IMG/VR virus record: IMGVR_UViG_3300031857_000029
Reading direction: 5' to 3' (one strand)
DNA from: a virus
DNA length: 64,000 bases
Within the stretch, counting starts at the first letter, position 1. Every line of letters starts with the position of its first letter. The notes beneath the pieces were generated by a model. The model was given only the letters and a program-made list of their open reading frames with translations, had not been told where the DNA came from and ran no database searches. Below, in pieces: positions 1-64,000 of this stretch. The translations under genes were made by a program, and so were the position numbers.

Positions 1-1
1 A

Positions 2-223
2 GTTGGTGTGGATTCATCTTATATAACAAATCGATTGACGATTAATTGGCCGTGGGTAGATACGGTCACTACCGTTAATTGTTGTTCATATAGCTATAAA
101 GGTTATGCGAAAAGCGTGTTTGGTGCATTTGAAATTATGCGAGGACAAACTGCAACTATCATAGCATCAACGAAAGTAGGAAAAAAAGTATTAGCAGATA
201 CTATAAAAATTGTTATGTATTAA
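2..223 (+). CDS. hypothetical protein, probably 5'-truncated by window edge
   Basis: Open frame from window start to TAA at 223; no recognisable motif. Confidence 0.5.
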   Translation, partial: VGVDSSYITNRLTINWPWVDTVTTVNCCSYSYKGYAKSVFGAFEIMRGQTATIIASTKVGKKVLADTIKIVMY

Positions 224-226
224 GTT

Positions 227-301
227 GGGGTGGTGGCGCAATTTGGTTAGCGCACCGCACTGTCACTGCGGTGGTTGCGGGTTCGAGTCCCGTCCATCCC
301 G
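227..301 (+). tRNA. tRNA-Asp(GTC)
   Basis: Acceptor GGGGTGG/CCATCCC, anticodon arm CCGCA-CTGTCAC-TGCGG, GGTTCGAGTCC T arm. Confidence 0.95.
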
Positions 302-325
302 TTCCCCTTGACGAAGGAGTGTATT

Positions 326-520
326 ATGAAGCGTGTATATTTGAGTAGTACCGAAAACAAAATCGCCGGAGTGTGTGGCGGATTCGCAGAAACACTAGGA
401 ATCGACCCAACACTTATCAGATTACTTTTCGTTGCCGCGTTTCTCTCCCCACTCCCTGCAGTAATTTTTTATCTCTTGTGTTGGATGGTTATTCCAAGAG
501 ATCCAGGTTACACCAAGTAA
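326..520 (+). CDS. pspC: PspC domain membrane protein
   Basis: KIAGVCGGFAETLGIDPTLIRLLF...YLLCWMVIP is the PspC signature; AAGGAG RBS before ATG 326. Confidence 0.9.
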   Translation: MKRVYLSSTENKIAGVCGGFAETLGIDPTLIRLLFVAAFLSPLPAVIFYLLCWMVIPRDPGYTK

Positions 521-523
521 GAC

Positions 524-597
524 GGCTGGGTAGCTCAGCTGGTTAGAGCACGGCACTCATAATGCCGGGGTCGCCGGTTCAAGTCCGGCCCCAGCTA
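524..597 (+). tRNA. tRNA-Met(CAT), probably elongator
   Basis: Cloverleaf, anticodon arm CGGCA-CTCATAA-TGCCG; paired 1-72. Confidence 0.9.
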
Positions 598-614
598 TTG
601 ACATAGGAGGATTT

Positions 615-806
615 ATGTATTATATTACTTACAATGGGGTAGTGACCCCACATCCGTATCAAACCCGTGAAGATGCGATTCATGAATTGAAGAGCACCTT
701 TGGTGACCTTGAACTTGATAAACACGATATTGCGTTTTGGCCAAGTGTATCAGCTCGGGGAAACACAAAGATTGAAATTAAACGATACGATGGTGAAATA
801 GAATAA
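615..806 (+). CDS. hypothetical protein
   Basis: AGGAGG RBS; 63-aa ORF filling the gap between two tRNAs. Confidence 0.7.
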   Translation: MYYITYNGVVTPHPYQTREDAIHELKSTFGDLELDKHDIAFWPSVSARGNTKIEIKRYDGEIE

Positions 807-890
807 GGGAGTGCCGCAGAGTTGGAGGACTGCAGCAGACTGTAAATCTGCCGTCAATAGACCTAGTTGGTTCGAATCCATCCACTCCCA
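807..890 (+). tRNA. tRNA-Tyr(GTA)
   Basis: GCAGA-CTGTAAA-TCTGC anticodon arm, long variable arm, acceptor GGGAGTG/CACTCCC. Confidence 0.9.
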
Positions 891-893
891 TAT

Positions 894-967
894 ACACCAG
901 TAGCTCAGCTGGTTAGAGCATTCGTCTGATACACGAAAGGTCGCTAGTTCAACTCTAGCCTGGTGTA
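894..967 (+). tRNA. tRNA-Ile(GAT)
   Basis: TTCGT-CTGATAC-ACGAA; acceptor ACACCAG/CTGGTGT. Confidence 0.92.
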
Positions 968-970
968 CTT

Positions 971-1044
971 GCTCTTGTGGCGTAATTGGATAGCGCAATT
1001 GATTTCTACTCAATGGGTTGGGGGTTCGAGTCCCTCCAGGAGCG
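971..1044 (+). tRNA. tRNA-Arg(TCT)
   Basis: ATTGA-TTTCTAC-TCAAT; acceptor GCTCTTG/CAGGAGC. Confidence 0.92.
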
Positions 1045-1049
1045 CTTAT

Positions 1050-1123
1050 GGTGATTGTAGCTCAGCTGGTAGAGCAGCGGATTGTGGTTCCGCGGGTCGC
1101 GGGTTCGAGCCCCGTCATTCACC
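1050..1123 (+). tRNA. tRNA-His(GTG)
   Basis: GCGGA-TTGTGGT-TCCGC; encoded G-1 and C73. Confidence 0.92.
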
Positions 1124-1128
1124 CCTCC

Positions 1129-1201
1129 GCTTACATAGCTCAGTTGGTAGAGCACCACTTTGGTAAAGTGGAGGTCACCAGTTCAATCCTGGTTGTAAGC
1201 T
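1129..1201 (+). tRNA. tRNA-Thr(GGT)
   Basis: CCACT-TTGGTAA-AGTGG; acceptor GCTTACA/TGTAAGC. Confidence 0.93.
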
Positions 1202-1202
1202 T

Positions 1203-1427
1203 ATGAAACTAACTGATGCTGAAAATCATAAAAAATTAACGGTTATAGAACTTCACGATACGCCATATGAACAGAAATTGCGTATACTAGGATTCAAAGA
1301 AGGTTGTGAAGTATGTCCGTTGACGAATAATGGTTCTTCTATGATTGTTGGTGTTGATAATTGTAGATATGCAATAGGAAAAGAAATTACAGACTGTATT
1401 TTAGTAGAACAATTACCGCCCTTATAG
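1203..1427 (+). CDS. feoA: FeoA-family (SH3-like) ferrous iron transport protein
   Basis: 74 aa; KLRILGFKEGCEV...MIVGVDNCRYAIGKEITDCILVE matches the FeoA pattern (RL..LG...G..V...RYAL....A..I.V). Confidence 0.8.
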   Translation: MKLTDAENHKKLTVIELHDTPYEQKLRILGFKEGCEVCPLTNNGSSMIVGVDNCRYAIGKEITDCILVEQLPPL

Positions 1428-1490
1428 TTCAATTGGATAGAGCACTAGTCTTCGGAACTAGGAATGTGGGTTCGAGTCCTGCTAGGGGCA
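1418..1490 (+). tRNA. tRNA-Arg(TCG)
   Basis: CTAGT-CTTCGGA-ACTAG; acceptor GCCCTTA/TAGGGGC. Confidence 0.9.
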
Positions 1491-1498
1491 TGTAAATT

Positions 1499-1705
1499 AT
1501 GAAAAATAAAATTCAATATAACACAGACAATCTTGTAATCGTAGATACACCCACAGAACAATGGCAGATGGAGATTACAGAATATAATAAACGTGGATAT
1601 TCGGAAAAGATAATAAGCGAAATGACTGACGAAGAGTTTATAGAACAAGGTTGGAAATGGATACGTGGAGATTGGGCATGGGAAGGAATGGGACACTGGC
1701 CTTGA
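1499..1705 (+). CDS. hypothetical protein, Trp-rich C-terminus
   Basis: 68-aa ORF between tRNAs. Confidence 0.6.
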   Translation: MKNKIQYNTDNLVIVDTPTEQWQMEITEYNKRGYSEKIISEMTDEEFIEQGWKWIRGDWAWEGMGHWP

Positions 1706-1730
1706 CAAAAAAATAATAAGTTAATATATT
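1702..1730 (+). promoter_or_regulatory. sigma70-type promoter
   Basis: TTGACA-N17-TATATT just upstream of tRNA-Pro. Confidence 0.75.
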
Positions 1731-1740
1731 TAGTGTATTA

Positions 1741-1813
1741 CGGGGAGTAGCTCAGTTGGTAGAGTGCACGCTTTGGGAGCGTGATGTCGCAGGTTCGAGT
1801 CCTGTCTCCCCGA
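1741..1813 (+). tRNA. tRNA-Pro(TGG)
   Basis: CACGC-TTTGGGA-GCGTG; acceptor CGGGGAG/CTCCCCG. Confidence 0.95.
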
Positions 1814-1834
1814 CTAACTCATAAAACGGTTGAT

Positions 1835-2854
1835 ATGATAGAAAAACTTACACGGTATACAATATTTAATTCAAATAATTCGTGGATATTGACCACGGAG
1901 AAAATAGCATCTTCTTGGTTAAAAGGACAATTTGACTTTAATTATACAGAAATATTCATAGATAGTTACACATATGAACTACGTCACATAAAAAGAGATT
2001 CATACCTAGACGTTTCTGAATCGGTACACAATGAGTTACAAGTAAAGTTTTCGCATGATTGGAATAAATTTGTAAACGGAAGTAATGAATATAATTTTAT
2101 ATTTTTTATTAGAAATCCAGTTAACAAATTTATGACAGGATGGGTTCAAGATTTCGTTATTAGAAAATTGAACGTTGGGTTTATTGAGCAAGAAATAGAA
2201 AGGTTATCCAAACATTTTTATCACAAAGATGTAGATAAATTTATTAACTACGCGTTAAAAGAAAAGCAAGAGGGTGGTGACAGATTCCCAGAAGTAGATT
2301 CTATACCATTTGAATTTAAAAACATTTTTAAAGAATTTTGTTTTCCTTCTAGACATCACGAAAACTTTTTCCATACTGAAGCAAGCGTTTTAATAGAACA
2401 TACAAGGTCTGGGCACATACCAGAAAATTTGTATCTGCTGTGGAAATTGTTATTCAAGAAACCATTTGAATTTAATAATGATAATTTGTATGTCTTGGAC
2501 ATTGATTTGGAAGATACTAAGTCTGTACTAGAAAATAAATTTAATATTCCAGCAAATAAAGATGTTGACAAATACGTTAGACATCCATATTTTAAAACTA
2601 GGACTTATGATTATTTATCAAAAGAATATGTTATCATAAATGCTTTGTTAGAAACAGAAATATTTTTTTGGTTTGAAATAGTTTCTAAGTTATATCCATC
2701 AATATCGCAATTTGCATCAACCTCTGTACCAAAATATAAAGAGAGATTTTATATACCCAATGAGTTAGAGTTTTATGATTTAGAAACTCATATGAACTGG
2801 TGGAAATATGAACCGCCCGAAACTTGGTTAAAATACACAAAAAATACATTATGA
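1835..2854 (+). CDS. putative sulfotransferase-family protein
   Basis: EKIASSWL resembles the 5'-PSB loop (K.ASTS) and FFIRNPVNKFMTGW the 3'-PB motif (F.R.P..R..S.Y) of Sulfotransfer_2 proteins; start moved to ATG 1835 past the tRNA. Confidence 0.5.
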   Translation: MIEKLTRYTIFNSNNSWILTTEKIASSWLKGQFDFNYTEIFIDSYTYELRHIKRDSYLDVSESVHNELQVKFSHDWNKFVNGSNEYNFIFFIRNPVNKFMTGWVQDFVIRKLNVGFIEQEIERLSKHFYHKDVDKFINYALKEKQEGGDRFPEVDSIPFEFKNIFKEFCFPSRHHENFFHTEASVLIEHTRSGHIPENLYLLWKLLFKKPFEFNNDNLYVLDIDLEDTKSVLENKFNIPANKDVDKYVRHPYFKTRTYDYLSKEYVIINALLETEIFFWFEIVSKLYPSISQFASTSVPKYKERFYIPNELEFYDLETHMNWWKYEPPETWLKYTKNTL

Positions 2855-3003
2855 AAAGTAAAGATAGACTTCCAACAATTATTGCAGTAACAGCGCTGAT
2901 TATTTATTTGGTGTTTCTTTTCGTCATAACACGGTCCAGTACAGAGGAACCACTGGAAGGTGGAGATATTCAGCGAGCAATAGAAACAGACCAATACAAG
3001 TAA
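2851..3003 (+). CDS. small single-TM membrane protein (50 aa)
   Basis: MKSKDRLPTIIAVTALIIYLVFLFVITRS...; ATGA overlap with the upstream stop. Confidence 0.6.
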   Translation: MKSKDRLPTIIAVTALIIYLVFLFVITRSSTEEPLEGGDIQRAIETDQYK

Positions 3004-3006
3004 GTT

Positions 3007-3081
3007 GGGCGGGTGGCAGAGAGGCCCAATGCAAGAGTCTGCAAAACTCTAAAACCGCGGGTTCGAATCCCGCCTCGCCCT
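3007..3081 (+). tRNA. tRNA-Cys(GCA)
   Basis: AGAGT-CTGCAAA-ACTCT; U73. Confidence 0.93.
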
Positions 3082-3089
3082 TTTATACT

Positions 3090-3362
3090 ATGGTACCAAA
3101 ATACATAATTAAAACTCCTGTATATCAATACGCAAAATCATATTATCATATAGACGTATTAGATGGTAGATATGAAGGATTACAATTTAATTTTTCAAAA
3201 ATTGAAATAATTAATGATGGTGAGGATAAAAAGTTAAGTTTTCAATATAATTTATTAAGTATTCCGCAGGAAATTGAAGTAGATGAAGAACTTGAACAAG
3301 TAGTTAGTGATATATTACAACACATTATTGAAAGAGGTTATTATGAATTTGACACCAAATGA
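3090..3362 (+). CDS. hypothetical phage protein
   Basis: 90-aa ORF coupled to the next gene. Confidence 0.65.
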   Translation: MVPKYIIKTPVYQYAKSYYHIDVLDGRYEGLQFNFSKIEIINDGEDKKLSFQYNLLSIPQEIEVDEELEQVVSDILQHIIERGYYEFDTK

Positions 3363-3597
3363 TAAGTTGAAGTTAGAAGGAGCACTGAAAGATATGTCTA
3401 CTTCTATGACCAGAGTAGAAGCAGAACGTGACCTTCAAAAGAATATTATTGGAGATATTTGCGAAGAACTCAATCTCAACAAGAAGGTATTCCGTAAGTT
3501 AGCCAAGGTGTACCACAAGCAGAACTTTGATGACGAAGTAAATACCCATCACGAATTTGAGAAGTTATACGAGACTGTAACTAACAAGTCCAAGTAA
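3343..3597 (+). CDS. T4 DsbA-like dsDNA-binding protein
   Basis: S.SMTRVEAERDLQKNII..I.EEL.L.KK.FRKLAKVYHKQNFD is typical of the T4-like DsbA family; GAGG RBS. Confidence 0.75.
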   Translation: MNLTPNDKLKLEGALKDMSTSMTRVEAERDLQKNIIGDICEELNLNKKVFRKLAKVYHKQNFDDEVNTHHEFEKLYETVTNKSK

Positions 3598-3605
3598 AGT
3601 AGTTG

Positions 3606-3690
3606 GGACAGTTGGCTGAGTGGTCTAAAGCAGGAGATTACTAATCTCTCGTACCGAAAGGTACCGTGGGTTCGAATCCTACACTGTCCG
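3606..3690 (+). tRNA. tRNA-Ser with ACT anticodon
   Basis: Long variable arm GTACC-GAAA-GGTAC, G73, anticodon arm GGAGA-TTACTAA-TCTCT. Confidence 0.9.
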
Positions 3691-3715
3691 TTCACCATTC
3701 ATAATAGGAGATATT

Positions 3716-3826
3716 ATGACAATTCGTAAATCACATTCACGTAAAATAAAGGCAAAGGGTGGCGGAACCAGACGAGTTACTGTTAAATCCGCATTTGTTA
3801 AAACTGGTAAGAAGAAACGTAAGTAA
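3716..3826 (+). CDS. small basic protein (36 aa)
   Basis: AGGAG RBS; MTIRKSHSRKIKAKGGGTRRVTVKSAFVKTGKKKRK. Confidence 0.65.
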   Translation: MTIRKSHSRKIKAKGGGTRRVTVKSAFVKTGKKKRK

Positions 3827-3879
3827 TTAATAATATGTAAAAATTGTCAAATTTATACAAAAATTACATATTATTAATT
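3825..3879. repeat. perfect 16-bp AT-rich inverted repeat
   Basis: AATTAATAATATGTAA (3825-3840) / TTACATATTATTAATT (3864-3879). Confidence 0.85.
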
Positions 3880-3904
3880 TAAATACTATATATTAAGGTG
3901 GGAC

Positions 3905-3933
3905 TTGACAAGCAGGCTCTCTTTGTATATCTT
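3905..3933 (+). promoter_or_regulatory. sigma70-type promoter
   Basis: TTGACA-N17-TATCTT. Confidence 0.65.
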
Positions 3934-3939
3934 TAAGGT

Positions 3940-4154
3940 GTTGAGTGTTTGACAAGTGAAGGGAAGTAGTTATGGAACTATCCGGGGTCGGACAACCCCC
4001 CGCTCCATTTGACCCCTCGTTGTTGAGATGCCACCATAACGGCACGGGGAAGTTTCCGACGAGAAGCGCTGTCAATTGCTGAGACAAACATATAGTGAGG
4101 ATGACACTATATGATAATAGATAGGTTCCTCCCTAACCCAATGGGAGGATTTTT
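3940..4154 (+). ncRNA. candidate structured ncRNA (unknown family)
   Basis: GC-rich stretch with no + strand ORF between a promoter and a terminator-like hairpin; multiple stems (see findings). Confidence 0.55.
4127..4154 (+). terminator. intrinsic terminator-like hairpin
   Basis: TCCTCCC/GGGAGGA stem followed by TTTTT. Confidence 0.6.
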
Positions 4155-4168
4155 CATCTCTAGGAGTT

Positions 4169-4252
4169 GCTCCTGTGGTGGAATCGGTATACACAACAGA
4201 CTTAAAATCTGTCGGCCTTACGGTCTTGCGAGTTCGAGTCTCGCCGGGAGCA
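4169..4252 (+). tRNA. tRNA-Leu(TAA)
   Basis: ACAGA-CTTAAAA-TCTGT, long variable arm. Confidence 0.93.
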
Positions 4253-4268
4253 TGGTTATAAAATAGAA

Positions 4269-4341
4269 GGGCCTGTAGCTCAGCTGGGAGAGCGCCTGAT
4301 TTGCATTCAGGAGGTCATCGGTTCGATCCCGTTCAGGTCCA
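4269..4341 (+). tRNA. tRNA-Ala(TGC)
   Basis: CCTGA-TTTGCAT-TCAGG; G3:U70. Confidence 0.95.
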
Positions 4342-4342
4342 C

Positions 4343-4371
4343 TTGACAAACATCCCTTAGTGTAGTATACT
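4343..4371 (+). promoter_or_regulatory. sigma70-type promoter
   Basis: TTGACA-N17-TATACT. Confidence 0.8.
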
Positions 4372-4381
4372 TAAGAAGTAC

Positions 4382-4455
4382 GCTCCTATAGTGTCAACGG
4401 TTAGCACAAGAGACTTTTAATCTTTTAGGTCTAGGTTCGAATCCTAGTGGGAGCA
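4382..4455 (+). tRNA. tRNA-Lys(TTT)
   Basis: AGAGA-CTTTTAA-TCTTT. Confidence 0.92.
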
Positions 4456-4458
4456 TAA

Positions 4459-4532
4459 CCGCGAGTAGCTAAATGGTGAAGGCAGCCGCCTTATATGCGG
4501 AAGATATGGGGGTTCAAGTCCCTCCTCGCGGA
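4459..4532 (+). tRNA. tRNA-Ile(TAT)
   Basis: Acceptor CCGCGAG/CTCGCGG, anticodon arm CCGC-CTTATAT-GCGG, A73. Confidence 0.82.
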
Positions 4533-4537
4533 CTGTC

Positions 4538-4611
4538 GGGCCGTTAGCTCAGTCGGTTAGAGCACGCGACTCATAATCGTGCGGTCCTGGGTTCAAGTCC
4601 CAGACGGCCCA
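4538..4611 (+). tRNA. tRNA(CAT), probably Ile2 (lysidine type)
   Basis: CGCGA-CTCATAA-TCGTG; GGGCC acceptor start resembles Ile2 tRNAs; Met not excluded. Confidence 0.8.
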
Positions 4612-4639
4612 TTTTCCATAAAATTCAGAATAAATACAG

Positions 4640-4668
4640 TCCAACGTGATATTTATATTTACGTTGGA
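4640..4668 (+). promoter_or_regulatory. hairpin with putative late-promoter motif TATTTATA in its loop
   Basis: TCCAACGT/ACGTTGGA arms, T tract after; same motif precedes structural operons. Confidence 0.55.
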
Positions 4669-4722
4669 TTTTTGTATTTTAATGGTTCTTTGTAATTGTC
4701 TACGTCAACAAACGGAGCTTTT

Positions 4723-5208
4723 ATGAAGAACCATTTTTATGCCGCATGGGGTGCTTGGTGGTTACTAATTACGCCACTCCCAGCCCAAGAAAAAGAAATA
4801 TTTGTTGAAAAGGTGACCAATTCTGTCGTGATTGGTCCAGTAGCAGGAAATCGTGGTCTTGAATTTGGGGTAAAAAATATCCTTGAAGAATTCCTACTGG
4901 AAAAGGAATACAATCTTAATCCAAAATCACCAGCACGACTTCAAGTTGAAATTATATTCTTGGATGTACTGACCACCAAAAAGAATGTCTCCGTGTTCCA
5001 TTCAAACGCAGAAACGGTTGTTATACGGTTGCGTGGAACAATGGTTGTTAATGGTAAGAAGGGGAAACCCGTGGTTGTTGAAGAAAGTTCTTCGGAAATT
5101 TCTATGTCTACTTTGTTGATTGACGAAGGCGGCAAATTCAACCAAACAAGTCTCTCAAACGCCTTAAAAAAATCTTGTGAGAGCTTGATTAACAAACTAT
5201 CGGAGTAA
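4723..5208 (+). CDS. exported CsgG-like alpha/beta protein (paralog of 8748..9509)
   Basis: Signal-like N-terminus; shares GV.NI..E.L and KFNQ....A/T.KK..E motifs with the 8748 protein; GGAG RBS. Confidence 0.55.
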   Translation: MKNHFYAAWGAWWLLITPLPAQEKEIFVEKVTNSVVIGPVAGNRGLEFGVKNILEEFLLEKEYNLNPKSPARLQVEIIFLDVLTTKKNVSVFHSNAETVVIRLRGTMVVNGKKGKPVVVEESSSEISMSTLLIDEGGKFNQTSLSNALKKSCESLINKLSE

Positions 5209-5209
5209 T

Positions 5210-7255
5210 ATGAAAAAACTATTGACGGCAGTTCTTCTACTTCTGCCTATTTTCAAAGTAGAAGCGCAACCCGCGCTTTGGTGGGGTGCAAACACCATTA
5301 CAACTAATACAAATGGTGGTGCAATCGTAAAGAATGATACAATTTCTTTGGAAGTAAAGTTGAACCCCAACTTTTCTACCATTCGTTCTGTGTTCTTTGA
5401 TTTTCAACATCAAAAAGATGCCATCACATTGTTGGATGTGCAATCAGGTGCAGGTATTCCGCAAGGAGCCAATTTCACCTACACCAACTACTATTATCCT
5501 AACTGTAAGTTCAACAGAACTGCAACTAACACCACCGATAATGCTTGGAACAATTATATGAATGCGCAATACACTTGTAACGCATCAACTGTTCCCTATC
5601 ATGCCATCAATCGTATTCAAGTGAATGTGTCCAGTGCGCAAAACTTGGACCACGCTACATACATCAAACTCCGTTTTAGAATTGCCAAGACGGATGCGGG
5701 GTTTCCATACGATTCCGTATACATGAACTTTGCTGTTGGATATGATGTAAATGGTGGAACTATGACCAATACACAAAACGTTGGGGCAAAGGGTGTCTGG
5801 ATTAATTTAGCACCAAACGCAAATAATTTGATTGTTGGTGAAGTAAAACATAGTGCAAATACTACCGCAGGATTGAAAAATTTGATGCGGTTGTCTATTA
5901 CTGATACATTGGTACAACCCACAGAAGTTGCTAATGCAGCGGTGGGTGGAAACGGACAGTTTGCTTTTGCACAACAATTGCAAGTGAACTCACCATACAA
6001 GTTCCGATTAGTATTACCAGCAGATAGTTTGGCACCCTTGAGTTTGGCAGCAACCACTATCTCTGACTTTACCGCAGCACAACAAGAATGGATTACCCAA
6101 AATCTTGACCGTACATTTAAGAACAACAACATCAACAAGGGTATGAAGTATTGGGCAGCAGATGTCAATAATGATGGTGTATTTGATGGTGGGGATGTTC
6201 AAGTGTTATTCAACGCCGTAACTGGATTGGATACCATTATGGCACCACCAGCAGGATGTGCAGCAAACTGTAGTATCAGTATTCCATTGTTCCACGGTGC
6301 AGATTACGACAACACACCATTGACCAATTGGAATGATTTGATGACAGGCAAGACCATTGATATCATTCCAGGTGAAGTGGAATATGCCATCATCAATCTC
6401 AATGGATATGGAGCAGGTCAATCCAGATTCTATGTGGATATGCGTGAATTCCCAGCAGGGGTCACACCTTCATCTGTGAAGTGGATGAATATTCTTGATG
6501 TGTATAACGGACCTGTCACCTTTATGTCAAGTGATGCAAGTTGGGCATTCTATAAGATTGCGTCAAGTTTCACCAAAGCAACAAATGGAACATCAGCATT
6601 CAATAATAATATTAGAAATGTCAATAATCAAAATGTAGATTACGCACTTCGCATCAATGCAAAGTTAAGTAATAAAACATCAGGATACGTTCACGCACGA
6701 ACCACTACAAGTGAACAAACCCTTGACCTTCGTTACGCATTGAAGGGTGATGTGAACCTATCACATTCTTCATTGGTCACAGAACAACAAGCAGCGATTT
6801 ACGGTTGGGGTAATTTGGTGGTTCCAAGTGGTCAAAGTATTGATACAAAGGTCAACAACGTAGTAGTTACAGGTGATACTATTAACATTCCTTTCAATGT
6901 AGATACAAAGGGTATCGTATTATCTGGTTTACAATATGAAGTCAAGTATGACCCAACATTGGTGAAGTTTGTGAAAATGAATATTGATACTCCAAGTTGG
7001 GTATCGTTCGTTCATCCAATGGTGGACGGAACTGTTCGTTTTGGTGCAGTTGATAAAGATTTAAAGAACCCATTAACAGGAGCAAATCTCACCCCATTCA
7101 AGTTACAACTCGTAGCATTGAAGGCTGGTGTAGACCTAAACACCTCTGTGGTTTTGACACAGGTTATGGACGCAGCAGATAATAAGGGTAATCAGGTTGG
7201 TATTAACCTTTCCTCTACTGTAATCCGTTTGGTCGGTATCAGTAACTTTCGATAG
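5210..7255 (+). CDS. secreted cohesin/dockerin-domain protein
   Basis: Signal peptide (..KVEA/Q); dockerin-like AADVNNDGVFDGGDV and KGDVNLS; C-terminal cohesin-like GDTINIPFNVD..LSGLQYEVKYDPTLVKF; N-terminal cohesin-like segment. Confidence 0.7.
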   Translation: MKKLLTAVLLLLPIFKVEAQPALWWGANTITTNTNGGAIVKNDTISLEVKLNPNFSTIRSVFFDFQHQKDAITLLDVQSGAGIPQGANFTYTNYYYPNCKFNRTATNTTDNAWNNYMNAQYTCNASTVPYHAINRIQVNVSSAQNLDHATYIKLRFRIAKTDAGFPYDSVYMNFAVGYDVNGGTMTNTQNVGAKGVWINLAPNANNLIVGEVKHSANTTAGLKNLMRLSITDTLVQPTEVANAAVGGNGQFAFAQQLQVNSPYKFRLVLPADSLAPLSLAATTISDFTAAQQEWITQNLDRTFKNNNINKGMKYWAADVNNDGVFDGGDVQVLFNAVTGLDTIMAPPAGCAANCSISIPLFHGADYDNTPLTNWNDLMTGKTIDIIPGEVEYAIINLNGYGAGQSRFYVDMREFPAGVTPSSVKWMNILDVYNGPVTFMSSDASWAFYKIASSFTKATNGTSAFNNNIRNVNNQNVDYALRINAKLSNKTSGYVHARTTTSEQTLDLRYALKGDVNLSHSSLVTEQQAAIYGWGNLVVPSGQSIDTKVNNVVVTGDTINIPFNVDTKGIVLSGLQYEVKYDPTLVKFVKMNIDTPSWVSFVHPMVDGTVRFGAVDKDLKNPLTGANLTPFKLQLVALKAGVDLNTSVVLTQVMDAADNKGNQVGINLSSTVIRLVGISNFR

Positions 7256-7262
7256 GAGCAAT

Positions 7263-7640
7263 ATGAAAAACTATTTACGATACGGGATAATTTCCCTTTT
7301 GGTAATTGGTTGCTACGACAATAATATTTTTAATCCAGATATGAGTAAACCACTTGATTTGGGAGTGACATCAACCTCCACAAAGTTTAGAACACAAAAA
7401 GTTACGACTACGGATGGTCACGCATCGGTATTAGTTGAAGTCACACCAGGTGCGTTGTATAGTTTACAACTTACCAGTATTGATGGTAAGATATTAGCAG
7501 TAGAAGGATTTACCGCAGATAAAGTCAATCAAGTCATCGACCTTGACTATACCAAGATTAAAAATGGTTCTTATGACTTAAACCTACTGGATGTCTCTGG
7601 CAACGTTGTCAAGATTCCAGTAATCATCAACAAACAATAG
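7263..7640 (+). CDS. lipoprotein with T9SS C-terminal sorting domain-like Ig fold
   Basis: Lipobox-like LLVIGC; YSLQLTSIDGK...IDLDYTKIKNGSYDLNL..G..KIPVII resembles type A CTD consensus. Confidence 0.55.
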   Translation: MKNYLRYGIISLLVIGCYDNNIFNPDMSKPLDLGVTSTSTKFRTQKVTTTDGHASVLVEVTPGALYSLQLTSIDGKILAVEGFTADKVNQVIDLDYTKIKNGSYDLNLLDVSGNVVKIPVIINKQ

Positions 7641-7649
7641 GAGAGTGTT

Positions 7650-7919
7650 ATGTCAGAAGAAAGTTCAGGCGGTGGATTAAAGAACGCAATCATTGGTTTA
7701 GTAACCATTATTGTGACCGCAATCGCAGGTGTTATTGGTAAGCAATTGATGGGTGGAGAAGAAGCAGCAACAACTCCACCACCAGCGGCAGCACCAGTAA
7801 TCAACCTTAATGTTGAAAACAACAATTCCGTGAAGGGTGGTTCAGGTGGTGGCGCAGCAGCACCAGCCCCAGCACCAAAAAAGAAGGACGATTGGGCAAA
7901 AGAAGAACCAAAGTGGTAA
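7650..7919 (+). CDS. single-TM protein with Pro/Ala/Gly-rich tail
   Basis: AIIGLVTIIVTAIAGVIG then low-complexity tail; GGAG RBS. Confidence 0.75.
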   Translation: MSEESSGGGLKNAIIGLVTIIVTAIAGVIGKQLMGGEEAATTPPPAAAPVINLNVENNNSVKGGSGGGAAAPAPAPKKKDDWAKEEPKW

Positions 7920-8048
7920 CCGTATGACTCCCGAAGAGGTTAAAGATTACGGTGAACGAGTAGAAGTTATGGCTAAAAAAGAACCTGCTTACGCAGGTTG
8001 GGGTTTCTTTTACTATGAATCAACTCATACCAATGAGGAAATTAATCT

Positions 8049-8456
8049 ATGCGAAATGAAGAAGAAATTACAACATCTGAAGAAACTGAAGTTTCGGTTT
8101 TAGATGCAACCCCAATTGAGGAAACTCCAATGACTACATCAGCAGAAAAATCAGCAGCACAAGAAAGTAAGTTTCAAGAAATGTTATTTAAGATGATGGC
8201 TCGTCGTTGGAACATTACGGCAATTGTTCTTATCACCTTTATGTTAATTGTTGGTGGTATTACAATGGCAGTATATAATCAAACAGCAATCGACGGTGAA
8301 TGGAAAGAACTTCTTCTACTTATGTTAGGTGCTTTCATCGGTTCATATGGTAAAATAATTGATTACTGGTTCTCAGACACCGACAAGGACAAGATGTTGG
8401 TACAAAAGATGGATGAAGAAGATGGACAATCCTTCTCAAATACGTTAGGAGGTTAA
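8049..8456 (+). CDS. two-TM membrane protein (holin-like candidate)
   Basis: Two hydrophobic helices; LLLMLGAFIGSYGKIIDYWFS. Confidence 0.65.
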   Translation: MRNEEEITTSEETEVSVLDATPIEETPMTTSAEKSAAQESKFQEMLFKMMARRWNITAIVLITFMLIVGGITMAVYNQTAIDGEWKELLLLMLGAFIGSYGKIIDYWFSDTDKDKMLVQKMDEEDGQSFSNTLGG

Positions 8457-8457
8457 T

Positions 8458-8748
8458 ATGGATGCAAAACAAATTCAAAAAGGATTGTTATCAAAGTTTT
8501 CACAAATCTTTCAAGATAACAATGAATATAACGAAAAAACAGTAATTGGTTTCCTATCATTTGCAGTAATGACCTTGTATTCTTTGGTGGACCTCGTAAC
8601 AGGTGTTATGGGTATTCCGTTAGAAATTCATGAATTTGTGTATAACTCATTTATGGTCATTACACTCGGTTCTTTTGGTATTGCAGGATTGGAAAAGTTT
8701 TCACCAACTGCGGTCAAGCAAGCAAAGGCCGGCGAAGGGGAAGAATAA
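8458..8748 (+). CDS. two-TM membrane protein (holin-like candidate)
   Basis: NEKTVIGFLSFAVM...FMVITLGSFGIAGLEKF; GGAGG RBS. Confidence 0.65.
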   Translation: MDAKQIQKGLLSKFSQIFQDNNEYNEKTVIGFLSFAVMTLYSLVDLVTGVMGIPLEIHEFVYNSFMVITLGSFGIAGLEKFSPTAVKQAKAGEGEE

Positions 8749-9509
8749 TGAAAAATATTAATAAGGTATTTAAACCGTTTGCATTGTTTATATGGACGGT
8801 AATAGTTGTTACTGCGTTAGTTGTGTTCCCAAATATAATGTCAGCACAAGTTGTTGGTAAGACACAAACCGAAGAATACCGTGCATCATTTGAAAGAAAG
8901 GTCAATATCGATTCGTTGATGGATTACGATGGACCAAAGATTCCTATTCAATTGTTAAACATCGGTATCAACGAAGAAGTGTTCGCAATGTACCCAGAAC
9001 TCAAAGACAAGCGTGTTGGTCTTGGAGTCACCAATATCGTTGTGGAATATTTGGAAGAAACAAATCGCTTCACTTTTACCGAAGATAAGACGGAAATCAA
9101 GAACCGCATGGTAAAGCAATTCCAAGCATCACAATCGGGTATTACCGAAAACAAGTTGGATGGTCGTGGTAAGATTAAGTTAGCCCGTTACTTCGTATAC
9201 ATTGAAGTCTATGATTTCTCAGTATCCGAAGATGAAACCATCAATTTGAAAGATGGTGTCAAGAATAAAGTGGTTACTCGTTTAGGTTTGCAGGTGAAGT
9301 TCGTTGATGCGGAAACTGGTGAATACTTTACTGGTTCTGGATTAGGGGAAGCAAAAACAGTTCGTGAATTAACCCTTATGAACGATGATAACTTTGGTGA
9401 AATCAAGTTCAACCAAAGTACCATCGGTACCAGTACTAAGAAAGCACTCGAAGATGCATCAGCAAAGATAGTAACGCGGATGGTCCGCAAGAAGATTTTC
9501 CCAAACTAA
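8748..9509 (+). CDS. CsgG/HfaB-family protein
   Basis: Signal/TM N-terminus; GLGVTNIVVEYLEETNRFTFTE, GKIKLARYFVYIEVYDFS, LGLQVKFVDAETGE..GSGLGEA follow the CsgG family layout. Confidence 0.7.
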   Translation: MKNINKVFKPFALFIWTVIVVTALVVFPNIMSAQVVGKTQTEEYRASFERKVNIDSLMDYDGPKIPIQLLNIGINEEVFAMYPELKDKRVGLGVTNIVVEYLEETNRFTFTEDKTEIKNRMVKQFQASQSGITENKLDGRGKIKLARYFVYIEVYDFSVSEDETINLKDGVKNKVVTRLGLQVKFVDAETGEYFTGSGLGEAKTVRELTLMNDDNFGEIKFNQSTIGTSTKKALEDASAKIVTRMVRKKIFPN

Positions 9510-9519
9510 GGAGTTTTTT

Positions 9520-9762
9520 ATGACAACGGTATTTGTTTTATTATTAGTAGCAGTAGCAGTTGCATTCGTACTCACCAGAAAGTCGCAACAACCACTTAAG
9601 CTTGTTGGTACTGTCAAGAAGGTTGAAGCAGCAGTAGCAAAGACACTTGATGTCAATGGTGATGGCAAAGTTGACCTTAAGGATGTTAAGGCAGCAGCAG
9701 AAGTGGTCAAGAAGGTTCGTAAACCACGTGCAAAGAAGATAACTGGTAAAAAGAAAAACTAA
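9520..9762 (+). CDS. small membrane-anchored protein with dockerin/EF-hand-like loop
   Basis: N-terminal TM; LDVNGDGKVDLKDV; basic tail. Confidence 0.7.
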   Translation: MTTVFVLLLVAVAVAFVLTRKSQQPLKLVGTVKKVEAAVAKTLDVNGDGKVDLKDVKAAAEVVKKVRKPRAKKITGKKKN

Positions 9763-10379
9763 TGAAAAAACTATTAGTATTTTTCTTATTAGCACTTCCA
9801 TTACAAGCGCAGGATACCGTTCGGGTGAAACATGGCAACTATGAATCGGTATTTTCTGTGAGTAAGAGGTATCCTGTGCTTGTGGAATGGACAGTGACTC
9901 GTAGTAAGTTGGAATGTAAGAATCCAGCAAAGCGTACGGACAAGTTCCTCCCAGACCCAAACATCAAGAAAGAAAGTAATATTGATGAAGATTATGTCAA
10001 GTCTGGATTTGACCGTGGACACATCTCACCAGCCGCAGATGCACGGTGTAATGAAAAACATATGGCAGAAAGTTTCTATTTCACCAATATGGCTCCACAA
10101 TATCCTGGTTTAAATCGTGGTCAATGGAAGAACTTAGAAGAATGGACTCGTATTCTCGCTGTAGAAAATGATTCAGTCATTGTTAAGGCAGGATGTGTTG
10201 GTGAAGCACAAAAGATGAATCGTGTTGTAGTTCCTACACACTGCTGGAAAGTTATTCGTGTTAAGAATCAAACAGAAGCATATGTGTTTCCAAATGTTCC
10301 AGAACGGTCAAAGTCATTTGAAATGCACAAGGTACCGTTGGATAGTGTAAAGAAACTTACAAAGTTACCAATTAAATAA
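9762..10379 (+). CDS. secreted DNA/RNA non-specific endonuclease (NucA/EndoG family)
   Basis: Signal peptide; SGFDRGHISPAAD, SFYFTNMAPQ..LNRGQWKNLEEW, VPTHCWKVI. Confidence 0.92.
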   Translation: MKKLLVFFLLALPLQAQDTVRVKHGNYESVFSVSKRYPVLVEWTVTRSKLECKNPAKRTDKFLPDPNIKKESNIDEDYVKSGFDRGHISPAADARCNEKHMAESFYFTNMAPQYPGLNRGQWKNLEEWTRILAVENDSVIVKAGCVGEAQKMNRVVVPTHCWKVIRVKNQTEAYVFPNVPERSKSFEMHKVPLDSVKKLTKLPIK

Positions 10380-11800
10380 TGAGACATATTAGAACCGCAG
10401 TTATACTATTATTATTTGTAGCATCAAGCTGTGGTAAAGCACAAGTTGTAGTACAAACTTGGGTTGACCCGTGTACGAATACAGTTCAAACGGCAACATT
10501 TCCTATTAATGGGCCTGGTGTACTGATTTCGTATCGTGGTCAATCCAAGATTTTTACTGCGGCACAAGCACAAGCGGGTGAACTATTAGCATGGATTAAT
10601 CAAGTCACCGTAACTATCCCGTGTCCTGTAGTGAATAATCCCGTGGTGACACAAACCACAACTACTGTCGCAACACAAGCTGCAACACAAGCGGCGTCCG
10701 CTGCGGCAAGTGCTGCGGCATCAGCAGCCGCAAGTGCCGCAGCTTCTTCGGCAGCATCTTCAGCAGCAGGTAGTGCCGCAAGTTCGGCGGCAAATAGTGC
10801 AGCAAGTTCTGCTGCAACGTCAGCGGCGGCGTCTACACCACCCCCAACACCACCACCCGCTCCTGCAACACCTGCGGCACCAGCAGCACCCGCACCATCT
10901 AGTAGTTCGTCCTCTACTCCTGCTCCTTCTAGTTCATCGTCAGAACCAGCACCCACATCAAGTGGTGGTGGAGAACCCACGGCAGAATCTAAACCAGCAG
11001 AAGCTAAAGCCGAGGCTAAGTCAGAATCTTCATCGGAATCTAAATCAGAATCAAAGTCAGAAGAAAGTAAATCTGAATCTAAGTCTGAAGAAAAGTCTGA
11101 AGAGAAGAAGGACGAAAAGAAAGAAGAAAAGAAAAAGGGTGGTGAAAATGTTAATCCTTTATTAGTGGCATCTGATTTAACCACAGGTCAAAATCCAGAC
11201 GGTAGTTTAACTGCGATGTTGACTACGGGCGTGTCACAATCTTCATTAGCAGGTGATAAGAGTTATGGTGTCACTGGTATTCTTTGGTTGACATTTGACC
11301 AAGGAGCTATCAACGCATCCTATTCTAAGATGAAGTTTGATAAAGGTAAATTAAAACATATTATGTCGTATGCCAACACCGCAGCATATCTAAAAGGAAC
11401 GTGGATGAATATGACTGGTGTAACGTGGGTCAAACCCGACCCTAAGTGGGGAATTGTTGGGGTAAGTGGAAACGTTATTATCTTGGCAATTCCAGACAAA
11501 ATGGAAAAGAAAACAGCAATTAGTTACGCAACGTCATTTGCAGCATTCTGGATGCACAATCCAATTCAGCTAAATGAACGTGCCACACTATCTCCACAGA
11601 TATTTATTCTGGGTTCACCAGTATCATATAATGATATGACCAAGTTTACCTTTAGTGATCAGTTAAGTGCTATGGTCGGTAACTCGGTAGACTATAAGAT
11701 TACCAAACGATTCGGTATGACAGGCGCACACAGAGTAATGGTTCCGTCAACAGGAAAACCTCTACACTTTTTACTCATCGGTTCACGGGTAACACTATAA
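10379..11800 (+). CDS. exported protein with long low-complexity linker and probable C-terminal beta-barrel
   Basis: Signal peptide, Cys-pair domain, ~170-aa Ala/Ser, Pro, Ser/Glu/Lys linker, amphipathic beta strands ending LLIGSRVTL. Confidence 0.6.
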   Translation: MRHIRTAVILLLFVASSCGKAQVVVQTWVDPCTNTVQTATFPINGPGVLISYRGQSKIFTAAQAQAGELLAWINQVTVTIPCPVVNNPVVTQTTTTVATQAATQAASAAASAAASAAASAAASSAASSAAGSAASSAANSAASSAATSAAASTPPPTPPPAPATPAAPAAPAPSSSSSSTPAPSSSSSEPAPTSSGGGEPTAESKPAEAKAEAKSESSSESKSESKSEESKSESKSEEKSEEKKDEKKEEKKKGGENVNPLLVASDLTTGQNPDGSLTAMLTTGVSQSSLAGDKSYGVTGILWLTFDQGAINASYSKMKFDKGKLKHIMSYANTAAYLKGTWMNMTGVTWVKPDPKWGIVGVSGNVIILAIPDKMEKKTAISYATSFAAFWMHNPIQLNERATLSPQIFILGSPVSYNDMTKFTFSDQLSAMVGNSVDYKITKRFGMTGAHRVMVPSTGKPLHFLLIGSRVTL

Positions 11801-11809
11801 GGAGCAGTT

Positions 11810-12589
11810 ATGATTAAAGAATTACCGTTCTCAGAACAAAGCGCATTATTTGCAAGATTTAGTAATTTAGCATATCAAAAACCAAAAGAAGCAACCAATT
11901 TATTTAAGAAAGCAGGGTTTGACGAAGTAACATATTACGGAAATGAAGGTAGTAACGCATATGTAATTGAAAGTAAAGACGATGTAGTAGTCGTATGTCG
12001 TGGTACTGAAGTCAAAGAATGGAGTGATATTAGTGCAGACCTTAGTATAGCATTGACTCCATCACGCACGGGTATCGGCAAGGTTCATCGTGGATTTCGT
12101 ACATACACCGACAAGATTTGGGAACCAATTAAAGCACATATTAGTCCAATTAAGAACAAAGATATTTGGTTTACTGGACATAGTTTAGGTGCGGCAATGG
12201 CAACATTGATGGCTCGTCGTTGTGTGTTGGATATTAGTATGAGAGTTCCAACTCTATTCACTTATGGCAGTCCACGTGTTGGTAATCGTGCATATATCAA
12301 TGAATTTAATTCTCAAATTACACATCATCGTTGGGTTAATGACGGTGATATTGTAACTAAAGTTCCATTTGTTCCATTTTATTATCATTGCGGCACAATG
12401 CATCATATCGGAAGTGACGGAAAGGTTGCGGTTGAGTTTGATAGAAAAATTAGTTGGAAACGTATTTTATCCCTGCTTTTACCCCACGGTATTTTCAAGT
12501 TAATTGCAGGAGATACAAAGGACCATTCATCAGAATTGTACACGGAAAACTTGACATTCTGGGCAATGAATGACGTATCACAATCTTAA
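11810..12589 (+). CDS. lipase class 3
   Basis: VVVCRGT, KVHRGF, FTGHSLGAAMA, TYGSPRVGN, DIVTKVP, DH. Confidence 0.92.
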   Translation: MIKELPFSEQSALFARFSNLAYQKPKEATNLFKKAGFDEVTYYGNEGSNAYVIESKDDVVVVCRGTEVKEWSDISADLSIALTPSRTGIGKVHRGFRTYTDKIWEPIKAHISPIKNKDIWFTGHSLGAAMATLMARRCVLDISMRVPTLFTYGSPRVGNRAYINEFNSQITHHRWVNDGDIVTKVPFVPFYYHCGTMHHIGSDGKVAVEFDRKISWKRILSLLLPHGIFKLIAGDTKDHSSELYTENLTFWAMNDVSQS

Positions 12590-12606
12590 CCAATTAGGAG
12601 AAACGT

Positions 12607-13206
12607 ATGGACATCAGTAAACTCAAAGGTCACGTTCCAGACGCAGTTATTGCTCAAATTCCAGAAGTAATGGACAAGTTCCAAATCAACACCCCACTTC
12701 GTCTTTGCCACTTTCTTGCACAATGTGGTCACGAATCCGGCAACTTCAAGGCAGTGAATGAAAATCTAAACTATGGTGCAAAGGGACTTCGTGGTATCTT
12801 TGGAAAGTACTTCCCAACTGATGCAAAGGCAGCAGAATACGAACGTAAACCAGAAAAGATTGCAAATCTTGTGTACGGTGGTCGTATGGGTAACGGACCA
12901 GAAGCAAGTGGTGACGGATACAAATATCGTGGTCGTGGTTACATTCAATTGACTGGCAAGGATAACTATGCAGCATTTGATAAGGTAGTCGCAGAAGATA
13001 TCACCGCAACTCCAGACCTCGTAGCAACCAAGTATCCACTTCTCTCAGCAGCTTGGTTCTGGAATTCACGCAAACTCAATGAATTAGCAGATAAGGGTGC
13101 TACCGATGCAGAAGTAACGTCAATTACCAAAAAGGTAAATGGCGGAACCATCGGATTAGAAGACCGCATCAAGCACTTTAAGGAATTCTATAATTTAGTG
13201 AAGTAA
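12607..13206 (+). CDS. GH19 family endolysin
   Basis: HFLAQCGHES, ENLNY, DGYKYRGRGYIQLTGKDNY, SAAWFW, ITKKVNGGTIGLEDR. Confidence 0.93.
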   Translation: MDISKLKGHVPDAVIAQIPEVMDKFQINTPLRLCHFLAQCGHESGNFKAVNENLNYGAKGLRGIFGKYFPTDAKAAEYERKPEKIANLVYGGRMGNGPEASGDGYKYRGRGYIQLTGKDNYAAFDKVVAEDITATPDLVATKYPLLSAAWFWNSRKLNELADKGATDAEVTSITKKVNGGTIGLEDRIKHFKEFYNLVK

Positions 13207-13239
13207 TTCTTTTTTAAGAACTACATATATAAGTGGGGG

Positions 13240-13269
13240 TTGACAATATGTTAATCCCCATTTTATATT
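13240..13269 (+). promoter_or_regulatory. sigma70-type promoter overlapping a terminator-like hairpin
   Basis: TTGACA-N18-TATATT overlapping the TGGGGGTTGAC/GTTAATCCCCA hairpin, followed by TTTT. Confidence 0.55.
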
Positions 13270-13282
13270 TATGGAGGTTCGT

Positions 13283-13786
13283 ATGTATAAAATTTTATTA
13301 TTTGTAGTTGCAGTACAAACGGTATCCACTACCAAATTACCACTTCCGTCAAAAACATTACGAGATACAACTAATAACTTAATTGTAATTCATAATGATG
13401 GAAGTAATATGGACGCGAAAACAACGCATAGAGTTCTTCGTCGCCGTAGATTGGCTTATCATTATTTTATTGATAGAAACGGAAAGATTTATCAATTTGT
13501 TGACCCAAAGTATGTTGCGAAACATGCGGGAATTTCGTGGTTGGATGGATTGGTAAATTGGAATAACTTTAGTATTGGAATTTGTCTACAAGGTAGAAAT
13601 ATCACACGATACACAGATAAACAATACGCAAGCTTACAATCGTTAGTGACGATGTTACACCAACGATATCCAAATAGTAAGGGGAAATCATTATATACAC
13701 ATGCACAAATCGCATTTCCACGATTTAGGAAGAAAGACCCAGGCGATTTGTTTGATATGACACGAATTAAAGTAGATAGTATCTAA
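13283..13786 (+). CDS. N-acetylmuramoyl-L-alanine amidase (Amidase_2)
   Basis: IVIH, AYHYFIDRNGKIYQ, AKHAG, N..SIGI, H....RKKDPG; GGAGG RBS. Confidence 0.88.
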   Translation: MYKILLFVVAVQTVSTTKLPLPSKTLRDTTNNLIVIHNDGSNMDAKTTHRVLRRRRLAYHYFIDRNGKIYQFVDPKYVAKHAGISWLDGLVNWNNFSIGICLQGRNITRYTDKQYASLQSLVTMLHQRYPNSKGKSLYTHAQIAFPRFRKKDPGDLFDMTRIKVDSI

Positions 13787-13801
13787 TAGAGGATAAAGGT
13801 T

Positions 13802-14815
13802 ATGATTAAACATGCTGATGTAATTGTAGATTTACAAGCAGGTGATACGGGTAAAGGTAAGGTTGCTCATGCACTTGCTAAAAATTATGACCTGATTTTT
13901 CGGTATAACGGTGGGTCAAATGCTGGTCACACGGTGTATCACGATGGGAAGAAAGTCGTAACTCATCTTGTTCCTATTGGTGTATTGTTTGGTATTCCAA
14001 GTATTATTGGATTAGGATGTGTGGTCAATATTCCCAAGCTAATGGAAGAGATTCGTGATTTACAAGCACAAGGAATCAAGACAGACGGATTAATTTTTGT
14101 TGATAAGCGAGCACACGTAGTGTTCGGATATCATATAGATGAAGATACACGGGATTCTAAAATCGGAACAACTCGTCAAGGTATCGGTCCAGCTTATCGT
14201 GACAAGTACTCCCGTCAAGGAACACGTATTGGTGATTTGGACACAAGTTCCATAAAAGATTTTAGTGTCATTGATACTTATGAATTGTTCCACAACAAAC
14301 ACAACGATTGGCGTATCTTGTGTGAAGGGGCACAAGGATTTCAGATTGATATTGATTGGGGTGACTACCCATATGTGACAAGTTCACATTGTACTGTGGG
14401 GTCGGCAATCTTGAATGGAATTTCACCACGCCGTCTTCGTCATATCTATGGAATTATGAAGGCATACGAAACCTATTCAGGGTTCAAGACCACATTCCAA
14501 GATGAAAATGACTCAGACCTTCAAAAAATTCAAGAAGCAGGTGGTGAATTCGGTGCTACTACTGGCCGGAAGCGGAAGGTTCGTTGGTTAGATTTAGATG
14601 GCGTTATTAAAGCCGCCAATATCAATGGTGTTACCGACTTAATTATCAATAAAGCAGATATTTTGGCTCAAGTCGGTGTATTCAAATATGTCTATGGTGG
14701 AGTAGTGTACGAAGTTCTAACATTAGACGAATTCAAAGCGCAAATTAATGATATTCTATATGAGTATACCGATGTAGAAGAAATTGTATGGTCAATGACC
14801 CCGAACGGAATTTGA
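13802..14815 (+). CDS. purA: adenylosuccinate synthetase (short form)
   Basis: GDTGKGK, GGSNAGHT, IGTTRQGIGPAY, EGAQG, DYPYVTSS, EFGATTGRKR, NKAD. Confidence 0.93.
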   Translation: MIKHADVIVDLQAGDTGKGKVAHALAKNYDLIFRYNGGSNAGHTVYHDGKKVVTHLVPIGVLFGIPSIIGLGCVVNIPKLMEEIRDLQAQGIKTDGLIFVDKRAHVVFGYHIDEDTRDSKIGTTRQGIGPAYRDKYSRQGTRIGDLDTSSIKDFSVIDTYELFHNKHNDWRILCEGAQGFQIDIDWGDYPYVTSSHCTVGSAILNGISPRRLRHIYGIMKAYETYSGFKTTFQDENDSDLQKIQEAGGEFGATTGRKRKVRWLDLDGVIKAANINGVTDLIINKADILAQVGVFKYVYGGVVYEVLTLDEFKAQINDILYEYTDVEEIVWSMTPNGI

Positions 14816-14822
14816 GGTTTTT

Positions 14823-15668
14823 ATGGTAAATGTTGGAGTGATAGGACTTGGTTATGTGGGAACAGCTGTTTTTAAGGGATTTGAAACAATTACTAAAGTT
14901 CGTACATACGATATAGCTAAAGAATGTACAGAACAATCTATTGGTGAGGTAGCTAATAAATCACAAGTAGTATTCATCTGTGTTCCAACACCGATGAATC
15001 CAGATGGAACATGTAATACGAACATTGTAGAAACAGTTTTACAAGAAATATCAACTACAAACCAGTCAGAAAGTGCATCACCGATTTGTGTACTGAAATC
15101 AACTATCACTCCTGGTACAACAAAGAGACTTGCGAAACAGTTCCCAAATCTAACCATATGCTTTAACCCAGAATTTTTGACAGAAAAGAATTATATCAAT
15201 GATTTCTTGTCACAAGTCAATGTTATTTTAGGATATGTCAATAACGCTAGAGAAGTTAGAGTTGTTAATGATTTGTACAGAGAACGATTCGGTGAAGCAA
15301 ATATAATAATCATCAATTCTGATGAAGCCGAAATGGTTAAGTATGTTGCAAATACATTCCTTGCCACAAAGGTTGCCTATTTGAATGAAATTTGGCAAAT
15401 CTGTCAAAAGACGGGAATCAATTATGACCATATGATTACCGTGTTGAACCAAGATGAACGGCTGGGAAGTACTCATTGGAACGTGCCTGGGCATGATGGA
15501 AAATTTGGGTTTGGCGGTACGTGTTTTCCAAAAGATATAAATGCCTTAATTCAATTTGGAAATACAAACGGACAAAACACCCCGTTATTAAATGCGGTGT
15601 GGGAGAAAAACCTCGAAATGCGTCCCGAAAGGGATTGGGAATTGGACAAAGGTAGGGCTGTAATATAA
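14823..15668 (+). CDS. UDP-glucose/GDP-mannose dehydrogenase family protein
   Basis: GLGYVG, ICVPTP, KSTITPGTT, FNPEFL, AEMVKY..N.FLATKV, GFGGTCFPKD. Confidence 0.9.
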   Translation: MVNVGVIGLGYVGTAVFKGFETITKVRTYDIAKECTEQSIGEVANKSQVVFICVPTPMNPDGTCNTNIVETVLQEISTTNQSESASPICVLKSTITPGTTKRLAKQFPNLTICFNPEFLTEKNYINDFLSQVNVILGYVNNAREVRVVNDLYRERFGEANIIIINSDEAEMVKYVANTFLATKVAYLNEIWQICQKTGINYDHMITVLNQDERLGSTHWNVPGHDGKFGFGGTCFPKDINALIQFGNTNGQNTPLLNAVWEKNLEMRPERDWELDKGRAVI

Positions 15669-15686
15669 AGTATTTATATAGACCCC

Positions 15687-15715
15687 TTGACATTTTGGGT
15701 GACATACATTATATT
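15687..15715 (+). promoter_or_regulatory. sigma70-type promoter
   Basis: TTGACA-N17-TATATT upstream of tRNA-Val. Confidence 0.75.
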
Positions 15716-15730
15716 TAGAATGTGGTTCAC

Positions 15731-15804
15731 GGGTGGTTAGCTCAGTTGGTTAGAGCATCTCGTTTACACCGAGAGGGTCGGGGGTTCGAGTCCCTCACTA
15801 CCCA
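15731..15804 (+). tRNA. tRNA-Val(TAC)
   Basis: TCTCG-TTTACAC-CGAGA. Confidence 0.95.
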
Positions 15805-15805
15805 T

Positions 15806-15877
15806 GCGAGTGTCATATAACGGCTATTATCCTAGCCTTCCAAGCTAGAGACGCGGGTTCGACTCCCGCCACTCGCT
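15806..15877 (+). tRNA. tRNA-Gly(TCC)
   Basis: CTAGC-CTTCCAA-GCTAG; GCG acceptor, U73. Confidence 0.93.
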
Positions 15878-15881
15878 CTTT

Positions 15882-15963
15882 GCTCTTGTGGTGGAATGGT
15901 ATACACGGAAGTCTCAAAAACTTCTGCCCTAAAGGCTTGTGAGTTCGAGTCTCACCGGGAGCA
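15882..15963 (+). tRNA. tRNA-Leu(CAA)
   Basis: GAAGT-CTCAAAA-ACTTC, long variable arm. Confidence 0.93.
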
Positions 15964-15964
15964 C

Positions 15965-15993
15965 TTGACAAATTTGAATTGGTTGTTTATATT
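15965..15993 (+). promoter_or_regulatory. sigma70-type promoter
   Basis: TTGACA-N17-TATATT upstream of tRNA-Glu. Confidence 0.75.
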
Positions 15994-16006
15994 TATATTT
16001 CTATAC

Positions 16007-16078
16007 GCCGCGTTCGTCTATCGGCTAGGACGCTAGACTTTCACTCTGGTAAGACGGGTTCGATTCCCGTACGCGGTA
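16007..16078 (+). tRNA. tRNA-Glu(TTC)
   Basis: CTAGA-CTTTCAC-TCTGG. Confidence 0.93.
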
Positions 16079-16099
16079 TGAATATTCACGGAGTCAAAT

Positions 16100-16192
16100 A
16101 TGCCACATCCAAAAAAGTGCGGAAAGGGTCGTCGTAAGATTGGCTCAAAGAAACGCAACAATCGTTGGAAAAATAGAAAGCGTAAACATTAG
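16100..16192 (+). CDS. small basic peptide (30 aa)
   Basis: GGAG RBS; MPHPKKCGKGRRKIGSKKRNNRWKNRKRKH. Confidence 0.6.
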   Translation: MPHPKKCGKGRRKIGSKKRNNRWKNRKRKH

Positions 16193-16197
16193 TACTA

Positions 16198-16414
16198 TCC
16201 GAGGCCTTTTCCCTACCTTTCACCTCGTTAACAGCCTTTGGGCGAATGGAAAGACTTTTAAAAATGATAGGGCGGGTTCTAGGGTCGTTAGGCCTAGAGA
16301 CGTTTTGGCTAGTTTAGTATGGAAACTAGCAGGCGGTTTGGGGAAGCTTGACGAAGTGGTGTGTCCGCCTATATATTTTTAATGAGTGAGCTGATATCTC
16401 ATAACACATCCCCC
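16198..16414 (+). ncRNA. candidate structured ncRNA (unknown family)
   Basis: Consecutive GC-rich stems with no credible ORF (see findings). Confidence 0.4.
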
Positions 16415-16417
16415 GCA

Positions 16418-16489
16418 TTGCCCTCTCGTTCAATGGCAGGACGCCAGGCTTTGGACCTGGCTATCGTGGTTCGAATCCACGGGGGGCAA
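16418..16489 (+). tRNA. tRNA-Gln(TTG)
   Basis: CCAGG-CTTTGGA-CCTGG; U1-A72. Confidence 0.92.
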
Positions 16490-16530
16490 CTTGAAGTAGG
16501 TTACATTTTACCCTTTATGGAGAGTACACC

Positions 16531-16722
16531 ATGTACAAGTTCATTCTCGCAGTAGCAGTAATCAGTCTTTCAGCATGTGCAGCAAAGGAAGAAGTTCAAG
16601 GTGAAGTTGCAGCTGATTCAACAGTTGTAGCACCAGTTGTTGCAGATTCAACCAAGATTGATACCGATTCAATCAAGTCACCAGAAGTAAAGCCAGTAGT
16701 AGAAGGCGAAGCAGCTAAGTAA
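16531..16722 (+). CDS. small lipoprotein
   Basis: Lipobox LSAC; ADST-rich tail; GGAG RBS. Confidence 0.8.
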   Translation: MYKFILAVAVISLSACAAKEEVQGEVAADSTVVAPVVADSTKIDTDSIKSPEVKPVVEGEAAK

Positions 16723-16756
16723 TATTTCGGACTGTGGCTAATACCCACAGTCTCCT

Positions 16757-16827
16757 GCGGTTCTAGTGTAATAGATAGCACGGTAGGCGTCCAGCTTACA
16801 GGTCCGGTGCAACTCCGTGGAACCGCT
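16757..16827 (+). tRNA. non-canonical tRNA-Gly(TCC)-like RNA
   Basis: Acceptor GCGGTTC/GAACCGC+U, D stem GTGT/GCAC, anticodon arm GTAGG-CGTCCAG-CTTAC, T loop TGCAACT. Confidence 0.7.
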
Positions 16828-16830
16828 CTT

Positions 16831-16864
16831 AAAGGGATTCTGTCTTTTCGATGGAATCCCTTTT
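16831..16864 (+). terminator. intrinsic terminator
   Basis: AAAGGGATTC...GAATCCCTTTT. Confidence 0.75.
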
Positions 16865-16883
16865 CACCTAAAAGGAGGTTATT

Positions 16884-17015
16884 ATGCATCCAAACGAACT
16901 AAATGTATTACAGAACACAGAATCTTTTATGGAAGAAGCAACAAAACTTGGGGAACGATACGTTGAAGCCCTAAAAGACCAGATTTCTCGTCAAAAAGAA
17001 AGAAAACAAAAGTAA
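16884..17015 (+). CDS. small hypothetical protein (43 aa)
   Basis: AAGGAGG RBS; MHPNELNVLQNTESFMEEATKLGERYVEALKDQISRQKERKQK. Confidence 0.65.
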   Translation: MHPNELNVLQNTESFMEEATKLGERYVEALKDQISRQKERKQK

Positions 17016-17051
17016 ACTGATATTTAAATAAGTCTACATTTTGGAGCGGTT

Positions 17052-17498
17052 ATGCAGAAACCAACTAAGTATGTAAAAGCAACATTGACAAATAGTTGCG
17101 TCCCTGCGTGCCTCGCTATGGTTACGGGCAAAACACTCACAAGAGTAATCAAAGAAATTTACGAACATTGGGAAAACGAAGGTCGATATCAAGGAATTGA
17201 AGATAACATCGTTGACCAGTATCTTTCTAAAAATGGATACGCAATTCAGCGTATTAGTCACGAATACGAACCTAACAAGTTGTTAATTCCAAAATGGCCA
17301 GTCAAACCATTCGCTCCAATTCATATCGTAGATGTGTGGTCAACGAATCCGCCTGGAATGCACGCGGTGGTGATGTTAAAAGATGGAACAATTTATGACC
17401 CGTCTAATAAGCGTATCAAAGATATCTCAATGTACCAACGAGTATTTGGAATCGCAGGTGTTTGGAAAGTTACAGATAAGATTTTTGATGTAAAATAA
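17052..17498 (+). CDS. papain-like/C39-type cysteine peptidase
   Basis: SCVPACLAMVTG (Cys), MHAVVM (His), IYDPS (Asp). Confidence 0.7.
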   Translation: MQKPTKYVKATLTNSCVPACLAMVTGKTLTRVIKEIYEHWENEGRYQGIEDNIVDQYLSKNGYAIQRISHEYEPNKLLIPKWPVKPFAPIHIVDVWSTNPPGMHAVVMLKDGTIYDPSNKRIKDISMYQRVFGIAGVWKVTDKIFDVK

Positions 17499-17832
17499 GG
17501 GCCCGACCGGTTTCGACGGGATGTAGATGACTAGATTTTGTGTCCAGTTTAGTAATACTGGTAAAACAGACTAAAAATTTCAACTGGCAATCAATTAGCC
17601 CTCGCTGCGTAAGCAGCCTGACGAAGTAATCTGACCCACATAGGGTTACTATCGTTCATAACTGTGGTGTAGTATCGGAGAGATGAGTTGGTATCTGATA
17701 TCAAATTTACAAACTCTTATCCGTGTGGTTTCGCTGATTATTCAAAACACGGAAACATCTAACAATCAGCTACACACATAAACATTTAGTAGGAAGCAGT
17801 CTCGGACCAGGGTTCGACTCCCTGCGGGTCCA
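17499..17832 (+). ncRNA. ssrA: tmRNA
   Basis: 5' GGGCCCGACCGGTTTCGACGGG, 3' GGTTCGACTCCCTGCGGGTCCA with G3:U70; tag ORF 17586-17612 (A)GNQLALAA*. Confidence 0.95.
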
Positions 17833-17868
17833 CTAATAGTTACGAATCACAATTTTTTTGGAGAACTT

Positions 17869-18162
17869 ATGTACAAAAAAATTCTTGGGCAGATTCGTAA
17901 ATTATTCTTTAAAGAAGAACGATATGATACTTCACTTCGTCGGCAATGTATTCTTGAAGAATATAAACTTATATTTGAACAAGTAAGAAGTTCGGACGAC
18001 TTGACAAAGTTGCTTGCATCTCGTAAACTTATTAGAGACTTCCAACAAGGCGCTATTGATGTTGGGGAAGAACAATGGACTCGCCCATATCTGATGGATT
18101 TGCATCGAGCATGGAATATCAAGTATAGATACTGGAAACGAATCAGAGGCAGAGGTAAATAA
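17869..18162 (+). CDS. hypothetical protein
   Basis: GGAG RBS, coupled to the next ORF. Confidence 0.7.
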   Translation: MYKKILGQIRKLFFKEERYDTSLRRQCILEEYKLIFEQVRSSDDLTKLLASRKLIRDFQQGAIDVGEEQWTRPYLMDLHRAWNIKYRYWKRIRGRGK

Positions 18163-18530
18163 TGTTAAAGAAAAAGGTTACAAAATTTACTGGTGGTAAA
18201 CTTAGAGCAAAAGAACGTAAGACTCTGGTATGCCAAGATTGTGATGTGGTTACCGTCGAAGTGGCAAGTGATATCAAAGCTGTAACTTGTGCATATTGCG
18301 TTCAACGACAAGTCGCTCCTCCCGCTGGTATCAAGCCAAAGCCGGAAGGTGAGAAGTTTCCCCGTGGTTGGGCATTGAAGCAACGGTATGTTCACACAGA
18401 TGGTAGAGTATTTATTAAGGGGAAGGATACTGGTGAAATTGAAACACCAGAAGCTCCAAAACCAAAGAAGGAAAGAAAGATTACTGTAAAGAAAACAGCA
18501 AAGAAAAAAACTCCAAAGCGGAGAAAGTAA
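18162..18530 (+). CDS. putative zinc-binding basic protein
   Basis: CxxC...CxxC and Lys-rich tail. Confidence 0.65.
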   Translation: MLKKKVTKFTGGKLRAKERKTLVCQDCDVVTVEVASDIKAVTCAYCVQRQVAPPAGIKPKPEGEKFPRGWALKQRYVHTDGRVFIKGKDTGEIETPEAPKPKKERKITVKKTAKKKTPKRRK

Positions 18531-18848
18531 ATGCTTCAATTACCACCAAATAAGCCATTCCAAGTTATACAAAAATTTCTTCAAGATAACGAAGCATTAG
18601 TATACTGGTATATGACATTGAGTATTTCAAAGTCTATTAAGGAAAATACTGATAAGACAGAATTATTTTCGTTCGGTGGTAGTAGTGAAAATATCGCAGT
18701 GGTCAAGAAAAGTGATTACGAACAAGTATTGTCTGATGCAATAAAGCATTTTAGTGACGCAGAAGAATATGAACATGCTGCGTTCGCACGAGATTTGTTA
18801 AACAAGTGGAAGATTGAACAAGTAATAAACGAAAAACCAACGGAGTAG
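18531..18848 (+). CDS. hypothetical protein with UVR-like C-terminal motif
   Basis: AIKHFSDAEEYEHAAFARDLL. Confidence 0.6.
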   Translation: MLQLPPNKPFQVIQKFLQDNEALVYWYMTLSISKSIKENTDKTELFSFGGSSENIAVVKKSDYEQVLSDAIKHFSDAEEYEHAAFARDLLNKWKIEQVINEKPTE

Positions 18849-18850
18849 TT

Positions 18851-19363
18851 ATGGGATTTGAATCTGCGCGATGCGTAGTTCTTAATGCCACATACGAACC
18901 GATTACAATTGTCTCATCCAAACGGGCACTCGTACTTTACCTTGAAGGTAAAGCTATGATTGTCGAAGAACATCCAGAGTTGGTGGTGCGGTCACCGAGT
19001 CAGACGTTCCCTGTTCCGATTAGCATTGTGCTAAAGGAATTTGTAAAGGGTCGTATGGTATTTCGGACTAAAGCACTACTGACACAACGAAATCTATTTA
19101 TTCGTGACCAGTATACTTGTCAGTACTGCGGTCGCAACAAACAACAAATTAAGCACTCAGAATTCTTAACCCGTGACCACGTAGTTCCGCGTCATATCGG
19201 GGGTAAGGATATTTGGGAGAACGTGGTCACCTGCTGTAATTCGTGTAATAACAAGAAGGCGTATCATCTATTAGAAGATATTAATATGACCCTCTTGAAA
19301 ATTCCAGCAGCACCTACTATATTTGAATTGTGGACTAGGCAACAGAAAAAACACTATCACTAA
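18851..19363 (+). CDS. HNH endonuclease (McrA-like)
   Basis: VLNATYEP, RDQYTCQYCG, TRDHVVP...GG...WENVVTCC..CNNKK. Confidence 0.9.
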   Translation: MGFESARCVVLNATYEPITIVSSKRALVLYLEGKAMIVEEHPELVVRSPSQTFPVPISIVLKEFVKGRMVFRTKALLTQRNLFIRDQYTCQYCGRNKQQIKHSEFLTRDHVVPRHIGGKDIWENVVTCCNSCNNKKAYHLLEDINMTLLKIPAAPTIFELWTRQQKKHYH

Positions 19364-19378
19364 ACAAGGATAAACACA

Positions 19379-20002
19379 ATGGTTACGGAAGAGCAACTTA
19401 AAGAACGGTACGAGAAGTTTCTAGAGTTTGTCAAAGCTGACGAACGTTCTGAGCAACTTCTCGCAATGTACGAAGATTTCAGTACGGAGTTGACCACCGC
19501 TCCGGCTGCAGGTAAAACCTATTTTCATAATGCGTTTCCCGGCGGATATCTTGACCACGTGGTTCGGGTGACGGAAACAGCACTCCAGCTGGCGTCGGTA
19601 TATAAGAAGATTGGCGGTGATATAGACTTCACCAAGCAAGAGCTGGTGTTCGCTGCGCTTCATCACGATTTGGGTAAGCTAGGTAATCCAGTTGAAGGGC
19701 CATATTATGTTGACCAAGATTCGGATTGGCACCGTAAACGTGGTGAAATGTACAAGCAGAACGAAAACATTCAATATATGAAGGTTCCCGACCGCGCCCT
19801 CTATCTTCTTCAACACTATGATATCAAGATTACACAGAAGGAATGGATTGGTATCAAGTTGTCCGATGGTATTTATGATGAGGGAGCAAAGTCGTATCTG
19901 ATTAACTACGCTCCATATGCGATGAAAACCAACCTTCCTCGTATTATTCACTGGGCTGACCATATGTCTAGTCAATCAGAAAACGATAATTCACGATTTT
20001 AA
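19379..20002 (+). CDS. HD-domain phosphohydrolase (YhaM-like)
   Basis: APA...HNAFPGGYLDH, AALHHDLGK, IIHWAD. Confidence 0.85.
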   Translation: MVTEEQLKERYEKFLEFVKADERSEQLLAMYEDFSTELTTAPAAGKTYFHNAFPGGYLDHVVRVTETALQLASVYKKIGGDIDFTKQELVFAALHHDLGKLGNPVEGPYYVDQDSDWHRKRGEMYKQNENIQYMKVPDRALYLLQHYDIKITQKEWIGIKLSDGIYDEGAKSYLINYAPYAMKTNLPRIIHWADHMSSQSENDNSRF

Positions 20003-20126
20003 TATTGTTTAATATAACCGTTCAAAATCACTTGGACGGTTATATTTATATTAGACCTGCGCACAATGCGAGGTCATACCAACGTGACGCTCAATAGTGA
20101 GGTCACATAATATAGGAGGTCATTTT

Positions 20127-20606
20127 ATGACTCATTTAGTATTTCGCCCATTCGGGTCAACGGTTTTGAACAATCGGGATAACTTCATCAGTACATTCGA
20201 TAAGATGTTCGATGAATTTGCTCGAAAAGATTTCCCAGAGTTTTTCCAACATTGGGGAGCAGAACCTTTTGGAAAGGCAGCATATCCGAAGGTCAATGTA
20301 ATCTCAAATGACGAGTCTGTGACAATTGAAGCGGAACTCGCTGGTTACAAGAAGAATGAAATTGATATTGAGGTTAAGGAAGGTGTCTTGACCATTTCGG
20401 GTGGCGCATCTCAATTGAACGAGCAAACTGATAAATCCGTTTATCTACTTCGTGAACTCAAGCGTAGTTCGTTCAGTCGTTCATTTAAGCTCGGTGACCA
20501 ATTGGATGCCTCAGCAGTAGATGCACAGTTTGATAATGGGTTATTGACTGTAACAATCCAAAAATTGACAAAGGAACCAGCTAGTACAAAGGTTACAATT
20601 AAGTAA
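20127..20606 (+). CDS. small heat shock protein Hsp20
   Basis: YPKVNV, AELAG, GVLTISG, FSRSFKL, AQFDNGLLTVTI; AGGAGG RBS. Confidence 0.93.
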   Translation: MTHLVFRPFGSTVLNNRDNFISTFDKMFDEFARKDFPEFFQHWGAEPFGKAAYPKVNVISNDESVTIEAELAGYKKNEIDIEVKEGVLTISGGASQLNEQTDKSVYLLRELKRSSFSRSFKLGDQLDASAVDAQFDNGLLTVTIQKLTKEPASTKVTIK

Positions 20607-20633
20607 TTTCACTTTAACCAACAGGAGGTCTGT

Positions 20634-20690
20634 ATGTGCTGTTGTGTAGATTGTAAGTGTAGTTGCTGTGTAAACCACATAACCGAGTAA
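20634..20690 (+). CDS. Cys-rich micro-ORF (metallothionein-like)
   Basis: AGGAGG RBS; MCCCVDCKCSCCVNHITE. Confidence 0.5.
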   Translation: MCCCVDCKCSCCVNHITE

Positions 20691-20758
20691 CGGGAGGTGA
20701 TCCACATCGGTTATGTCTGGTATCCAACCTTAATTTAAGGAGATAAACTAGAAATATA

Positions 20759-20800
20759 ACGAGCCGGACTGGTTCTTACTGGTTCGGTTCGTTTTTCTTT
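20759..20800 (+). terminator. intrinsic terminator
   Basis: ACGAGCCGGAC/GTTCGGTTCGT stem with T tract. Confidence 0.6.
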
Positions 20801-20810
20801 TGGAGAATAT

Positions 20811-21776
20811 ATGAGTAAATTTTTTAATTTCAAAACACTGGTTTCATTTACTGCGTTAGTAATTGCAGGAAGCGCAGCACTGTTCTCAGTAACGGGCATT
20901 GGTACCTTATTCGCAGGAGCAGCAGTGTCTGCGATGGTGATGGCTGGTGCTTTGGAATTAGGTAAGCTGGTGGGTATCTCATTTCTTTACCGATATTGGA
21001 ATGAAATACCAAAAGCATTAAAGAGTTATATGTTGGTGGCAAGCGTTGTGCTTATCGGTATTACATCAGCGGGTATCTATGGATATCTATCGTCTGCATA
21101 TGCAAAGGTTGCAGCTGACCCATTAAAGATGAACGCAGAAGTGCAAATCTTGAATTCACAAGCACAAACCCTTGACCAAGAAATACAACGAAAGACACAA
21201 CGATTAGACCAGATTATTGCGCTTCGTGGTCAACAAGAAAATCGTATTGATAATCTTATCAGTAAAAGTACCACGGGTTCTAATACATCCATTCGGTCAG
21301 CACAAAATAGTTTAACAGAATTGAATAGAACTGCAAACACATTACAAAAAGAAATCAATCAAGCGTCATCACAACGAGATAGTTTAAAAGCAAAAAGTTT
21401 GACCACAGATGTTGCCATCACAACTAATTCAGATATCGGAACATTCGTATATATTTCTCGCGCAATTGGTGTTCCATTAGATACAGTAGTTAAATGGTTT
21501 ATACTAGTGATTGTGTTAGTATTTGACCCGTTATCAATCTGTTTAATTCTTGCATATAATTTTTTAATGAAACGGGAGCAACCTGAAGAAAAATCATATG
21601 AAATATATGGAGAAAGTATACCTGAAGAACGAAGATTGTCTGACGATTTGATGGATACATTAGAAGGAGATGACCCATTTCCTCAGTATATGACAAAAGA
21701 AGAAACCGAAGATGTATTGGAAAAATTTTGGATGAAAAAAACTATGGCTAAACATAAAGATATTAATATCTTTTAA
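20811..21776 (+). CDS. multi-TM membrane protein with coiled coil
   Basis: Three N-terminal TMs, long coiled coil, C-terminal TM (VKWFILVIVLVFDPL). Confidence 0.75.
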   Translation: MSKFFNFKTLVSFTALVIAGSAALFSVTGIGTLFAGAAVSAMVMAGALELGKLVGISFLYRYWNEIPKALKSYMLVASVVLIGITSAGIYGYLSSAYAKVAADPLKMNAEVQILNSQAQTLDQEIQRKTQRLDQIIALRGQQENRIDNLISKSTTGSNTSIRSAQNSLTELNRTANTLQKEINQASSQRDSLKAKSLTTDVAITTNSDIGTFVYISRAIGVPLDTVVKWFILVIVLVFDPLSICLILAYNFLMKREQPEEKSYEIYGESIPEERRLSDDLMDTLEGDDPFPQYMTKEETEDVLEKFWMKKTMAKHKDINIF

Positions 21777-21784
21777 TAGACCAC

Positions 21785-21813
21785 TTGACAAAATCCCCAA
21801 TTTGGTGTATATT
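21785..21813 (+). promoter_or_regulatory. sigma70-type promoter
   Basis: TTGACA-N17-TATATT. Confidence 0.7.
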
Positions 21814-21840
21814 TAGTATACTACTTAATTGGGGGTTTCT

Positions 21841-22740
21841 GTGCCTATCAACGTTGGTTACTGTTGCATCAACAATACACTAAATAAGAAGGGCATTACT
21901 ACTGGCCGTGCTATGCGTAAAGCCACATTTGAAGCCAAGGGTATTAAATACGCATCTGAATTGGCACTCGCAAACGCCAAAGACCTCCTTGAAATCCTTA
22001 TGTGGAACGCCGACAACGGAGTAAAAGTATTCCGTATGGGGTCTGGTATATTCCCGTGGGGTACCGAATACAAGTCCACAAACCTACCAGATTTCTTTGA
22101 GATTGCCAGTACCTTACGACTCTGCGGTAACTTCGCAAAACATACTGGTCAGCGCATTACCGCTCATCCTGACCATTTCGTAAAGTTGGGGTCAACCAAT
22201 CCAAAAGCAGTCGAGAATTCTATCAAAGACTTGGAACTTCACTCCGAAGTATTTGACCTTATGGGGCTTGATACAACTCCCTACAATGCAATCAATATTC
22301 ATGTGGGTATGAACTTTTCCGAAGAAACTGCTCAACGATGGATTGATAATTTCCGTAAGTTGTCACCAAATCTTCAAGCTCGTATGGTGGTCGAGAATGA
22401 TGACAAAGAAAACTCATTTTCCATCATTCAACTTTTTACATACCTACACACAGAGTTGGGTATTCCGCTTACCTTCGACTATTTCCATCATCAGTTTCAC
22501 CCCGATGGATTGACCACCCAAGAAGCAGCAGAACTTGCCGCCGGCACTTGGCCGGAAGGTATCACACCACTTTTCCATTATAGTGAGAGTAAAAATATCA
22601 ATGAAAATGTTACAGGCAATCCTCGGGCTCATGCTGATTATGTCTTTTCTCGTATTGACGATTTTGGACTCACGTTGGATGTTGACCTCGAAGCAAAAGC
22701 TAAAGAACTAGCACTATTCAAATATCGGGAGTTAGTATGA
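21841..22740 (+). CDS. uvsE: UV damage endonuclease
   Basis: GYCCIN, FRMGS, HPDHFVKLGS, INIHVG, ENDDK, FDYFHH, HYSES, AHADY, EAKAKE. Confidence 0.92.
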   Translation: MPINVGYCCINNTLNKKGITTGRAMRKATFEAKGIKYASELALANAKDLLEILMWNADNGVKVFRMGSGIFPWGTEYKSTNLPDFFEIASTLRLCGNFAKHTGQRITAHPDHFVKLGSTNPKAVENSIKDLELHSEVFDLMGLDTTPYNAINIHVGMNFSEETAQRWIDNFRKLSPNLQARMVVENDDKENSFSIIQLFTYLHTELGIPLTFDYFHHQFHPDGLTTQEAAELAAGTWPEGITPLFHYSESKNINENVTGNPRAHADYVFSRIDDFGLTLDVDLEAKAKELALFKYRELV

Positions 22741-22886
22741 ATACACTACTTGACATTTTACGGGGAACGATATATGTTATTGTATCACTTATAATAATCG
22801 CTGTATTAGGGGTTATCTATTTGGGATTTGTGACTTTTGTTCTATTTCAAGAACTTTTCAAGTACCTTAAAGAAAAACTACAATGA
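22737..22886 (+). CDS. small membrane protein (49 aa)
   Basis: Hydrophobic ORF with ATGA overlaps at both ends; also contains TTGACA-N17-TATGTT (22750-22778). Confidence 0.55.
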   Translation: MNTLLDILRGTIYVIVSLIIIAVLGVIYLGFVTFVLFQELFKYLKEKLQ

Positions 22887-23518
22887 CACCGCTTATTTCT
22901 TTTGCTATTACGACGCATAACGAAGGCGACTATATTCGTGAACTGATTGACCAGCTTGTTCCACACTGTGAACAAACCGGCGATGAAATTGTTGTCGTGG
23001 ATGATAATTCTACCGACCCGTTCACCACAAGTATGTTATATGACTATGAGAACGCAGATTTAATCCAACTGTATAGTCACGAACTTAATCACAACTTCGG
23101 TGAACACAAGAATTTCTTGAACAGTAAGTGTAACGGAGAATACATTTTCCAAGTTGATGCGGACGAAAAGTTTCATAGTAATCTTCTCAACTATATGCAT
23201 GATATTGTAGATAACAATAAGCATGTAGATTTGTTTATGATTCCTCGCGTGAATATTGTGGGTGGATTAACTGATGAGGATATTCGTCGTTGGGGATGGA
23301 GAATCAATGAAAAGGGTTGGGTAATGTTCCCAGACTATCAGACTCGTTTATATAAGAATGCTGAACATATTAAGTGGCAAGGAACAGTACACGAACGCAT
23401 TGTAGGATATAACACCACAGCTTCATTACCAGCAGAAGAAGAATGGAGTCTGTATCACATCAAGGATATTGACCGTCAACGCAAACAAAACGACTATTAT
23501 GACACAATTACACGGTAA
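22883..23518 (+). CDS. glycosyltransferase family 2
   Basis: ISFAITTHNE, EIVVVDDNSTD, YIFQVDADE, VHE. Confidence 0.88.
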   Translation: MTPLISFAITTHNEGDYIRELIDQLVPHCEQTGDEIVVVDDNSTDPFTTSMLYDYENADLIQLYSHELNHNFGEHKNFLNSKCNGEYIFQVDADEKFHSNLLNYMHDIVDNNKHVDLFMIPRVNIVGGLTDEDIRRWGWRINEKGWVMFPDYQTRLYKNAEHIKWQGTVHERIVGYNTTASLPAEEEWSLYHIKDIDRQRKQNDYYDTITR

Positions 23519-24530
23519 ACAAGCACTCACCTACGACGATATCCAGTTGATTCCTGCATACTCGGATATTGAATCTCGTCAGAATATTGACCTATCTACC
23601 CAATTGACTACTAATTATAGGATTAGGGTTCCACTTGTTGCATCTCCAATGGACACGGTATGTGATAGTGAAATGGCAATCGCAATGGCAGCACTTGGTG
23701 GAATTGGATGTATCCATCGTTTTTATACAATTGAAGAAGAAGCCGAACAGGTACTTAAGGTTGCCAATAATGTAAAGAACAAGGATTGGTTTACACCGCA
23801 TGTGATGGCAGCAGTCGGTGCTAATGGTGATTACTTAGAACGAGCACAAGAATTGGTTAAAAGCGGAGCCAATATTATTTTGATTGATGTTGCACACGGG
23901 TACCATAAGTTTGTAGTAGATGCAATTCGTACTATGAAGAACACTCTTCCTTCACATATTGATATTGTTGCAGGAAATGTTGCAACTGGTGATGCGGCTC
24001 TTAGGTTACAAGAAGAAGGAGCTGATGCAATTCGTGTTGGGATTGGTGGTGGGTCACTTTGTACTACCCGTATCAAAACGGGATTTGGTGTTCCAAATGT
24101 GACATCGTTGATTAATTGTTCACATGCAGTCCAAGTTCCGATTATCGCATGTGGTGGTATTCGGAATGGTGGTGACATTGCGAAGGCACTGGGAGTTGGA
24201 GCAAATTCCGTTATCCTCGGTTCACTTATCGCAGGAACGAAGGAAGCCCCAGGTCCAATGATTGAGAAGGCAAATGGGTTGTATAAGCGGTATCGTGGTG
24301 CGGCATCGTTGGAAACAAAGAGTATCCACGGTCAAGCAACACGGAATGTTGAAGGTGAATCAACTATCGTACCATTTAAGGGTAAGGTGAAGTTTGTGGT
24401 GGATGGACTTCTTGACGGATTGCGTTCTGCATTATCTTATGCTGGTGCAAACAATCTTCGGGAGTATTTTCCAGAATATGTGGTGGTGACTAATGCCGGG
24501 GTTCGTGAGGCACAACCACATTTACTCTAA
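23499..24530 (+). CDS. IMP dehydrogenase / GMP reductase family (no CBS domains)
   Basis: SPMDTV, IDVAHG, AGNVAT, GIGGGSLCTTR, KRYRGAAS, VEG. Confidence 0.9.
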   Translation: MTQLHGKQALTYDDIQLIPAYSDIESRQNIDLSTQLTTNYRIRVPLVASPMDTVCDSEMAIAMAALGGIGCIHRFYTIEEEAEQVLKVANNVKNKDWFTPHVMAAVGANGDYLERAQELVKSGANIILIDVAHGYHKFVVDAIRTMKNTLPSHIDIVAGNVATGDAALRLQEEGADAIRVGIGGGSLCTTRIKTGFGVPNVTSLINCSHAVQVPIIACGGIRNGGDIAKALGVGANSVILGSLIAGTKEAPGPMIEKANGLYKRYRGAASLETKSIHGQATRNVEGESTIVPFKGKVKFVVDGLLDGLRSALSYAGANNLREYFPEYVVVTNAGVREAQPHLL

Positions 24531-24541
24531 TAGGAGGATAT

Positions 24542-25069
24542 ATGAAGTACCTTTCTATTCTTACGGTAGCATTAATGGTTTTGTTAGCAGGGACAATTAA
24601 GAAGGTCCATATACCAGATGGCATCGTGCGGTCAGAACCAACAGAATTGGAAAAGTTCCTTGACCATATGGCGCAAAGGGAGAGCGACAATACTCCGCAT
24701 GTAGTTAATCGGTTTGGTATGATGGGAAAGTATCAATTTGACCCACGCACGGTTAAGGTGCTGGGGTTCAATATATCAAAGAATCAATTCCTACGCAATC
24801 CTGAATTACAGGACAGCGTGATGGTGAAGTATATGAGAGAGAATAACTCTCTACTGGACCGTATTATCGAAAATTACGAAGGTAAAAAGTTTAAGGGAGT
24901 TCGTATTACCCGTTCTGGTGTTCTCGCCGCCGCTCATTTGGCTGGTGCGGGGAATGTGAAGAAGTATTTTGTGAACGGAGATATGCATGGTCGAACGGAT
25001 GCAAACGGAACTTCAATTCGTGATTATTTAGAAGAATTCAACAAGTATAAATTACGGGAAAATTTCTAA
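24542..25069 (+). CDS. membrane-anchored lysozyme-like protein
   Basis: N-terminal TM; RES...N.FG.MGKYQF, LAAAHLAG. Confidence 0.6.
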   Translation: MKYLSILTVALMVLLAGTIKKVHIPDGIVRSEPTELEKFLDHMAQRESDNTPHVVNRFGMMGKYQFDPRTVKVLGFNISKNQFLRNPELQDSVMVKYMRENNSLLDRIIENYEGKKFKGVRITRSGVLAAAHLAGAGNVKKYFVNGDMHGRTDANGTSIRDYLEEFNKYKLRENF

Positions 25070-25362
25070 TGTTAATATTTTTGGTTGCACTCTTGACAAT
25101 TCTAGTTGCGGTGTTATCTTTCGCAACATATAACCTGTTAAGAAAGAACGAAGAATTAGAAGATGTCATCAATCAGTTTTATGGTCGAACAAATGCGACT
25201 GTAAGACTGATGAGGCATTTTGATGACCGTCAAATCTTTGAACAAGATGACGAAGTAGGAAATGTTTTTAAACAATTGGTAGAATGTGTAGATTTATTAT
25301 ACGCATTCGTTACGGAGACACGTAATGGCGACAACAACTCCAGCGAGGAAGAAGAACGATAA
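25069..25362 (+). CDS. single-TM hypothetical protein
   Basis: N-terminal hydrophobic helix; FEQDDEVG. Confidence 0.65.
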   Translation: MLIFLVALLTILVAVLSFATYNLLRKNEELEDVINQFYGRTNATVRLMRHFDDRQIFEQDDEVGNVFKQLVECVDLLYAFVTETRNGDNNSSEEEER

Positions 25363-26071
25363 GGTCTATTTCACAGAAGAAACTGAAAAGGCAATAATCG
25401 CATACAATAAATCTGAAGATTTAGATGTAAGAGAACAATTATTTAGAAGTAAAATACAAGGACCGCTTGATAAGCTAGCAGAGAATGTTATCAATCGGTT
25501 CAAATTTCCATATATGGAGGGTACCTTCGATGAAATCAAAGCGCAGGTAGTCTCCTTTCTGGTTATCAATCTTCATAAATTTACTGAAGATAAGGGTAAA
25601 GCGTTTTCATATTTTAGTGTTATTGCTAAAAATTATTTGATTTTACACAATAATAACTCCTATAAGGAAGAAAAACGAGTACTGTACTTCTCAGACCAAA
25701 CGGAAGATTCATTTAGTTTGGAAGAAATGCTTGTCGTAGAGCCGGAAACACGGGATTCTACAGTAGACATGAAGGAATTCCTAAAACTGTTGGTAGAATA
25801 CTGGGAATTCAATCTTGACCGCTTTTTTAAGAAGAAACGAGACAAGGAAATTGCAGCTGCGATAGTTAAACTCATCGAACGTATTGATAATATTGACAAT
25901 TTCAACAAAAAGGCCCTCTATCTTATGGTAAGGGAAATGACCAATTATAAGACTGCTCATATCACGAAGGTTATTAACAAGATGCGACCCCAAATTTTGA
26001 AGATGTTGAGGGAATTTAGACGAAACGGACATATTTCAGACCCTACTACATATTTCTCATATAAAAAGTAA
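25325..26071 (+). CDS. late-transcription sigma factor (T4 gp55-like)
   Basis: YFT...AIIAYN, LAENVINRFKF, LHKF...KGKAFSYFSVIAKNYLI (sigma region 2-like). Confidence 0.7.
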   Translation: MATTTPARKKNDKVYFTEETEKAIIAYNKSEDLDVREQLFRSKIQGPLDKLAENVINRFKFPYMEGTFDEIKAQVVSFLVINLHKFTEDKGKAFSYFSVIAKNYLILHNNNSYKEEKRVLYFSDQTEDSFSLEEMLVVEPETRDSTVDMKEFLKLLVEYWEFNLDRFFKKKRDKEIAAAIVKLIERIDNIDNFNKKALYLMVREMTNYKTAHITKVINKMRPQILKMLREFRRNGHISDPTTYFSYKK

Positions 26072-26098
26072 ATCCTATCTATTTATAATATAGGATTT
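26070..26098 (+). promoter_or_regulatory. hairpin with putative late-promoter motif
   Basis: AAATCCTAT-CTATTTATAAT-ATAGGATTT ahead of the baseplate operon. Confidence 0.6.
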
Positions 26099-26110
26099 TA
26101 GGGGGTCTTT

Positions 26111-26494
26111 ATGGATATCAATTCGGAACTGTATGATGGGAAGAGTTTAGCCGACATCTTCACCGAAATACACAAAAACACTGACAGTAAACGGGCACAA
26201 ATCAACTCGTTTATTATGAAAATGGTCCAACTCATTCGCACTCCAGAAGATGCGGCTGTGATTGGACCAATTGTGCAGGGATTCTTGGAAGTGAACGTCA
26301 AAAATGACGAACACTTGGTTCGTGTCGCACAAATTGCACAACGAATCGTGTCAGTTGGGGTCAAATCCAACGCATCATTAGAGGGATTACTATCAGAATC
26401 AGAGAAGGAAGCATTACTTAAGGATATCACAACGGAAATCCAAGACCTTCAAGAAGATGTGAAGGACTTGGATGATGTTTTTGCGGAGAAGTAA
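26111..26494 (+). CDS. hypothetical phage protein
   Basis: First ORF of the structural operon. Confidence 0.75.
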   Translation: MDINSELYDGKSLADIFTEIHKNTDSKRAQINSFIMKMVQLIRTPEDAAVIGPIVQGFLEVNVKNDEHLVRVAQIAQRIVSVGVKSNASLEGLLSESEKEALLKDITTEIQDLQEDVKDLDDVFAEK

Positions 26495-27871
26495 GTGTCA
26501 TCTTTTGGACCAACTGCATACAACATAGATATCAACCAACTGGGAGCTTCACAGTTCCCAAGATTTGCTGTATCACAACCAACCCCATATCAAGACGGAT
26601 TAGTTGAGGATGTTATTCTAAACGAGTTACACCCACAATACGCAGCTGATGGAAGTAATGTAGGTATGGTGCAAGTACGATTCATTCCAGGTGACCGTGG
26701 TGTTCCAAAAGAAAAATTAAACTGGGTAGCTCCGATAGACTCCAGTATACGAGAATATCCGTTAAAAAACGAACTAGTATTGGTGTTTTATTCATTAGGT
26801 AGATTGTTTTATACCCGTAGAATTAATTCTACAAACAAAACCACGGAAAGTTCTTGGCCAGGATTAAGTGAACGATTCTCGCCACAAGTTCGATCAGACA
26901 ATAGAAGTGATGCAGCTCAAATTGCTGCACAAGGTGGTACTCCATATCGTCCGTGGGGAATGAAACAACAATTTAGTTTGGGTGATGAATTTAGTGAAAA
27001 TCCTGCAGTTCGTATGGTTCGTCCAAATGAAGGTGATTTAATCATACAAGGACGATTTGGGAATACTGTTCGGTTTGGTTCTAGTTTGTTCAGTAATCCA
27101 AATACCGCATCACCACAACCAAATCTAATATTTTCGGTTGGGCAAAGTCCAAATAAGGTTACATCTATTGATATTAATAACGATGGTACTAACGAAACTG
27201 TTGCTGGGGGTCCATACGGATTAACCTACGAAGATATCAATAAAGATAAAAGTAGTTTTTGGATGGTAGTGGATGAAAAAATAGTACTTGACCCCGCAAC
27301 CAAATCTACTATAGCGCACCTACGGTCAACAGAATCATCCGACTCTACCAAATACACCGGAGCACAGATTTTTCTAAATTCTGATAGAGTCATTTTAAAC
27401 AGTAAAGTAAATGAAATATCGTTGTTTGCGAAAAAAGAAATCAACCTAAGTGCAGTAGAGTCAATTACGATAGATTCAGCAAAATCAGTGTTTATTACGG
27501 CAGAACGAGATATTGAAATATCCACGCCCAGAGATTTGGTACTCTCAGGCCGTTCTGTTAGTATAAATGTGACAAATGATATAGCTCAGGGAACCTCAGG
27601 AAACTACATAATATCGGGTAAAAAGATATTTATAGGGGCGTCACCAAACGATACAACACAACCAATGGTGTTGGGCGGTGAGTTGGCAGCATGGTTACAG
27701 AATTTAATGGACGCATTTATTGTAGAAATACCTAAATCTATTGCTACACTAAATCCAGTCCCATTTGTCAAAGCTATAACTGAATTACGGATAAAACTCG
27801 GAGCACCGGGCATTCCACAAGCGGCTATATTCAATAGTACTAGTAACTTTACTTCTAAAACTAACGACTGA
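26495..27871 (+). CDS. baseplate hub/spike protein (gp5-like)
   Basis: YPLKNELVLV OB-like N-terminus, EGDLIIQGRFGNTVRFGS, beta-repeat C-terminus, QPMVLG. Confidence 0.65.
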   Translation: MSSFGPTAYNIDINQLGASQFPRFAVSQPTPYQDGLVEDVILNELHPQYAADGSNVGMVQVRFIPGDRGVPKEKLNWVAPIDSSIREYPLKNELVLVFYSLGRLFYTRRINSTNKTTESSWPGLSERFSPQVRSDNRSDAAQIAAQGGTPYRPWGMKQQFSLGDEFSENPAVRMVRPNEGDLIIQGRFGNTVRFGSSLFSNPNTASPQPNLIFSVGQSPNKVTSIDINNDGTNETVAGGPYGLTYEDINKDKSSFWMVVDEKIVLDPATKSTIAHLRSTESSDSTKYTGAQIFLNSDRVILNSKVNEISLFAKKEINLSAVESITIDSAKSVFITAERDIEISTPRDLVLSGRSVSINVTNDIAQGTSGNYIISGKKIFIGASPNDTTQPMVLGGELAAWLQNLMDAFIVEIPKSIATLNPVPFVKAITELRIKLGAPGIPQAAIFNSTSNFTSKTND

Positions 27872-27873
27872 TT

Positions 27874-28428
27874 ATGGCAATACCTAGTAACTTATTACCA
27901 ATAAATAATCCGTTTAGAGCAGAGGTAGAGGAACTTCCAACTATATCACCACCAACTACTGGAGTTTCGGGAGTACCAAGTAATTTACTACCAGTTAACA
28001 CCAGTAATATTTCTGGTTCGTTCCAATCGTTGGCGGGAAATATACCAACAGCTAATATACCCGAAATACCACAGTTTTCAATACTAAACACGGTTATACC
28101 AGATAGATTATTTACTACGGGAAGTATTGACCAAGTTAGAGCACGAACCCTAAATGCAGCAAGTACATATACCGGTGGGTTACCGGCATTACCAACGCTT
28201 CCAACAGTAAATTCATTTATACCATCAAGACCTCGAATACCATCATACGGTCAAATTAAGAACTATATCAAAACTAAGATAGACAGAATTAAACAACGAA
28301 AACAACAAGCATCTGTAAAAGCATTAGATTCAGAACTTAAAAAACAAGAAAATCCGTTCAAGTATAGACAGTCGTTAAAAAACCAAGAAACAAAAAGCAC
28401 GGTTCTTGGACGATTTAATAACCAGTAG
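27874..28428 (+). CDS. Pro-rich hypothetical protein
   Basis: Repeated PSNLLP.N; in the baseplate operon. Confidence 0.65.
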   Translation: MAIPSNLLPINNPFRAEVEELPTISPPTTGVSGVPSNLLPVNTSNISGSFQSLAGNIPTANIPEIPQFSILNTVIPDRLFTTGSIDQVRARTLNAASTYTGGLPALPTLPTVNSFIPSRPRIPSYGQIKNYIKTKIDRIKQRKQQASVKALDSELKKQENPFKYRQSLKNQETKSTVLGRFNNQ

Positions 28429-28439
28429 AGGGTAATATT

Positions 28440-28796
28440 ATGGATAAAGCATTATTCAGAGCGTATGTCAAGGAATTGGTCAAAGAACAAATTGAAGAAT
28501 CGGTTGAAAAGGCCGTAAAAAAGATTCTTCCAGAAGTTCTTGGGGAAGCTATTGCAGAAATTAAGAGTAGTCAACCAAATAAGGTAAACGAAGCAGCTAC
28601 TGCTAAACCAAAACTTTCTCGTAGTCAACTAGCTGCAATGATGGGACTAGAACGCCATGGTGATACCATTACGGCAACATCAAAGAATGTGGGTCCAGTA
28701 ATGCAAGCTCCACAAGGTATGACTGAAGATAATCCTACGCTACAAGCTATCAATAGAGACTATTCTGCTCTAATGAAAGCAATGAAGTTGACCTGA
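28440..28796 (+). CDS. hypothetical phage protein
   Basis: Ends AINRDYSALMKAM. Confidence 0.7.
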   Translation: MDKALFRAYVKELVKEQIEESVEKAVKKILPEVLGEAIAEIKSSQPNKVNEAATAKPKLSRSQLAAMMGLERHGDTITATSKNVGPVMQAPQGMTEDNPTLQAINRDYSALMKAMKLT

Positions 28797-28808
28797 TTGG
28801 AGATATAA

Positions 28809-29294
28809 ATGGCTCAGAAGTTTATTGGTATCACATTACCAGTTCGGTTAGGACAAACAGGAATGTTTGACCAATCAACAACGGTAATTCAACAAGTTCG
28901 TTCTAACTTTAAGAATTTGATTCTTACGAAGAAGGGAGAACGGGTTGGGCAACCAGATTTGGGGTGCGACTTGTGGAAAATATTATTTGAACCATTAACT
29001 GAAGAGACATTAGAAAATGCTCGATTAGCAGTAGCGGAAGCAGTAGACCGGTGGTTACCATTTATTGAATTAATAGATTTTCAAATTACTAAAACAGATG
29101 ATGAAAATATTATCAGTATAAAATGTTTATACAGATTCAGAAATAACCCAAATGTAACCGACCAAATAACATTAGCAGCACAACAATTTGGTGCACCAAC
29201 AGTTGGGTTTACAGAAGTTCCAGAAGATGCTGTACCTACACAAGCAGAAATTACAGCGCTTGAAAACGCTCGTCGTATTAGAAGACTTAATTAA
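28809..29294 (+). CDS. baseplate wedge subunit (gp25-like)
   Basis: NLILTKKGERVGQPDLGCDLWKILFEP, RWLPFI. Confidence 0.9.
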   Translation: MAQKFIGITLPVRLGQTGMFDQSTTVIQQVRSNFKNLILTKKGERVGQPDLGCDLWKILFEPLTEETLENARLAVAEAVDRWLPFIELIDFQITKTDDENIISIKCLYRFRNNPNVTDQITLAAQQFGAPTVGFTEVPEDAVPTQAEITALENARRIRRLN

Positions 29295-29307
29295 TTTGGA
29301 GTTTTAA

Positions 29308-31233
29308 ATGGCAACAAATCAATCAGTAATTATACAACCAAGACCAAATGTCAAGCAAATTAATTATGTCTCAAAGACGTTCACGGACTTTAGACAAAAC
29401 TTAATAGAATTTGCTAAAGCATATTACCCAAACGCATACTCAGATTTTAATGAAACTTCACCTGGTATGATGTTTATTGAAATGGCATCATATATTGGTG
29501 ATGTCCTTTCATTTTATATTGATAATCAATTTAAAGAAAACTTGTTAGCATATGCTGAACAACAAGAAAATGTCATTTCTATCTCACAATTCCTCGGATA
29601 CAAACCAAAATTAGTTTCACCGTCTACAGTGGTAGCAACATTATATCAATTAGCACCAGCAATACTTGATAATGGTGTTTATGTACCGGACCCACGATAT
29701 TTGATTAAAGTAGCACGGGGAAGTACATTCACTACAAGCGGACAAACCTCAGTTCAATTCAGATTGGGTGAGGATGTATATTTCTCAGACATTACCGCAG
29801 AAAACTATATAATTAATACATTTACTGGTGGTGGTAATCCTGACACATTTATTGTTAGTAAACCGGCCCTATTGGTATCAGCTGAAGAAAGAACAACCAC
29901 ATTTTCTTTTGGAAGCGCACAAAAGTTTACCTCTGTACTAATGCCAGAGGAATCTATCATTGGTATTGAAAGTGTGGTTGATTCGAACGGTAATACTTGG
30001 TACGAAGTTGACTACTTAGCACAAGATGTGATTATGGATGACCTAGATGTTACTGATAATGGTGAAACAGGAATTTTACCATCATCTAAGTTACGACTTC
30101 GCAGAGTTCCTCGCAGATTTGTTACCAGACTGAACAGAGATTCACGAATGGAATTAGTCTTTGGTTCGGGAACCGATAACGAAGCCGAAGTAAATACGAC
30201 ATTAGACTCTAGACAAGTAGCAAATTCTCAGTATGGAAATACTATAGAAGATACATTAGGTAATGTAGCTATTAATAATGTAAACTTTCTTAATAGCAAT
30301 GCTTACGGAATAGCTCCAGCGAACATAACACTAACAGTAACTTATTTGGTTGGCGGTGGGGTAAATGCCAATACTCCTTCCAATACAATTAATGTTGTAG
30401 CTGAAACAACCACATTAAATGACACAACGGATTATACACAAGCAGAACTTAGTACATTTAATGCAGCAGTGCAAAGTATCACTATTAACAACGACCTACC
30501 AGCTACTGGCGGTGGTGAAGGTGAATCTATAGACGAAATTCGTGAAAACGCATTGGCGTTCTTTAATGCACAAAATCGTGTAGTTACTGTAGAAGATTAT
30601 GCAGTTCGTTCTTACGCACTACCTTCACGGTTTGGTCGTATAGCAAAAGCCTTTGCAGTAAGAGATGAACAGATTAACAGAATATTAGCAGCACAAAATG
30701 ACAAAGTGTATGTAGATAATCCAGTGCGTCCAAATGTAATAAACTTGTACACATTAGGATATGATACTAATGGTAATTTAGATGAATTAAATACATTGGT
30801 TAAAGAAAATTTAGCACGATATCTTGAACAGTTTAGAATGTTAACCGATGATGTTAATATTCTCGATGCATTTATTATCAATATCGGCGTACAATTTGAC
30901 ATCTCTGTACTAAGAAATTACAATGTAAATGATGTTGTCGCACGAAGTATTGGGGCTGTACAAGATTTTTTTGATACAAGTAAATGGAACATCAATCAAC
31001 CAATCATCTTAGCAGATTTGTCATACAATATTGGATTGGTAGAGGGGGTCCAGACAGTAAAGAGTGTTCGTATCTTCAACAGATATGAATACAGAGATGG
31101 TCTTGGATATCAAAATTATCGATATAATATTGACGAAGCCACAATCAATGGGGTTATCTATCCAAGTCTCGACCCAAGTATCTTTGAGTTGAAATATCCA
31201 ACAACTGATATTATAGGAAACGCTACCCAATGA
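29308..31233 (+). CDS. baseplate wedge subunit (gp6-like)
   Basis: YSDFNETSPGMMFIEMASYIGDVLSFY, FGSG, GGGEGESIDEIRENA...QNRVVTVEDY. Confidence 0.88.
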   Translation: MATNQSVIIQPRPNVKQINYVSKTFTDFRQNLIEFAKAYYPNAYSDFNETSPGMMFIEMASYIGDVLSFYIDNQFKENLLAYAEQQENVISISQFLGYKPKLVSPSTVVATLYQLAPAILDNGVYVPDPRYLIKVARGSTFTTSGQTSVQFRLGEDVYFSDITAENYIINTFTGGGNPDTFIVSKPALLVSAEERTTTFSFGSAQKFTSVLMPEESIIGIESVVDSNGNTWYEVDYLAQDVIMDDLDVTDNGETGILPSSKLRLRRVPRRFVTRLNRDSRMELVFGSGTDNEAEVNTTLDSRQVANSQYGNTIEDTLGNVAINNVNFLNSNAYGIAPANITLTVTYLVGGGVNANTPSNTINVVAETTTLNDTTDYTQAELSTFNAAVQSITINNDLPATGGGEGESIDEIRENALAFFNAQNRVVTVEDYAVRSYALPSRFGRIAKAFAVRDEQINRILAAQNDKVYVDNPVRPNVINLYTLGYDTNGNLDELNTLVKENLARYLEQFRMLTDDVNILDAFIINIGVQFDISVLRNYNVNDVVARSIGAVQDFFDTSKWNINQPIILADLSYNIGLVEGVQTVKSVRIFNRYEYRDGLGYQNYRYNIDEATINGVIYPSLDPSIFELKYPTTDIIGNATQ

Positions 31234-32270
31234 GAACCATATTAACCGCCAGTAAAGATACTACATTATACCAAGCGTTTGTAAACAACAACGCTGGATT
31301 AGATGAAATACTTGAAATAGGTAAGGTCATAGATATATCCGAACCTACTAGCTCGACTGCATATGCAACGGGTTCAGCGCGGTCGTTGCTATATTTTGAA
31401 TTACCAACCACAGCAAGTGTACCAGCAACCGCTAGTTATTTCTTGAACTTAAAGTTAGCAAATGCAGATAATGTTAAGAGAAATCAACAAATTCTTATTT
31501 ATAAAGTTTCTCGGTCGTGGGATGAAGGTAGTGGATTCTTTTATCAAGATATAGAAAATGTAGAAGACGGTGCATCGTGGGCAAGATGTACTTCTGCGGT
31601 GTCGTGGAGTAGTGCGGGTGGTGATTTCTTAACGGGGTCAACTAGCCAAAGTGTCGTTCTATCATCATACCCACTTCAAGATATTCGCGTAGATGTTACA
31701 AACATTCTACAACCATTCGTTAGTCAATCTATACAAAATACCTTTCATGGGTTGGGATTACGTTTTCCAATTGCCGATGAACAAGATTCTACAAATAAAG
31801 GAAATATTAAAATATTTTCAACACAAACGCACACTATACATCAACCAACATTAGAAGTTGTATGGGAAACACAAACAGTAGTCACGGGAAGTTTATTACC
31901 AATTTCAACACTAAATGTAAAAGTTGTTGCATCTAATTTACGAGAAACATATACAAAAGGTGATGTCGATAAGGTAACTTTGGTAGTTCGTGACCAATAC
32001 CCATTAAAATCATTTGATTCTGTGCTACGATATAAGAACAAGTATTACTTACCAACATCATCATATTTTTCTGTGGTCGATGTACAAAGCAACACAACTG
32101 TTATACCATTTGATAACTATAGTAAAATAAACACCGACGCAACAGGATCGTATGTAATTCTCGATACAGCACCACTATACCCAGGCAGATTTTATACATT
32201 AAAATTAAAAGTTGTAAACGGCGATTATTCTAGAGTAATCGACACCGACACTCTATTTAAAGTTAAATAA
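31230..32270 (+). CDS. virion structural protein
   Basis: KDTTLY, WDEGSG, GASW, PTLEVVW (DNRLRE-like); baseplate context. Confidence 0.6.
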   Translation: MRTILTASKDTTLYQAFVNNNAGLDEILEIGKVIDISEPTSSTAYATGSARSLLYFELPTTASVPATASYFLNLKLANADNVKRNQQILIYKVSRSWDEGSGFFYQDIENVEDGASWARCTSAVSWSSAGGDFLTGSTSQSVVLSSYPLQDIRVDVTNILQPFVSQSIQNTFHGLGLRFPIADEQDSTNKGNIKIFSTQTHTIHQPTLEVVWETQTVVTGSLLPISTLNVKVVASNLRETYTKGDVDKVTLVVRDQYPLKSFDSVLRYKNKYYLPTSSYFSVVDVQSNTTVIPFDNYSKINTDATGSYVILDTAPLYPGRFYTLKLKVVNGDYSRVIDTDTLFKVK

Positions 32271-32273
32271 TTT

Positions 32274-32549
32274 ATGGCAACAACATTTTTATCAAGTAGT
32301 GTTAGTCCAGATAGTGGAAGTATAGTCAATAAAGAACAGATTGATATCTCATTGTCTTTATTTGATGTGTCAGCATCTGGACAAAGTGCATCAATCCATA
32401 CTAATTATTCGGCAACAGTGCAAACCGTGACGTTGCCCGAAGAAGGATTGATGGACCGTAGTGTATATTACACTCCAATTTACAAAGAAAAGTTGGACTA
32501 TAATGTATGGTTAACCAGAATCAATAAAAATTTTGAAGAGTTAGACTAA
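32274..32549 (+). CDS. hypothetical structural protein
   Basis: Operon-coupled ORF. Confidence 0.6.
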   Translation: MATTFLSSSVSPDSGSIVNKEQIDISLSLFDVSASGQSASIHTNYSATVQTVTLPEEGLMDRSVYYTPIYKEKLDYNVWLTRINKNFEELD

Positions 32550-33424
32550 TGGCAGAACAGCAAAATTACCAAAGTAACCTACAAGAACTATCAGATGCGT
32601 ATACTAGATATACGGTGTCTCGTATTATAGCAAATAAAAAAGATGATTTACTTGATATGGAGGTTCCGGCGGATTTTTCTGAAGCGTTACTCCAAAATAA
32701 TGTTGAAATTAACTTATATAGTTTATCCGATAATTCTATAATATTTTCAGATGTTGTGCGAAATGTTAGTGGTTCAATCTTCACCGAAACATTACAATAT
32801 AATGACAACAGTTTGCGTAAGTTATTATATATTGATTTTGCTAAAGTACCAGGATTAGATTTACCGTCTGGGCAATATTCAGTTACACTTAACTTTTTTG
32901 CAGATGAAATCGGTGCATACGACAATAGAATCTTAAAAGTCAATAGAATATCAACATCACGCACCGAAGTAGAATTAAAATTAACCGATACCACACAACA
33001 AAAAGTATTAGAACAATTTGCAACCCCATTAATACCGGCAGAATTTATAAAACCAATATTACGTCAAATCTTTAACCAAGAAGGGTCAGACGAATTAGTA
33101 CTACCAACCAGCCCAATAAAAATTAATAGTGCATCACTCTATCAAAACTTTGCAAGTGGGTCTGGTGAAAAGCTTATTCAATATAATTTTGACGATGATG
33201 ATGGAAGTCGTATTGGTATTAATACTATTATGCAAAACGTACTTGATGATGCGTATCCGATTGCATTACAAACTGTAGAAGATATGGTGTTGTTATCGGG
33301 TAGTACCAGTTTCACCGAAACAGAGTTGTCTGAATATGTTGTCAACGCAATTGATATCGCGTATGATGCTGCACTAAATGATGAAGCACAAAATCCACAA
33401 AATTATCGGTTTGACTTAATATGA
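32549..33424 (+). CDS. hypothetical structural protein
   Basis: ISTSRTEVEL motif; operon context. Confidence 0.65.
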   Translation: MAEQQNYQSNLQELSDAYTRYTVSRIIANKKDDLLDMEVPADFSEALLQNNVEINLYSLSDNSIIFSDVVRNVSGSIFTETLQYNDNSLRKLLYIDFAKVPGLDLPSGQYSVTLNFFADEIGAYDNRILKVNRISTSRTEVELKLTDTTQQKVLEQFATPLIPAEFIKPILRQIFNQEGSDELVLPTSPIKINSASLYQNFASGSGEKLIQYNFDDDDGSRIGINTIMQNVLDDAYPIALQTVEDMVLLSGSTSFTETELSEYVVNAIDIAYDAALNDEAQNPQNYRFDLI

Positions 33425-34185
33425 GTACTTACAATATCCGTGAAAAATTTTCGTATGTATTAGCTACGAGTAGTATTGAATATATCAGAAACTATAATTT
33501 TAATACTTCCACGGTCACTGATATTCCTTTGGCTATGGCAAATAGTGATACGGAAGTGCCTATTACGGTCAACATAACCACCACAGTACCGTGGATACAA
33601 ATTGTTAACCCCACAACTGGGGCTAATTTAAAATTCCCAAGTGGAAATGTTGTATTAGGGCCTACAAGTACTAGTGTAGTTTTGGTAAAAATTGATTTAC
33701 CGCCTGAAATAGAAAATGTACCATCCTCGTCGATATATCCAGACATAAGTTTAGATATTAAGTCGGGTAGTTTTCCTATAATATCTCCTCCTGCGCCAAC
33801 GGGTAGTCAAGCAAATAATAAAAATACTATAACGGTACCACAAAGTACTTATACAATAGACCCAGGCGAACGGGTTCAAGTCGATATTACTGTATATGAT
33901 GTTGATGGTAATCCAGTTAAGAATGTACCAGATGTAGTTTGGAAGTCAAATAATACAAGTATTGTTCAAGTAGAAGAACCAGAGAATACTCAAATAGATT
34001 ACAATCCATATACTCCACGAATTATACGAGGTATATCTTCTGGAGAAACAACGGTTACTATTACCGCAGGACCAGAAAGAGAAACTAGTATAACCTTTAT
34101 TGTACGAGACACTTCATCATCAGCTGGTCCACAACAACCAGGCGATGGGCAAAATCAACCCAGAACTTCTACAGTGGTCGAGTAA
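33421..34185 (+). CDS. Ig-like domain virion protein
   Basis: VVWKSNNTSIVQV...GISSGETTVTIT (Big_2-like). Confidence 0.65.
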   Translation: MSTYNIREKFSYVLATSSIEYIRNYNFNTSTVTDIPLAMANSDTEVPITVNITTTVPWIQIVNPTTGANLKFPSGNVVLGPTSTSVVLVKIDLPPEIENVPSSSIYPDISLDIKSGSFPIISPPAPTGSQANNKNTITVPQSTYTIDPGERVQVDITVYDVDGNPVKNVPDVVWKSNNTSIVQVEEPENTQIDYNPYTPRIIRGISSGETTVTITAGPERETSITFIVRDTSSSAGPQQPGDGQNQPRTSTVVE

Positions 34186-34191
34186 TATAAC

Positions 34192-37100
34192 ATGAGCCAT
34201 AGAATATTTGTAAATACCCAAAATGAAACATATAAAAGGGTCGTAAATAATTCCAAAGGATTTCAATTTGGGTTAGGTATACCTACAGAATTAAGTGACG
34301 ATGAGCGTATTGAACTACAACAATTGGCATACGAAATATATTTTAGTGCCGATGATTTACGGGAAAAGAAACGAAAAATACAAATCATTTTTGACAGTTT
34401 CACCGACCCAAAGTTTTTCGGTGACGGTGCGGTTAAAATTGATAAAGTACAAAAATATATAAGTGACATAGAACTAGAAGTAGCAAGTGCTAGAGCTAAT
34501 ACTAATTTAACAAATACAGTAGCTACAGCAGGTGTAGTAGGGACTGGAGTTGCGGGAGCACTTGCACTTTCGGCCCCCGCGGGAGTTTTTGGGGTATCAA
34601 CTGGTGCACTATTGGCAGGAACTACTGGTGCGTTGGGTATAGCAAGATTTCTTCTCCCATATGCAGGAGTTATATCTGGAATAGTGGCCGTAGCTAATAT
34701 TCTAAAATCAAACGCACAGACAAATAGAGAAGATAATGCTGCGCCTTGGAAAATGACGCGCGCGGATTTCCCTAATATTACCGCACAAGCAATTCAAAAC
34801 TCATCTACTCGTCGGTCAATTGAACGATTATATGATGACCGAGGAGGAATTAAAACATTTGATGTTAGTACCCAAGAAGCTATTGCACTACTTATTCGTG
34901 AAAGTTTGGCTGATGCACTCTTCTGTACATCAACCCCAAATGGTACGGGTATAACATCACCAGAACATCCTGGTCCTGGTGGAAATGGTAATGCAGAAAA
35001 GTGGGTAAATAAAGATGCATTAAAGCGTCACTTCCCATTTACACACGTAACATCTGGTGACGATAGATTAGAACGCACTTATGTTAATGGTTTAATATAT
35101 CTTAAATCATATATTGAACTAATTGATAACATCTTAAATTTACAACAACAATCATTATCACGTTCACCTGACGTAGAACAAGCATTAATTAATATTCCAC
35201 TTCGTATTAGTTTATCTACTGCGAATGTTCAATTATTTAATGCACTTTCACAAACCGCTCGTCAAGTAGTTCGTGAAAAAGTACTGACATTCTTTGATGA
35301 AAATAGAGAATATAAGACATTACTTAACTTCGGTAACGATAGACAATATGTTGCTGAGGCATGGCGTATCGCTCCAAAAGATACTGGGTCTGTACAATTA
35401 AAACTTACCAGACCTCTTGATACGGATATTGCTACAGACACCCCTTCCTTTATCAGTAGAGAAATTGCAGAAACAGTAGTTGATATTGTTAATTTCGCAT
35501 TAGGACCGCTACGAGACACTACCCCATACTTACGCCCATATAATATAGACTCCAGAAATTATATAGATGGTAAGATGTTTGCAACCAACACGACTTTGAC
35601 CAGTCTAGGTTTAGCAACAGGATCAGAAGGCGCAATAATTAATGGTACAACAATTTCATTTGACGATACGGTGTTCCGTCGTTGGTTTACCGGTGACTTC
35701 AAATCATCAGAACTTAATATTGAATTCACTGATTACAACAATTTTGTACATTTCGGGTCTGCCTATAAGAGACTTCAAGCATTCAACGAAAAGCTTATAA
35801 AGATTGATGAATTGACATCGGCAAGTATTTCGTCAAGTGTATCAAGTAGTACTATATCTCTAAAGTTTAAGGCAAGAGAAAAAGAAAATATTATCAGAAA
35901 CTTTGACCCATACGAACAATTCTTGTATTACGCAACTGGGTCTACAGCTTATTCTGCTAGTGCGTTTTATGTAAACAACGAAGTAGAATATAATGCTACG
36001 GGATCGTGGCCAAAGCAAGTAGATGGAACACCATATAGTCCATATAGTACTATCGCTACAAACTGGTTGACGGCACAATCTGCTATCGCTCAACGATACG
36101 ACGATAATAATCCAAATTATCTTACACTGAACTTACCACGATATATCCGAGAAGATACAGATTCCACTGATTTCTTAACTTTATTTGAAATGGTTGGTCA
36201 CTTAGTAGATAATATCAAGGTATACATCGATCAATTTCCAAATATTTATTCAACGAATATCAATCCATTAGAAGAATTGTCGATGGACCAAGTATATGAA
36301 GTTGCACAATCATTTGGGTTGAAGCTACCTAATGTGTACGCACTTGAAAATCTACAAACATTCAATGCACAGTTTGCTGGTGAAAGTGGGTCACGGTCCT
36401 ATGTGGCAGAAACCTGGAAGCGATTCCTTCACAGTATGGTGTACTTTAACAAAACAAAGGGGTCACGCACCTCATTTGATGCGTTGCTAAACACATATGG
36501 TATTAACTCGCCAGTTCTACAAATTAAAGAAACTACAAGTCCATCGGCTGGAAATTATATCCGCTCTGACGAATTAACATATGGATTGACATTTACTGGG
36601 TCTGTTGATAATTTTATTAGAGTACCGTTTGTATCATCATCACTAACGGCCTCAAGTGTTCAATTATCATTTAATCCAACACTTCGTCGTAGTTCTTCAT
36701 TAGTTACTGCAACAAATTGGGCAATTGATTTAGTACCACATCCATCTGCGTCTAAGTTAGACTATGGAAGAATTCACGTAGTCAGTGGGTCTGGTCGCAC
36801 CATTATAGCAACCAGTAGTTACTTTCCACTCTTTAGTGATGACTATACCAACTTGATGTTACGCAGTCAATCAAGTGATATTTCAATTATTCAAACTGAT
36901 GGTGACCAAATTCTGTTCCAAGAATCTGTTACCGCAAGTTTAGGATTACTATGGAACAGTACTACTTTCATTCATGTTGGTGGCTCGGGGTCAACCCAAC
37001 TTGATAATCAGTTTGATGGCGTTGTAGATGAAGTGCGTGTGTGGGGAGAAAACATCTCAAATGATGATTTTGTATCACAAGCATACGATCCAGGTTCATA

Positions 37101-39078
37101 TTACGGAGCAAACTATACCTCGTCATACACAAGTCTGTATATCCACCTCCCGTTTAGTCAACCACTGTCATCAATTACTTCGTCGGTAACAAATGAGAGT
37201 CCTTATCAAAACGTATCTATTGTAGCAACATTACCTGCTAACGGATTCACTACGGCATCATTTACGAGAGTACTAAGAAGTATTAAGCAATTTACACCAA
37301 TTGTAGGGTCTACTATTTACACAAATAAGAAGGTAGTGGTCGCAGACCCACCAGTATTCAACCAGCAATTTGTTGATGAAAATGATACAAAGATATTAAG
37401 TAGATTAACAAGTATTAAGCAAATAGAAGAAAAACAATATAATAGTGGTCAAAATGTAGTATCGTTTGCGGTATCTCCAACGGACTTTATTAATCAAAAC
37501 ATTATTCGGTCAATGGGTGTGGTTGATGTTAATAATATCATTGGTAGTCCACGCTATATTACGGGATCTGGCTATTCAAACTTAGAATCCATAAGAAAGG
37601 ATTATATTGAATATTTCAATCAAACAGTAAAGCCAAATGATTTTATCCGTTTCTTTAAGGACTTAACACAAGGTCCAAGTGAAATGGCAGATGAGATGAG
37701 CCCGGCCCGTGCTAAGTTATTGGACGGTATAGTAATAGAATCGCCTGTATTATCTCGCAATAAAGACACATTGGTGCGCTCTATCACGGTTAATGGTACG
37801 GCAACTAAAAAGTTTGAAGCATATGCTTCTGGGTCTGGTTCATCGTGGGATAGTATAACTACCGTAGGGGCATACTCTTTCTTAGATTCCGATGAATATA
37901 TAAAACCACTTCCTGTACCGTTTGCGGATACATTGCCTATTACCGCAATTCTTCCAATGTCAAGTAGTATTGATATTAAGGAAAGTACTAAATCGACCAA
38001 ATTACCTCCATTTCAGCGTGTAGTACAAAAAGTTGGTAATGATTATGTAACATCATCATTTTTAGACCAAAATAGTTCATTTGCTACACTGGAAGCATTA
38101 CCAATAGATACAGAAACATCTGTAGGTACAACTGGTTCTGGATATCCTAGAAATCCGTTTGTCGGTATTCCAGCATCGGGAAGTCTTCCAAGAAGGTTCC
38201 CAAGTGAAGAAGGAACATTAATTCCGTTCTACGATATACCACCTCGTTCAGACTTTAAAGATGTGGGATCATTTAGTTATTTCCATAAACAAAATGGTGT
38301 ATATTCGTATGATATTTACACCTTGTATAAAAAACCGTATATAGTTAAATTTGATGATGGGACACTAGGTCAAATCAACTTAGACTCACCAACAGAGCGT
38401 GAACTCTCTCCGTTAACATTAGTAGAAACGGGGTCGTTACCAGAAGAATATGGAAGAAATGCAACATTCATATCTACCGCTAGTTATGCCGGTGGAGAAC
38501 AAGTTGTTGGAAGTATACTTATTGCTAATTTATTTACACTATATGGATTAAATGGGCCTACGGGATTACGCTTACGCTTATATAATGACCAAACCAAACA
38601 ATCTCTTGATTCCACAAGAGATTTCTATACATTACCTACAGGAAGTCACGGCGTATTATTTGATGGATTATTAGCTGGGTCAGCCGATGTGTTTCCATAT
38701 GTTATGGCCCAAACTACTAATTCAATAATTTACTATACAATAGATAATTTAACAGCAAGTCCAATAAGTTCTTCGATAATATTCAATTATTTCGCATACG
38801 ACCCCGATAATTTATATCCACGCGGATACTTACCAAGACATTATAAATTTAGTAGAGATAATGGAACTTCTATTAAGAGAAGAAACTATTTGGGTTGTAG
38901 AAGTGTGAATAAAACATTTGACGGACAATCACCATTTACAGTGTCTATTTCGACAGAAAATACAGTTGTAGTAAATACCTTTGCAACTCAAGCGGCCGCT
39001 GGCACGGGAACAGTTAAAATTCCTACCGAAAATCCTGGAATTAGATTTGGGGGTAGAGGTCGGTTAGGCGTCGAATAA
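34192..39078 (+). CDS. large baseplate/tail protein with LamG-like domain
   Basis: 1628 aa; KTKGSR..FDALLNTYGI wedge-like motif; FDGVVDEVRVWG. Confidence 0.65.
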   Translation: MSHRIFVNTQNETYKRVVNNSKGFQFGLGIPTELSDDERIELQQLAYEIYFSADDLREKKRKIQIIFDSFTDPKFFGDGAVKIDKVQKYISDIELEVASARANTNLTNTVATAGVVGTGVAGALALSAPAGVFGVSTGALLAGTTGALGIARFLLPYAGVISGIVAVANILKSNAQTNREDNAAPWKMTRADFPNITAQAIQNSSTRRSIERLYDDRGGIKTFDVSTQEAIALLIRESLADALFCTSTPNGTGITSPEHPGPGGNGNAEKWVNKDALKRHFPFTHVTSGDDRLERTYVNGLIYLKSYIELIDNILNLQQQSLSRSPDVEQALINIPLRISLSTANVQLFNALSQTARQVVREKVLTFFDENREYKTLLNFGNDRQYVAEAWRIAPKDTGSVQLKLTRPLDTDIATDTPSFISREIAETVVDIVNFALGPLRDTTPYLRPYNIDSRNYIDGKMFATNTTLTSLGLATGSEGAIINGTTISFDDTVFRRWFTGDFKSSELNIEFTDYNNFVHFGSAYKRLQAFNEKLIKIDELTSASISSSVSSSTISLKFKAREKENIIRNFDPYEQFLYYATGSTAYSASAFYVNNEVEYNATGSWPKQVDGTPYSPYSTIATNWLTAQSAIAQRYDDNNPNYLTLNLPRYIREDTDSTDFLTLFEMVGHLVDNIKVYIDQFPNIYSTNINPLEELSMDQVYEVAQSFGLKLPNVYALENLQTFNAQFAGESGSRSYVAETWKRFLHSMVYFNKTKGSRTSFDALLNTYGINSPVLQIKETTSPSAGNYIRSDELTYGLTFTGSVDNFIRVPFVSSSLTASSVQLSFNPTLRRSSSLVTATNWAIDLVPHPSASKLDYGRIHVVSGSGRTIIATSSYFPLFSDDYTNLMLRSQSSDISIIQTDGDQILFQESVTASLGLLWNSTTFIHVGGSGSTQLDNQFDGVVDEVRVWGENISNDDFVSQAYDPGSYYGANYTSSYTSLYIHLPFSQPLSSITSSVTNESPYQNVSIVATLPANGFTTASFTRVLRSIKQFTPIVGSTIYTNKKVVVADPPVFNQQFVDENDTKILSRLTSIKQIEEKQYNSGQNVVSFAVSPTDFINQNIIRSMGVVDVNNIIGSPRYITGSGYSNLESIRKDYIEYFNQTVKPNDFIRFFKDLTQGPSEMADEMSPARAKLLDGIVIESPVLSRNKDTLVRSITVNGTATKKFEAYASGSGSSWDSITTVGAYSFLDSDEYIKPLPVPFADTLPITAILPMSSSIDIKESTKSTKLPPFQRVVQKVGNDYVTSSFLDQNSSFATLEALPIDTETSVGTTGSGYPRNPFVGIPASGSLPRRFPSEEGTLIPFYDIPPRSDFKDVGSFSYFHKQNGVYSYDIYTLYKKPYIVKFDDGTLGQINLDSPTERELSPLTLVETGSLPEEYGRNATFISTASYAGGEQVVGSILIANLFTLYGLNGPTGLRLRLYNDQTKQSLDSTRDFYTLPTGSHGVLFDGLLAGSADVFPYVMAQTTNSIIYYTIDNLTASPISSSIIFNYFAYDPDNLYPRGYLPRHYKFSRDNGTSIKRRNYLGCRSVNKTFDGQSPFTVSISTENTVVVNTFATQAAAGTGTVKIPTENPGIRFGGRGRLGVE

Positions 39079-39141
39079 TGGATTTAAATTAAAATACTTT
39101 ATACTTATATTAGTTGTACTTCACTCAGGAGAATTTAGACT

Positions 39142-39801
39142 ATGGGATACCTAGACAAATCCACAATTACCGTGGACGCTATTTTAACCAATCGTGGTCG
39201 GGAGCTTTTGTCGCAAGGCACCGGCACGGGTAATTTTCAAATTACCAAGTTCGCAGTTTCAGATGACGAAGTAGATTACGGTCTTTATAATACCGCTCAT
39301 CCACTTGGGTCAAACTATTATGGGTCTATTATTGAAAATATGCCTGTATTAGAAGCAACTCCTGATGAAACTCAAATCATGCGCTACAAGTTGGTCAGTA
39401 TTACTGGTGAAGACTTAACCCGTTTTGGTAGTATTGTTATCCCACAAATTCAAATCCAAGGTACAGCAATTCCTTCAAACGGAATCGTAAGTCTTTATTT
39501 TAGTCCAACCTCTGGACAAACTACTATTACTATACGACCAACCACAACATTCACATCTACGGTATCAGAAACGGAAAGTAGTTACACATTACTTTTAGCA
39601 GACAGTACATTAGCGACAGTAGAAGTAAAAACTCCTGCAACAGGTGTAATACAAGCAAATAACCGTGGTTCCATATCAGCAAATGGATTAGAATTTACTA
39701 TAACCGCTCTCAATAAGACCGGTTCAACCTCAGTAACTATCTTTGGTGGAACCTCTGGGGCTGTGTATAACTTTACGCTGTCCACCAACGCTTCCGCATA
39801 A
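39142..39801 (+). CDS. virion structural protein
   Basis: MGYLD..TITVDAILT.RGRELL, ITKFA.SDDEVDY; preceded by TACTTATA (39102-39109). Confidence 0.65.
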   Translation: MGYLDKSTITVDAILTNRGRELLSQGTGTGNFQITKFAVSDDEVDYGLYNTAHPLGSNYYGSIIENMPVLEATPDETQIMRYKLVSITGEDLTRFGSIVIPQIQIQGTAIPSNGIVSLYFSPTSGQTTITIRPTTTFTSTVSETESSYTLLLADSTLATVEVKTPATGVIQANNRGSISANGLEFTITALNKTGSTSVTIFGGTSGAVYNFTLSTNASA

Positions 39802-39821
39802 TCAACCCCTAGGAATATCTT

Positions 39822-40880
39822 ATGGCATATAATATCTTTACACAACTTAGTCAAAATGATGATATTACATCACTCGGTGGTACCGAAGTTACCACGGGGA
39901 TGTGGTCGGGAGACACAGGAAGTCTTTCTACATTCTTCACCTCTAGTACACAAGTAGCAACCTCTGGTGAATTCTACTACGACGTATTTAATCTAAACCC
40001 GAATGCAGGCGGTAGTGACTCCGCAGAAGCACAATTTGCAGTTGCATATGGACATGTAAGTGGAAGTGGTTCTCCACCACTCAGTACATTAGATACATCC
40101 ACGTTACCAACACAAGTAATTTATGCACAGTATCGTAATATTTTGTTGAATAAAGATACCGAATTATTCACATTCGACCAAACAACATCAAACGATATTT
40201 ATGTCATCAATATACAACGCTCAAGACTTCGCCAAGCAATTGACCCTGGCAACTGGCAATTAAACCTTTCTGGTTCAACTGGCAAAAGTACTTTTATTGA
40301 TGATAGTGGACTTAGTACCGCAGTACAAGGTAATCTAGTTGCAAACAATGTATACAATATTCGATCTGGTACTATTGATGATGGATTTGCAACGGGTAAC
40401 TCTACAGTATACGGACTCGCGTTCCCAGATTACGGAGTAATTATTCTCCATCCACCGGCAATTAGATCGGCAGTAGGATTTGTTGCTCCCGCAAATAACG
40501 GTAGAACATTAACGGCACTTCCATTCGCACCATACACAGGAAGTGGGATTACTACTTATCAAAATGACCACGAAGGTTTGTTGCGTTCAATAAAGTTGGG
40601 TGGAGATTTCCAAGCTCGTTCGGCTGAAACAATTACATCAACCAACTATTTCATTCGTTTAAGAAATACTCAGTACAATTTTTCAAATAACCCAACATAC
40701 TTCACTGGTTCAAACCCACAAAATGTATTAGAACCATTCCGTGTCAAACCAATTTCATACGTAACCACCATTGGTTTGTATAATGATTCAAACGAATTGT
40801 TGGCAGTAGCAAAACTCAGTAGACCAGTCCAAAAGAGTACCGATAAGGAAGCATTAGTTCGCGTTCGCTTAGATTACTAA
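39822..40880 (+). CDS. tail/baseplate structural protein
   Basis: C-terminal YVTTIGLYNDSNELLAVAKLSRP. Confidence 0.65.
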   Translation: MAYNIFTQLSQNDDITSLGGTEVTTGMWSGDTGSLSTFFTSSTQVATSGEFYYDVFNLNPNAGGSDSAEAQFAVAYGHVSGSGSPPLSTLDTSTLPTQVIYAQYRNILLNKDTELFTFDQTTSNDIYVINIQRSRLRQAIDPGNWQLNLSGSTGKSTFIDDSGLSTAVQGNLVANNVYNIRSGTIDDGFATGNSTVYGLAFPDYGVIILHPPAIRSAVGFVAPANNGRTLTALPFAPYTGSGITTYQNDHEGLLRSIKLGGDFQARSAETITSTNYFIRLRNTQYNFSNNPTYFTGSNPQNVLEPFRVKPISYVTTIGLYNDSNELLAVAKLSRPVQKSTDKEALVRVRLDY

Positions 40881-40901
40881 GTCGTACAGGATGGATAACC
40901 C

Positions 40902-41729
40902 ATGACCATACCTGTTACTGCGTATAAATCTCTATCACCGAACGAATATACAATAACTCCGTTTCGGACGTATGCTTCACATGTATACACATATGTGTCT
41001 GGGTCTACGAACAATTCTGTAGATGTTCAGGTTTCATTAGGTATTAAATTTGACACGGCATCCCAAGGATTGCGTGTAGAAGATGACAAGTATGAATTGT
41101 TTGATTCAATTGTACAAACATTCTACTCATCAATTCCATATGCATCGTATGGTATACAATCATCATCGTATCACCCAACAGGTTCTGTGTTTGTTATAAG
41201 TGCAACACAAGATATATTTGGTGAAGAAGTAAAACCAGGCACATTTACTGTACAAGTAGGTACATCATCTTCTATCGATGATGGATATGGTAACTTAATC
41301 GTATCAGAATCGGGTACAGGCTCTAAGATTGGTCGTATTTTCTACGACAAGGGCATCGCCATCATCAAACCAATATCAAGTATTGCTGGTGGCGGATTAA
41401 CTAAAAATGGTATTTGTATTGTTAGTGGAACAAATGTTCAAGTGCAACTTACTTCGTCTGTCAAATTATTTGAACATAATATTCGGGTGAAACTAAACCC
41501 AACCGATTTCTTATATTCAGTATATAATCCGTCGGCAAACAAGAATATGTTTACGGGGTCATTTAGTACCCCACTAGAATTGATGACATCACAAAGTCTA
41601 TATCCATATATTACGACAATCGGTTTATATAATCCAGATAACGAGTTAGTCGCAGTTGCAAAAGTATCAAATCCAATTCAACGAACCGATTATTCCGTTC
41701 AAACATTTGTTGTCAAATTTGACACCTGA
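40902..41729 (+). CDS. tail/baseplate structural protein (paralog of previous)
   Basis: YITTIGLYNPDNELVAVAKVSNP; DDG.GNL. Confidence 0.65.
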   Translation: MTIPVTAYKSLSPNEYTITPFRTYASHVYTYVSGSTNNSVDVQVSLGIKFDTASQGLRVEDDKYELFDSIVQTFYSSIPYASYGIQSSSYHPTGSVFVISATQDIFGEEVKPGTFTVQVGTSSSIDDGYGNLIVSESGTGSKIGRIFYDKGIAIIKPISSIAGGGLTKNGICIVSGTNVQVQLTSSVKLFEHNIRVKLNPTDFLYSVYNPSANKNMFTGSFSTPLELMTSQSLYPYITTIGLYNPDNELVAVAKVSNPIQRTDYSVQTFVVKFDT

Positions 41730-41737
41730 GGATTCTT

Positions 41738-42118
41738 ATGGCACTCAAAGATATTTATGATAACTGGGCGTTTAAACCACTAGCCGGAGTAGGCGCAGCG
41801 GGTAATCCACGCACTCAGTCAGAAGGTAAGTTTTCAGTAGATTTTTTACAAAACACTTATCAAAATGAAGTAGCAAATCGTACACCTGGTGATAAGGTGG
41901 TAACACAAGCAACCGCAGACAATGCAACTGTTGGAGAATTTAATACCGCCGCATTGGGGTATTATTCAACATTAGTTAATAGTCCGCTTAAAGCATATAA
42001 GTCCAGAGTTATTCACAAATATAACTCAGCCACAAACAAAACATTTTTGGATTCAACACAAATAAAGAATACTCCAGGTGCACTATACATTAGTCCCGAA
42101 GTATCCGCAGCAGAATAA
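41738..42118 (+). CDS. hypothetical protein
   Basis: GAGG RBS, 126 aa. Confidence 0.65.
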   Translation: MALKDIYDNWAFKPLAGVGAAGNPRTQSEGKFSVDFLQNTYQNEVANRTPGDKVVTQATADNATVGEFNTAALGYYSTLVNSPLKAYKSRVIHKYNSATNKTFLDSTQIKNTPGALYISPEVSAAE

Positions 42119-42137
42119 TTAAAATAAAGAGGTTATT

Positions 42138-42488
42138 ATGAAGCCACGTTCGGCTAAAAACAAAGGTAAACGGTTACAAAATGCTATACGAGATATGATT
42201 TTGGAAAACTTCACACAGCTGGAACCAGATGATGTGGTTTCAACTTTGATGGGTGATAGTGGAACAGATATTAAGTTGTCACCTGCGGCGCGGAAGCTAT
42301 TTCCTTACTCTCCAGAGTGCAAGAACCAAGAAAAGATGAACATCTGGTCATCTCTGGAACAAGCAGAAACGAATACGAAAGAAGGAACGACTCCCGTTCT
42401 GTTCTTTAAGAGAAACAATACGCCAGTGTACGCGGTTATTCCCGCAGAACACTTTTTTCAATTGGTAAATAAAAAGACAGTTGAATAA
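42138..42488 (+). CDS. Holliday junction resolvase-like PD-(D/E)xK nuclease
   Basis: SAKNKGKRLQ, G.DI, ECKNQE. Confidence 0.65.
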   Translation: MKPRSAKNKGKRLQNAIRDMILENFTQLEPDDVVSTLMGDSGTDIKLSPAARKLFPYSPECKNQEKMNIWSSLEQAETNTKEGTTPVLFFKRNNTPVYAVIPAEHFFQLVNKKTVE

Positions 42489-42496
42489 AAAATAAC

Positions 42497-42525
42497 TTGA
42501 CAACTTACTAAAGAGGGGTTAGATT
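42497..42525 (+). promoter_or_regulatory. sigma70-type promoter
   Basis: TTGACA-N17-TAGATT, ending 6 nt before the primase ATG. Confidence 0.6.
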
Positions 42526-42531
42526 TGTAGT

Positions 42532-43443
42532 ATGAATCTAATCTCTCTTTTGTCGCAAATATTAGGTGATTTTAAACAGTTTGGAAATGGTGAGCACTAT
42601 TTCCAATGTCCGTTTTGCCATAATCATAAGAGAAAGTTCGCTGTCAATTTATTAAAAAATGTTTTTCATTGTTGGCATTGTGGGGCTAAGGGTCGTTCTT
42701 TAATAACATTATTTAAGAGATTGGACGTATCCCCGTCCCAGATGAAGGAACTACGGTCACTATTGTCCGATGACCAAGTTCGCAATTACAAAGAAACAGA
42801 AGATGAAGTAACCGACCTACATCTTCCGCCGGGGTATAAACCACTCTGGATTCCAACCAAGAGTCTCCAGTATAAGCACGCTCTCCGATATTTAACGAAG
42901 AGAGGAATCACAGGATATGATATTATCCGTTATCAAATGGGGTATACGATTGATGGTCCTTATGCCAATCGGATTATTATTCCTTCATATGACCAGAATA
43001 ACAAGCTAAACTATTTCATCGCCCGTAGTTTCTATGATGACGGAATGAAGTATAAGAATCCACCAGTTTCGAAGAATGTGGTGATGTTCGAGAACCAAAT
43101 AAACTGGAAGATGCCTTTGGTATTGTGTGAAGGTGTGTTCGATGCTATCGCAATTCGTCGAAACGCCGTACCTCTTTTGGGTAAGTTCATACCCAAAAAG
43201 CTGTTGAAGGAAATGGTCAAGAACAAAGTGAAAGATGTGTATGTCGTATTGGATGATGATGCGCTAAATGACGCACGAGAAATAGAACAAACGCTGAATG
43301 CATATGAAATGAATGTCAAGTTAGTAAACCTTGACAAGAAAGACCCTTCGGAGTTAGGTTTCAAAGATACATGGGAATGTATTGAACGAGGAACCGCAAC
43401 AACCTTTAAAGACTATATTGGTGGCAGGTTACAAAATCTATGA
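42532..43443 (+). CDS. DNA primase (zinc finger + TOPRIM)
   Basis: CPFC...CWHC, RIIIPS, YKNP, LCEGVFDA, LDDDA, KDPSE. Confidence 0.9.
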   Translation: MNLISLLSQILGDFKQFGNGEHYFQCPFCHNHKRKFAVNLLKNVFHCWHCGAKGRSLITLFKRLDVSPSQMKELRSLLSDDQVRNYKETEDEVTDLHLPPGYKPLWIPTKSLQYKHALRYLTKRGITGYDIIRYQMGYTIDGPYANRIIIPSYDQNNKLNYFIARSFYDDGMKYKNPPVSKNVVMFENQINWKMPLVLCEGVFDAIAIRRNAVPLLGKFIPKKLLKEMVKNKVKDVYVVLDDDALNDAREIEQTLNAYEMNVKLVNLDKKDPSELGFKDTWECIERGTATTFKDYIGGRLQNL

Positions 43444-46400
43444 AAATTACTGTACCATTTACGAAGTTACGAACAATTGCACATTGTGCCGACATTCATA
43501 TTCGACTCTTTAAGCGGCACGAAGAATATCGAGGAGCATTTACTACATTCTATGAGCAACTCCGTCAGACAGATTTGACCGATGGAGTGATTGTCGTTGC
43601 TGGTGACATCCTTCATGCCAAGACCGATATGAGTCCAGAAATGGTGGAACTTGCCTCAGAGTTCCTCCGTAATCTTGCGGATATCGCTCCTACCTTTGTC
43701 ATCGCCGGCAACCACGACCTCAATCTCTCCAATATGAACCGATTGGACAGCTTGACACCGATTATTAAGAATCTCAATCACCAAAATCTTCATTACTTCA
43801 AGCACTCCGACATCTACCAAGTTGCTGACATAGATTTCGCAGTATTCTCTATATTAGATGACCGTGAACAATGGCCCGATGTTCAAAACTGTCGGAAGAA
43901 CGCAAAGAAAATTGCATTGTACCACGGACCTGTTCACGGCGCACAAACCGATGTCAAGTATGTTATTACCAATCGTCATGTAGGTGTGGATACATTTGAA
44001 GGATATGATGTCGTGTTGCTTGGTGACATTCACAAGTATCAAGTTCTTCAAGAAAGTAATCCAGTTATCGTATACTCCTCGTCACTTATTCAACAGAATC
44101 ACGGAGAGTCGGTTACTGGTCACGGTTGGTGCTTGTGGAATGTTGAAGATTGTACACATATATTCAAGGAACTTCCTAACGCATACGGTTATTACACATT
44201 GGAGTTGGTCGAAGGTAAGATTAACTTCCCAACTGATATGCCGAAGAATGTTCGACTTCGTTTGTTTACGGGGAATGCTGATACCTCACTCGTCAAGAAG
44301 ACGACCGCCGCATTACGGAAACGGTATAATGTTATTGAGCTGAGTATCAACAAGAACCGATTCAATACATCCAGCCCGTCATATCGGAAGGGAACACATC
44401 TTACCACGGATGTTACGAATCTTAATACACAGAACTCTCTCATCCAAGATTGGATTGAGCGGAATCACGAAACGATTGACGATGAGTTGATGAAAAAGAT
44501 TATTGCGGTCAACACGAAGTTGAATGCACAAGTCAACCACGATGACCATTCACGGAACATTCACTGGCGTCCGTTAAAGTTTACGTTCTCTAATATGTTC
44601 TCATATGGAGAGGGTAACGAAATCAATTTTGAACATATGCAAGGATTGCATGGTGTGTTTGCCCCAAACGCATCTGGAAAGAGTTCGTCGATGGACGCCC
44701 TCATCTTCTGCTTGTACGATAAGACCCCACGGGCATTCCGTGGTGACCATATTATGAACAATCGTAAGGACACATTTGAGTGTGAATTGAAGTTTGAAAT
44801 TGACCAAGACATCTATTTCATTCGTAGAACTGGTACACGGAAAAAGACTGGCGATGTTAAGGTAGACGTATCATTCTGGAAGGAGAACGAAGATGGTACC
44901 CATACGTCATTAAACGGCGAAGACCGCCGGGACACTAACGCTAATATTCGTAACTATGTGGGTAGTTATGAAGATTTCGTACTGACTGCATTAAGTAGTC
45001 AAACGGCAAATGCACTCTTCATTGATAAGTCACATTCTGAACGAAAGGACTTACTTATTCAATTTATGGGATTGAATGTGTTTGATAAATTGTTTGATAC
45101 AGCAAACGAAGAGTGTAAGGAAATCTCTGGTGCGTTAAAGAAGTTCAAGAAAGTTGACTTTGACCAAGTAATCGCAGATGCTCAGACAAAGTTGGAAGAT
45201 AATAAGGTCAAGCATGAGAAGGTCGAAACTACGATTACCGACCTTAAAGAAGAACGAGATATGTTGGATGAGAAGCTGAGGGAATGGCAAAACCAAAAGC
45301 GTCCAGTACCAAACATTACACTAGATATGGACGTATTGATTTCTACTTTGGCTAAGTCTGTTGACCAAATCTTAGAATATTCTGAGGGCAAGGTAGATGC
45401 GGAAAAGAGACTGGAAGCTATCAACACTAGTATTAAGGAACGTACGCAAGCAATAGTTGATGCAAACATTCCAGAACTTCGTCAGTCGGTGGAAGAGTAT
45501 AATAAACTTTCTGCCTTATTGAACAAGGGCAGTAGTGCGTTAAAGTTGACCACTTCGAAGGTTACTGAAAAAGAAAAGTTCAAGACCAAACTGGAAAGTT
45601 ACAAGTATAATCCAGATTGTAACGTCTGCGTAGAAAACAATAAGTCAATTATTGAGGATATGGAGTCGGTCACTCACGAATTGGTTGATTTATATGAACT
45701 TCAATCCAAACAAGAAGATGCGGTCAACGAAATTAAGCAACAGATGGAACCGTTGGTTGATAAGGTCAACCTCTGTGCACATTATGAGAAGTTACAAAAC
45801 GAAGTCCAACAGTTCCAAAAGAAGGCAGGTACGGTTGAGTTGGAAATCCAGAAGTTGATTACTAATATTGAAAAGTGTGACCGTCAGCGGGAACAGACAG
45901 AAAAAGATATTGAATTATTTAAGACAAACGAGGACAATATCAGACACAACAAAGAAATTGATATGCATATTGGTCACGTGGAATATGATATCAATGTAAG
46001 TAAGAAGGCGATGGACAAGTTGGAGAAGCAACTTCGTGAATTGCATGGAGAAATCAAGGTACTCGAAGCTACTAAGGCTGATGTTCTTAACCAAATTAAG
46101 GAAGCCGAAGAGCTTGAGGATACCTACGAGGCTTACAAGTATTATATGGAAGCCGTGGGTCGTGACGGGGTGCCATACGAACTGATGTCACGGGCAATCC
46201 CAGCAATCGAATCTGAAATAAATAATATTTTAACACAGATTGCAGAGTTTACCATTTCTCTTGAAGTGGACGGGAAGAACATTCTTGGGAAGCTGAATTA
46301 CGACCACGAACGTATCTGGCCGTTGGAAAACTCGTCTGGTATGGAACGGTTTATTAGTAGTTTAGCTATCCGTGTGGCATTGTTGAACGCCTCAAATCTT

Positions 46401-46604
46401 CCAAAGTCCAACTTTATGATTATCGACGAAGGGTTGGGTACGTTGGATGCCGAAAACCTGACGGCTATGCACACAATGTTCAGTATCTTAAAGGGTCAAT
46501 TCGATTTCTTAGTAGTTATCAGTCACTTGGACATCGCTCGGGATATGGTGGACAAGGTAATTGAAATCAAACGGGAAGACGGTTTCTCGTATATTAATGT
46601 CTAA
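43440..46604 (+). CDS. fused SbcD/Mre11 nuclease - SbcC/Rad50 ATPase (gp47-gp46-like)
   Basis: ADIH, AGD, GNHD, LGDIH then PNASGKSS, zinc hook CNVC, SSGME, IIDEG, ISH in one frame. Confidence 0.92.
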   Translation: MKITVPFTKLRTIAHCADIHIRLFKRHEEYRGAFTTFYEQLRQTDLTDGVIVVAGDILHAKTDMSPEMVELASEFLRNLADIAPTFVIAGNHDLNLSNMNRLDSLTPIIKNLNHQNLHYFKHSDIYQVADIDFAVFSILDDREQWPDVQNCRKNAKKIALYHGPVHGAQTDVKYVITNRHVGVDTFEGYDVVLLGDIHKYQVLQESNPVIVYSSSLIQQNHGESVTGHGWCLWNVEDCTHIFKELPNAYGYYTLELVEGKINFPTDMPKNVRLRLFTGNADTSLVKKTTAALRKRYNVIELSINKNRFNTSSPSYRKGTHLTTDVTNLNTQNSLIQDWIERNHETIDDELMKKIIAVNTKLNAQVNHDDHSRNIHWRPLKFTFSNMFSYGEGNEINFEHMQGLHGVFAPNASGKSSSMDALIFCLYDKTPRAFRGDHIMNNRKDTFECELKFEIDQDIYFIRRTGTRKKTGDVKVDVSFWKENEDGTHTSLNGEDRRDTNANIRNYVGSYEDFVLTALSSQTANALFIDKSHSERKDLLIQFMGLNVFDKLFDTANEECKEISGALKKFKKVDFDQVIADAQTKLEDNKVKHEKVETTITDLKEERDMLDEKLREWQNQKRPVPNITLDMDVLISTLAKSVDQILEYSEGKVDAEKRLEAINTSIKERTQAIVDANIPELRQSVEEYNKLSALLNKGSSALKLTTSKVTEKEKFKTKLESYKYNPDCNVCVENNKSIIEDMESVTHELVDLYELQSKQEDAVNEIKQQMEPLVDKVNLCAHYEKLQNEVQQFQKKAGTVELEIQKLITNIEKCDRQREQTEKDIELFKTNEDNIRHNKEIDMHIGHVEYDINVSKKAMDKLEKQLRELHGEIKVLEATKADVLNQIKEAEELEDTYEAYKYYMEAVGRDGVPYELMSRAIPAIESEINNILTQIAEFTISLEVDGKNILGKLNYDHERIWPLENSSGMERFISSLAIRVALLNASNLPKSNFMIIDEGLGTLDAENLTAMHTMFSILKGQFDFLVVISHLDIARDMVDKVIEIKREDGFSYINV

Positions 46605-46627
46605 CTCAACTATTTATATTGAGTTAG
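46601..46627 (+). promoter_or_regulatory. hairpin with putative late-promoter motif
   Basis: CTAACTCAA-CTATTTATA-TTGAGTTAG. Confidence 0.6.
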
Positions 46628-46645
46628 GACTCTAAACGAGACTGT

Positions 46646-48460
46646 ATGGCAAAGACAAAAAAGACTATACAATTAAAAAATTTAGCACAATATGATGTAT
46701 TGATTGAAGATAGATCTGCGTCTTCTACATATTTTCAAGTAACGAATCTACCACCATCTTTTACTGGTGGTAGAAATTCGTTTTTACTGGCAGGGTCATC
46801 CGCATTAAAATCTGCGTCTAATATTCAAATAGAAATAATAGACGCAGATGGGATACCTATTTTCCAAAATCCAATACAAAAATATGTACAAGGAAATTCT
46901 AGATTAGTTTCCGTAGAAGTGACAGAAAACACAGCTGTTGGGTTTGCTACCATCGTTATATTGGGGCAGGCTACAGTATTACCGAATGGCCAACCAGTAC
47001 CACCGGATTGGCAAAATTCATATAATGTTCGTTGGACTAAACAAATACTAGTAGAGCGAAACTTAAGAAATTCCTCTCCACTTATATTAAGAGACACACC
47101 AACAGTGTTTTCTGAAGAAAATAGATTATATAGTGTATTAACTTCTTCATTTGTAACCGCAAGTACACCGTTTACAGCAAGTTTGACTCCTACACTATAT
47201 TCTGGGTTTCAAATTGGATATACAATTAAAGCAGAGTCACCAACGGTGTTTTCGGAGGATTACTTTGGTGGGTATATAACTGGCTCTATGATTATAGATG
47301 GAATAAGCGCCAGTCTGTATCTACCGATAACAGATGTACTGAATACAACTACAGCATTTAGCACTGGTGAATTAATTAAAACAACAGATGGTCGAATTGT
47401 AGATAAAATTTATTTACGGAGTGGTAGCTATACTACATCATTATTTGGGTCATCATCTGCAATAAAAACCACAGCTCAGTTAGTATATAATACATCAAGT
47501 ATAAAGGATAATCATATTCCTGTGTCGTATGCAAAACTTCGTTTAGTAAATTTGAACACAGTAAGCGGTGAAATATTTAAATTCAAAGTGTACAGTAAAG
47601 TTTCTACTAATCTATCCGATTATAAATTAGTAGCGGAAGTACCGATAGCTACATCTGAATTATTGGTGACCAGTTCTATTCGTGGTAATTTACCAATAGG
47701 TGATTTATATGTAGTACCCACAGCATCAAATTGGTATTCTGATAGACTAGAAACTAGTTCAAATGCGATATATACAATATCAGGATCTGCTGCTTACTAT
47801 AACCCAACAGTTACTAGTATAAATCCGCCAATTACAATGTCTATTACTGATGATGTATTATTGCGGTCACTTCGTTCAGTAATACCGACATTTAACAATA
47901 CAAATTATGCAGGATATGTATCGGCAAGTGGATACTTTATAGGAAATAAAAAATCGGTACAACTATTCCCAACAACAGAATATACCTTGCAATTCGATGC
48001 GGTTTATAAAAAGACAGTTGGAGCGGTAAATTTAACTGGTGTGGACTCAAAGGTTGATATTTATCTTATAGGGGTAGAAGGCACTAAAGTTATTGACAAC
48101 AATCCTTTAGGACAAAAAATCGGTACATTAACTTTACCGAGCGGAGCAGAAACTTATTGGTACCAAGACCAGCAACTTAACTTTACCCCACAATTAGCTG
48201 CGGCTGGAAATGTGGGTATACGATTCGTTGTAAGCAATGGATTCTGGTATTTTTCTGAAATATCATTAAAACCAGCATCGGATAGACTATTTGCACCAGA
48301 TGAAGCACAAATTTTAGTACCAAACACAGAATATTATAATGAATTATTACAACATAAGATAGAATTTTTTGATATCAATAGTAATTCAACAGATATAGCT
48401 ATAGAATCTATTCCTACCTTCTTTACTGGCTCGAATATTGATTTGGGTACAATACCATGA
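46646..48460 (+). CDS. putative virion structural protein
   Basis: Beta-rich, Ser/Thr-rich composition like the tail genes; after the late motif. Confidence 0.6.
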   Translation: MAKTKKTIQLKNLAQYDVLIEDRSASSTYFQVTNLPPSFTGGRNSFLLAGSSALKSASNIQIEIIDADGIPIFQNPIQKYVQGNSRLVSVEVTENTAVGFATIVILGQATVLPNGQPVPPDWQNSYNVRWTKQILVERNLRNSSPLILRDTPTVFSEENRLYSVLTSSFVTASTPFTASLTPTLYSGFQIGYTIKAESPTVFSEDYFGGYITGSMIIDGISASLYLPITDVLNTTTAFSTGELIKTTDGRIVDKIYLRSGSYTTSLFGSSSAIKTTAQLVYNTSSIKDNHIPVSYAKLRLVNLNTVSGEIFKFKVYSKVSTNLSDYKLVAEVPIATSELLVTSSIRGNLPIGDLYVVPTASNWYSDRLETSSNAIYTISGSAAYYNPTVTSINPPITMSITDDVLLRSLRSVIPTFNNTNYAGYVSASGYFIGNKKSVQLFPTTEYTLQFDAVYKKTVGAVNLTGVDSKVDIYLIGVEGTKVIDNNPLGQKIGTLTLPSGAETYWYQDQQLNFTPQLAAAGNVGIRFVVSNGFWYFSEISLKPASDRLFAPDEAQILVPNTEYYNELLQHKIEFFDINSNSTDIAIESIPTFFTGSNIDLGTIP

Positions 48461-51348
48461 AACATTTGACTAACGAACAACTTAGTTTCTTATTGCAATT
48501 TCCAACTGGACACAGACTCCAAGTTGGAGCATTGAGCTATATTGAAAAACATAAAATTCAAGATGTTGATATTTTGTTTGAAGCAACCAAAGCTACACAA
48601 AATATTATTGATGTATTTAATAAGAAATTAGAAGTGTTGGACGAAAAGAAACGAAAGAAGTGTACCATATACCCAACTGATTCTGGAAATAAGATTCGTA
48701 AAAAGTGTAAACAAGCACACACCTGGGGTATTCATTACGCCCCTGTATGGAATCGATATGTTCAACCGGAACCAACCACACCAGACACGGGTACTGATGG
48801 TGGCGCGGATGTAGGTGGTGGAGAAACTGGTGGTGATGCTGGTGGTATAGCAGAACGAAAGGGAATCGCTGGGTCACGATTCACATTCCCAATGTCCATC
48901 GGTCCAGAAAATGATTATCAACAAAAACCACAAGACGAAGCAATGTCTAGTACGGAACGGATGCGGAAATTCAACAAGCGTCATCCTGAAAAAGTTCGTC
49001 AGTACTTGAAAAAGACCCAAGACGACCGTGTAGCTCGTAACCGTGACCGCCGTAAGGCAGTTGAAAAGCACGGTGAAGCTAAGATGAAAAACCACGATGT
49101 GCATCATCCAAATGGTGCAAAGAATGGTAATTGGAAGTTAGCAAAGAAAGACCACGGGCGAGATAAGAAGAACGAGAATATTGAATATGTGTATTTGTCT
49201 GAACTAGCCGAAGGGGTTGTGCCAAATGGTAGTTGGACTCTTATATACGAGGGTGGTGCCGCAGGACATATGGCACACCCATACGAAGATGATTCATTGT
49301 CTTTTACAGATGTAAAGGATATGGTTACCCGTGGACTCGTTGGTGATTTAGGTGCAGAAGAACCAGTGACAGAAAAACTTGACGGTCAAAATATTATGTT
49401 TACCGTTCGAGATGGTCGAGTATATTTCGCTCGTAATAAAGGACAAGTCAAAAACAAAGGTAAAAATGCGCTAGACACGGCTGGTATACGTCAGATGTTT
49501 GCTGGTCGTGGTGATATTGAAAAGGCGTTTACTGGTGCAGCAGAAGACTTACAAAATGCCATAGACGCACTTCCAGAAGAAGAACGTAATAAGATGTTCT
49601 CTGATGGTTCGAAGTTTATGAATGTCGAAATAGTATTTCCGGATACCAAGAACGTTATCCCATATGACAAATCTGTATTGGTGTTTCACGGAACCGTTGA
49701 ATATGACGACGAAGGTAACGAAATCAAGCGGTCAGTCGAAGATGGTCGTGAATTATCTGACCAACTTACTAAGGTTAATGCGCAAAAGCAAAAAACGTTT
49801 GGTATCTCGGGTCCAAAGACTATTAGTTTTAGTGATGCACAAACTGTTGAAAATAAAAATGCATTAAAAAAGATTGGAGCACGTTTAACTCAACTTCAAA
49901 AAGAATATGGTTTAGATGACAAGTCTACCATTGAAGATTATAAGACAAAATGGTGGGAAGATAAGATTATTCAAATCTCACAAGAAACCGGACTCGAATT
50001 CACTAAACAAGAATTTGATGGTATGGTTCGTCGTTGGGCATTAGGCGATAAAAAGTTTAAGGTCGCTGATATTGAAGACCCAGAAAAGAAAAAATGGTTC
50101 CGTCAGTTTGAAGGAAGTGAACTAAAAGCAACACAACGTGAAGCAGTCCGTCCGCTGGAAAGTGTATTCTTACAAGTGGGTGCTATGTCACTTAAGCGGG
50201 TTACCGATTTCTTATCAGCAAATAACCCAGAACTTGCGAATAAGTTGAAAGCTGAAGTATTGGATACCATTAAACAAATTCAGCAAACGGGTGATACAAA
50301 CAAATTAGCTGCGTTACAAATTCAATTAGAACGTTTACAAGATATTGGAATGGACAATATCGTTCCAACCGAAGGTATGGTCTTTATGTATAAGGGTAAG
50401 CCATACAAGTTCACTGGGACATTCGCTCCTGTCAACCAAATTTTGGGTACGTTAAAGTTTGATAAGGGTGAAGCAAAGTTAGTTGACGAACCAAAGGAAA
50501 CTCCAAAAGAAGAACCAACTACAAAACCAGTACAAGGTGAACAACGTACCGTTGCTATCTTTACTGGACGTTTCCAACCATTCCATGCTGGTCACTATAG
50601 TATTTATAAGTCGATGGTAGATAAGTTTGGTAAGGAGAATGTATATATCGCATCAAGTGATAAGACAGAGGCTGGTAAGTCTCCGTTTAAATTTAGTGAT
50701 AAAAAAGAAATAATGACACAGATGTTCGATATTCCAGAAGATATGGTAGTTCAAGTCAAGAATCCATATGCACCAAAAGAAATTTTGGAAAAGCTTCCAC
50801 CAGAGACAGTATATGTAACTGCGGTCAGCCAAAAGGACTCAGAACGGTTGGGTGGTAAGTATTTCCAACCATATGATGAGAAGGGTCCAAAGAAAGGATT
50901 TGCCGACCAAGGATATTTTATGGTCGCTCCAGAATTGGAGGTTGATATTGATGGGAAGAATATAAGTGGTACACAACTTCGTGCAATCTTTGGTAACCCA
51001 AACATTACCGATGAAGTCAAGCAGGAAATCTTCGCAAAGGTGTATGGTAAATTCGACCAAGATATATTCAACAAAGTGGTCAAAACAACTACTAAGTCAG
51101 AAGAAGAATTAAAGATTACCAAGCAATTTGCAGAACCAGAAAAAGCAAAACAAAAACCAGAAGCTCCAATAGAAAAGAAACCACGAGTTAAAAAACCAGT
51201 GGATACCACTACAAGTGATGATGCATCACAATATCAGCCAGGCGAAACGTGGCAAACTGCTGGTGGGAACTTCGGTGGTAAAAATAAAAAGAATCAAATT
51301 AAGTATTTCGGGTCAGAAGAAAAAGCTAAGGCATTTGCAACCAAGTGA
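48457..51348 (+). CDS. multidomain protein: KxDG ligase-like domain plus HIGH-family nucleotidyltransferase
   Basis: GGAAGHMAHPYED...TEKLDGQN...TEGMVF...YKFTG; GRFQPFHAGH...ISGTQLR; small HNH-like HDVHH segment. Confidence 0.65.
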   Translation: MKHLTNEQLSFLLQFPTGHRLQVGALSYIEKHKIQDVDILFEATKATQNIIDVFNKKLEVLDEKKRKKCTIYPTDSGNKIRKKCKQAHTWGIHYAPVWNRYVQPEPTTPDTGTDGGADVGGGETGGDAGGIAERKGIAGSRFTFPMSIGPENDYQQKPQDEAMSSTERMRKFNKRHPEKVRQYLKKTQDDRVARNRDRRKAVEKHGEAKMKNHDVHHPNGAKNGNWKLAKKDHGRDKKNENIEYVYLSELAEGVVPNGSWTLIYEGGAAGHMAHPYEDDSLSFTDVKDMVTRGLVGDLGAEEPVTEKLDGQNIMFTVRDGRVYFARNKGQVKNKGKNALDTAGIRQMFAGRGDIEKAFTGAAEDLQNAIDALPEEERNKMFSDGSKFMNVEIVFPDTKNVIPYDKSVLVFHGTVEYDDEGNEIKRSVEDGRELSDQLTKVNAQKQKTFGISGPKTISFSDAQTVENKNALKKIGARLTQLQKEYGLDDKSTIEDYKTKWWEDKIIQISQETGLEFTKQEFDGMVRRWALGDKKFKVADIEDPEKKKWFRQFEGSELKATQREAVRPLESVFLQVGAMSLKRVTDFLSANNPELANKLKAEVLDTIKQIQQTGDTNKLAALQIQLERLQDIGMDNIVPTEGMVFMYKGKPYKFTGTFAPVNQILGTLKFDKGEAKLVDEPKETPKEEPTTKPVQGEQRTVAIFTGRFQPFHAGHYSIYKSMVDKFGKENVYIASSDKTEAGKSPFKFSDKKEIMTQMFDIPEDMVVQVKNPYAPKEILEKLPPETVYVTAVSQKDSERLGGKYFQPYDEKGPKKGFADQGYFMVAPELEVDIDGKNISGTQLRAIFGNPNITDEVKQEIFAKVYGKFDQDIFNKVVKTTTKSEEELKITKQFAEPEKAKQKPEAPIEKKPRVKKPVDTTTSDDASQYQPGETWQTAGGNFGGKNKKNQIKYFGSEEKAKAFATK

Positions 51349-51354
51349 GGTTAT

Positions 51355-51960
51355 ATGTTTAAAAATGAAGAAGCATTAAATGATGTTCGTAAGAAAGTAG
51401 CAGAAAAGTTAAATAAAGACGGAAACAGACTAGTCTTTGGTTGGAGAGGAGAGGCTGAACCCACTCGTAAAGAAGGTGATGTGTGGGAAGATGTCAATGG
51501 TAAAAAGTGGACTGTAAAAAATGGTATTCGTCAAACTGTAACTAAGTTAGACGATGCTAAAACTCCACATTGGTGTCCTAAATGTAGTAAGCCAATGAAT
51601 CACCGGTTTGATATCAAGTTCTGGCGTATCCGTGGTCATTGTTATGACTGTAATATCAAATTAGAAACAGAGCTTCGTCGTCAAGGTAAGTGGAAAGATT
51701 TCGAACAAAAAATGATGCTACGCAATTATATCTCAGCGGCAAAAGACAGACTCCAAGAATTACAACATTACCTCGACAATCTCAGTAAACCAGAATATCT
51801 GCTAATGAATGAGCATGAAAAAACTGTATTGATGTTTGAAAAGTGGGATATTGATTTAGACACTGTAAGAAAAGATTTAACGGATGAAATTGAATTAATC
51901 AAAAAAAATTTGGCAGAAACCATAGAACAGTACGGTACTGGAGAAGATAATGAAACTTAA
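51355..51960 (+). CDS. hypothetical zinc-binding protein
   Basis: CPKC...CYDC. Confidence 0.65.
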   Translation: MFKNEEALNDVRKKVAEKLNKDGNRLVFGWRGEAEPTRKEGDVWEDVNGKKWTVKNGIRQTVTKLDDAKTPHWCPKCSKPMNHRFDIKFWRIRGHCYDCNIKLETELRRQGKWKDFEQKMMLRNYISAAKDRLQELQHYLDNLSKPEYLLMNEHEKTVLMFEKWDIDLDTVRKDLTDEIELIKKNLAETIEQYGTGEDNET

Positions 51961-52546
51961 GCTGTTAGGATTATTACTAGCATTTGCAGGAGTTTTATAT
52001 TGGCAAGACTCCACCAGCGATGACGCAATGGACAAGTACATTGAAGAGTACAAACAATTTCAAGCAAAAGCAGATTCGGTCACTGAATTGGCAGATAGTT
52101 TGAAAGTAGAGATTACTATCGCAGATAATGAATCTCGTGCCGCAGAAAGTCGTGCAAAAGTATTAGGTAGTCAAGTTAATTCATTGAAAAATGAAACTTT
52201 GAGTATGGAAGAACGAGCAGAAGTAATGAAGGAAACGCTTCTTGACACATTAGAACTAGCTCGTCAAGTATTACCATTAAAAGACTCGATTATTGCAAAG
52301 CAAAAGGAAACCATTACTGCACAAGGTACACAAGTCACAGAACTTGAAAGTGCATTACAAAGTAAGGATACTGCATTAAAGTTAGCACTAATGCGCGGTG
52401 ATAGTCTTCAAATGGTGGTCAACCTTATTCCACCTGCCCCAAAAAATCCTAACCGCATGTTTGGATTTAAGTTACCAAGTCGTAAGGCATCGTTTGCAGT
52501 TGGTTTAGCAATGGGACTTGGAGCGGGGATTCTTGTAATCAAGTAG
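51950..52546 (+). CDS. coiled-coil protein with N- and C-terminal hydrophobic anchors
   Basis: LLGLLLAFAGVLYW ... FAVGLAMGLGAGILVI. Confidence 0.7.
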   Translation: MKLKLLGLLLAFAGVLYWQDSTSDDAMDKYIEEYKQFQAKADSVTELADSLKVEITIADNESRAAESRAKVLGSQVNSLKNETLSMEERAEVMKETLLDTLELARQVLPLKDSIIAKQKETITAQGTQVTELESALQSKDTALKLALMRGDSLQMVVNLIPPAPKNPNRMFGFKLPSRKASFAVGLAMGLGAGILVIK

Positions 52547-52553
52547 AGGTTTT

Positions 52554-54143
52554 ATGAACGCAACATCACAACAGTTACGTGACAAAATTAAAGAAGAGTT
52601 TAAGAAATGTGCAGTAGACCCGGCATACTTCTTATCACGGTATTCATACATTCAACACCCAATCCGTGGTCGGGTGTTGTTTGATTTATACCATTATCAG
52701 AAAGATGCACTGAAAGATTTTGAGAACTGTGATTATAATATCGTTCTGAAAGGTCGTCAGATTGGTATTTCCACATTAGTCGCGGGATACTCATTGTGGT
52801 TGATGCTATTTCACAAAGATAAAAACATTCTTGTTATCGCAACCAAGCAAGAAACTGCAAAGAACTTGGTGACAAAGGTTAAGTTCATGCATCAAAATCT
52901 TCCAGTATGGTTACGGGGTAACGTCATTACAGACAATAAGTTATCATTACAATTTGGTAACGGGTCACAGATTAAAGCAGTTGCCTCCAGTCCCGACGCC
53001 GGCCGTTCTGAAGCACTGTCTCTTCTCATTCTTGACGAAGCTGCATTTATTGACGCAGCAGATATTATTTGGACCGCAGCATCCAGTACATTGTCAACGG
53101 GTGGTAAAGCAATTCTATTGTCTACGCCAAACGGTGTTGGTAACTTCTTCCATAAAATGTGGCAACAAGCAGAGACAAATGCCAATAATTTTAATACTAT
53201 CTTATTAGATTGGAAAGTTCACCCAGAACGTGACCAAGCATGGCGTGACCGCCAAACAGAACTGATGGGTGAACTACAAGCAATTCAAGAACATGATGCA
53301 TCATTCATATTCTCCGGTAATACGGTTATCCCTGCAGAAATCATAGAGTTTTATAAATCGTCGTTTGTTCAAGAACCAATATCTAAAGAAGGATTTGATG
53401 GAAATCTTTGGATATGGGAATATCCTAGTCCGTCTAAAACTTATATTGTTTGCGCAGACGTTGCCCGCGGAGATGGTGAGGATTATTCAACTTTCCATGT
53501 AATTGATGTAGAAACCTCTACCCAAGTCGCAGAGTACAAGGGAAAAGTAGAAACTAAGCAGTTTGGAAATATGTTGGTGTCTATCGCAACACAGTATAAT
53601 GACGCACTCCTTATCCCAGATAACAGTAGTATTGGATGGAACGCAATTCAGCAGATTATTGACCGTGGGTATCGTAATCTGTTCTATATGTCCAGAGACT
53701 TACAATATGTAGATGTTGAACATCAATTGAATAGAAAGTATTTGAAAGAAGATAAGATGAGTTCATTGGTGCCTGGGTTTATGATATCCCAAAGAACCAG
53801 GCCATTGATTATCGCCAGATTAAAAGAATATATGTTAGATAATTCATTTACTATTCGGTCAAGTCGAATGGTTGCAGAGTTGGAAACATTTATTTGGAAG
53901 AATGGCCGGCCAGAAGCATTGGGCGGGTATAATGACGACTTGGTATTAGCACTTTGTATAGGTCTGTGGGTACGAGACACCGCCTTAAGATTACGCCAAG
54001 AGGGCATAGAATTGACCAAATTAGCGTTAGATAACACAAAATATCAGATGGGAAGTATGGTATATACAGACAAGAATTTAACTCATAATCCATATGAGAT
54101 GCAAATTGGTCAGGAAAAAGAGAATTTACGGTGGTTACTGTAA
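52554..54143 (+). CDS. terL: terminase large subunit (gp17-like)
   Basis: KGRQIGIST, LILDEAAF, STPNG, ADVARG..DYS, NDDLV. Confidence 0.95.
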   Translation: MNATSQQLRDKIKEEFKKCAVDPAYFLSRYSYIQHPIRGRVLFDLYHYQKDALKDFENCDYNIVLKGRQIGISTLVAGYSLWLMLFHKDKNILVIATKQETAKNLVTKVKFMHQNLPVWLRGNVITDNKLSLQFGNGSQIKAVASSPDAGRSEALSLLILDEAAFIDAADIIWTAASSTLSTGGKAILLSTPNGVGNFFHKMWQQAETNANNFNTILLDWKVHPERDQAWRDRQTELMGELQAIQEHDASFIFSGNTVIPAEIIEFYKSSFVQEPISKEGFDGNLWIWEYPSPSKTYIVCADVARGDGEDYSTFHVIDVETSTQVAEYKGKVETKQFGNMLVSIATQYNDALLIPDNSSIGWNAIQQIIDRGYRNLFYMSRDLQYVDVEHQLNRKYLKEDKMSSLVPGFMISQRTRPLIIARLKEYMLDNSFTIRSSRMVAELETFIWKNGRPEALGGYNDDLVLALCIGLWVRDTALRLRQEGIELTKLALDNTKYQMGSMVYTDKNLTHNPYEMQIGQEKENLRWLL

Positions 54144-54195
54144 ATACATTATACTTATATAGTAGTGTCTTTATATACTATTTTTGAGGCAAAGT

Positions 54196-54894
54196 ATGAA
54201 AAAAGAAGAACTTAAACAAATGATTCGGGAAGAACTCAAATCAGTATTAAGTGAACAGGCCTATCAATGGTGGATGAAACCAGCTGAAGCAGAAACGCCG
54301 GACGCCCATTTAAATCCAAGTCAAGTTCACGAAGATGTCGAAGATTCTGTAAATGAAGATGAATACGATAAAAAGCGTGACCAACACCCATATTGGGGGC
54401 AAACTGGTCGTCCATATACCCCAAAATCATACGGTAAACCAAAAACTCCGGCAAAGAGTTTTCGCCAAGTATTTACAAGAGCTTTGGTTGCAACAAAAAT
54501 CAAATATAAAGATGCTGAAGGAAAGGAACACGAAGCTACGGTGTCATCTTTATTGAAGTATCCAAAAGACCATCCTGGATATAAAGCAGCTGCCAGATTA
54601 TATGCATCTAGTATGGCACGAGCACCAAAAGATGAAGGTGTATGTGAAGGAGAGGGGTGTTTAGACGAAAAGTCAGTTCCCCAACCATACAACCGTAAAA
54701 GTGCTCGTAAAATGAGTAGATCTCAAGTAGAACTTCGTAAAAAAATTGGTCAAGCTATGATGCGAGATGAAAAGAAGGTCAGTAAGTTCCGTAAAAAGTA
54801 TGGTGACGAATGGAAAGACTATCTTTGGGCATCAGCATCAGCCGCAGCATTCAGACAAAGTGGTGGTAAAAGTGATGATAAGCGGAAAAAATAA
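54196..54894 (+). CDS. putative internal head protein
   Basis: After TACTTATA (54152-54159); modular segments delimited by hydrophobic-x-E. Confidence 0.55.
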   Translation: MKKEELKQMIREELKSVLSEQAYQWWMKPAEAETPDAHLNPSQVHEDVEDSVNEDEYDKKRDQHPYWGQTGRPYTPKSYGKPKTPAKSFRQVFTRALVATKIKYKDAEGKEHEATVSSLLKYPKDHPGYKAAARLYASSMARAPKDEGVCEGEGCLDEKSVPQPYNRKSARKMSRSQVELRKKIGQAMMRDEKKVSKFRKKYGDEWKDYLWASASAAAFRQSGGKSDDKRKK

Positions 54895-56081
54895 TGAAGT
54901 ATTCATCATTTTTTAATTTTGAACAATACCACCATCCTCACAAAAGACACGACCCACCTGGGTCAGAAGATGCAGATGTGAATAATGATGGTAAAGTTGA
55001 CAAAAATGACAAGTATATAATGGCAAAACGCCGGTTATACAGACAATATCAAGCAGCACAAAAAGATAAAAAAGCTACAGAATTTTCTACACCAAAGTTG
55101 GAGAACAACATGATTAGATTGTCAGCACTAGTGAATCTACAGGCATTAAAAGAAGAATCACACGAAGAACCAACACCAGCTCCAACTGTAGCTGTTGATA
55201 AAAAGTCACGGGTTGAAATGAAGCTTAAGAAGCTTAAAGAAATGCAAATGACCCCAGACCAAGAAAAGAAAGTTGATGAACTCTTGGCTCAATATGAAGA
55301 ATTGTCTGCTAAACAAAAACAACTTGATGTAGACAAAGACGGCAAGATTGAAGGTGATGATTTAGCAAAACTTCGTGCAGGTAAAACTGACGAAAAGTTA
55401 GATGCTGTCGGTCAAGAAGATGGTGATGTTGATAATGACGGAGATAAAGACTCATCTGATAAGTACTTACAAGCTCGTCGGGATACTATTGGTAAGGCAA
55501 TGAAGAGTGAAGGTAGTGGTGAAGACCACGAAGCATCTATGGCAAACTCTACTTTAGATTCAATTATCAAGCACGCAACCGAACTTAAGGGTAAGATTGG
55601 AATGGAAGAAAAGGACATTCCAGCATGGATTCAAGACCACATCGCAGTTGCTGAAAATAATCTTGACCAAGCAAATACCAGTTATCACGAATATGGCGAT
55701 GAAGAAATGACTGATAAGCCAGTTGACCAAGATATGGCAGCTATGGCAGAATCAGTTAACGAAGGTGCTCCCGAAGGATGGGAAAAGACCGTTAAAGCAA
55801 TGAAAAAACACAAGGAAATTGATAATCCTTGGGCACTTGCAAACTGGATGAAGAAGAAAGGATATAATCCAAAAAAAGAAGAAACCGAAGAAGCAGTAAC
55901 TATAAAACCACAAGGTGGGTTAGCAGCTGCTATCTCGGCATATAAAAATACACCAACACATAGTTCAAAGCAACATGTACAAGTGATGCCAGCACACAAA
56001 CCAGGTGACACTTGGAAGACTGACAGTGGTAAGACAGCAAAGAAAAATTCAGATGGAACTATTTCTTACACAGTAAATTAA
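54894..56081 (+). CDS. putative internal head protein with three DxDxDG loops
   Basis: DVNNDGKVD, DVDKDGKIE, DVDNDGDKD; possible internal start at 55110. Confidence 0.6.
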   Translation: MKYSSFFNFEQYHHPHKRHDPPGSEDADVNNDGKVDKNDKYIMAKRRLYRQYQAAQKDKKATEFSTPKLENNMIRLSALVNLQALKEESHEEPTPAPTVAVDKKSRVEMKLKKLKEMQMTPDQEKKVDELLAQYEELSAKQKQLDVDKDGKIEGDDLAKLRAGKTDEKLDAVGQEDGDVDNDGDKDSSDKYLQARRDTIGKAMKSEGSGEDHEASMANSTLDSIIKHATELKGKIGMEEKDIPAWIQDHIAVAENNLDQANTSYHEYGDEEMTDKPVDQDMAAMAESVNEGAPEGWEKTVKAMKKHKEIDNPWALANWMKKKGYNPKKEETEEAVTIKPQGGLAAAISAYKNTPTHSSKQHVQVMPAHKPGDTWKTDSGKTAKKNSDGTISYTVN

Positions 56082-56082
56082 T

Positions 56083-56439
56083 ATGGTAGCCAAATTTATT
56101 TCTCTTTTACTTTCTAGTAGACAACAAGCACACATCTTTCATCTTCAAACTTCTTCATATGCTGCACATAAGGCGTTACAAGAATATTATGAAGGAATCG
56201 TGGATTTAGTTGACGCTTATGTAGAAGCTTATCAAGGTCGATATGGTATTCTCAAAGGATATATGCCAACTAATACTATTTTAGAAGATGACTCAGTAGT
56301 TAGCTATTTTACAGGTCTTCAAAAGTTTGTAGACGAAACCCGTGGTCAACTTCCACAAGACGGTGAACTTAATAACACTGTTGATGAAATTGCCGCAGTA
56401 ATATCTAGTACGATTTATAAACTCAAATTCCTCAAATAA
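56083..56439 (+). CDS. ferritin/Dps-like four-helix protein
   Basis: AHIFHLQTSSYAAHKALQEYY...DAYVEAYQG...DEI...YKL. Confidence 0.75.
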   Translation: MVAKFISLLLSSRQQAHIFHLQTSSYAAHKALQEYYEGIVDLVDAYVEAYQGRYGILKGYMPTNTILEDDSVVSYFTGLQKFVDETRGQLPQDGELNNTVDEIAAVISSTIYKLKFLK

Positions 56440-56440
56440 T

Positions 56441-56743
56441 ATGAAATACAGAGATTTTTTTCCAGAAGGATATTCAGACGGTACTTCGTTTCCCCAAACC
56501 AAAGCAGATTTTGGTCAAGAAAAGCCAGAAGAAATGCCAGAAACCGACCCACAAGATTTAGCAGTTCGGTCGGCTCGTATCAGTGATATTCTCGAACGAA
56601 ATACCCCAACCAGTCCAGAAAAGTGGGCGAAGGCAAAGGCAGCAGCACGTTCGAAGTTCAAGGTTTATCCATCTGCTTACGCCAATCTCTGGGCAGCAAA
56701 GAAATATAAGAGTATGGGCGGTGGTTGGAAGAAGGGAAAGTAA
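56441..56743 (+). CDS. small basic phage protein
   Basis: KFKVYPSAYANLWAAKKYKSMGGGW. Confidence 0.7.
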   Translation: MKYRDFFPEGYSDGTSFPQTKADFGQEKPEEMPETDPQDLAVRSARISDILERNTPTSPEKWAKAKAAARSKFKVYPSAYANLWAAKKYKSMGGGWKKGK

Positions 56744-56898
56744 TGATTAAGTTAATGGACCTTATACCAGAAGAATGGACAAAAAAGTATAAGAAATCCA
56801 TTAATTGTAGTAATCCCAAAGGCTTTAGTCAAAAAGCCCATTGCGCTGGTCGCAGAAAGCGGAAGCGTGGTGGTACAACTAAATCAAAACCAGTATGA
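56743..56898 (+). CDS. small basic phage protein (51 aa)
   Basis: MIKLMDLIPEEWTKKYKKSINCSNPKGFSQKAHCAGRRKRK..; overlaps both neighbours' stop/start. Confidence 0.7.
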   Translation: MIKLMDLIPEEWTKKYKKSINCSNPKGFSQKAHCAGRRKRKRGGTTKSKPV

Positions 56899-57224
56899 CA
56901 CAATTCGCTGATATATTAGTTGAAGTATCAATCGACCTTGACGAAAAGTACAAGACTAAAGGTAGTCTTGGTAAGTGGCTTCGTCAAAAGTGGGTTGATA
57001 TTTCTCGTAAAGATAAAGACGGTAAGCATCCACCGTGTGGAGCTTCCGCTGGTAAAAAGGAACGAAAGGGCGGGTCATCAAAGTATCCAAAGTGTCGTCC
57101 AGCTCGTTCCGCAGCAGCAATGAGCAAAGGTGAAAAGCGGTCAGCAGTAGTTCGTAAGAGAAAAGCAGGTAATCCAGGTGGAAAACCAACAATGGTGTCC
57201 ACATTCAAGAAGGAAGAAGAATAA
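56895..57224 (+). CDS. small basic phage protein
   Basis: LGKWLRQKWVDI..PCG...YPKCRP. Confidence 0.7.
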   Translation: MTQFADILVEVSIDLDEKYKTKGSLGKWLRQKWVDISRKDKDGKHPPCGASAGKKERKGGSSKYPKCRPARSAAAMSKGEKRSAVVRKRKAGNPGGKPTMVSTFKKEEE

Positions 57225-57640
57225 TGGAAAACTTAACTGAAGCTTGTTGGGAAGGATATAAGCAAGTAGGGATGAAAGACAAAAGTGGTAAAATGGTCCC
57301 AAATTGCGTTCCTATCAACGAAGAAGATATCATTGAAGAATATTGTCCACGTTGTTTGGCAACTGAAATAGTACGGGCAGCAACTCAACCATTAGAAGAA
57401 GCCGAATATCACGGTCGTAAAGTTTCTCTTGGAAAACCAATGCGTGGGGACGTAAAAAAGTTCAAGGTGTTTGTCAAAGACCCAAGTACCGGAAACGTCA
57501 AGAAGGTTAACTTCGGTGACAAGACGATGCGAATCAAGAAGTCCAATCCCGCTCGCCGTAAGTCATTTAGAGCAAGACACAACTGCGATACCCCAGGCCC
57601 ACGGACAAAGGCAAGATACTGGTCGTGTCGGAAGTGGTAA
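57224..57640 (+). CDS. small basic phage protein
   Basis: ACWEGY...VPNCV; VKKVNFGD...RRKSFRARHNC...ARYWSC. Confidence 0.7.
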   Translation: MENLTEACWEGYKQVGMKDKSGKMVPNCVPINEEDIIEEYCPRCLATEIVRAATQPLEEAEYHGRKVSLGKPMRGDVKKFKVFVKDPSTGNVKKVNFGDKTMRIKKSNPARRKSFRARHNCDTPGPRTKARYWSCRKW

Positions 57641-57641
57641 T

Positions 57642-57851
57642 ATGAAAGTCTCCAGAAAGATATCTGACGCTATATTAAAGAAAATGAAGTATACATTCAA
57701 TCCAGAAGAATTTCATATGGGAATGAATGTAGAGATGGAACATCAAGATGTGACTAATGGAAATGTGGTCAAAACAGCAAAAATAGCTGCCGCCCACTTG
57801 ACAGAGAACCCAAAATATTATACATTACTTAAGAAGTATGTGGAGAAATAA
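57642..57851 (+). CDS. small phage protein (DUF5661-like)
   Basis: GMNVEMEH...AKIAAAHLTENPKYYTLL. Confidence 0.65.
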   Translation: MKVSRKISDAILKKMKYTFNPEEFHMGMNVEMEHQDVTNGNVVKTAKIAAAHLTENPKYYTLLKKYVEK

Positions 57852-57852
57852 A

Positions 57853-58191
57853 ATGGCATTATTAAAAGATTTACTCAGCGAAGTTACCAGTCAAGTTCCA
57901 CGTAGAGTTCAATTGATGCGTGTAGAAGCGGTATTAGAAAACATCGCACCACAACTTAAGGAAGCTGACCAAAAGAAGCTTGCAGAAGTGTATATTGAAT
58001 TAAAGCAATTAGCAGAAATGCTAAACGAAACTCCATATACTATCTTTAACGCAAACCAATGGGGTTTACTGGAAATGGTATTAAAGGGTAAAGTAGCGGA
58101 ATTCAAGTTACTCGCAGAAGATATTGCAGAAGATAATAAAGATGTCGATGTCTGGCCATTGGCAACAGCACTCGACACCGTTCTCATTTAA
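57853..58191 (+). CDS. hypothetical protein
   Basis: GGAG RBS; MALLKDLLSE. Confidence 0.7.
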   Translation: MALLKDLLSEVTSQVPRRVQLMRVEAVLENIAPQLKEADQKKLAEVYIELKQLAEMLNETPYTIFNANQWGLLEMVLKGKVAEFKLLAEDIAEDNKDVDVWPLATALDTVLI

Positions 58192-58201
58192 GTGAGGGGT
58201 T

Positions 58202-60088
58202 ATGGCAGATACTAGTATTTACGGCCGCCTACGGAAACTGTTCGCAACAAATACAGTTGTCCGAAATGTAGGTGGAAAGAAGTTAAAAGTCGCTGATACC
58301 GACAATATCCAGTCGTTTATTAATAGACGGGGCATTGACCGATATCATCGAGTTTATTCGTCTATGACAGGTGGATATGGTGCTTCGGGTGGTCGTTATG
58401 AATCCGCAGCAGCATTCCAAGGGTCACGTTTACAATTGTTCCGTGATTATGATATGATGGATAATGACCCAATCATTTCATCAGTAATGGACATCTACGC
58501 TGACGAATCAACCGTAAAGGACGAATTCGGTCAAGTACTTAGTATCCGCTCAAAAAATCAACAAATCCAAGATATTCTCCATAACTTATTCTATGACGTA
58601 TTGAACGTTGAGTTCAATCTCTGGCCTTGGGTCAGAAATATGGCTAAGTATGGGGACTTTTTCTTATTCCTAGATATTGATGAAAAGTATGGTGTCGTAA
58701 ACGTCATTCCTCTTTCTGTGTACGAAACCATCCGTATTGAAGGCCAAGACCCAGGCAATCCATTCTCTGTTAAGTTCAAAGTAGAAAATGATTTCTTGGC
58801 ACTTGGTAAAAAAGAATTTGACAATTACGAAGTTGCACATTTCCGACTACTTTCAGATACTAACTTCCTTCCATATGGTAAGGCAATGGTTGAAGGTGGT
58901 CGTCGTGTGTGGAAGCAATTGCAATTGATGGAAGATGCGATGTTGATTCATCGTATCATGCGTGCACCAGATAAGCGTAAGGTGTTGGTTGATGTTGGAA
59001 ACATTCCACCAGCAGAAATCGATACACATATGCAACGTATCATCGACCGTATGAAGAAGGTACCACTCGTTGACCCAAAGACTGGTGATTACAATCTTCG
59101 TTACAATATGATGAACATTACAGAAGATTTCTATCTTCCTGTTCGTGGTAAGGATTCTGGTACAGATATTACGAATCTTCCAGGCCTTCAATTCAATGCT
59201 ATCGAAGATATTGAATACCTTCGTAACAAGTTAATGGCAGCATTCAAGGTACCAAAGTCATTCCTTGGATACGAAGAAGATAATAGTGGTAAAGCATCAT
59301 TGGCAGCACAAGACGTTCGTTTCGCACGAACCATTGAACGTATTCAACGCATTATGGTGTCAGAACTTACCAAAATTGCAATCATTCACTTATACGTTCA
59401 AGGATTCACCGACGAAGACCTTATCGACTTTGAATTAGAAATGACTTCACCATCGGTCATTTACGAACAAGAAAAGTTGAATCTTTGGAAGGAAAAGGTT
59501 GGATTGGCTAAGGATATTGCAGATAGTAAGTTCTTATCACGTGACTGGATTTACCATAACATTCTTCAAATTGCAGAAGATGATGCACGGTCAGAACAAG
59601 AAAAGATAGTGAAGGATGTGGAATGGGTTGGTAAGGCAGAAGCAGTACAACAACAAGCCGCACAACCACAACAACCGCCAATGGGCCCAGAGGGACAACC
59701 TGCTGAACCAGAAGCTGGAGAAGAACAGCCAGCGGAAGAACCAGAAAAATTAGATACCGTAGACGCGGTGTTAGCCTCATTAGAAGACATGCCAGAAGAA
59801 GAGGAAGTTGTAGATGATACAGAATTGGAAGAAGCCAAAATGGGTCGTCCTAAGACTGGTATGCAATTTGGCCAAGATAGTCACCCACGCGGTCGCGACC
59901 CATTAGGTCATAAAGAAAATCTTGGCGCACTAAGAGTAGGGCAACAACGTAAACCATCTAGAAAATCCCCACTTTCGTTAGAAAATCACGAAGTTTCTAA
60001 CTTAATTAAACAATTAAACGCCCATAAAATCGCACCAGAAACCTCTAGTATCTTAAACGAAGAAAATATCTTAGACATAGAAAACTAA
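58202..60088 (+). CDS. portal protein (gp20-like)
   Basis: QLQLMEDAMLIHRIMRAP, DVGNIP, EDFYLPVRG, LPG, DIEYLRNKL...VPKS. Confidence 0.95.
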   Translation: MADTSIYGRLRKLFATNTVVRNVGGKKLKVADTDNIQSFINRRGIDRYHRVYSSMTGGYGASGGRYESAAAFQGSRLQLFRDYDMMDNDPIISSVMDIYADESTVKDEFGQVLSIRSKNQQIQDILHNLFYDVLNVEFNLWPWVRNMAKYGDFFLFLDIDEKYGVVNVIPLSVYETIRIEGQDPGNPFSVKFKVENDFLALGKKEFDNYEVAHFRLLSDTNFLPYGKAMVEGGRRVWKQLQLMEDAMLIHRIMRAPDKRKVLVDVGNIPPAEIDTHMQRIIDRMKKVPLVDPKTGDYNLRYNMMNITEDFYLPVRGKDSGTDITNLPGLQFNAIEDIEYLRNKLMAAFKVPKSFLGYEEDNSGKASLAAQDVRFARTIERIQRIMVSELTKIAIIHLYVQGFTDEDLIDFELEMTSPSVIYEQEKLNLWKEKVGLAKDIADSKFLSRDWIYHNILQIAEDDARSEQEKIVKDVEWVGKAEAVQQQAAQPQQPPMGPEGQPAEPEAGEEQPAEEPEKLDTVDAVLASLEDMPEEEEVVDDTELEEAKMGRPKTGMQFGQDSHPRGRDPLGHKENLGALRVGQQRKPSRKSPLSLENHEVSNLIKQLNAHKIAPETSSILNEENILDIEN

Positions 60089-60099
60089 CGAAGTGGGAA

Positions 60100-60125
60100 T
60101 TATCATACTATTTAATATATGATAA
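60100..60125 (+). promoter_or_regulatory. hairpin with putative late-promoter motif
   Basis: TTATCATA-CTATTTAATA-TATGATAA. Confidence 0.5.
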
Positions 60126-60156
60126 GGTATTTATTCACTTATGGCGGATTATTTTT

Positions 60157-61029
60157 ATGAAATCAAGTATTAAGCATAATAAGTTGAGAAACACCGGCAT
60201 CCTCTTTGAATTGTTAGTCCGTCAAATCACATCTGATGTGATGGAAAACAAGAAAGATGGGGCAGCTGTTAAGTTAATGCGTGAATTCTTTAATTCCAAA
60301 AAGGAATTGGGGAAGGAACTTATGTTATACCGTGCATTTTTCAATGTTCAGAATCTATCTGAGCAAAAGGCATTCCAATTGTTGAAGTTGGTTACCGAAC
60401 AACGGAAGAATCTCGACCAACATGCATTAGACACTCAAAAATACCTTTTAATTAAAGAAATTAAAAAGAACTTTGACTTGAAGGAATTCTTTGCAGCACG
60501 TATTCCATCGTATAAGATTTACGCATCAATCTACAAGAGTTTTGATGCAGCAACTAACGGAATCAGTGATACGACTACAATTGAAGAGTTGGCAAACAGT
60601 CAATTCACTATCGTAGAACATCTTTCTGGTAAGATTCTTACAAAAGAAATTAAAGAACATAATGAATTGGCATCTATCGTTCGTAGTCAAGATGATGATA
60701 TCCGTTTCCTTTCTTATAAGATTTTAGTTGAACGTTTTAATGAAAAGTATAAGGGATTAGACGAAGCACAAAAGAAATTATTACAAGAATATATCTATAA
60801 CATTTCTAATACATCTAAACTAAAGACATATACCCAAGGTGAAAGTCGTAGATTAGCAAAGGAAATCGCACAATACAGTAAGAAAGTATCGGACAAAGTT
60901 GTTCGCATTAAGTTATCGGAAGTTGTATCCCAACTTCAAAAGGTACAAATTGCTGTTGTGATTAAGGAAAATCACATGACTGCGATGTTGATTGGATATG
61001 AAATTCTTAAGGAGCTTAAGTCATTATGA
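60157..61029 (+). CDS. hypothetical head-module protein
   Basis: KHNKLRNTGILFELLVRQ; between portal and protease. Confidence 0.7.
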   Translation: MKSSIKHNKLRNTGILFELLVRQITSDVMENKKDGAAVKLMREFFNSKKELGKELMLYRAFFNVQNLSEQKAFQLLKLVTEQRKNLDQHALDTQKYLLIKEIKKNFDLKEFFAARIPSYKIYASIYKSFDAATNGISDTTTIEELANSQFTIVEHLSGKILTKEIKEHNELASIVRSQDDDIRFLSYKILVERFNEKYKGLDEAQKKLLQEYIYNISNTSKLKTYTQGESRRLAKEIAQYSKKVSDKVVRIKLSEVVSQLQKVQIAVVIKENHMTAMLIGYEILKELKSL

Positions 61030-61514
61030 CAAACGAAGAAAAACTCCGCACTATCATCCGTAAAATGTTACAAGAAGAACTAGACGAAATGACAACCACA
61101 GCAAATGTTGCTGGGTATAATATTCCTATGGCATTTCAAGGAAATAATCCTAAGAATAAGGCACGTAAGAAGGGTATTGCAACACAATTAGGAATGCAAT
61201 TAACTCCTAAAGGTGAAAAAGATTTAAACCGACCAGCAGATAAACTAGAAACCCTTGCAGAAGCAAAGGTAAGATATCACGAATATAAGAAAGATGAAAG
61301 TGCAACTCCAACACAAAAGATTGCCAAGGCCATTTCAGAAGTCAATCGTAGTCTTGAAGAAATGGAAAGAGTGTTAAAGATGAATACTCGTTTACAAAAG
61401 GAATCTGGAATTGCTAGTGAAGCACTTTATCGCCGTACTCAACAAGGACTTTTAAAACTAGAAGCACGGTTACTTCACCTCGCCGGTAAAGTACGGGACA
61501 TCAGAGGAAAGTAA
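61026..61514 (+). CDS. putative head-associated protein
   Basis: EELDEMTTTANVAGYNIPMAF. Confidence 0.65.
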   Translation: MTNEEKLRTIIRKMLQEELDEMTTTANVAGYNIPMAFQGNNPKNKARKKGIATQLGMQLTPKGEKDLNRPADKLETLAEAKVRYHEYKKDESATPTQKIAKAISEVNRSLEEMERVLKMNTRLQKESGIASEALYRRTQQGLLKLEARLLHLAGKVRDIRGK

Positions 61515-61515
61515 T

Positions 61516-62103
61516 ATGAAGAACTTATTAGTTGAATATAATGTCATTGAATATGGAAAGGATTTATTAGCTGAAGCGGCTGATGTTAGTAAGCCATTAA
61601 TGTTAAAGAATGTCCTTCTCCAACGTGCTGAAGCAAAAAATCAAAACGGACGTATTTACCCACGTGAAGTATTACAACGTGAAGCTGGATTGTATAAAGA
61701 AAACTTTGTAGTCCAACGCCGTGCACTTGGGGAATTAGACCATCCAGAAAGTCCAGTAGTTAATCTTAAAAATGTATGCTGCAATGTGACTGAACTATGG
61801 TTTGAAGGCCAAGATGTTCGTGGAAATATTGAAATTCTTTCCACTCCATCAGGTAACATTGTCCGTGAACTCATCAAGAATAACATTCGTCTTGGTGTAT
61901 CTTCTCGCGGAATGGGTTCAGTAAGTCCAATCGGTGAAAATACCGTAGAAGTTGGTGATGACTTCGCACTTATCTGTTTTGATATCGTCAGTAACCCAAG
62001 TACCCACGGTGCATTCATCAACGAAAGTAAGAAGGCACAAATCGTTACTCAATACTCACGTATCGACTCTCTTGTATACGATTTCCTCAGTGAAGTAAAA
62101 TGA
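61516..62103 (+). CDS. prohead core protease (gp21-like)
   Basis: NQNGRIYP, ALGELDHP, GVSSRGMGS, FDIVSNPST. Confidence 0.93.
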   Translation: MKNLLVEYNVIEYGKDLLAEAADVSKPLMLKNVLLQRAEAKNQNGRIYPREVLQREAGLYKENFVVQRRALGELDHPESPVVNLKNVCCNVTELWFEGQDVRGNIEILSTPSGNIVRELIKNNIRLGVSSRGMGSVSPIGENTVEVGDDFALICFDIVSNPSTHGAFINESKKAQIVTQYSRIDSLVYDFLSEVK

Positions 62104-62663
62104 AACTAGCGAAGGAATTTGTTAAGTTTACCATTAAAGAATTGGGATTAAAATCATTACCTAAGAGCATTAAGTTCGAAGGTGATGATTATTCTGCGCA
62201 ACATTTAACATTTGGAACTTACAATCCTTCTACTGATGAAATCGTTGTAGTCAAGGGGCAACGTCATCCTATCGATGTATTACGTACGTTAGCTCACGAA
62301 TTGGTGCATCACAAACAACGTGAAGATGGACAAGAATTGAATGGCGAAGATGGGTCAAATACAGAAAACGAAGCAAATGCAAAAGCTGGCGAATTGATGA
62401 GAAAATTCAGAACCGTTCGTCCAGAAATATTTAATGTTGGTCCTTGGGGATTTCATACCAATATGGAAAATAAGATTCAATCTATCCTAAGTGCAGCAAA
62501 AACTGGTAAACCAGCAAAGATTGATGAAACCTACGTAGACCAATATACTGCCAAGTTATTAATTACAGTGGCACACAATCTATCCCCAAAGAATAGAACA
62601 GAGTTTTACAACGAATCCATCGATAAGATGGTAGAATTAGCATATAAATTAGTTACTCGGTAA
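62100..62663 (+). CDS. HExxH metallopeptidase-like protein
   Basis: LRTLAHELVHHKQ...ENEANA.AG. Confidence 0.7.
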   Translation: MKLAKEFVKFTIKELGLKSLPKSIKFEGDDYSAQHLTFGTYNPSTDEIVVVKGQRHPIDVLRTLAHELVHHKQREDGQELNGEDGSNTENEANAKAGELMRKFRTVRPEIFNVGPWGFHTNMENKIQSILSAAKTGKPAKIDETYVDQYTAKLLITVAHNLSPKNRTEFYNESIDKMVELAYKLVTR

Positions 62664-62675
62664 CCCGGAGGTAGT

Positions 62676-62894
62676 ATGTACGTTGAAGTAAAAGGTGATA
62701 AACAATCTGATTTAGAACGAGCACTCCAACAGTTCGTTAAGCAAGTCAAAAAAGCAGAATTGATGGAAGATTTAAAGAAGAAAGAATTCTATTTGAAGAA
62801 GTCCAAGAGACTCCAAAAGAAGAGCCAAGACGCCCTCCGCAGAAGAAAGCGTGAAGAGAGTAAGGCGCAGAAGAAGAACAATAATACATTTTAA
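62676..62894 (+). CDS. rpsU: ribosomal protein bS21
   Basis: VEV...LERALQQF.KQVKKA..MEDLKKKEFYLKKS..KK...A.RRR; GGAGG RBS. Confidence 0.85.
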   Translation: MYVEVKGDKQSDLERALQQFVKQVKKAELMEDLKKKEFYLKKSKRLQKKSQDALRRRKREESKAQKKNNNTF

Positions 62895-63026
62895 CTAAAA
62901 ATTGATGTTTTACAAAAAACAGTAATATATATTTAATAGTACACCTCATTTGGGGTGTGATTTTGTTGTATATAATCTGTTAATGACTCATAATAGTCAT
63001 TTTAATTCTCATAGGAGAGAAACTTT

Positions 63027-64000
63027 ATGGCAGAGTTCGAATTTACGAACAAGCTTTTAAAGGAAGCAATCGCAGATGCAGAAGCAGTTCGTCAAACTGC
63101 TATTGAAAACGCAAAGCTTTCATTAGAAGAAACGTTCACACCCCAAATCAAGTCTATGTTATCACGTAGACTCCGTGCAGAAGCAGAAGGCATGGAACAC
63201 GATGCAGAAGAAAAGGATGTAGAAACAAAGGAAGCACCAGAAGCAGAAAAGGAAGCACCAAAGGCAGCTCCAGTTGCTTCAGCAGAACCAAAGATGGAAA
63301 CCGCAAAGGAACTTCCATTCCAAGACGGTGAAGCAGAAGGTTCATCAGAAATGCCAGCAGACTCATCAGACATCGGTGCAGGTGACAATAAGGAACCATC
63401 CGATGCATCATTCGATTCAGCAGATGACGACATGAGTGGTGAAGATGCAGGTGAAAGTGATACCGATTGGTATGACGATTGGTCAGATGCAGATTTCGAC
63501 CTTGACGAAGTAATCAAGGAACTTGAAGCAGACCTCAAGGAAGTCTCACATGACGAAGAAGAAAAGGAAGAAATGAAGGAAGAAGTAGAAGGCGAAGAAC
63601 ACGAAGAAGAAAAGGAAGACGAGAAGGAAGAAGAAATGGCAGATGAAGCATACCCAGCAGAAAATCCAGAAGCTGGTGTTGCAAAGCCAGAAATTCCAGC
63701 TAAGTCTTCAGATATCGGAACAGAAGCTGCACACACCGCAGCAGATGTAAATACTTTCGTAACTGAACCATCAGATGTAAATAAGATGGAAGGTGAAGAA
63801 ATGGGAATGGAAAAAGGTCACGAAGAAGAAGGCGAAGAAGAACTTGATTTAGAAGCAATTCTCGCAGAATTGGAAGCCGAAGATGAAAAGCATAAGGCAT
63901 CATCCGAAAAAATGGCAACCCTAGAGAAAGAACTTGCAGAATATCGTCAGGCTGTAAAGCTCCTACGAGGCAAGCTACACGAAGTCAATCTTCTCAATGC
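63027..64000 (+). CDS. prohead scaffolding/core protein (3'-truncated)
   Basis: AGGAG RBS; LLKEAIADAEAVRQTAIENAKLSLEETF, very acidic, DLDEVIKELE/DLEAILAELE repeats; open to window end. Confidence 0.8.
   Translation, partial: MAEFEFTNKLLKEAIADAEAVRQTAIENAKLSLEETFTPQIKSMLSRRLRAEAEGMEHDAEEKDVETKEAPEAEKEAPKAAPVASAEPKMETAKELPFQDGEAEGSSEMPADSSDIGAGDNKEPSDASFDSADDDMSGEDAGESDTDWYDDWSDADFDLDEVIKELEADLKEVSHDEEEKEEMKEEVEGEEHEEEKEDEKEEEMADEAYPAENPEAGVAKPEIPAKSSDIGTEAAHTAADVNTFVTEPSDVNKMEGEEMGMEKGHEEEGEEELDLEAILAELEAEDEKHKASSEKMATLEKELAEYRQAVKLLRGKLHEVNLLN

Follow-up and report, generated by a model that had tools for sequence, protein, structure and literature searches.

The window, by which we mean the whole 64,000-nt stretch of DNA analysed here, is part of the genome of a large T4-like freshwater phage. 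It encodes a T4-type portal and a large terminase; the best relatives of the portal are found in Microcystis phage Mel-JY01 (55% identity) and Flavobacterium phage immuto (51%), and the hosts of these nearest cultured relatives, Flavobacterium and Microcystis, are both Gram-negative. The window carries 21 tRNAs called by ARAGORN, together with a tmRNA at positions 17499-17835. Within the tRNA array lies a further gene, here called X, and the order of the array is kept among relatives as Glu, (Ile, Met), Gln, a small ORF, X, Ser and Thr. The features of the locus are as follows.

15806-15878, + strand: canonical tRNA-Gly(UCC), called by ARAGORN and scoring 60.2 bits with Rfam
16348-16377, + strand: sigma-70-like promoter match (TTGACG, 18 nt, TATATT), a consensus match only
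16419-16490, + strand: tRNA-Gln(UUG), the kept upstream neighbour of X, called by ARAGORN
16531-16722, + strand: 63-aa ORF with a lipoprotein-type signal (LSAC), between tRNA-Gln and X here and in many relatives
16730-16752, + strand: perfect 8-bp hairpin directly upstream of X, seen in the sequence
16757-16827, + strand: X, a non-canonical tRNA-Gly(UCC) paralog of 71 nt with a cloverleaf fold
16834-16864, + strand: G+C-rich 7-bp hairpin followed by UUUU, weakly terminator-like, seen in the sequence

The promoter match lies upstream of tRNA-Gln and is the nearest candidate for a unit made up of tRNA-Gln, the small ORF and X. The stop-proximal end of the 63-aa ORF recurs directly upstream of X in several relatives and its start is present in two of them (L007 and L011); in others, of the L008 type, the ORF is wholly absent. 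Pfam assigns no family to the small ORFs on either side of X. A preliminary description of this DNA had placed X between a perfect 8-bp hairpin and a terminator. The first of these is as described, with arms GACTGTGG and CCACAGTC at 16730-16737 and 16745-16752, and is not kept in relatives, where the flanks vary from contig to contig. The second proved to be a 7-bp hairpin (arms 16834-16840 and 16854-16860) with a UUUU tail that scores under the threshold of the terminator scan. The normal tRNA-Gly(TCC) that had been noted at 15806 was confirmed by both ARAGORN and Rfam, and it has a D loop with GG, a UUC T loop and the T stem GCGGG/CCCGC.

X itself is built of the following parts.

16757-16763 with 16820-16826, + strand: acceptor stem, GCGGUUC/GAACCGC, with G1-C72, C2-G71 and G3-C70
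16766-16781, + strand: D arm, stem GUGU/GCAC and loop AAUAGAUA, with GG missing
16783-16799, + strand: anticodon arm, 5-bp stem GUAGG/CUUAC and loop C-G-UCC-A-G
16790-16792, + strand: anticodon UCC, with G33 at 16789 and A37 at 16793
16804-16819, + strand: T arm, a C-G closing pair, a one-base bulge, 3 bp and the loop UGCAACU (16808-16814)
16827, + strand: discriminator U73, invariant across homologs

There are four variable bases, and no CCA is encoded in the window, the next bases being CUU. Positions 32 and 38 form a Watson-Crick pair, C-G in the window copy, and the bulge in the T stem is a U at 16818 on the 3' strand, which corresponds to tRNA position 64. The minimum-energy fold of X is the cloverleaf (-26.6 kcal/mol, z -2.4), and 3 of 200 shuffled sequences fold as well. 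Set against a canonical cloverleaf, the acceptor, D and anticodon stems conform; the 5-bp T stem is missing, and AG, UGC and G33 take the places of the D-loop GG, of U54 U55 C56 and of U33, respectively. These departures, like the glycine identity elements and the TCC anticodon, are all present in the sequence as the preliminary description had listed them. At its default setting ARAGORN does not call X, and at the 80% threshold it reports a tRNA-Gly(tcc) at 16757-16828. A search of the 301-nt region with the Rfam tRNA model RF00005 (gathering threshold 29 bits) gave no match to X even at E<=10; the other 21 tRNAs of the window reach 43-71 bits with this model. Nor does X match the bacterial tRNA-mimic families described in 2026 (skipping-rope and others) that are present in Rfam.

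Homologs of X were collected by exact-pattern scans of IMG/VR and of JGI metagenomes, and further ones with a covariance model that was built from the first 11 variants and run in contigs picked by portal similarity rather than by the RNA. Together these gave 21 distinct variants from roughly 80 contigs of uncultured T4-like phages. BLAST against 50,697 phage records returned no homolog of X and none of the surrounding region, and a pattern scan of 185,579 prokaryote species, one genome each, found no X-type gene. X is conserved among contigs whose flanks often cannot be aligned. In the alignment of the 21 variants, 99.1% of cells are paired and double changes occur in 10 of 21 pairs, a level of covariation that was reached by none of 500 shuffles and by no slid register. 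Acceptor pairs 5-68, 6-67 and 7-66 and all pairs of the anticodon stem covary, and in the anticodon arm as a whole (the 5-bp stem plus 32-38) five of the six pairs undergo double changes. Covariation among homologs was a check set beforehand; compensation is clear across the 21 variants and random decay is not seen, and the decay test therefore failed. By the measure of this covariation, X is a real, selected tRNA-like RNA and not a decaying one. Outside the anticodon arm the variants are nearly invariant, and the neighbouring tRNAs of the same contigs drop to ~60% identity, a comparison that is biased by the route by which the homologs were found.

The T stem has the same unusual build across the variants, namely a closing pair, a bulge on the 3' strand at position 64 (U, A or G) and three further pairs. 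The pair that closes across the bulge is C-G, G-C or A-U, pair 52-62 is G-C or A-U, and the bulge model pairs 98.8-100% of cells. The hallmark of the family, as read from covariation, is thus a 4-bp T stem with a bulge at position 64. Two other folds do worse than the bulge: in 12 of 13 sequences a 5-bp T-stem register with a mismatch cannot form one of its pairs, and a 9/3 fold, in which the acceptor stem is extended, does not fit 2 to 3 of 13. T stems of 4 bp in which one nucleotide is bulged are also found in other tRNA-like molecules, the 8/4-type tRNASec and the selC* tRNACys (PMC7609411). These differ from X in that they have an 8-bp acceptor (a 12-13 bp acceptor/T helix), a bulge on the 5' strand (A51a) and Sec or Cys identity, whereas X combines a 7-bp acceptor and a 3'-strand bulge with glycine identity.

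Position 33 is G or U across the variants, and positions 32 and 38 vary as well, as C-G, U-A or G-C. A sister subfamily of ~20 contigs, found by the covariance model and not by pattern, has U33, a UUC T loop and a 7-nt D loop (AACGUCA) that again lacks GG. It encodes CCA right after U73, which no other tRNA among those examined in the loci of these phages does, and ARAGORN at default calls this subfamily, and many homologs, as tRNA-Gly. Since the sister subfamily carries U33 and UUC, the aligned sequences make G33 and the UGC T loop traits of one subfamily, not of the family as a whole. Four features are common to all variants: the absence of the D-loop GG, an invariant D-loop G together with C56, the Watson-Crick pair 32-38 and the bulged T stem. 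The single D-loop G (16774 in the window) is probably G19, pairing with C56.

We note two side observations here, both of which count against the private glycine donor considered below. U34 and A37, which GlyRS would not be expected to need, are invariant and fit decoding, and the sister subfamily, with its U33 and UUC T loop, looks fitter for the ribosome.

Among the positions invariant in 21 of 21 variants are G1-C72, C2-G71, G3-C70, U73, C35 and C36, the set that we take to be the bacterial glycine identity set read by GlyRS; G4 is invariant too. That this set stays fixed amid pairs that covary, and that one subfamily encodes its CCA, argues for charging with glycine. The preliminary description had called X chargeable, and we likewise consider it very probable, from these patterns of conservation, that X can be charged with glycine.

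The same description had treated the D loop without GG and the UGC T loop as hallmarks shared with the cell-wall tRNAs of staphylococci and as a reason to think X excluded from the ribosome. This part of the reasoning did not hold. The UGC loop belongs to one subfamily only, and the combination of D loop and T loop turns out not to be diagnostic. A D arm and T loop like those of X (GUGUAAYAGNUAGCAY and GUGCAAWU) occur in the tRNA-His of many Patescibacteria genomes, in the tRNA-Trp of two other MAGs, and in single-copy phage tRNAs for Arg, Ile, His and Gln. In one Patescibacteria genome for which all 48 tRNAs were listed, the only tRNA-His, the only tRNA-Tyr and the only tRNA-Gly(GCC) are of the AG/UGC type, and the same type is seen in the single-copy tRNA-Leu(UAG) of a phage related to that of the window. 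A feature found in the sole tRNA for its anticodon is therefore not a mark of ribosome exclusion. As far as gene content can tell, the AG/UGC combination is an alternative elbow of tRNAs that must decode and no sign of exclusion, and structurally it is probably an A18-G55 swap with G19-C56 retained. The AG/UGC tRNAs of Patescibacteria and phages share with X a near-identical D arm and T loop (UGCAAWU). They differ from it in having a regular 5-bp T stem and U33 and in being the sole tRNA for their anticodon; what sets X apart is its bulged T stem, its redundancy and, in the window copy, G33.

Besides the near-invariance outside the anticodon arm, with the bias noted above, three other observations do point away from ordinary decoding. 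First, X accompanies a canonical tRNA-Gly(UCC) as a further UCC copy in the window and in each of six related phage records (G002, G003, G004, G005, G010 and G013). Second, in five phage sequences U33 is found in 121 of 121 other tRNAs, and X alone has G33 (n=122); it is likewise the only one of the 122 with C-G or G-C at 32-38. Within its subfamily, G33 persisted through several later compensatory changes. Third, X is predicted to bind EF-Tu weakly. We used the published additive model of T-stem pairs (PMC3239215, Table 2), in an implementation that reproduced five rows of Table 3 of that work. The canonical phage tRNA-Gly(UCC) copies are predicted at -10.5 to -11.0 kcal/mol (-10.7 for the window copy), around the bacterial Gly-UCC mean of -10.8 kcal/mol. 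X comes to -9.6 kcal/mol at best, a rough value in that the model holds no bulge term and the cost of the bulge is excluded, and other X subfamilies come to -10.0 to -10.1 kcal/mol before that cost. A staphylococcal non-proteogenic cell-wall tRNA is predicted at -9.5 kcal/mol by the same model. Few esterified amino acids bind EF-Tu as weakly as glycine, so that tRNAGly bodies need tight T stems (PMC7826273). Because X is always the second UCC copy, has a unique G33 and has a weak predicted EF-Tu T stem, a role outside bulk translation is plausible. The earlier suggestion of a ribosome-excluded tRNA is thus retained in part: redundancy, G33 and the weak predicted T stem speak for it, and the GG-less D loop and UGC, which also occur in tRNAs that must decode, do not.

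The nearest known parallel is provided by the NP1-NP3 tRNAGly of S. aureus and S. epidermidis, which, like X, are extra UCC isoacceptors beside proteogenic copies and which serve as glycyl donors for FmhB, FemA and FemB (PMC7826273; PMC3239215). Both retain the glycine identity set and lack the D-loop GG, the T loop reading UGC or UGU in the NP tRNAs and UGC in X; in both, the anticodon stem has 6 bp and the loop 5 nt; and the T-stem pairs of both are predicted, only roughly in the case of X, to bind EF-Tu weakly (~-9.5 against -9.6 at best). We saw no sequence homology between them. Their T-stem weakness also differs in kind, being due to A-U pairs in a regular 5-bp stem in the NP tRNAs and to a 4-bp stem with a bulge in X. 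The NP tRNAs are cellular, confined to staphylococci and without G33, whereas X is found in phages only and has UGC in just one subfamily; no Fem enzyme was found in the related records G002-G006.

A second parallel lies in DNA modification. Mom of phage Mu, a protein of GNAT fold, transfers glycine from Gly-tRNAGly to the N6 of adenine in double-stranded DNA (Silva et al. 2026, PMC13219725). The product is 6-NcmdA, R111 and S124 are essential, the modification protects DNA from restriction, and every host tRNAGly isoacceptor is accepted (PMC13219725). Matches to the Pfam Mom family (PF25680) were found in G002 (153 bits) and G010 (160 and 123 bits). The Mom-like proteins of the relatives come in two sizes, 272-275 aa and 196 aa. 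R111 and S124 are invariant when these Mom-like proteins are aligned with Mu Mom, which is also their sole PDB match (8bv8), and DruA-family genes lie ~4 kb from the Mom-like genes, in the clamp-loader region. The Mom-family proteins of the X-bearing phages (123-160 bits) thus resemble Mu Mom, whose known co-substrate is Gly-tRNAGly. The difference is that Mu encodes no tRNA and draws on any host isoacceptor, whereas the phages with X encode an extra, odd tRNA-Gly that does not lie next to their putative Mom genes.

The explanation that we tentatively favour, with somewhat less than even confidence, is that X is a private glycine carrier that evades EF-Tu and feeds a Mom-type, perhaps DruA-type, DNA hypermodification of the phage. 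X would be processed by host RNase P and by the host CCA-adding enzyme, and host GlyRS would add the glycine; a search of G002-G005 and G010 found no CCA-adding enzyme. With its bulged, weak T stem, Gly-X would be a poor EF-Tu ligand and would thus stay outside the ternary-complex pool, and in the window's subfamily G33 and the closed 32-38 pair would further weaken its use by EF-Tu or in the ternary complex. The resulting pool of free, activated glycine would then be open to phage aminoacyl-tRNA-dependent transferases of GNAT type, the best candidates being the Mom-family and possibly the DruA-family proteins encoded in the replication module of these phages. X would stand to Mom as the staphylococcal non-proteogenic tRNAGly stands to FmhB, FemA and FemB.

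A glycine donor for non-ribosomal transfer had been proposed in the preliminary description, which had also called for a search for Fem/GNAT aminoacyl transferases. The donor role remains plausible, now with a Mom-family protein as candidate; the Fem-type consumer was not found. Searches for FemAB (PF02388) and Acetyltransf_6 (PF13480) in G002-G006 came back empty, as did those for LPG_synthase_C and Leu_Phe_trans in G002-G005 and G010. We regard a Mom-family, Gly-tRNA-dependent DNA transferase, which the preliminary description had not considered, as a better candidate consumer than Fem.

The distribution of Mom-like genes bears on this proposal in both directions. They occur in just 312 of 50,697 phage records. 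Among X-bearing records only G002 and G010 extend over the replication module, and both encode Mom and DruA. In the window and in G003, G004, G005 and G013, Mom is absent and so are its neighbours; the module falls outside their span, and these records are uninformative. In the window's own genome, a stretch 52.75 kb before the start of the window shares 13 of 71 short words with the Mom-like protein of G002. The complete outgroup genomes of Mel-JY01 and immuto have neither Mom nor X. Mom and X are thus together in 2/2 informative records and both missing in 2/2 outgroups, contrasts that are not phylogenetically independent. The only link between X and Mom is this co-occurrence in one clade, effectively a single phylogenetic contrast. 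X is never next to Mom or DruA in the X-bearing clade. Around Mom-like genes, 37 + 20 IMG/VR loci held no credible tRNA-Gly, and there is no tRNA-Gly beside Mom in the cultured, Mom-bearing phages Aeromonas AS-sw, Vibrio EniLVp02, Vibrio K460 and Polaribacter P12002L. In three other IMG/VR phages with Mom (G027-G029) tRNAs are few and tRNA-Gly is not among them, and in another record with Mom (G026) the contig stops at tRNA-Glu, just short of the expected site of X. That most Mom-bearing phages lack a tRNA-Gly speaks against a private donor. Since, moreover, Mu Mom uses all host isoacceptors, a private donor is not required.

The main rival, only somewhat less probable than the private donor, is that X is a working elongator tRNA-Gly(UCC), a divergent spare that decodes GGN and is kept for dosage or for resistance to host factors that cleave or inactivate tRNAs. 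The invariance of U34 and A37 along with C35 and C36 fits this well, as do the probable, invariant G19-C56 pair, the many homologs that ARAGORN reports as tRNA-Gly at default, and the U33, UUC and encoded CCA of the sister subfamily. That a Patescibacteria genome has the AG/UGC elbow in its sole tRNA-His and its sole tRNA-Tyr, and phages have it in single-copy tRNAs, is compatible with decoding too. The bulged 4-bp T stems of the 8/4-type tRNASec and selC* tRNACys (PMC7609411) count for a decoder and against a private donor, and changes in the anticodon loop by which phage tRNAs evade nucleases are known (PMC10264068). A decoder is harder to reconcile with the constant redundancy of X with a canonical UCC copy and with a G33 that persists in one subfamily where 121 of 121 other tRNAs have U33. 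The predicted affinity for EF-Tu, at least ~1 kcal/mol weaker than that of the canonical copies, would concern glycine, the amino acid most dependent on a tightly binding tRNA body. Outside the anticodon stem, the body of X is also far more conserved than those of its neighbours, which, subject to the search bias noted above, suggests an extra, sequence-specific partner.

A decoy role is improbable in our estimate. In this reading X would sequester, like a sponge, some host factor that targets tRNAGly or its glycylated form, for example an anticodon nuclease or a GNAT toxin acetylating Gly-tRNAGly, and would so spare the translating pool. To our knowledge, no defence specific to tRNAGly has been described in the group of bacteria that probably hosts this phage, and this analysis found none; both points weigh against a decoy. 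Retention of the glycine identity elements with relaxed ribosome-facing features would suit such a role, and so would the near-complete tRNA set and tmRNA, a pattern often tied to tRNA-targeting defences (PMC10264068, PMC11555353). However, variation falls on positions 32, 33 and 38, the very ones through which an anticodon nuclease would probably recognize its target, and one gene copy without a dedicated strong promoter would make a weak sponge.

That X is a decaying tRNA duplicate, or a mere processing signal for a neighbouring transcript with no charged function, we hold to be very improbable. Its scores below the thresholds of tRNA finders and its position between a small ORF and a hairpin could be read in this way, but every stem that varies shows compensatory changes, the identity elements are invariant, one subfamily encodes CCA, and X is kept where the flanks cannot be aligned and where relatives lack the upstream ORF. 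Scarcely credible, and the least probable of these readings, is a donor of staphylococcal type, in which Gly-X would serve a Fem-family transferase for the glycine bridges of peptidoglycan: UCC, UGC, the missing D-loop GG, the 6-bp anticodon stem with its 5-nt loop and the weak predicted EF-Tu T stem are common to the NP tRNAs (PMC7826273), but the Fem-type and other transferase families searched are absent from G002-G006 or from G002-G005 and G010, the closest cultured relatives infect Gram-negative bacteria, reports of the NP lineage are limited to staphylococci (PMC7826273), and X-type genes are absent from the scanned prokaryote species genomes.

If the private glycine carrier is the right reading, X would be the equivalent in a phage of the staphylococcal cell-wall tRNAs and the first tRNA reserved for modifying DNA, joining non-ribosomal glycine tRNAs with the tRNA-dependent DNA modification of Mom. 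We know of no dedicated non-ribosomal tRNAs that have been shown experimentally other than those cell-wall glycine tRNAs. Such a role would explain at least one puzzling extra tRNA of large phages, and X would be a simple marker for phages with glycine-derived, restriction-resistant DNA modifications. Whatever X does, the AG D loop with a UGC T loop appears to be a widespread alternative elbow, and standard tRNA models may under-score such genes, as the missing Rfam match and the default ARAGORN miss of X illustrate. Independently of function, too, the family indicates that a conserved T-stem bulge at position 64 can be stably maintained in a tRNA.

The Mom protein of phage Mu modifies DNA in a Gly-tRNAGly-dependent manner. 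In related phages, the replication module holds one or two Mom-family genes together with one DruA-family gene (open frames of 407-515 aa), and a clamp loader, a DNA ligase, a Band-7 protein, and a ClpP-like protease lie in the same neighbourhood (loci L277-L279 and L362-L364):

G002, 104.6-118.9 kb: replication module with Mom and DruA
G010, 137-148 kb: replication module with Mom and DruA
G026, 35-42 kb: replication module with Mom and DruA

The region looks like a candidate DNA hypermodification module that is coupled to replication. A 275-aa Mom-like gene of G010 is flanked by two paralogous proteins, neither of which matches a Pfam family:

L277:774-1490: 238-aa paralog
L277:2259-2999: 246-aa paralog

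A distant homolog of the pair, with about 26% identity, is found in another relative at G005:34510-35160, where it sits within the tRNA array, between tRNA-Pro on one side and tRNA-Glu on the other, and the non-canonical tRNA-Gly(UCC) follows about 1 kb further on.

The tRNA array of the window and its surroundings contain the following additional features:

15687-15715, 15965-15993, and 16348-16377 (+): three matches to a sigma-70-type promoter, close to consensus (TTGACA or TTGACG, 17-18 nt, TATATT)
16531-16722 (+): ORF whose 63-aa product carries a signal peptide of lipoprotein type (LSAC), between tRNA-Gln and the non-canonical tRNA-Gly
17499-17835 (+): phage-encoded tmRNA (Rfam, 114 bits)

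Each promoter match is upstream of one tRNA gene block. The 63-aa ORF matches no Pfam family; its stop-proximal end recurs upstream of the non-canonical tRNA-Gly in several relatives. The window tmRNA was not called by ARAGORN. Relatives also encode tmRNAs (G002:38245-38582, G004:26708-27044, and G005:20204-20556), for which ARAGORN gives the tags GNYNLALAA, GNNQLALAA, and GNYNSPALALAA.

The variant of the non-canonical tRNA-Gly that diverges most of all is on metagenome contig Ga0315276_10670674 (L227:1015-1085, -). In three of its acceptor pairs both bases have changed, an A-U pair closes the T stem, and the bulged base is A; this variant may mark a third subfamily. In one relative, the non-canonical tRNA-Gly is followed after 6 nt by a low-scoring tRNA-Met(CAU)-like gene (L018:3530-3600, -; D loop GUAGUA, T loop UGCAAUU), which may be a second non-canonical tRNA.

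An alternative tRNA elbow, with AG replacing GG in the D loop and UGC replacing UUC in the T loop, is widespread. The D arm of such tRNAs is often near-identical (GUGUAAYAGNUAGCAY), and pseudouridine is impossible at position 55. On the bacterial side (L073 and G007), the sole tRNA-His, tRNA-Tyr, and tRNA-Gly(GCC) of Patescibacteria genome UBA4787 all have this elbow. Further loci with it are L064, L065, and L068-L075. On the phage side (L029, L032, L076-L084, and G004:12695-12774), it occurs in single-copy Arg, Ile, His, Gln, and Leu tRNAs.

Several tRNAs of phages bearing the non-canonical tRNA-Gly have the T loop AUCGUUA or AUCGUCC (for example, GGGATCGTTACCC), in which the U54-A58 pair looks as if it were flipped to A54-U58:

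G004:5096-5168: tRNA-Lys
G004:17000-17075, G003:2743-2815, and L008:9663-9735: tRNA-Thr

Identical copies of a tRNA-Arg(UCU) with encoded CCA are shared by two IMG/VR viral contigs with 9-23 tRNAs (L032 and L036) and a MAG contig binned as Candidatus Saccharibacteria (L067, JAFWNY010000018.1), which points either to a Saccharibacteria phage or to a wrongly binned phage contig.
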